A stretch of DNA of 22,952 nt from Candidatus Hodarchaeum mangrovi. GTDB lineage: Archaea > Asgardarchaeota > Heimdallarchaeia > Hodarchaeales > Hodarchaeaceae. The position numbers and the translations under genes are program-made. Of this stretch, positions 1 to 22,952 are shown in pieces; within the stretch, counting starts at the first letter, position 1, and each line of letters begins with the position of its first letter. The notes beneath the pieces are model-generated. The model made no database searches and had not been told where the DNA came from. It saw nothing but the letters and a program-made list of their open reading frames with translations. The stretch covers positions 1-22,952 of the forward strand of contig JAEOUE010000117.1 of NCBI GenBank assembly GCA_016839515.1, read 5' to 3'.

Positions 1-219
1 GCTCTAGTTTTAAATCATGTTTTATATCAATCCCAACTCATCCCTCGATGGTTATCAGGTTGGGGTCTTGTAGGTGCTATTCTAATGATCACAGGGTATT
101 TGATACAATTATTCATAATCGATCCTGGAGATATTTTATTTATTCCAATAGCACTGCAGGAAATGGCTTTTGCTGTATGGCTTATAGCTAAAGGATTTAA
201 TCTATCCATTAATACATAA
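1..219 (+). CDS. DUF4386-like membrane protein, C-terminal part (5'-truncated by window edge)
   Basis: Not in the ORF track. Frame 1 reads ALVLNHVLYQSQLIPRWLSGWGLVGAIL...PIALQEMAFAVWLIAKGFNLSINT* with TAA at 217-219. The LIPRWLSxWG and QEMxxAVWLIxKGF motifs match my recollection of DUF4386, which often lies next to MDR dehydrogenases. Confidence 0.75.
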   Translation, partial: ALVLNHVLYQSQLIPRWLSGWGLVGAILMITGYLIQLFIIDPGDILFIPIALQEMAFAVWLIAKGFNLSINT

Positions 220-245
220 TAATAATTAAATTTGAGGTTGAATAA

Positions 246-1202
246 ATGGAAAATAGAGATAAAATGAAAGCAGTTGTATGTACAAAATATGGCCCCCCAG
301 AAGTTCTCCAAATTAAAGAGATATCTAAACCAATTCCCAAGGACAATGAAGTCCTAATAAAAATTTTTGCGACAACAGTGCACAGAGGGGATTCTAGAAT
401 GCGTGGTTTCGATATTCCAGGTCCTCGCTGGCAATTACTTCTCGCACGCCTGTTTTTAGGAATTAGAGGACCGCGAAAAGCAATCCTTGGTATGGAACTT
501 GCTGGGGAAATTGAAGCAGTAGGCAAAGAGGTTCAACAGTTCAAAAAGGGTGATAAAGTTTATGCCTCAACAGTTTGGTCTGGTTTTGGAGGATATGCTG
601 AGTACAAATGTATGGCAGAAGATGGAGCAGTGGCATTAAAGCCCTCTAATATGACCTTTGAGGAAGCTACAGTTATTCCTTCTGGGGGAATTACTACATT
701 AGGTATTATAAAACAAGCAGACATACAGAGTGGACAGAAAGTTTTAATTTATGGAGCCTCTGGTAGTGTGGGTTCCTTTGCGGTTCAACTCGCCAAAATT
801 TATTATGGAGCAGAAGTTACTGGAGTTTGTAGTAGTGCAAATTTAGAACTAGTAAAATCATTAGGGGCAGATAGGGTGATTGATTATACTAAAGAGGACT
901 TTACTCAAAGCGACGAAACCTATGATGTAATCTTTGACGCGGTAGATAAATATTCGGGTGATTTTAAGAAATCTTTAAAGAATACAGGAATCTATCTCAA
1001 CGTGGATAAAAATTCGGATAAAATAAAGAAAAAAAATGTTAATTCCCTACTCAAAGAACTCACAGAGTTGATAGAGGCTGGGAAGCTCAAAGCAGTGATT
1101 GATAGAACCTATCCAATGGAACAGATTGTCGAGGCCCATCGTTACGTTGATACATGGCGAAAGAAAGGTAATGTAGTCATTACTATGAAACCCAATGATT
1201 AA
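246..1202 (+). CDS. NAD(P)-dependent medium-chain dehydrogenase/reductase (quinone oxidoreductase-like, Zn-independent)
   Basis: Motifs [35 protein letters not shown], Rossmann [20 protein letters not shown] and C-terminal KKGNVVI. No structural-Zn Cys cluster. GAGGT lies upstream; alternative start ATG at 264. Confidence 0.92.
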
Positions 1203-2353
1203 GCCAACGAACTCGAATTATTATTTTCCAAATACTCCTGTAATCGAATGGTTAGGTATTTTAGTTCTAAGAATTTAAAGTACTGCTCAAATTGTTCATA
1301 AGCGTGATAAATATCTTGAAAAAAGCCGAGTAATGACATTTTATCCTCGCCTATCTCGATCTGCTGTGTCATTTTGATTAGATTGCTGATTTTTTTTTTC
1401 ATCTCAATTGCATAACCTATATTTATCTGCAATCTATTGATCGTTCTAGCATCCCAAGATTGAACAATCATGTAATATTTTTTTCGATCGCCAGATTTCT
1501 TGATAATTTGAATCATTTTCATGTTTAATAAAGATTTCAAAGTTTCTGAGATTATACTCCTTTGAAAACCGGTCGCATGTTCCAGTTCTTCTTGAGTCAA
1601 AGGTCGATTTTCTAATAATAATTCGGTACCAAGTATGGTTCTAGCAATCGCGGTTTGTGATCGTGCTGAGGTTAAATTTTCTCTAAATTTTGTGTAGAAC
1701 TTATTTTTGAGTTCAATATAGATTTTAAATAATTTTTTATCTTCCATATGTTGAATCAAGTCTGTTTTTGGTATTTTGGAAAAATTAAATAGACTTTTAA
1801 TGTATTTTTGGTTTTCAGGGGAATTCACAAGATCAACGTTAATTAAATCATTAATATCAATTTTTCCTTTCTTAATAAAATTATTAAACTCTTCAGCTGT
1901 TTCTGTTAGTAGACTGATATAGATAGAGGCATATTTATAGGAATTTTTAAGAAATTCTTCGAAATTTTGAAATTTCTGATGTTTTTTAATATGTGGTTGA
2001 ATCTCTTCAATTAATGGAAGAATAAAATCCGCCTTATCTGTATATACATCTATTAACATCCTTAGAAACGTAATCATGAACTCTCTTGTCGGAATATTTA
2101 TTGAATAGTATTTTTTCCTCATTTTTGGTTTTTTAATTAGAATTAAAGGGAAATTAAGTTGAAGAAGTTTTAGCATTTGGGAAATTGTTGTTTTAGAATA
2201 ACTTGTAAGTTTCTGTATTTTATCTTGTGTTGTAGGCTTCTGTTCTACAAACACTGCCATCATACAGCCAAAATAATTTTTAGGAAAAAGAAGACCAGTG
2301 TGTTTCTCTTCCATAACGTTAATAAAATCTTTCTTTATATCAATAATGTTCAT
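1199..2353 (-). CDS. Transcriptional regulator with two tandem GbsR/MarR-like winged HTH repeats
   Basis: Two homologous segments: [25 protein letters not shown]...[10 protein letters not shown] and [25 protein letters not shown]...[10 protein letters not shown]. The GDRKxYY wing is typical of the GbsR family. Its stop codon overlaps the convergent MDR stop (TTAA 1199-1202). Confidence 0.75.
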
Positions 2354-2474
2354 AATATGTCATAAACTTTCACAAACTAGTATAAATACTTTTCTGAATT
2401 TTTGTGTTTTTATGAAAATATTTATAAAGTTCAAAATTTAGTATCATTTGACCTGCTCGAATCACATATAAAAA

Positions 2475-3923
2475 GTGATTCAGATTTATAAATACGTAAA
2501 CAAGGTCTTGCAGCACATGCTAGAAATAATAAAACTTAAGAAAACTGTAAGAAAGGTTAGTCCTTTAGAACGTATATTTAATCGATCCCCTTATGCGATC
2601 GTTACAATGATAGCTCGGATAAAAGGTAATATTTCTGAAAATTTACTAAGAGATGCTCTTAATAAAGTCCGACAGAGACATATGAACCTCAGGGTTCGAA
2701 TATATGAAGATGAAGAGCATAATCTATGGTTCACACCTGAAGGGGTTAAAGAAATCCCAATAGAAATCATAACAAGAAAATCGGATGATCACTGGATTGA
2801 TATATATCATAATGCTAGCAAAATTCCTTTTGAGTTTGAGAAACGTCCTGCTATTCGGTTTATTCTAGTACAATCTCCAGAAATATCTGAATTAATTATT
2901 ATATGTCATCATATTATATGCGACGGAATGTCATTGGCATACCTTGCAAGAGATATAATGATGTATCTTGGGGACCCATCTAGAGAAGTTGAAGTATTAC
3001 CCGACCCACTTCCAGTTGATTTAAATAATTTCCCTCGAGATATTTCCATTAATTTTATTGTAAAATTTTTTATTAATAGAATCAATAAGAATTGGAAAAA
3101 GGAGGAAATTTACTTTGATCAAGATGATTACAAAAGTCTGAGTAAAGCTTATTGGCAAAGGTACAGTCATAAAATCCTCCTAATTGAGCTTTCCAAAGGA
3201 CAAACTTCTGCATTAGTGGACAGATGCAGGAAAGAGAGGGTTACAGTAAATACTGCATTAGCTACTGCGTTTGCAGGTGCTCAATCTATTATAAAGGATG
3301 GCAAAGTCAATCCAAATATGGCTATTGCTGGTAATGTTAGAGATCGTCTTTTGCAACCTACAGGGGAATCTATGGGATATTTTGCTAGTGGTGTTAACTT
3401 CAAGTTTAAGTATGATAAAAAATCCTCCTTCTGGGAAAATACTCGAAATCTTCAGAAAAGAGTTAAACCGCTTTATTCAAACAAAAATCTATTCAAAGAG
3501 CTTATTACTTGGTGTCATCTTGAACCAGGCATTATGGAATCGCTTAGTTACAAGATGTTAGGAGGACTCATCCCATCAGATTCTTCACGGTACCATAAAC
3601 TATCAACATTCAGCAAACGAAATGATGTAGTCTTCTCGATTCTTAAAAGAGAAAAAATGGACTCATTAGAAAAGCCTTTCCTAGGAACTGCTATAACAAA
3701 TCTTACACGTTTAGATTTCCCGCAAATATATGGTACATTAGAATTAGATCGTTTAATCATGAATCCTGGTGGTATGTTTCCTTTAGCATTGGTTGATTTA
3801 GTGATAGGAGCCGTGACATGTTCTGAAAAACTAAGTTTATTACTAGAGTACGTAGAAGAGACTGTTGATACCATTACTATTGAAAAAATAAAAGAAAAGG
3901 CAATGGAGTTATTGCTAAAATAA
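2475..3923 (+). CDS. Stand-alone condensation-domain / CoA-dependent acyltransferase (HHxxxDG; PapA5/alcohol acetyltransferase-like)
   Basis: Catalytic CHHIICDGMS, N-terminal SPLER, ALNKVRQRHMNLR, CRKERVTVNTAL and TNLTRL. The true start may be ATG 2517. Confidence 0.82.
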   Translation: MIQIYKYVNKVLQHMLEIIKLKKTVRKVSPLERIFNRSPYAIVTMIARIKGNISENLLRDALNKVRQRHMNLRVRIYEDEEHNLWFTPEGVKEIPIEIITRKSDDHWIDIYHNASKIPFEFEKRPAIRFILVQSPEISELIIICHHIICDGMSLAYLARDIMMYLGDPSREVEVLPDPLPVDLNNFPRDISINFIVKFFINRINKNWKKEEIYFDQDDYKSLSKAYWQRYSHKILLIELSKGQTSALVDRCRKERVTVNTALATAFAGAQSIIKDGKVNPNMAIAGNVRDRLLQPTGESMGYFASGVNFKFKYDKKSSFWENTRNLQKRVKPLYSNKNLFKELITWCHLEPGIMESLSYKMLGGLIPSDSSRYHKLSTFSKRNDVVFSILKREKMDSLEKPFLGTAITNLTRLDFPQIYGTLELDRLIMNPGGMFPLALVDLVIGAVTCSEKLSLLLEYVEETVDTITIEKIKEKAMELLLK

Positions 3924-3969
3924 TTCTTACAAGAGTGTGGTTATAACATCATCCAAACTATCAAATTCC

Positions 3970-3997
3970 AAAGTGGTTAAAATAAAGTGGTTAAAAT
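3970..3997. repeat. Perfect 14-bp tandem direct repeat AAAGTGGTTAAAAT x2
   Basis: Copies at 3970-3983 and 3984-3997, in the gap between convergent genes. A degenerate third copy (AGTGTGGTTATAAC) is at about 3934-3947. Confidence 0.8.
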
Positions 3998-4015
3998 AAT
4001 GACTAAAACAATAAT

Positions 4016-5350
4016 TCAAACTTTGGATAATAAATCTAAGAAAGCATTTTCTAATACCTTATCACTACCTCTAACACCTGTAGCTATAAAAGATTCATAA
4101 TTTTTTTCTCTAAATCCATAATCAGTAGGAATATAGCTTAAATAACCATTAGTATGACCTACTATGATTACATTTGGGTCATTAGAATACTTCTTGACAT
4201 TTAATGCTATTGCCGAATAAATCTCAAAAGGAGCAAATAAAAATTTTATATTTCCGATTCTAAGAGCTTGTAAAGGCACTTTAGCTGTTTGATTAGCGAA
4301 TATCATCTGTTCTTTTTTACTCAAAGCAGCAATTCGTGTTCGAAAAAGTGCTCCTTTTGCATTATCCTCCAATTTTTTGACATAAGCAGACTCAAGATTG
4401 CTATTTCTTGCGTTCTCAAGCAATTTATTTGCTTCTTCTAATTTTTGTTTTTCAATGTGTAGGTCAGTTATTTGGTTTATATGCAGCTCCATTTCACTAT
4501 TAATGAAATTAATATCCATTTCTGTAAATTTCGTTAATAATTCAGCTGATTTAACTATTTCTAAACCTAATATTCGACCTAGTCTATCAACTTCTGCAAA
4601 ACTATTTTCTTTTCGTGTAAAGCGAGTTGAAACATCTCCTAATGCTCCTGATGTATAAATGATTCGTATATTATTCCCCATAATTTGTTTAACTAGAGCT
4701 TTTGAGGCCCCAACTAGATCACCACTAACTAATTTTGTTGCAGGAGGGCCTACAGTGGGATGTACATTAAAATTAGTCATCAATATAGGAGCAGATCCAT
4801 TTTCAGGCTTAAATCTCACAACAGAGAGTTCCTTATCAATAGGTCCATTAATTGGATCATTTCTGTTAAGCGCTATACCTTCAATAATATCTTTACCAAA
4901 ACCAACTTTACAGGGGATCATGTTTTGATTAGCTATTTCGGATGCAGCAGAAATTAAGGTAACTAAACGTTCTCTCCTTGGTTTGGTTTCTTGTCGTAAT
5001 GCATCAGGGTCGTCTCCTGGCATTACGACCATTGGAAATTCATTTGGACTAGCATCAGGAATGGTGGTAGGTGAGCAGTGAGGATGATTTGTACCAATTG
5101 CTATATTTTCAGTTTGTATGCCAGTTCTTTTTTCGATAGCCCTTTTAATTTCATTCGCTAGTTGGTTGTCGATTATCCATTCATCCAGCATTATAACTGA
5201 ACATATTAGATCAGGGATCTCCATTATTAGAACAGTAGCGAAGATTGGGTCTCTAACACCTTCAACTCGCTTATCATAATACCAATAACCACCCATCATG
5301 TCACCTATCTTAGGAGTAATATCCACAGCATGAGTACCTATCAATAACAC
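4016..5350 (-). CDS. Neutral/alkaline non-lysosomal ceramidase-like Zn amidohydrolase
   Basis: N-terminal VDITP...MGGY...GVRDPIFA, metal motif NHPHCSP (THTHSGP-like), NVHPT, GALGDVS, PFEIY and NGYLSYIPT...YE. GTG start with GAGGA upstream. Substrate unknown. Confidence 0.78.
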   Translation of the reverse strand: MLLIGTHAVDITPKIGDMMGGYWYYDKRVEGVRDPIFATVLIMEIPDLICSVIMLDEWIIDNQLANEIKRAIEKRTGIQTENIAIGTNHPHCSPTTIPDASPNEFPMVVMPGDDPDALRQETKPRRERLVTLISAASEIANQNMIPCKVGFGKDIIEGIALNRNDPINGPIDKELSVVRFKPENGSAPILMTNFNVHPTVGPPATKLVSGDLVGASKALVKQIMGNNIRIIYTSGALGDVSTRFTRKENSFAEVDRLGRILGLEIVKSAELLTKFTEMDINFINSEMELHINQITDLHIEKQKLEEANKLLENARNSNLESAYVKKLEDNAKGALFRTRIAALSKKEQMIFANQTAKVPLQALRIGNIKFLFAPFEIYSAIALNVKKYSNDPNVIIVGHTNGYLSYIPTDYGFREKNYESFIATGVRGSDKVLENAFLDLLSKV

Positions 5351-5365
5351 ATTTATTCCTCATTA

Positions 5366-6040
5366 TTATTGTTTTAATGGCAAAATTTGAGATAGATTTT
5401 CCTTATCTCGTTTTGGATTAGGAATGATTTTGTAGGGTATTCGTGAAGATTGATTTCTCACAACTAATATCCCAAATCCTTCTCTTTTGACTTTCTCATA
5501 ATCATGAGTACTATTTGCTAAATAAATTGCGATAAAAATCAGGGGAAGTTTCCCGACATTAACTACCCGGTGGCCAAATCCAGGAGATATATAAGCTATT
5601 GAACTTTCTGTAATATACATTGGATGAATGATTCTCGTTTTCTGGTTTTCTAAAATGAGAATCCCTTCCCCTTCTTGGCAGAAGTATATCTCTGCTTCAT
5701 TAGGGCCATGAAAATGTCCTTTGGTCATATAAAATTCATTTCCAATCAATCCGGGATTTATCTGTGTCCATCCTAGATTAAGTTCTCCTACAACTTTTGG
5801 TCGTTCAATATCGCAAAATGAATAAATTTCAGGATCATTTCCTTTTTCTAAGATCTTTTTTACAGTGTTTTCATCGTAAAAGTATTCTTTTAAATCACTT
5901 AATTTCCTAACACTCTTTTTTGTATAAAAACTTAATTCTTTTAACGTTTTATTAAATTTCACCACAAATGGTGATAAATTTGAGTCTTTCATTAAATAAA
6001 TTTCATCCAAGAATCTTTTTTTTGATTGAGTTATCACCAT
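5366..6040 (-). CDS. pgiA: Cupin-type (archaeal) glucose-6-phosphate isomerase family protein
   Basis: PGLIGNEFYMTKGHFH...AEIY...EGEG...PGFGHRVVNVG...HDYE matches the cupin PGI family with metal ligands H-H-E-H. Start could be the internal ATG (MKDSN). Confidence 0.85.
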   Translation of the reverse strand: MVITQSKKRFLDEIYLMKDSNLSPFVVKFNKTLKELSFYTKKSVRKLSDLKEYFYDENTVKKILEKGNDPEIYSFCDIERPKVVGELNLGWTQINPGLIGNEFYMTKGHFHGPNEAEIYFCQEGEGILILENQKTRIIHPMYITESSIAYISPGFGHRVVNVGKLPLIFIAIYLANSTHDYEKVKREGFGILVVRNQSSRIPYKIIPNPKRDKENLSQILPLKQ

Positions 6041-6417
6041 TCACTGATTTTTTCCTTATTTAAATATAATTTCCTATCTATTAAGATAATAGTTTAATAA
6101 ATTACTAAATTAGTCTCAACTTCTCCTTACTGTTGAACATCCATAAAAAGATGTGAAGAAGGAAAATAAAGATTGCTTTTTAAAATTCAAATGATTTAAC
6201 TTTGTTCAATAATCGCAGGATTTAAATGGGAATATTGAGCTCCAGCTATTAATTCAGAATAAAAACTTCTGCAGGATGAAGATTGAGAGAAACTAAGATT
6301 ATTCTAATTAAAGAATATTAAATAAGGAATATTATCTTTCAACTGCAAAATAGATTTAATCGTTAGAAAGTAAGTGACACTTAAATCAATTTCTAATTAG
6401 TTGGTAGGTTTAATACT

Positions 6418-6750
6418 TTGATTACTTGGGATGATTTTAAAAAAATAGATATTCGGGTAGGAACAATAATTGAAATCAAGAAATTTGATATGGCAAGAAA
6501 ACCTGCCTTTAAACTTAAAATTGATTTTGGACCGTTGGGAATAAAAAAATCTTCTGCACAAATTACCACGCTATATTCTGAATCAGAATTATTACAAAAA
6601 CAAGTACTGGCAGTTATAAATTTCCCTCCCAAACAAATCGCCAACTTTTTGTCTGAAGTCTTAGTTTTAGGTCTGATAAACGAAAAAAATAATGAAGTTA
6701 TTTTACTACAACCCGATCGTAAGGTGGAAAATGGATTGAGAGTTGCTTAA
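6418..6750 (+). CDS. csaA: CsaA tRNA-binding / export-related chaperone (OB fold)
   Basis: ITWDDFKKIDIRVGTI, ARKPAFKLKIDFGPLGIKKSSAQIT, VINFPPKQIANFLSEVLVLG. TTG start with GGTAGG upstream. Confidence 0.93.
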   Translation: MITWDDFKKIDIRVGTIIEIKKFDMARKPAFKLKIDFGPLGIKKSSAQITTLYSESELLQKQVLAVINFPPKQIANFLSEVLVLGLINEKNNEVILLQPDRKVENGLRVA

Positions 6751-6800
6751 AGTAATAAAGAATTGTAATTTATTTTTCTTCTTTACTGATTCTTATAATT

Positions 6801-7373
<573 letters not shown>

Positions 7374-7501
7374 TTAAGATAATGAAAAATTTGTGTTATT
7401 AGGATATATAATTACTTTAATATGATCTTTTTTTGAGTCATTACAACTGTATTGCCTGTTTCACAATCAAAATTTCAACTAGAGCGTGGATTTATAAGAG
7501 T

Positions 7502-7515
7502 AATTTAGCTAAATT
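7502..7515. promoter_or_regulatory. Perfect 14-bp palindrome AATTTAGCTAAATT, possible operator
   Basis: Self-complementary. Lies in the divergent cbrC/Roadblock intergenic region, just after a TATA-like TTTATAA at 7491-7497. Confidence 0.35.
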
Positions 7516-7547
7516 CTTATCGTGATTTAATCTGAATATTAATTCAA

Positions 7548-7563
7548 TCTAAAAATTTTTAGA
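7548..7563. promoter_or_regulatory. Perfect 16-bp palindrome TCTAAAAATTTTTAGA, possible operator
   Basis: Self-complementary, about 90 bp upstream of the Roadblock gene. AT-rich, so chance occurrence is possible. Confidence 0.35.
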
Positions 7564-7649
7564 AGAAAATTGATATTTTATTTGTAAAACTCATTATCCA
7601 AACTGATTGGTTACCCTTTTATTAGATAAGGACTTTGAAGGGATTTTAA

Positions 7650-8042
7650 TTGGATGATTCAGTGAAAAATACTATTCAGAAGGTCATTGAAGAGACGTTT
7701 GAACAAAATGCCCAGATTATGATGATTTCACTATCCGATGAAACAGGATTGCCAATATCAACTTATTCGAAGGATGAGGATGGGAAAATTTCTGAAATTA
7801 ATGATTATGGTATTACAAACCGATATGCCGCGTTAGCAGGAGCTAGTACAACCTTAGGAGAACGAACTCTGTCTACTATTTCTCAACAAGAAAGAGTAAG
7901 ATTAATTCATGTTCAAGGAAAAGACCGCGATGTAGCAATTTCTGTATCACCTCAAATGATCTGTCTAGTAGTGACCTACCCAAGCGGGAGTTCCAATCTT
8001 ATTGCAGAAAAATTGAGTTCCCAATTGAAATCAGTATTATAG
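7650..8042 (+). CDS. Roadblock/LC7 (LAMTOR2/MglB-like) domain protein
   Basis: 130 aa with Roadblock topology: N-helix, ISLSDETGLPIS strand, helix RYAALAGASTTLGERTL, strands LIHVQGKD/VAISV/ICLVVT and a C-helix. Start is TTG 7650 or GTG 7662. Confidence 0.85.
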   Translation: MDDSVKNTIQKVIEETFEQNAQIMMISLSDETGLPISTYSKDEDGKISEINDYGITNRYAALAGASTTLGERTLSTISQQERVRLIHVQGKDRDVAISVSPQMICLVVTYPSGSSNLIAEKLSSQLKSVL

Positions 8043-8058
8043 CAGGAGATCATTCACA

Positions 8059-9978
8059 ATGGATGAAACAAAATGGTGGGAACTTTTGAAAGCTTCTGTC
8101 CGATCAACTATTGACGAATTGGATGTAACTCGAATTTCTGCTATAGGATTGTTTTCATCAGATAATTATTTTTTTCCGAATGAAACTCAACTAGAACCTA
8201 ATGTTTCAAAAAACTTAATACTACTCGGAAGAGCATGGTTATTCCTATCAAGGATTCTACAAAATGAGCTTCAGCTTAGCTATTGGGACTCAATTGCCAT
8301 TAGTGGTCGTTCAACAACGCTTTCATTTTTTTCCTTAGGATTTGATATTTATCTTTTAGTCGAACACGAATCTACTGTAGATCCACTTGATATTATCAAA
8401 ATGGTCTTGAAATTTGTATTTAAATATGGCTATCAAGAAGAATATGAAACAGTAGGATTAGTTGCTGCTGAAGGTTTTCCAATCTGGGTTTCTTCTATAT
8501 ATGATGTTGATGAATTTTTATTTGCTATATCCATTACTTCGTTACTTACTCTTATAGAGCGAATAGATATGGAAGTCAATGCTGGAGGGGTTATTTCCTG
8601 TATCCTTCAAGGCACTGAAAGTCTACGATTACATGTGTCATTCAATCCTTCTCAAGATATTGTTTTAGCAACAACGTTGTCGAAACATAGCTCCATTGTC
8701 TCTGAAGAAATTCCTGAAGTTAAATCTCTCCTTGGGATAATTAAAGATCCTGCGCTGTACCCAGCATTTGTTCCTGAGTTAAAAAATGAAGAACGAGAAC
8801 GAATGCTGAAAGAAATCCGTCAAGATTTTAATGGTGAAATAACGGAAGAAGAAATTGAGTCACTCACCTCCTTCAAAGAGGAGACTCTTCTTTCCATTGA
8901 AGAGGAAATTACATCGGTAGCTAGGAAATATAGAGCAAATGAGATTTCAGTCGGCTATCTAAGGAAGAGGATGAGACTTCCCAGTGAAGTCTTAAGCATG
9001 TCTTTGGAGTACTTAATAGCAACAGGAAAAATTTTAGGACGGATTGGACGGTCAACTATATCTGGCCAAGAAATACTTGTCTTAGATCATTTTACCCAAA
9101 AACAATCCATAGAAATTGATAGAATAAAAATAGTTCAAAGTCAGATTACTGATCTTTTCTTACCACTAGAGAATATAATATCCCAGCTCCCTGAAATTAC
9201 ACTAGAAGCTCAAAAACAAGAAATTCGGGATGCTCTATCCGAATATCAAATTATTCAGACTCTAGCTGATTCAGATCCTCTGTATCTTCTTACAAATGAG
9301 ATTCGTACAACAAATCAACAATTAGAAAATCTAGTTAAGGGATTAATCTTTTTAAAAAAACGTCTTACGAAGGTAAAAGAACAGGATATCTTACAAACTG
9401 AACTGAATAGAAGATATACTTTGTTAAATGACCGAATATATGCATTACAGATTGGTATTTATGGAAAAGTAGCTAGATATTTTGATGATTTGAAGAATCA
9501 TTATCAATTACTACTTAGATTAATTCCAACTCCTACATCATTTCCAATAGACTCAAATGAAGCGGAATCTCATTTAATTTTAGTTGAATTTCGTTGTCAA
9601 GCTCATAATTGCCTTCATAAGGGACAAATTCAAGACTATTATACGACATGGATTAAACTAGGTGTATTTGCCCGTTTCCTTGGTATAATTGAAGAATTTC
9701 CAGATGCAAATAACATAAAAATCATCCAGTTGAAAAATAACCTGATTTTATCAATAGAAAATCTTGAAAAGATGTCAAACGAAGTCGAAGTTGAAAAAGA
9801 AGTTGAATTTTATCCGTTTTTAAATGATTTAGATGATTTAATCATCTCAAATAACGAAAGAGAACGTTTAATTTCTCTTTTACAGGGAAATGCTTTAACA
9901 GAGTTTTTTCAATGTAGCACCTGCAATAAGTGGTACTGTAACAAACACATTAAAGAGAATAAATGTTTATATTGCTAA
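8059..9978 (+). CDS. Multidomain protein: tandem Roadblock-like domains, winged-helix-like segment, coiled coil, C-terminal Cys/His zinc finger
   Basis: aa ~126-215 (ETVGLVAAEGFPIW...FAISITSLLTLIERIDMEV...CILQG) is Roadblock-like, and aa 1-125 is a more diverged copy. aa ~280-345 (EISVGYLRKRMRLPSEVLSMSLEYLIATGKILGRI) is wHTH-like. A helical heptad-rich region follows, then CQAHNC and terminal CSTCNKWYCNKHIKENKCLYC. AGGAG upstream at 8044-8048. Confidence 0.65.
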   Translation: MDETKWWELLKASVRSTIDELDVTRISAIGLFSSDNYFFPNETQLEPNVSKNLILLGRAWLFLSRILQNELQLSYWDSIAISGRSTTLSFFSLGFDIYLLVEHESTVDPLDIIKMVLKFVFKYGYQEEYETVGLVAAEGFPIWVSSIYDVDEFLFAISITSLLTLIERIDMEVNAGGVISCILQGTESLRLHVSFNPSQDIVLATTLSKHSSIVSEEIPEVKSLLGIIKDPALYPAFVPELKNEERERMLKEIRQDFNGEITEEEIESLTSFKEETLLSIEEEITSVARKYRANEISVGYLRKRMRLPSEVLSMSLEYLIATGKILGRIGRSTISGQEILVLDHFTQKQSIEIDRIKIVQSQITDLFLPLENIISQLPEITLEAQKQEIRDALSEYQIIQTLADSDPLYLLTNEIRTTNQQLENLVKGLIFLKKRLTKVKEQDILQTELNRRYTLLNDRIYALQIGIYGKVARYFDDLKNHYQLLLRLIPTPTSFPIDSNEAESHLILVEFRCQAHNCLHKGQIQDYYTTWIKLGVFARFLGIIEEFPDANNIKIIQLKNNLILSIENLEKMSNEVEVEKEVEFYPFLNDLDDLIISNNERERLISLLQGNALTEFFQCSTCNKWYCNKHIKENKCLYC

Positions 9979-9994
9979 TGGAGGTATTAATTCT

Positions 9995-10780
9995 TTGAGT
10001 ACCGTTGCAGGTTTAGATATTGGATCACTAACTGCCAAAATTGTTGTATTAAAGTACGAGAATTCACATTTAATTAAAAAATATTCACAACTCCAAAAAG
10101 TGGGTTATAATCCATCAAAGATTGCTCAAAAATTGAAAAAAGAAAGTTTAAATGCTCTCAAACTTAAAAATTTTGATTACATTGTCTCAACAGGATATGG
10201 TAGACGATTAATTGATGCAGATAAGACTGTAACTGAGATTACATGTCACGCAAAAGGTGCACATTACATTAATCCGAAGGTGAGGACAATTATTGATATT
10301 GGGGGCCAGGACTCAAAAGTTATTCGAATAAATGAAGTTGGGCAAGTGCAAAATTTTGAAATGAATGATAAATGTTCCGCAGGGACTGGAAGGTTCTTGG
10401 AAGTTATGGCAAATGCTCTTGAAGTTGATATCACAGAATTTGGAACTCATGCCCTAGAATCAACAAATCCTGTTGCTATCTCAAGTACATGTACAGTTTT
10501 CGCAGAATCTGAAGTGATAGGACGAATTAATCAAGGTGTAAATCGAAATGATGTAATCGCTGGAATTCTTAGTTCAATAGCATCAAAAATATCTATGCTT
10601 GCTGCACGGGTAGGTGTTCAACCAGAAGTAATCCTAACTGGAGGCGTAGCTTTAAATCCAGGAGTAAGAATAATGTTAGAAAGAAATCTCGAGATTCCAA
10701 TTCTATTACCAGAAAATCCCCAAATTATTGGAGCCCTAGGTGCTGCACTCATTGCTGCTCAAAATATTGAAAAGACCTAA
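9995..10780 (+). CDS. 2-hydroxyacyl-CoA dehydratase activase (HgdC/BcrAD/BadFG ASKHA ATPase, [4Fe-4S])
   Basis: GLDIGSLTAK, STGYGR, EITCHAKG, IIDIGGQDSK, MNDKCSAGTGRFLE, SSTCTVFAESE, TGGVALN, GALGAAL. GGAGGT at 9980-9985 precedes the TTG start. Confidence 0.93.
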   Translation: MSTVAGLDIGSLTAKIVVLKYENSHLIKKYSQLQKVGYNPSKIAQKLKKESLNALKLKNFDYIVSTGYGRRLIDADKTVTEITCHAKGAHYINPKVRTIIDIGGQDSKVIRINEVGQVQNFEMNDKCSAGTGRFLEVMANALEVDITEFGTHALESTNPVAISSTCTVFAESEVIGRINQGVNRNDVIAGILSSIASKISMLAARVGVQPEVILTGGVALNPGVRIMLERNLEIPILLPENPQIIGALGAALIAAQNIEKT

Positions 10781-10797
10781 ATTGATGTGACACATTT

Positions 10798-11772
10798 ATG
10801 TCTCAAATATTTTCTGGATTAACAATCAATGATGTTCAAAATACTTACAAGCAGATCCGACCTTATATTCTCAAAACACCATTAATTAGATCGTTCTATT
10901 TAGAACGTAAAATTAAAAAGGAAGTATATCTTAAACTAGAATATTTACAACCAACCAGAAGTTTTAAAGTGCGAGGGGCTTGTTCAAAAGCCTTGTCATT
11001 AAATCCTGAGGAACTTAAACAAGGTTTGGTTACTGCTTCGGGAGGAAATCATGGTTTAGGGGTCTGCTATGCTGGTAAAGAATTAGAAGCTCCTACTACC
11101 GTTTTCTTACCCAATGGAACAAATCAAGAAACCATAGAAACAATTAAAAAATGGGGAGCAAAAGTTTTTTTGCATGGGAAAGCATGGGATGAAGCAAATA
11201 TTGCAGGTCAGAAATATGCAGTTGATAATGCAAAAACATATATACATGCTTTTGACGATATTGCAGTGGTAAGAGGACAGGGAACTATCGCCTTAGAGAT
11301 GTTAGAACAAAATCCTTTCCTTGATGCAATTATTGTTTCTGTTGGTGGAGGAGGATTAATAAGTGGAATTGGATTAGTTGCACGGCAAATGAAGCCCGAA
11401 ATTAGGATTTATGGAGTTGAAACTGTTGGTGCAGATGCTGTAACTCAAAGTTTTCATCAAGGAACACTTGTTGAACTTCCAGCGATTACAAGTATCGCTA
11501 AAACTCTTGGAGCAAAAAAAACCACTCAAGCAACCTTGGATCGTATCAATGCTGTAGTTGATGACATGCAGACTGTAACGGATCAGGAAGCACTCGATTC
11601 ATTGAAGATTATGCTGAACTATGAAAAAATCCTACTTGAACCTGCAAGTTCCTGCTCAGTAGCTGCATTATTACTTAATAAATTTAATTTTGAAGATATG
11701 GATCGCATCGGAATTATTCTATGCGGAGCTAATGTTACTCTTAATGAACTTAAAAAATGGAAAGTTGTATGA
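10798..11772 (+). CDS. PLP-dependent threonine/serine dehydratase (fold type II, no ACT regulatory domain)
   Basis: LKLEYLQPTRSFKVRGA (PLP lysine), TASGGNHG, GQGTIALE, VSVGGGGLISG, LEPASS, ILCGAN. 324 aa, catalytic domain only. Confidence 0.9.
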   Translation: MSQIFSGLTINDVQNTYKQIRPYILKTPLIRSFYLERKIKKEVYLKLEYLQPTRSFKVRGACSKALSLNPEELKQGLVTASGGNHGLGVCYAGKELEAPTTVFLPNGTNQETIETIKKWGAKVFLHGKAWDEANIAGQKYAVDNAKTYIHAFDDIAVVRGQGTIALEMLEQNPFLDAIIVSVGGGGLISGIGLVARQMKPEIRIYGVETVGADAVTQSFHQGTLVELPAITSIAKTLGAKKTTQATLDRINAVVDDMQTVTDQEALDSLKIMLNYEKILLEPASSCSVAALLLNKFNFEDMDRIGIILCGANVTLNELKKWKVV

Positions 11773-11805
11773 ATATATATTGACTTAAAAAGGAAAAGAA
11801 CTGTT

Positions 11806-12315
11806 ATGGATGTATTACAACTACTTAAAGGAAGAAGAAGTATTAGAAAATATTTAAACACACCTGTTGAAGACGAAAAAATTTTACAATGCCTTGAAGC
11901 AGCTAGATGGGCTCCTAGTGCTTCCAACAAACAACCATGGGAATTTTTAGTTGTGAAGAATAAAATGATTAGAGAAAAATTAGCTGAATTACATCCCTAT
12001 GCTAAATTTGTTGCACAGAGTCCTGTGGTCTTTGTTCCATTGACAAATCCGAAAATTCACCCGAAATATCACAAATCAGATACAGCATTAGCCACTTTAC
12101 AATTTATGATAACTGCACATGCCTTAGAACTCGGTACTTGTTGGGCAGGAGTCATTGGTACATCATTTGAAAAAGAAATAAAAAAATTACTTCATATTCC
12201 TGACCACCTCCATGTATTAGCTATTATAGCGCTGGGATATCCTGATCAGAAGAGAGAGTCAACACGAAAGGAGTTAGATACCCTTACCCACTGGGAATCC
12301 TACGGATTAAAATAG
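11806..12315 (+). CDS. Nitroreductase family protein (FMN-binding)
   Basis: RRSIRKY, AARWAPSASNKQPWEF, AHALELGTCW, IIALGYPD. Confidence 0.92.
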   Translation: MDVLQLLKGRRSIRKYLNTPVEDEKILQCLEAARWAPSASNKQPWEFLVVKNKMIREKLAELHPYAKFVAQSPVVFVPLTNPKIHPKYHKSDTALATLQFMITAHALELGTCWAGVIGTSFEKEIKKLLHIPDHLHVLAIIALGYPDQKRESTRKELDTLTHWESYGLK

Positions 12316-12334
12316 TAAAAATAATAATATGATT

Positions 12335-12406
12335 ATGGACCCCTAATGGTCGCAAGGCATATGTCTGAATTCGTGATGACTAAACAGTTCAGATTAAGGG
12401 GTTCAT
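12335..12406 (+). other. Structured element (three-helix RNA or terminator-like hairpin)
   Basis: ATGGACCCCT (12335-12344) pairs with AGGGGTTCAT (12397-12406). It encloses a GTC-GCAA-GGC GNRA hairpin and a GTCTGAATT/AGTTCAGAT stem. G-U pairs favour the + strand, and a U-rich tract TCTTTTCTT follows. Confidence 0.5.
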
Positions 12407-12447
12407 TCTATCTTTTCTTGAAAATAAACCCTAAACAGTGATTAATA

Positions 12448-13461
12448 ATGGGAAAGATAGCTTTCTTTGGTATTCTAGTAATAATATTATTAACTTTTTT
12501 TACTTTAAATAATTCTCTAGATCAAGTAGGATATTCGACTATTCTATATGACAATAAAAGAACTTTTTTTGTTTCTGCTGATTATAGACTGAATATAACT
12601 TATCCTAATGGTGGAGATATTATATCTGGAGAAATAACAATCAGATGGATAATGTTAGAAGAATTGGTAGATGACTCAATAAGTTATCAGGTTCATTATT
12701 CACCTGATGGAGGAAATAATTGGCTTATATTATCTGGAATTATATTCGAAACAATATTTGTCTGGAATACTACATTGTATGAAAGCTACTGTCCAGATTG
12801 TACCCTTAGAATTACTGCTCAGAGTAAGCTCTTTGAAGCTTTTAGTGTCGTTTCAGATAGTTTTACGATTGATAATAGAGAAATAAATAAGATAAATGAA
12901 GTTTTGACATTTATCATAATTACTGGGATTTTAATCCTTCTCGGATTTGGTATATTTCAATATCAAGCTAAATTTAGACAAAAAACATTTTTACAGGTAA
13001 TTCAATCAGAAAAACACGAATGGATAAAAATATTAAGTCAAAAAGTAGTTATTGGATTAGATAACATAAAAAATAGCTTTGTTGAAGAGCTTCCTGATTC
13101 TTTTTCTAATGAATCTTTATCACTTTCTTCTTCTGTTATAGATCTTTTTCCAATGAATATACGTTATGATTTACAGCATAATATTAAGGGGAGAACTATA
13201 TTAACTTTAGTAGAAATAGCCTATCAAAATCCCAGTGAAACTAATCCATCCAAAATTTCTAAAAGCCTTAATATTCCTCTTTCGACTCTTTCCAAGGAAA
13301 TTAAGAAGTTAATTGATTTGAATTATGTGGAATCCTATCTCACGAATCAAATGATACTTGATGCAAGATTTAAAAGCTTTAATATCACACCAAAAGGATT
13401 TAAATTTTTACTTAGTTTGGATAAAGTATTAAAAATTACTATAGATCGTTCAAAAAATTAG
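12448..13461 (+). CDS. Membrane-anchored one-component regulator: signal/TM, extracellular beta-sandwich, TM, cytoplasmic MarR-like wHTH
   Basis: Hydrophobic N-terminus; ITYPNGGD...ITIRW...YSPDGGNNW...WNT...LRITA...FTIDN Ig-like segment; TM VLTFIIITGILILLGFGIF; C-terminal NPSKISKSLNIPLSTLSKEIKKLIDLNYV...DARFKSFNITPKG wHTH. Confidence 0.78.
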   Translation: MGKIAFFGILVIILLTFFTLNNSLDQVGYSTILYDNKRTFFVSADYRLNITYPNGGDIISGEITIRWIMLEELVDDSISYQVHYSPDGGNNWLILSGIIFETIFVWNTTLYESYCPDCTLRITAQSKLFEAFSVVSDSFTIDNREINKINEVLTFIIITGILILLGFGIFQYQAKFRQKTFLQVIQSEKHEWIKILSQKVVIGLDNIKNSFVEELPDSFSNESLSLSSSVIDLFPMNIRYDLQHNIKGRTILTLVEIAYQNPSETNPSKISKSLNIPLSTLSKEIKKLIDLNYVESYLTNQMILDARFKSFNITPKGFKFLLSLDKVLKITIDRSKN

Positions 13462-13565
13462 TTTCTAAAATGAAACTACCCACATTATTTATTTTCTCAT
13501 TTTTATATCTCCTTAGTGATTAGATCAAATGGTTAAATCTGATTTAGAAGTAAGGAGAAGAAATT

Positions 13566-15158
13566 ATGAAAATAAATCTACATTCATTAAGGTTTGTGTT
13601 AGTGCCCCTAATACTGTTCACAATATTTTTGCAAACCTCTATTTTTGCTACTAGCAAGATATCTGCGAATACTGATAACTATATTCATTGTAGCTTTCTT
13701 GGTGGAAGTCAGGATGACCTCATCAGGGATATCGCAATAGATTCTGAAGGTAATTTCATTGTCACTGGAGATACAATGTCTAATGATTTTCCTATTACAG
13801 AGAATGCCTTCCAAAGTACCTTTGCTGGAGGAATACAGGATATACATACAGATAGCTGAGATACTTTCAGTTCTAAATTTAATAAATCAGGAGGTTTGAT
13901 ATGGTCCAGCTTTCTAGGAGGATCCAGTAACGATGGAGGAATGCATGTGGTAGTAGATAGTTTTGATAATATTTTTGTTGTTGGAGTAACAAATTCGTTC
14001 GATTTTCCCACCTCAGAATCTGGTTATAATGGCGCTACTGATGGATTTATCACAAAATTAGCTCCAAATGGAACAATGTTATTTTCTAAGTGTATTGGAA
14101 CAACAGGCGAGGAATATATTGAAGGATGTGTACTTAAGGGGGATGTTATTACCCTTACTGGTAGTACTAACTCACAAACATTTACTATCACAACAGATGC
14201 CAATCAAAAAGACTTTGGAGGTATAACTGACGGTACAATCGTACAAATAGATTGTAATAATGGATCAATCATTTATTCAAGTTTTCTTGGTGGAAATAAT
14301 TTTGATGTACTCGGGGAAATTTCAGTGAATACTAACGGTAATTTTATTCTAAATGGAATTTCTGAAAGTAATGATTTACCAATTTCAGATAATGCTTACT
14401 CTCAAGATATGTCAGGGCCAGGTAGAGATTTTTTTATTGCTGCGTTGAACCAGAATTTGATGATAGAATATTGTTCTTTTTTTGGAGGATCAGGAATAGA
14501 TGACTCTTTTGGATGTACAATAGATTCTGATAATAATCTGATCTTTAGTGGAAGGACTTGGTCTATTGATTTTCCAATCACCAATGCATATCAAGCTGTC
14601 TATGGTGGAACAGAAGGAAGTTTTGAGGGTGTTGATGCATTCATAGCTAAAATTGATCAGGTTACAGGTGATTTACTCTTCTCGAGCTATTTTGGAGGGC
14701 CAGAATGGGATACATTACATCACCTAGCTGTAGATGATGAAAAAAATGTTTATTCATGTGGGATAGCACCAACCGATGATTTTCCAATTATCAATGGATT
14801 GCAATCGGAAGTAACTGGCTTATCAGATATAATATTACTCGCTTTGACCCCTGAAGGTCAACCATTTTTTGGTACTTATCTAGGAGGTAATGGAATTGAT
14901 CATCCATGGAATATGAAACTAATCGACAATCTATTTTATATTGTTGGCCATACAAACTCATTTGATTTTCCTGTATCAGATGAGGCTTACCAACAAGCTA
15001 AAAATGGATTTGATGATGGATTCTATATTCGGTTTGATCTAAAGCAATATCTAGAAGACATAAGTCAAACTAGTAATACCTCACATAGCACTAGCCTAGA
15101 ATTTTCAATTATTTTCGTAATAATCATCTATTATATAAAGGGAAAAAAGAATAATTGA
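13566..15158 (+). pseudogene. Secreted/surface SBBP-repeat beta-propeller protein interrupted by one in-frame TGA (13857-13859)
   Basis: ORFs 13566-13859 and 13896-15158 share a frame and are joined by TGA GAT ACT TTC AGT TCT AAA TTT AAT AAA TCA GGA GGT (*DTFSSKFNKSGG). Repeats S(F/Y)(L/F)GG...D...TxSxDFP...DxFxxK occur on both sides of the stop. Signal peptide at the N-terminus; S/T linker, hydrophobic stretch and KGKK at the C-terminus. AGGAG upstream. May be a pseudogene, an assembly error or a recoded gene. Confidence 0.7.
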
Positions 15159-15185
15159 GATTAAATTACTATTTTTTTTCTTTTT

Positions 15186-17486
15186 TTATCGGAGGGCTTG
15201 GGGAAAAGTCTGGTCTTCTAATATCAATTTTTCAAACCCAATCATATCCACTTGTCCCTTTTTTAATATGGTTTCAGCTCTTTTTATATCAAAATCCCCT
15301 TGGAGAATCAAAGGGATCATGGGATGAACTGATTTAATTTCATTAACTACTGAAGAAATATCTAGAGCTTCTAAGTTTTTAGAATATCCAATACTTAACA
15401 AATCTATTCCTGCATCTCTTAACATTCCGATGAATTCTAAAATCTCCTCATTAACTAATCCTGGTATAGGTAAAGTCAAATGAAATGAAAGTATGGTTTT
15501 CGGAGAAAGATGTTGTTTTAATGATTTTAGAATTTCTATTATAAAACGAGATCTATTTACAAGACTTCCTCCATATTGATCCTCTCTTTTGTTAAATTCG
15601 CTTGAAAGGAATTGTCCTATCAAATTAGATTCTTTGTAAGGAATTAAACAAGCTGCTAATTCAATAATATCAAAGCCAGCATGATCAGCACGTTTTCCAG
15701 CTTGAACAAATTCGGATTGCAGATCAATTATCTGTGATTGGGTTAGTTCAACTGGTATTTGATTTTTATCATTAGGAATCGCTGAAGGAGCAAGAGGAGT
15801 TTCTCCTGTTAGAGATATAATTGCTGCAGCACCAGCGTGGTTCAATCTTAAACCAGCAAGTGAATTAAGCTGGTGAATTTGAGTAACAGTTTCCTCTAAT
15901 CGGGGAATTGTATAATCATCATGAATCCCAAGCTGATAAGCATGACTCTTGCCAGAACGAGAAATATATGCTGGTTCAAAATAAATGAGTGCTGTTCCTC
16001 CATCTGCTGTTGAAATATAATGATGACTTGCTTCCCGTGTTAATTGCCCCGAAACATCTTCTGCGATATTGAATTTTCTTTGATTTGAAAGTGAAGGAAG
16101 AACAACTCGGTTACGTGTTTTTAATGTCCCTAACTGGTATGATTGACTTAACACTGACTCTTTAGGAACACGATTTCGAATGGTCAATAAGATTGATGTT
16201 GCTATTGTATAAAGAGTCGCTGTAAAGAGAAATACATAGATAAATCCAAAAGTATCTACAATAAATCCCCCAATGCTTGCAGAGACACTCCAGAACATTC
16301 CCCAGGCCAAAGTCTCTAAGCTATTCCATTTTGCCCGAGAGGATGCTGGTACCACATCCATTACAATACTACGAGAAATGGGGCCACTAGCATTCATTAA
16401 AGCGTTCCGAGTAAGATAAAAACCTACAAGAATTACCACAGAGAGCTCCCATGTTATTATTTGATTCTGAAAAAGAAATATATTTACCACTAATCCGAGT
16501 AAGCAGATAATAGCTAAACCTTGGACTAAGAACATAGAAATAATTCGTCCAAAGAATTTTATCATCCGTTGAGCAACTAAACCCATAATACCTGTTGCGA
16601 TATTAGTAATACCAACCACTGAATAAGTAAAAAGAGGTTTTAATCCATATCCGATAGTTTCACTGGCAAAAAGAATAGGAAAAAATGCAACAGTAGCTCC
16701 AGCGCCAAACCCAATGATTATTCCACTTATAACAATAGTGATGGGGACTACCCAATCATAAGATGGTCTAGAAATATCGAAACTCTTATTAAACACCTGA
16801 AAGCTCTTCTTTACTCCAATATCTTCAATCTGATCATCTTGGGATAAAACTTTTTCTTTTCCTCTTTCCTGAACTGAAACTAAGGCTTTATCATCTGATG
16901 CAAAGATCACTGCAGCATTTCCAATGATATTTGCAAAGGCACCAAAGAAAATAATTACTTGTAGAACACTAAATTCCCAGTTATCTCCTAGGAAAATCGT
17001 TAAGGCAGCTGCAAGAAAGGGCCCTGCAGCAGCTGCCACGAGATTGATAAAGTGCATATTTGCAAATACTTTACTTCGATTACCAGGTTCAATACTGTCT
17101 GCAATCAAAGCCTGAGAAGCTGGACCGGATAATCCCCAACTCAGACCCCCAAATAATTGCGCAACGAAGAGAAGTACTAGAGCTGAAGAAGGAACTTTTG
17201 TCGTTGAATAAATTAAAATGATCTGCCCTAAGATACCAAAAAATACAGAAATTCGTATCAGAAAATCTCTACGATATTTATCTGCAAAATAACCTGAAGG
17301 GAAAACGAATATTGTGGAGGCAAGACCTGAAGTCGTGAAAAGATTACCTAATATTAGATTTGGAGTAAGAATGCCTACTTCCCCACTCAATAAATATACA
17401 TATACTGAAAAAGCGGTTTGTATGATTCCAAATCCAATTGCACCTGTTATCGTTTGAATATAGGCTAACCTAATGTTCCAATTCAT
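15186..17486 (-). CDS. MFS transporter fused to a C-terminal NADH:flavin oxidoreductase (Old Yellow Enzyme-like) TIM-barrel domain
   Basis: aa 1-~440 has about 12 TM segments and MFS motif A (GYFADKYRR). aa ~445-766 has LGTLKTRNRVVLP, LNHAG, PLAPSAIP, AGFDIIEL, QFLS and NKREDQYGGSLVNRSRFIIEI. Single uninterrupted ORF. Confidence 0.88.
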   Translation of the reverse strand: MNWNIRLAYIQTITGAIGFGIIQTAFSVYVYLLSGEVGILTPNLILGNLFTTSGLASTIFVFPSGYFADKYRRDFLIRISVFFGILGQIILIYSTTKVPSSALVLLFVAQLFGGLSWGLSGPASQALIADSIEPGNRSKVFANMHFINLVAAAAGPFLAAALTIFLGDNWEFSVLQVIIFFGAFANIIGNAAVIFASDDKALVSVQERGKEKVLSQDDQIEDIGVKKSFQVFNKSFDISRPSYDWVVPITIVISGIIIGFGAGATVAFFPILFASETIGYGLKPLFTYSVVGITNIATGIMGLVAQRMIKFFGRIISMFLVQGLAIICLLGLVVNIFLFQNQIITWELSVVILVGFYLTRNALMNASGPISRSIVMDVVPASSRAKWNSLETLAWGMFWSVSASIGGFIVDTFGFIYVFLFTATLYTIATSILLTIRNRVPKESVLSQSYQLGTLKTRNRVVLPSLSNQRKFNIAEDVSGQLTREASHHYISTADGGTALIYFEPAYISRSGKSHAYQLGIHDDYTIPRLEETVTQIHQLNSLAGLRLNHAGAAAIISLTGETPLAPSAIPNDKNQIPVELTQSQIIDLQSEFVQAGKRADHAGFDIIELAACLIPYKESNLIGQFLSSEFNKREDQYGGSLVNRSRFIIEILKSLKQHLSPKTILSFHLTLPIPGLVNEEILEFIGMLRDAGIDLLSIGYSKNLEALDISSVVNEIKSVHPMIPLILQGDFDIKRAETILKKGQVDMIGFEKLILEDQTFPQALR

Positions 17487-17647
17487 GCCAGTTCTCTTCT
17501 ATAATGATCTAAATGAAATAGATTTTACAATTTAAGAGTAAACCTATAAGTAAATAAATTATTAATTAGTGGTAAAAATGCCAATAAGTGATCATTAAGA
17601 TAAAAAAGAAAATCCCAAGATGTAAAAATATTTCTGGAGATTAGATT

Positions 17648-18133
17648 ATGACCCAAGCAGTAATTCAGACTAAGTATGGGGAGATTGTTATCGAATTTTA
17701 CGATTCTGTGATCAATACAGTGAAGAATTTCGTTTCTTTAGCAGAATCTGGCTTTTATAATGGCTTAACCTTTCATCGTGTGATACCCAATTTTGTAGCC
17801 CAAGGAGGATGTCCACATGGAACAGGAACAGGAGGTCCAGGATATACTATTCCTTGTGAAACAGAAATTAACAAAAAGAAAGGACATAAACACGAAAGAG
17901 GAGTGATTTCAATGGCTCATGCTGGAAAAGATACTGGAGGATCTCAATTCTTTCTGGTTAAAGCCCCACAACCCCATTTAGATGGAATTCATACTGTTTT
18001 CGGGAATATTATTGATGGTGAGGAAATAATTGACCAACTTAAACAAGGAGATAAGATGGAGAAAGTAGTAATCCGCAATAAGAGCTCAGCCATCGAAAAT
18101 CATACTCTAGTCAAACAATCATCTAGACGCTAA
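17648..18133 (+). CDS. Cyclophilin-type peptidyl-prolyl cis-trans isomerase
   Basis: [58 protein letters not shown] upstream. Confidence 0.95.
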
Positions 18134-18193
18134 TGCTCCTGATTATAATTTATCACGCTATTCTCATTTTTCTCCTTAAAATAAGAAAGCTGG

Positions 18194-19606
18194 CTAGAGG
18201 GTTTGAGACTGCTCTTGTATTAATGCCCAAGCTTTAGTCACATGCTTTTCCTGAACTGCAGTCTGGCCAATGACAAATCTTAGAGTAAATTTTCCATCTA
18301 GTTTTGTATGTGTCATGAAAATTTTCCCTGTTTTGTTTATTTTCTCTAATAACTCTTCATTCATTCGGTTTAATTCTTCTTCCGCGGACACATTAGAGGG
18401 ACGATATCTGAAACAGATTGTATTCAGCGGTACTGGAGCTAATAGTTCAAAATTTACTGAGGTTTCAATTTTTTTCTTCAAATCCTCTGAAAGATTGAGA
18501 TGATATCTAATTCTTTGTTGTAATCCTTCTACTCCATAATGTCGAATTACCCACCAGAGTTTTAAAGCCCTGAAACGTCTTCCAAGTTGTAATCCCCAGT
18601 CTCTGAAATTTTTAACTCCTTCTGCTGTTGTTTTAAGATACTCTGGTAGGATTTCAAAAGTGTGGACCAATGCTTCGGGATCTTTAATGAAGTATGCTGA
18701 ACAATCAAAATTGGTAAACATCCACTTGTGGGGATTAAATACAAATGTATCAACATATTCTATTCCCTCTATCATCCACCGCTTTTCGGGGAGAAGTAAA
18801 GCTGTCCCCGCTAATGCTGCATCTACATGAAGCCAGATGTTATATCTTGAACATATTTCCCCTATTTCTTTCAAAGGATCAATTGCTGTGGAACCTGTTG
18901 TCCCAATTGTTGCAACAACTGCCATGGGTTTCATACCTTTGTCAATATCTGATTCAATAACTTCTTGGAGAGATTCTGATTGTAAGGCATACTCTGTATC
19001 AACTGGTATTTTCCTTAAATTCTCTTTTCCTATCCCAATTATTTTTATAGCTTTCTCAATACTTGAATGAGTCTCGCTAGAGCAATAGGTTGTTAAAATA
19101 CTCCGCTCAAATAATCCTAGCTTATTTACCTCATAATTATTAAGCTTTTCTCGGGCAGTAAGGAGAGAACAAATAGTGGATGTTGAAGCGGTGTCCTGGA
19201 TCACTCCACAAAAATGTTTAGGTAGGCCTATCATATCGCGTAACCATTCCATAACACGTTCTTCCAATTCAGTGGCAGCAGGAGAAGTAACCCAACTCAT
19301 GCATTGAGCACCAATAGCTGCGGTTAGCATTTCAGCAAGTACTGAGGGAGGAGAACTATTGGCAGGGAAGTATCCGAAAAAATTGGGACTTTGCCAATGA
19401 GTAATTCCAGGAATAATGATTTCTTCAAAATCTGAAAAAATCTGACTAAAAGACTCACCTTTCATTGGAGCATTTAAAGGTAGTTTGTTTAAGATTTCTT
19501 TAGGTTCAACTTGCGATTTTACGGGAAAATTTTCCACATTTTCTAGATAGTTTGCCATCCAGTCTACTATCTGGTGTCCATATTTTCGAAACTCATCTAA
19601 ATCCAT
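18194..19606 (-). CDS. ddc: Aromatic-L-amino-acid decarboxylase (group II PLP decarboxylase, DOPA decarboxylase-like)
   Basis: PGITHWQSPNFFGYFP, SPAATELE, ETHSS, GTTGSTAID, WLHVDAA, FNPHKW (PLP lysine), PEYL, LGRRFRALKLW. Start ATG 19606 preferred over TTG 19636. Confidence 0.9.
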   Translation of the reverse strand: MDLDEFRKYGHQIVDWMANYLENVENFPVKSQVEPKEILNKLPLNAPMKGESFSQIFSDFEEIIIPGITHWQSPNFFGYFPANSSPPSVLAEMLTAAIGAQCMSWVTSPAATELEERVMEWLRDMIGLPKHFCGVIQDTASTSTICSLLTAREKLNNYEVNKLGLFERSILTTYCSSETHSSIEKAIKIIGIGKENLRKIPVDTEYALQSESLQEVIESDIDKGMKPMAVVATIGTTGSTAIDPLKEIGEICSRYNIWLHVDAALAGTALLLPEKRWMIEGIEYVDTFVFNPHKWMFTNFDCSAYFIKDPEALVHTFEILPEYLKTTAEGVKNFRDWGLQLGRRFRALKLWWVIRHYGVEGLQQRIRYHLNLSEDLKKKIETSVNFELLAPVPLNTICFRYRPSNVSAEEELNRMNEELLEKINKTGKIFMTHTKLDGKFTLRFVIGQTAVQEKHVTKAWALIQEQSQTL

Positions 19607-19934
19607 TTTCAAATCATCCCTTTGATTGACCTTCAAATATTTATAAAAATTTTATAATAGTTTATTGTAGGGTAATAAAAAAGTACATTCGAGACTTGTA
19701 TTAGAAATAACACCTCAAAGAATAGAGTTGTTATATTCATCATAAAGTGAATATAAATCCCACTTGATGTAATATACTTATGTTCCGGCTTCCAGAAGGA
19801 AAAACAGGTTAGTGTTATTGCAAGAGATTCATGAAGCTTATTTTTCTCAAGTTTAGATTGATCTAGAAATCCTTTTTAATAAGCTAATGTTGATGAGTTA
19901 AAACTTTGTTTTTAAGGAAAAAGAAGGTCTTTCA

Positions 19935-21257
19935 ATGTCGTATGAAGTAAAAAAAGCCCAGAAGTTCAACGTAATTATTGCAGGAATTATTGGATGGGCA
20001 CACGATGGCTTTGCATTAGTGTTGGTGTCATTATTAGCTAATGATTTAATGGCTGCCTATAATGTAGGCAAAGCTGAGCTTGGTTTTGTCATGAGTGCCC
20101 AATATATCATGACAGTTTTTGGTGCTGCCTTTTTTGGGTTTTTAGCAGACCGATTTGGTCGTAAAAATGTTTTACTTATTTCTGTCCTATGGGATTCCAT
20201 ATTTACTGCTATATCTCCCTTGGCACCGAATTTTATAATCTTTGCAATGTTAAGGATGATTTCTGGACTTGGGGTTTCATGGGGAATATCCTTTTCCTTG
20301 CTTTCCGAGAGTTTTTCCCCTAAAAAACGTGGAATGGCCGGTGGACTTGTTCATGCGACATTCGTTGTTGGTTACATTGGTGCAGTGATCACCACTATGA
20401 TTCTTAAACCAATGTCCATAGTTCTTGGCTCCTTTGTTATATATGGTTGGCAGTTATGCTTCTTATCCGCCCTCTTCCCAGTTCCCTTCTTAATTTACCT
20501 TGAACTCACTCTCTCAGAGTCTCAGATGTGGGAAAAAGTAAAACAGGAAACTCCTGAGATAGAACGAGTGAGGTTCACCGAATTATTAGAATCTCGATGG
20601 CTTAGATATATGATTCTCCTAACCTTCTTATTCTGGTTATCTGAGTTTGCTTATCATGTTTTAGCAGATTGGGCTCCTACATACTTTGAATATGTTTTTA
20701 TCAATCAACTTCAAACTACAGGAGGAAATGTCGACTCTGCAGACACTCTTGCATTAATGGTTATGCTTGTAATAATGATTGTCGCAGGTTTCGCTTTATT
20801 TTTCACTGGATGGATTAGTGATCATATTGGCCGTCAAAATGCGTTTATTGGATGTTCTTTGATTGGAATTATTGGAATTTCTATTTTTATTATCGGAAAT
20901 TTTGTAACCTTTGATCTTATTATAATTATTCCTGCTGTATTAATTCTTACTTCATCCTTTGGTGTGCATGGAGTTTTTGGAATCTGGTCCAGTGAAACTT
21001 TCCCTACCAGGTTGCGTGCTACAGCCACTTCAATTATTTTTTCACTAGCCAGAGCATTGGGTCTGGGCGCATTCATTGTTGGCATAATTTCTGATTCTTT
21101 GACTCCTTCTGTCTCAGAATTTATTGATCCTATTGGATGGGCTAGAGCACTTGCTTTTGGGATGTCTTTAAGTATCATTGCTTATATCTTGATGATATTT
21201 GTTCCAAAACTTATCCCTGAGACAAAAGGAATTGATATTTCAAAAATTGCTGATTAA
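19935..21257 (+). CDS. MFS transporter (aromatic acid/sialate:H+ symporter-like)
   Basis: GFLADRFGRK, ESFSPKKRG, GWISDHIGRQ, SETFPTRLRATA, IPETKG; about 12 TM segments. Confidence 0.9.
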   Translation: MSYEVKKAQKFNVIIAGIIGWAHDGFALVLVSLLANDLMAAYNVGKAELGFVMSAQYIMTVFGAAFFGFLADRFGRKNVLLISVLWDSIFTAISPLAPNFIIFAMLRMISGLGVSWGISFSLLSESFSPKKRGMAGGLVHATFVVGYIGAVITTMILKPMSIVLGSFVIYGWQLCFLSALFPVPFLIYLELTLSESQMWEKVKQETPEIERVRFTELLESRWLRYMILLTFLFWLSEFAYHVLADWAPTYFEYVFINQLQTTGGNVDSADTLALMVMLVIMIVAGFALFFTGWISDHIGRQNAFIGCSLIGIIGISIFIIGNFVTFDLIIIIPAVLILTSSFGVHGVFGIWSSETFPTRLRATATSIIFSLARALGLGAFIVGIISDSLTPSVSEFIDPIGWARALAFGMSLSIIAYILMIFVPKLIPETKGIDISKIAD

Positions 21258-21263
21258 GAAGTT

Positions 21264-22952
21264 CTACTGAAGCTGAATCTTACCAGTTAGGAGCTGTTGC
21301 ATTAATCCTATAGTAAGTTTTTCAGTTTCAGTGGAAATATTTTTTGTTGTTATGAGAGTTTGATTTACAACACTCAAAATCTTTGTAATTCTTTTCTGCT
21401 CAGACAGAGGAGGAATAGGTATTCTTATTGTCTTAAAATCCACTGGATTTATTCCATGAGAACCCCCAGAAAATCGTTTTTTAATTTGATCTTGTACTAA
21501 AGCTGATGAGAGCAAATAAAATAGATATTTTTGTTCTAATTTGTTCGGATCCTTTGTTCTAACAATTAGAATTTTTTCATTGGCATATAATTGCTTATAT
21601 GGGAGTTCTTTGATAAAAACTGTATTTCCAGTGGTCTCTCCACTTTTAGAAACCAAAATATCGTGCAAGTGAACTTGTCCTTTCGTATTATCTTCTAATC
21701 CATCCTGTGTTGTAAAATCCAAGCTATCCCATTTAACTGTTCCAAATTCACCAAATTTTTTCTCTGAAATTATCGCAATATTCCCATTTTTAGACAATTT
21801 AACTGTTTTTCCATCTTGAAGTTCTATCATTTCACCCAAATTCAACGAATACCAAGTTGCTGGAAGATTCCCCTCCTCAGGTTCTTTAAAGCTGTCGAGC
21901 TCTGAAAGGACATTAATCACCTCTTGGCTTAAATGTGACCTTTCCATCTCTAAATGTAATAGATTAGCTTTACTCAATGATAAATCAATTATTTCATCTT
22001 GTAGAGATTTCTCAATATAGAGGGGAATATTAAGGTTAAAGGAATAATTTATTATTTCCTTAATGGTAACTAATTGGGAATAATCCTGAATTGTTCGAAA
22101 TTGTTTGAAAGTAGAAACAATTTTTTCAATTGAATGCTGGCTAAGAAAATTTTGAGGATTAGCTTCGATAACATCATTGAAGGCATCTATAAATAATATT
22201 TTTCCTTTTCGTTCTTTTAATTTGGATTTAGATAGGATTAGAATACACGCAGCAACTTTGGAATCATAAAAGAGATTGGGGGGAAGACCAATTATTGCTT
22301 CAATCAAATCTTGCTCAACAAGCTTTTTACGAATTTTTCGTTCCTCACCTCCTCGAAATAAGACCCCTGGTGGAAATACTGCTCCAAGTCGACCATTGGG
22401 TCTTAAAATTGCCAGTAAATGTTGTAAAAACATTAGATTTCCATAATGTGAAGAAGGTATACCAAACTGGAATCGTTCAAAAGGATCTTCGCTAGCTAAT
22501 TGCTGCCATGATCCTCCTATTCTAAAGGGAGGGTGAGTTAGTACCAAATCAAATTCTAGGAGTTGATCTCCTTGCTTAAACTTGGGATCAAAAAGAGAAT
22601 TACCTTTTTCAATTCTGATTGTATGCATATTATCTAGTAAAAGGTGTATTTTTGCCAAGGCGAATGTTTCTGAATCTTTTTCTTGACCATAAAGGTATAA
22701 ACCTTCAGTTTTACCTCCTTCTGCTTTTATATACTCAATACATTGAAACAAAGTCCCTGCAACTCCTAAGGCTGGATCGCAGATCCATTCTCCCTCCTTA
22801 GGATTGAGCAATTTTACAAGTAAATCATTTACTGTAGGAGGTGTAAGAGAGGAATTTTTTGTCCCAATAGACTCTTCAAATTTGACTAATAAATTTCGAT
22901 AGACTTGCCCTAAAATACTTGGATTTTCTAAATCTTGATTTCTTAAGCTAAA
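21264..22952 (-). CDS. hsdM: Type I R-M HsdM-like N6-methyltransferase fused to a single HsdS half (5'-truncated by window edge)
   Basis: The frame stays open to the window end (FSLRNQDLENPSILGQVYRNLLVKFEESIGTKNSSLTPPTVNDLLVKL...). HsdM motifs: YGQE, GVLFRGGEERKIR, IIGLPPNLFY, ILFIDA, NLNIPLYI. HsdS part starts at LPATWYSLNLGE (about 21866) and ends IPIPPLSEQKRI...LMQQLLTGKI. Confidence 0.85.
   Translation of the reverse strand, partial: FSLRNQDLENPSILGQVYRNLLVKFEESIGTKNSSLTPPTVNDLLVKLLNPKEGEWICDPALGVAGTLFQCIEYIKAEGGKTEGLYLYGQEKDSETFALAKIHLLLDNMHTIRIEKGNSLFDPKFKQGDQLLEFDLVLTHPPFRIGGSWQQLASEDPFERFQFGIPSSHYGNLMFLQHLLAILRPNGRLGAVFPPGVLFRGGEERKIRKKLVEQDLIEAIIGLPPNLFYDSKVAACILILSKSKLKERKGKILFIDAFNDVIEANPQNFLSQHSIEKIVSTFKQFRTIQDYSQLVTIKEIINYSFNLNIPLYIEKSLQDEIIDLSLSKANLLHLEMERSHLSQEVINVLSELDSFKEPEEGNLPATWYSLNLGEMIELQDGKTVKLSKNGNIAIISEKKFGEFGTVKWDSLDFTTQDGLEDNTKGQVHLHDILVSKSGETTGNTVFIKELPYKQLYANEKILIVRTKDPNKLEQKYLFYLLSSALVQDQIKKRFSGGSHGINPVDFKTIRIPIPPLSEQKRITKILSVVNQTLITTKNISTETEKLTIGLMQQLLTGKIQLQ

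Follow-up and report, generated by a model that had tools for sequence, protein, structure and literature searches.

Why should an archaeal membrane permease carry, in the same polypeptide, a barrel of the Old Yellow Enzyme (OYE) family, and what could such a barrel do there? OYEs have been studied for decades as flavoenzymes, and the known ones are soluble. The locus that raises this question lies in a window of 22,952 nucleotides, the whole stretch of DNA analysed here, from a Hodarchaeales-type Asgard archaeon (Candidatus Hodarchaeum mangrovi, contig JAEOUE010000117.1). The gene occupies 15186..17486 of the minus strand, with its stop codon at 15186-15188, and its translation of 766 aa contains no internal stops. 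An earlier note on this DNA had described one ORF joining a full MFS permease to an OYE barrel from about position 16154, and had interpreted the barrel as a cytoplasmic pseudo-enzyme acting as a ligand or redox sensor, or as a docking site that gates the transporter. Both Pfam domains do lie in a single frame, and this single gene is a real fusion. The interpretation that we prefer, and that we regard as moderately probable, is that a genuine MFS protein has been fused to an OYE-derived, non-catalytic cytoplasmic barrel serving as an accessory or regulatory module.

An MFS permease and a TIM barrel in one gene

An artefact, in which two genes had been joined by misassembly, in a chimeric contig or through loss of a stop codon, is an explanation that the source genome might invite, being fragmented (348 contigs) and carrying 6% contamination; direct support for it was not found, and several observations contradict it. 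The stretch 16100-16200, which the earlier note had marked for verification, is bridged by contigs from two other studies, X5 (2014 nt, spanning 15182-17195) and X2 (1346 nt, spanning 15199-16544). Junction support was counted from these two only, and runs X9 and X11, which show gaps over the junction in read or contig mapping, were left out. At the protein level the junction (residues 436-462; 16101..16181, minus strand) joins the end of TM12 directly to the N-terminal hairpin of the barrel with no linker, and residues I436, P441, E443, S444, L446, Y450, L455, N459 and R460 never vary among 34 sequences. When 400 genomes of the phylum were scanned, 14 of the 22 that belong to the window's genus-level group encoded the full-length fusion, and the remaining 378 did not; the genomes with the fusion show no internal stops in it, and two of them (G064, G066) are listed as a single contig. 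The fusion is encoded at 13 genome and three metagenome loci, and its full-length orthologues are 53-90% identical to the 766-aa protein; 42 database clusters contain both domains, every one with at least 53% identity to the query, and in an exhaustive search of 1.84 billion representatives one 50% cluster alone matches across both domains. The fusion is neither a misassembly nor a singleton, the two outcomes that the earlier note had named as fatal to its proposal, and we consider an artefactual origin exceedingly improbable.

Stand-alone degenerate barrels were sought among the shorter database matches (41-53% identity), and the idea was rejected: those that were read begin inside TM12 or lack the N-terminus and are thus fragments of fusions, which also speaks against two genes joined by accident. 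Another candidate, P0109, comes from a 1.3-kb contig, begins with an unrelated head of 69 residues and is probably a chimera or a miscall, and an 805-aa frame of genome G086, considered as a second fusion, proved to be an ordinary protein with OYE, Pyr_redox_2 and SCP2 domains.

The permease half (residues 1-440; 16167..17486, minus strand) matches MFS_1 (PF07690) over residues 22-358, with an E-value of 1.7e-29 and 103.3 bits against the Pfam cut-off of 33.4. In the full-length AlphaFold2 model (mean pLDDT 79.4, pTM 0.69) DSSP delimits 12 long helices, TM1-6 at residues 3-195 and TM7-12 at residues 246-436, which form the two bundles of six characteristic of the superfamily on either side of a loop at 197-245. 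This central cytoplasmic TM6-TM7 loop (16752..16898, minus strand) is poorly conserved, with a mean pairwise identity of 0.38, a pLDDT below 50 at residues 206-240 and a dN/dS of 0.14-0.23 in unsaturated pairs. The TM2-TM3 loop has G65, A68, D69, R72, R73 and D74 invariant in 34 sequences, and we take its Asp and Arg residues to be the MFS 'motif A'. The best subfamily matches are weak, namely TIGR00900 (DHA3), with 30.7 bits against a cut-off of 319.6, and the EntS-like MFS_3 (PF05977), with 23.2 bits against 27; since every tested subfamily model scored below its cut-off, no MFS subfamily or substrate can be assigned. The fusion shares with DHA3 and EntS-group permeases the 12 helices, the MFS_1 profile and Asp/Arg loop motifs in both halves but, unlike them, adds a 322-residue C-terminal enzyme-derived domain. 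A PDB sequence search with residues 1-442 gave no match, and an Atlas search with the MFS half returned generic MFS clusters only. MFS proteins have an N-in/C-in topology according to textbook knowledge, and, taken together with the 12-helix model, this would place the barrel in the cytoplasm, in line with what had been proposed earlier. A complex prediction between residues 1-440 and the barrel gave a score of 0.01 (mark 0.32) and is counted neither for nor against contact between the two halves.

The barrel itself (residues 445-766; 15189..16154, minus strand, with residue 445 at nt 16154) matches Oxidored_FMN (PF00724) over residues 451-764 and profile positions 7-334 of 342, with an E-value of 1.2e-35 and 123.8 bits against a cut-off of 27, whereas a canonical Asgard OYE domain scores 271.6 bits. 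It matches YqjM (PDB 1z41) in sequence (phmmer E 3.9e-26) and in structure (a Foldseek alignment of 334 columns with 1z41_A, at E 7.3e-15 and with a TM-score of 0.77 when normalised to this target), aligns with 15 canonical domains, and shows in the AlphaFold2 model the eight strand/helix units of an OYE-like TIM barrel. Membership of the Oxidored_FMN family and an eight-stranded barrel with an N-terminal hairpin are features common to YqjM-type OYEs and dienoyl-CoA reductases, and the scaffold held in common with YqjM-type OYEs includes Asn-Arg before beta-1, His-Ala-Gly in beta-3, Gly-Phe-Asp-x-x-Glu in beta-4 and Asn-x-Arg-x-Asp-x-Tyr-Gly-Gly. In the retained scaffold motif NKREDQYGGSLVNRSRF (15543..15593, minus strand), N632, R634, D636, Y638 and G639 are constant both in the fusion homologues and in the canonical comparators, and His550 of the HAG motif is invariant among 34 homologues. 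The nearest relatives of the barrel, at 33-36% identity, are OYE + FAD enzymes of about 640 aa; the comparators continue past the barrel with a Cys motif and then a Gly-Gly-Gly-Pro-Ala-Gly region, and a canonical Asgard example combines Oxidored_FMN with Pyr_redox_2. The fusion protein stops at helix alpha-8, without the Fe-S and FAD modules of these relatives: neither a Cys-rich Fe-S motif nor an FAD/NAD(P) domain is present downstream of the barrel, so that the protein does not have a 2,4-dienoyl-CoA reductase-like architecture. It differs further from YqjM-type OYEs and dienoyl-CoA reductases in being joined to a membrane permease. On sequence grounds, the barrel is derived from an OYE or dienoyl-CoA-reductase-type flavoenzyme.

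Catalytic and flavin-binding positions of the barrel

The state of the active site was assessed by comparing, in MAFFT columns, 34 fusion homologues with 15 canonical OYE/dienoyl-CoA-reductase-like domains. The homologues, aligned as A1, are 34 of the 37 database matches with at least 722 aa; P0010 and P0012, named partial, were excluded, and P0015 was left out inadvertently. The list of 17 FMN-binding residues of YqjM and the catalytic roles follow the available text of PMC4002455, according to which His164 and His167 bind the activating group of the substrate and Tyr169 is the proton donor. The former His-x-x-His/Asn-x-Tyr motif corresponds to ELAACLIPYKESNL on beta-4 (15621..15662, minus strand), which contains an insertion of 4-6 residues. 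The His164 column holds Ser or Ala in 33/34 homologues, the His167 column is variable (His in 2/34), and the Tyr169 column holds Asp or Asn in 30/34; at each of the three, 12 of the 15 canonical domains keep the catalytic residue. In the window protein these positions read Ala611, Glu619 (inside the insertion) and Asn621, which are not those of an active ene-reductase. The same genome encodes an ordinary OYE (L002, 1225-2247) with an intact His-Ala-Ala-His-Gly-Tyr.

The flavin contacts have been replaced to a similar extent. Pro505 (15972..15974, minus strand) stands at the FMN-binding Ala60 position in the phmmer alignment to YqjM, and Pro is found there in all 34 homologues and in none of the 15 comparators. 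In the beta-3 motif RLNHAGA (15828..15848, minus strand) Arg547 takes the place of the flavin-binding Gln102, a column with Arg in 33/34 homologues and Gln in 14/15 canonical domains. Arg215 corresponds in the MAFFT column to His669 of the beta-5 motif SFHLT (15474..15488, minus strand), where Tyr or His occurs in 30/34 homologues and Arg or Lys in 15/15 comparators; phmmer pairs Arg215 with Leu666 rather than His669, and there is no Arg in either placement. The position of Gln265 falls inside a deletion. From the FMN-binding set the window protein retains, in one aligned column, only Gly730 (YqjM Gly284; Gly in 33/34 homologues), which falls short of an FMN site. YqjM-type OYEs thus differ from the fusion barrel in having the His/His/Tyr triad and in the flavin-contacting Gln, Ala and Arg, all of which have been swapped.

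All the motifs quoted in the earlier note are present where it had put them; these alignments to YqjM and to the 15 domains place them at catalytic and FMN sites, with their residues replaced, and the triad is absent from 34/34 aligned fusions, so that the catalytic losses are indeed conserved across homologues. Two of the losses that it had listed carry less weight. The Arg of the HAGR motif is absent here, as it had reported; since Arg occurs in just 9 of the 15 canonical comparators, its absence is of little information. At the FMN-phosphate site (Gly307-Arg308 of YqjM) the beta-8 motif GFEK (15228..15239, minus strand) does read Glu-Lys; the change is, however, not family-wide, as the homologues have Gly in 18/34 and Arg in 14/34 at these columns, against 14/15 for each in the canonical domains. 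Retention of Gly-Arg in 14/34, for example in P0009 and P0032, makes the loss of the phosphate motif clade-specific, with the window's own clade among those that lost it.

Loss of the two His and the Tyr, together with nearly all the residues that hold the isoalloxazine, would make ene-reductase chemistry impossible, and we infer that the barrel is incapable of the OYE reaction; canonical FMN binding is probably absent too. The description of the domain as a pseudo-enzyme agrees with what all 34 aligned homologues have lost, the triad and most flavin contacts, at least as far as residue patterns can tell. The members that keep Gly-Arg and Gly284 might hold a phosphate-bearing ligand.

It could still be argued that the barrel remains a redox module that binds FMN, another flavin or a deazaflavin in a non-canonical manner, at least in the clade with Gly-Arg, whether to sense redox state or to act as an oxidoreductase on the transported compound. 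The persistence of Gly-Arg in part of the family, of Gly284 in nearly all of it and of His550 throughout would fit such a role, as would the strong conservation of the scaffold and the purifying selection described below. The isoalloxazine contacts have nevertheless been replaced in essentially all members (Gln by Arg, Ala by Pro, Arg by Tyr or His, and both His missing), the proton-donor Tyr has disappeared, and the window's clade has Glu-Lys in place of Gly-Arg; in addition, the capping region at residues 553-578 is modelled with low confidence and is partly deleted in 6/34 sequences. We therefore find a redox module very doubtful.

Constraint on the barrel and its proposed role

The earlier note had also proposed that a singleton fusion with a dN/dS near 1 would refute its reading. 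For the OYE half, dN/dS was 0.155 (window against L023, dS 0.49), 0.114 (L008 against L012) and 0.221 (L004 against L016), and for the MFS half of the same three pairs 0.072, 0.096 and 0.070. The barrel values of 0.11-0.22 are far from 1; the barrel is under purifying selection, which implies that it has a function. This constraint is not centred on the old active site, since the former FMN-pocket columns have a conservation of 0.66, against 0.64 for the rest of the barrel, and 3642 of 10000 random sets reach 0.66; a specific ligand site in the old pocket is thus not favoured.

Further evidence on the function comes from orthologues that lack the barrel. MFS-only orthologues (59-60% identity), found in a sub-lineage that includes G060, G061 and G077, end a few residues beyond the junction point; those of L017 (9950-11287) and L018 lie at the syntenic position with no OYE remnant, and the orthologues without the barrel at the fusion locus have no separate copy of it. 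MFS-only relatives elsewhere in Asgard archaea are at 34-41% identity. A quick LG+G4 tree nests six MFS-only sequences within the fusions, and an AU test, in which P0042 and P0043 (short contigs or named partial) were counted as fusions, gave p 0.094 for a single clade of fusions, which is therefore not rejected. The MFS-only forms would likely have arisen by secondary loss of the barrel. The existence of barrel-less orthologues at the same locus suggests that the permease can probably function without the barrel, and that the latter contributes an accessory function outside the transport cycle. The occurrence of both forms, with the barrel and without it, at one locus amounts to a natural experiment.

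Four replacements are fixed or nearly so in the homologues, Pro505 (34/34), Arg547 (33/34), His522 (34/34) and Tyr525 (34/34), a pattern also expected from new chemistry, and Asp is the commonest residue at the former pocket positions 621, 700 and 731 (22/34, 21/34 and 24/34). According to one explanation, Arg547, His522, Tyr525 and the Asp/Asn at 621, 700 and 731 form a new flavin-independent site that couples transport to catalysis, the substrate being modified immediately ahead of export or immediately following import. Changes of chemistry are known among TIM barrels, and both the fixed residues, at positions where canonical OYEs differ, and the prevalence of Asp at three pocket positions would agree with a new enzyme. 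Nonetheless, the pocket columns as a set are no better conserved than the remainder, Asp621, Asp700 and Asp731 are not invariant, Pfam and profile searches gave no match to other enzyme families, and the barrel is missing, with no separate copy, from orthologues at the same locus. We give this explanation little credence.

A purely structural part, in stability, oligomerisation or cellular anchoring, with neither ligand nor regulation, fits the even spread of conservation over the scaffold and the rigid, invariant link to TM12; many OYEs are dimers or tetramers. The dN/dS of 0.11-0.22 over 322 residues and the fixed surface and pocket replacements, however, exceed the constraint usual for a spacer, and a structural role without further function appears unlikely to us.

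The role most likely for the barrel, judging from these patterns, would be that of a regulatory, ligand-binding or partner-docking module. In the mechanism that we propose, the last MFS helix would run straight into the cytoplasmic TIM barrel, holding it rigidly below the cytoplasmic face of the permease, itself a putative secondary transporter; the barrel, being non-catalytic, would modulate the permease in an accessory manner, outside the transport cycle proper. It is conceivable, although we think it rather improbable, that a lineage of Hodarchaeales, archaea closely related to eukaryotes, stripped a recruited barrel and turned it into a metabolite or redox sensor for the MFS carrier, or else endowed it with a new flavin-independent activity on the cargo. 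If the sensor form were true, it would represent the first pseudoenzyme derived from an OYE, and a carrier-type parallel to Kv-beta and its channel.

Analogous systems and gene neighbourhood

The closest analogue of the proposed working mode is Kv-beta, in that a TIM barrel of an oxidoreductase family would likewise be attached, at the cytoplasmic face, to a protein of membrane transport. Kv-beta is an aldo-keto-reductase TIM-barrel subunit of voltage-gated K+ channels, thought to be modulatory, that keeps NADPH binding; it differs from the fusion in being a separate subunit, of another barrel family with no homology to the fusion barrel, and in having a channel and not a carrier as its partner. 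Precedents in which a cytoplasmic domain that resembles an enzyme or binds a ligand controls a transporter, or is fused to one, include KefF-KefC, the SLC26/SulP proteins with STAS, the ClC proteins with CBS, and LplT-Aas, the last being an MFS protein fused to an enzyme; KefF and Aas are active enzymes. The domains belong to other families in all these systems, and none among them is known to place an OYE barrel, or an enzyme stripped of its catalysis, on an MFS protein. A literature search covering titles, abstracts and passages of PMC7997004 found no description of an MFS-OYE fusion, and no title or abstract searched pairs 'old yellow enzyme' with 'pseudoenzyme'.

A membrane-tethered, catalytically stripped OYE kept under selection would be an unrecognised fate of the OYE fold, and the fusion would extend the few built-in accessory modules of MFS carriers by a cytoplasmic domain of enzymatic origin, albeit with a narrow distribution in one genus-level group. 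In databases the fusions go by no other name than 'MFS transporter' or 'dienoyl-CoA reductase-like', and both names mislead Asgard metabolic reconstructions; from its residue content, the OYE half should not be tallied as an ene-reductase or a dienoyl-CoA reductase.

The gene neighbourhood was considered as a possible guide to function and set aside. Downstream lies a convergent block of five genes on the opposite strand, present in about 12 of 20 sources (19 loci and the window), which encodes proteins of 130 and 639 aa without a family match, followed by an acyl-CoA dehydratase activase, a threonine/serine-dehydratase-like PLP enzyme and a nitroreductase-like protein. The genes upstream of the fusion are also syntenic, and L008, L012 and L014 have different neighbours. 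As synteny of the whole region among close relatives explains the pattern, context was not taken as functional evidence. An aromatic-amino-acid-type decarboxylase (18194-19636) suggested an amine antiporter, an idea that was dropped because it adjoins the fusion gene in the window only. The most constant neighbour, recorded here as context only, is a divergent gene for a cyclophilin-type peptidyl-prolyl isomerase (17648..18133, plus strand; Pfam Pro_isomerase, E 4.7e-39); a gene of the same cluster lies directly upstream of the fusion in 16 of the 20 sources.

Integrity and range of the fused gene

The frame at 15186-17486 (-) is a single ORF of 766 codons, in which both Pfam domains lie above their cut-offs: MFS_1 (residues 22-358, 103.3 bits against 33.4) and, for the Old Yellow Enzyme (OYE) family, Oxidored_FMN (residues 451-764, 123.8 bits against 27). 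The union of an MFS transporter and an OYE domain described in the earlier note is thus borne out, and all five motifs quoted there are found where it placed them. Against NCBIfam, the C-terminal part matches NamA, FadH-like, BaiCD and bilirubin-reductase models, all below threshold, and the N-terminal part only DHA3-type models, also sub-threshold; the permease is an MFS member that matches no assignable subfamily. The window is one complete contig of 22,952 bases; its genome (4.0 Mb, 348 contigs) is 91% complete and 6% contaminated, and a near-identical gene is present in 20 public runs from 7 studies. Two studies other than the possible source yield contigs that bridge the junction, X5 (15182-17195) and X2 (15199-16544), runs X9 and X11 having gaps there that are uninformative either way. 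Since these independent contigs cross the junction and the same fusion recurs in 14 genomes, misassembly is discounted and an artefact is extremely improbable.

The fusion is no singleton. In a word-indexed search of proteins, 42 clusters carried both Pfam domains, at 53-100% identity to the query; among their source labels are Hodarchaeales, Hodarchaeota, Heimdallarchaeota, Hermodarchaeota, Promethearchaeota and Thorarchaeota, the last probably used loosely. Genome contigs have 13 fusion loci, of which 12 are full-length and one is truncated where its contig stops. Metagenome contigs add three more, all full-length, and two of these three loci share 90% identity with the window. When 400 genomes of the phylum were scanned, only the genus-level group to which the window belongs gave matches over both domains: 14 of its 22 genomes, counting G000, have one, against 0 of the remaining 378, where MFS-only relatives (34-41% identity) or ordinary OYEs (30-38%) were found instead. 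An exhaustive search of 1.84 billion representatives at 50% identity matched only the query's own cluster over both domains, the remaining top matches spanning one half each (residues 1-445 or 445-766). The fusion is therefore restricted to Hodarchaeales-type Asgard archaea of a single genus-level group, a narrow range that limits the reach of the finding. All 'short' barrel-like proteins at 41-53% identity are fragments, those inspected beginning within TM12 or lacking the N-terminus, so that no free-standing copy of the degenerate barrel was found among them. An 805-aa frame in another scanned genome, G086 (locus L031, 583-2979 (-)), was rejected as a second fusion; it encodes an ordinary Asgard OYE with Pyr_redox_2 and a C-terminal SCP2 sterol-carrier domain (E 5.3e-06), an unusual three-domain arrangement.

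Residue losses and constraint in the barrel

For the reference enzyme YqjM (PDB 1z41), PMC4002455 lists 17 FMN-binding and six substrate-binding positions. Its numbering was transferred through a pairwise alignment of YqjM with the window protein, and 34 fusion homologues were compared with 15 canonical domains (14 from the exhaustive search and the genome's own ordinary OYE). Gln102, kept in 14/15 canonical domains, is Arg in 33/34 homologues, and Ala60 is Pro in all 34 and in none of the 15. His164 (canonical 12/15) becomes Ser (29/34) or Ala (4/34); His167 (12/15) falls inside a variable insertion of 4-6 residues and is His in only two homologues; Tyr169 (12/15) becomes Asp (22/34) or Asn (8/34); and Arg215, otherwise Arg (13/15) or Lys (2/15), becomes Tyr (17/34) or His (13/34). 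Gly307 and Arg308, each present in 14/15 canonical domains, are more evenly divided, with Gly in 18 and Glu in 12 homologues at the former and Arg in 14 and Lys in 10 at the latter, and Gly284 is retained in 33/34 (canonical 11/15). Judging from this comparison, loss of the catalytic set and of the ring contacts is family-wide, and loss of the phosphate Gly-Arg is limited to part of the family, the window included. The earlier claim that the functional residues are replaced consequently holds for the catalytic triad and ring contacts, but the Gly-Arg loss is not a family trait, and the Arg of 'HAGR' is not diagnostic because only 9/15 canonical domains have it.

Profile and fold place the barrel in the OYE family, although a canonical Asgard OYE domain, at 271.6 bits, scores more than twice as high against Oxidored_FMN; the barrel lacks the catalytic triad and the FMN residues expected of an active ene-reductase. 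The barrel would accordingly perform no OYE chemistry. Of the 17 FMN positions listed in PMC4002455 the window's protein keeps no more than Gly284, and it probably does not hold FMN in the canonical manner; that it still binds a cofactor or senses redox state is rather improbable. Elsewhere in the same genome a normal OYE of 340 aa (L002, 1225-2247 (-) on contig C282) has an intact His-Ala-Ala-His-Gly-Tyr motif and a short C-terminal Cys motif, and adjoins an enoyl-CoA-hydratase-like ORF.

Selection on the barrel was estimated in three pairs, more distant ones being saturated. The dN/dS values for barrel and permease were 0.155 and 0.072 between the window and L023 (dS about 0.45), 0.114 and 0.096 between L008 and L012, and 0.221 and 0.070 between L004 and L016, the last pair being noisy at a dS of only 0.12-0.13. 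Mean pairwise identity across 16 genes falls from 0.67 in the permease to 0.51 in the barrel and 0.38 in the central loop. The barrel thus evolves faster than the permease yet is clearly constrained, and the neutral drift (dN/dS near 1) that the earlier note had considered gives way to purifying selection. Its near-invariant residues are mostly ordinary OYE scaffold; fixed family-specific ones include Tyr450, Gln481, Pro505, Ala506, His522, Tyr525, Arg547, Pro673 and Phe732. The 21 columns of the former pocket have a conservation of 0.66, against 0.64 for the other 301, a value reached by 3642 of 10000 random sets. This speaks against the old pocket as a well-delimited ligand site, and such even conservation fits a role needing the whole fold. 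That the barrel has become an enzyme which acts on the cargo without flavin is about as improbable as residual cofactor binding or redox sensing, and a purely structural barrel, though still unlikely, is slightly easier to entertain.

Architecture, orthologues without the barrel and proposed role

An AlphaFold2 model built on the 34 homologues (mean pLDDT 79.4, pTM 0.69) has twelve long helices, six on either side of a poorly conserved loop (197-245, pLDDT below 50), followed by a beta-hairpin (450-457) and an eight-unit beta/alpha barrel, with a target-normalised Foldseek TM-score of 0.77 between the C-terminal part and YqjM. The only other low-confidence stretch, 553-578, is the loop after beta-3, the counterpart of the OYE cap over the active site, and carries deletions in 6/34 homologues. 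No linker separates TM12 from the hairpin, and all 34 sequences share the same residue at nine positions from 436 to 460. Given twelve helices and the usual MFS topology, the barrel is predicted to be cytoplasmic; because in OYE barrels it is the N-terminal face that the hairpin covers, that face should adjoin the permease and the old active-site face point away, as deduced from topology rather than coordinates. The barrel ends at helix alpha-8, whereas in its nearest relatives, dienoyl-CoA-reductase-like enzymes of ~640 aa (33-36% identity), the chain extends into a Cys motif and an FAD domain, both absent here.

Eleven MFS-only clusters were found at 51-66% identity, some cut by contig ends. 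Two such loci, L017 and L018, lie mid-contig (47 kb and 110 kb) with a gene order matching that of the fusion loci, and their permease ends a few residues past the junction, with no OYE remnant detected by tblastn. The next gene there (11503-12708 (+) and 11427-12728 (+), respectively) encodes a multi-pass membrane protein of 401 or 433 aa with a C-terminal Cys-x-x-Cys ... Cys-x-x-Cys tail, no Pfam match and no similarity to the barrel. A quick LG+G4 tree built on the permease part unites six MFS-only sequences in a single clade (support 100) lying within the fusions, and the genomes of these sequences have an upstream gene block in common only with the fusion-bearing L004 and L016; together this points to secondary loss of the barrel, although a single clade of fusions is not rejected by the AU test (p 0.094). 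Whichever history holds, close orthologues do without the barrel, which is thus accessory. Some MFS-only relatives in several genomes of the class (G023, G134, G046, G015 and G016, among others) have between one and three stop codons in frame within the matching stretch, which may reflect pseudogenes, adjacent genes or alignment run-on.

The reading we favour, at somewhat better than even odds, is a non-catalytic accessory module, whether regulatory, ligand-binding or partner-docking, that would be held rigidly beneath the permease and tune the transporter. The earlier proposal of a sensor or docking pseudo-enzyme gating transport is partly supported: the conserved fusion, the absence of OYE catalytic and ring residues, and purifying selection all stand. 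The nearest precedents in mode of action we take to be Kv-beta, whose aldo-keto-reductase barrel sits below a K+ channel, KefF with KefC, the STAS and CBS domains of other carriers and channels, and LplT-Aas fusions; to our knowledge none combines an MFS permease with an OYE barrel or with an enzyme that has lost its catalytic residues. The architecture is not described in the literature searched at the level of listings and abstracts, nor in the consulted part of an Asgard transporter survey (PMC7997004). The protein is a variant on carriers to which a cytoplasmic domain of enzymatic origin is fused. It would be the first OYE-derived pseudoenzyme, and offers a natural comparison with and without the domain.

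Surrounding genes

The most constant neighbour is a divergent cyclophilin gene (16/20 sources), and a convergent downstream block occurs in about 12/20. In the window this block (7650-12315 (+)) has five genes. Two of the products, of 130 and 639 aa, match nothing in Pfam or NCBIfam; the others are an acyl-CoA dehydratase activase (257 bits to TIGR00241, cut-off 125), a PLP enzyme resembling threonine/serine dehydratases and a small protein resembling nitroreductases. The 639-aa product may be a partner of the activase that has escaped recognition. No functional link between fusion and neighbours is drawn, since synteny among these close relatives extends over the full 15-20 kb, the block lies on the opposite strand and three loci have other neighbours. 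Two genes at 12448-15158 (+), between the nitroreductase-like gene and the fusion, occur only in this window and look like a local insertion relative to related loci; one encodes 337 aa with a weak winged-helix match, the other 420 aa that include a beta-propeller (SBBP) repeat as well as a hydrophobic tail. Adjoining the fusion in the window only is a group II pyridoxal-dependent decarboxylase (18194-19636 (-); Pyridoxal_deC, E 3.7e-112), whose best NCBIfam matches, far below cut-off, are diaminobutyrate and aspartate decarboxylases. Beside it (19935-21257) lies another permease of the MFS, by type an aromatic-acid/metabolite symporter, which is syntenic in 8 sources. A 515-aa ORF at 21264-22811 (-), which may continue past the contig end, combines an N6-DNA-methylase with a type I specificity (Methylase_S) domain.
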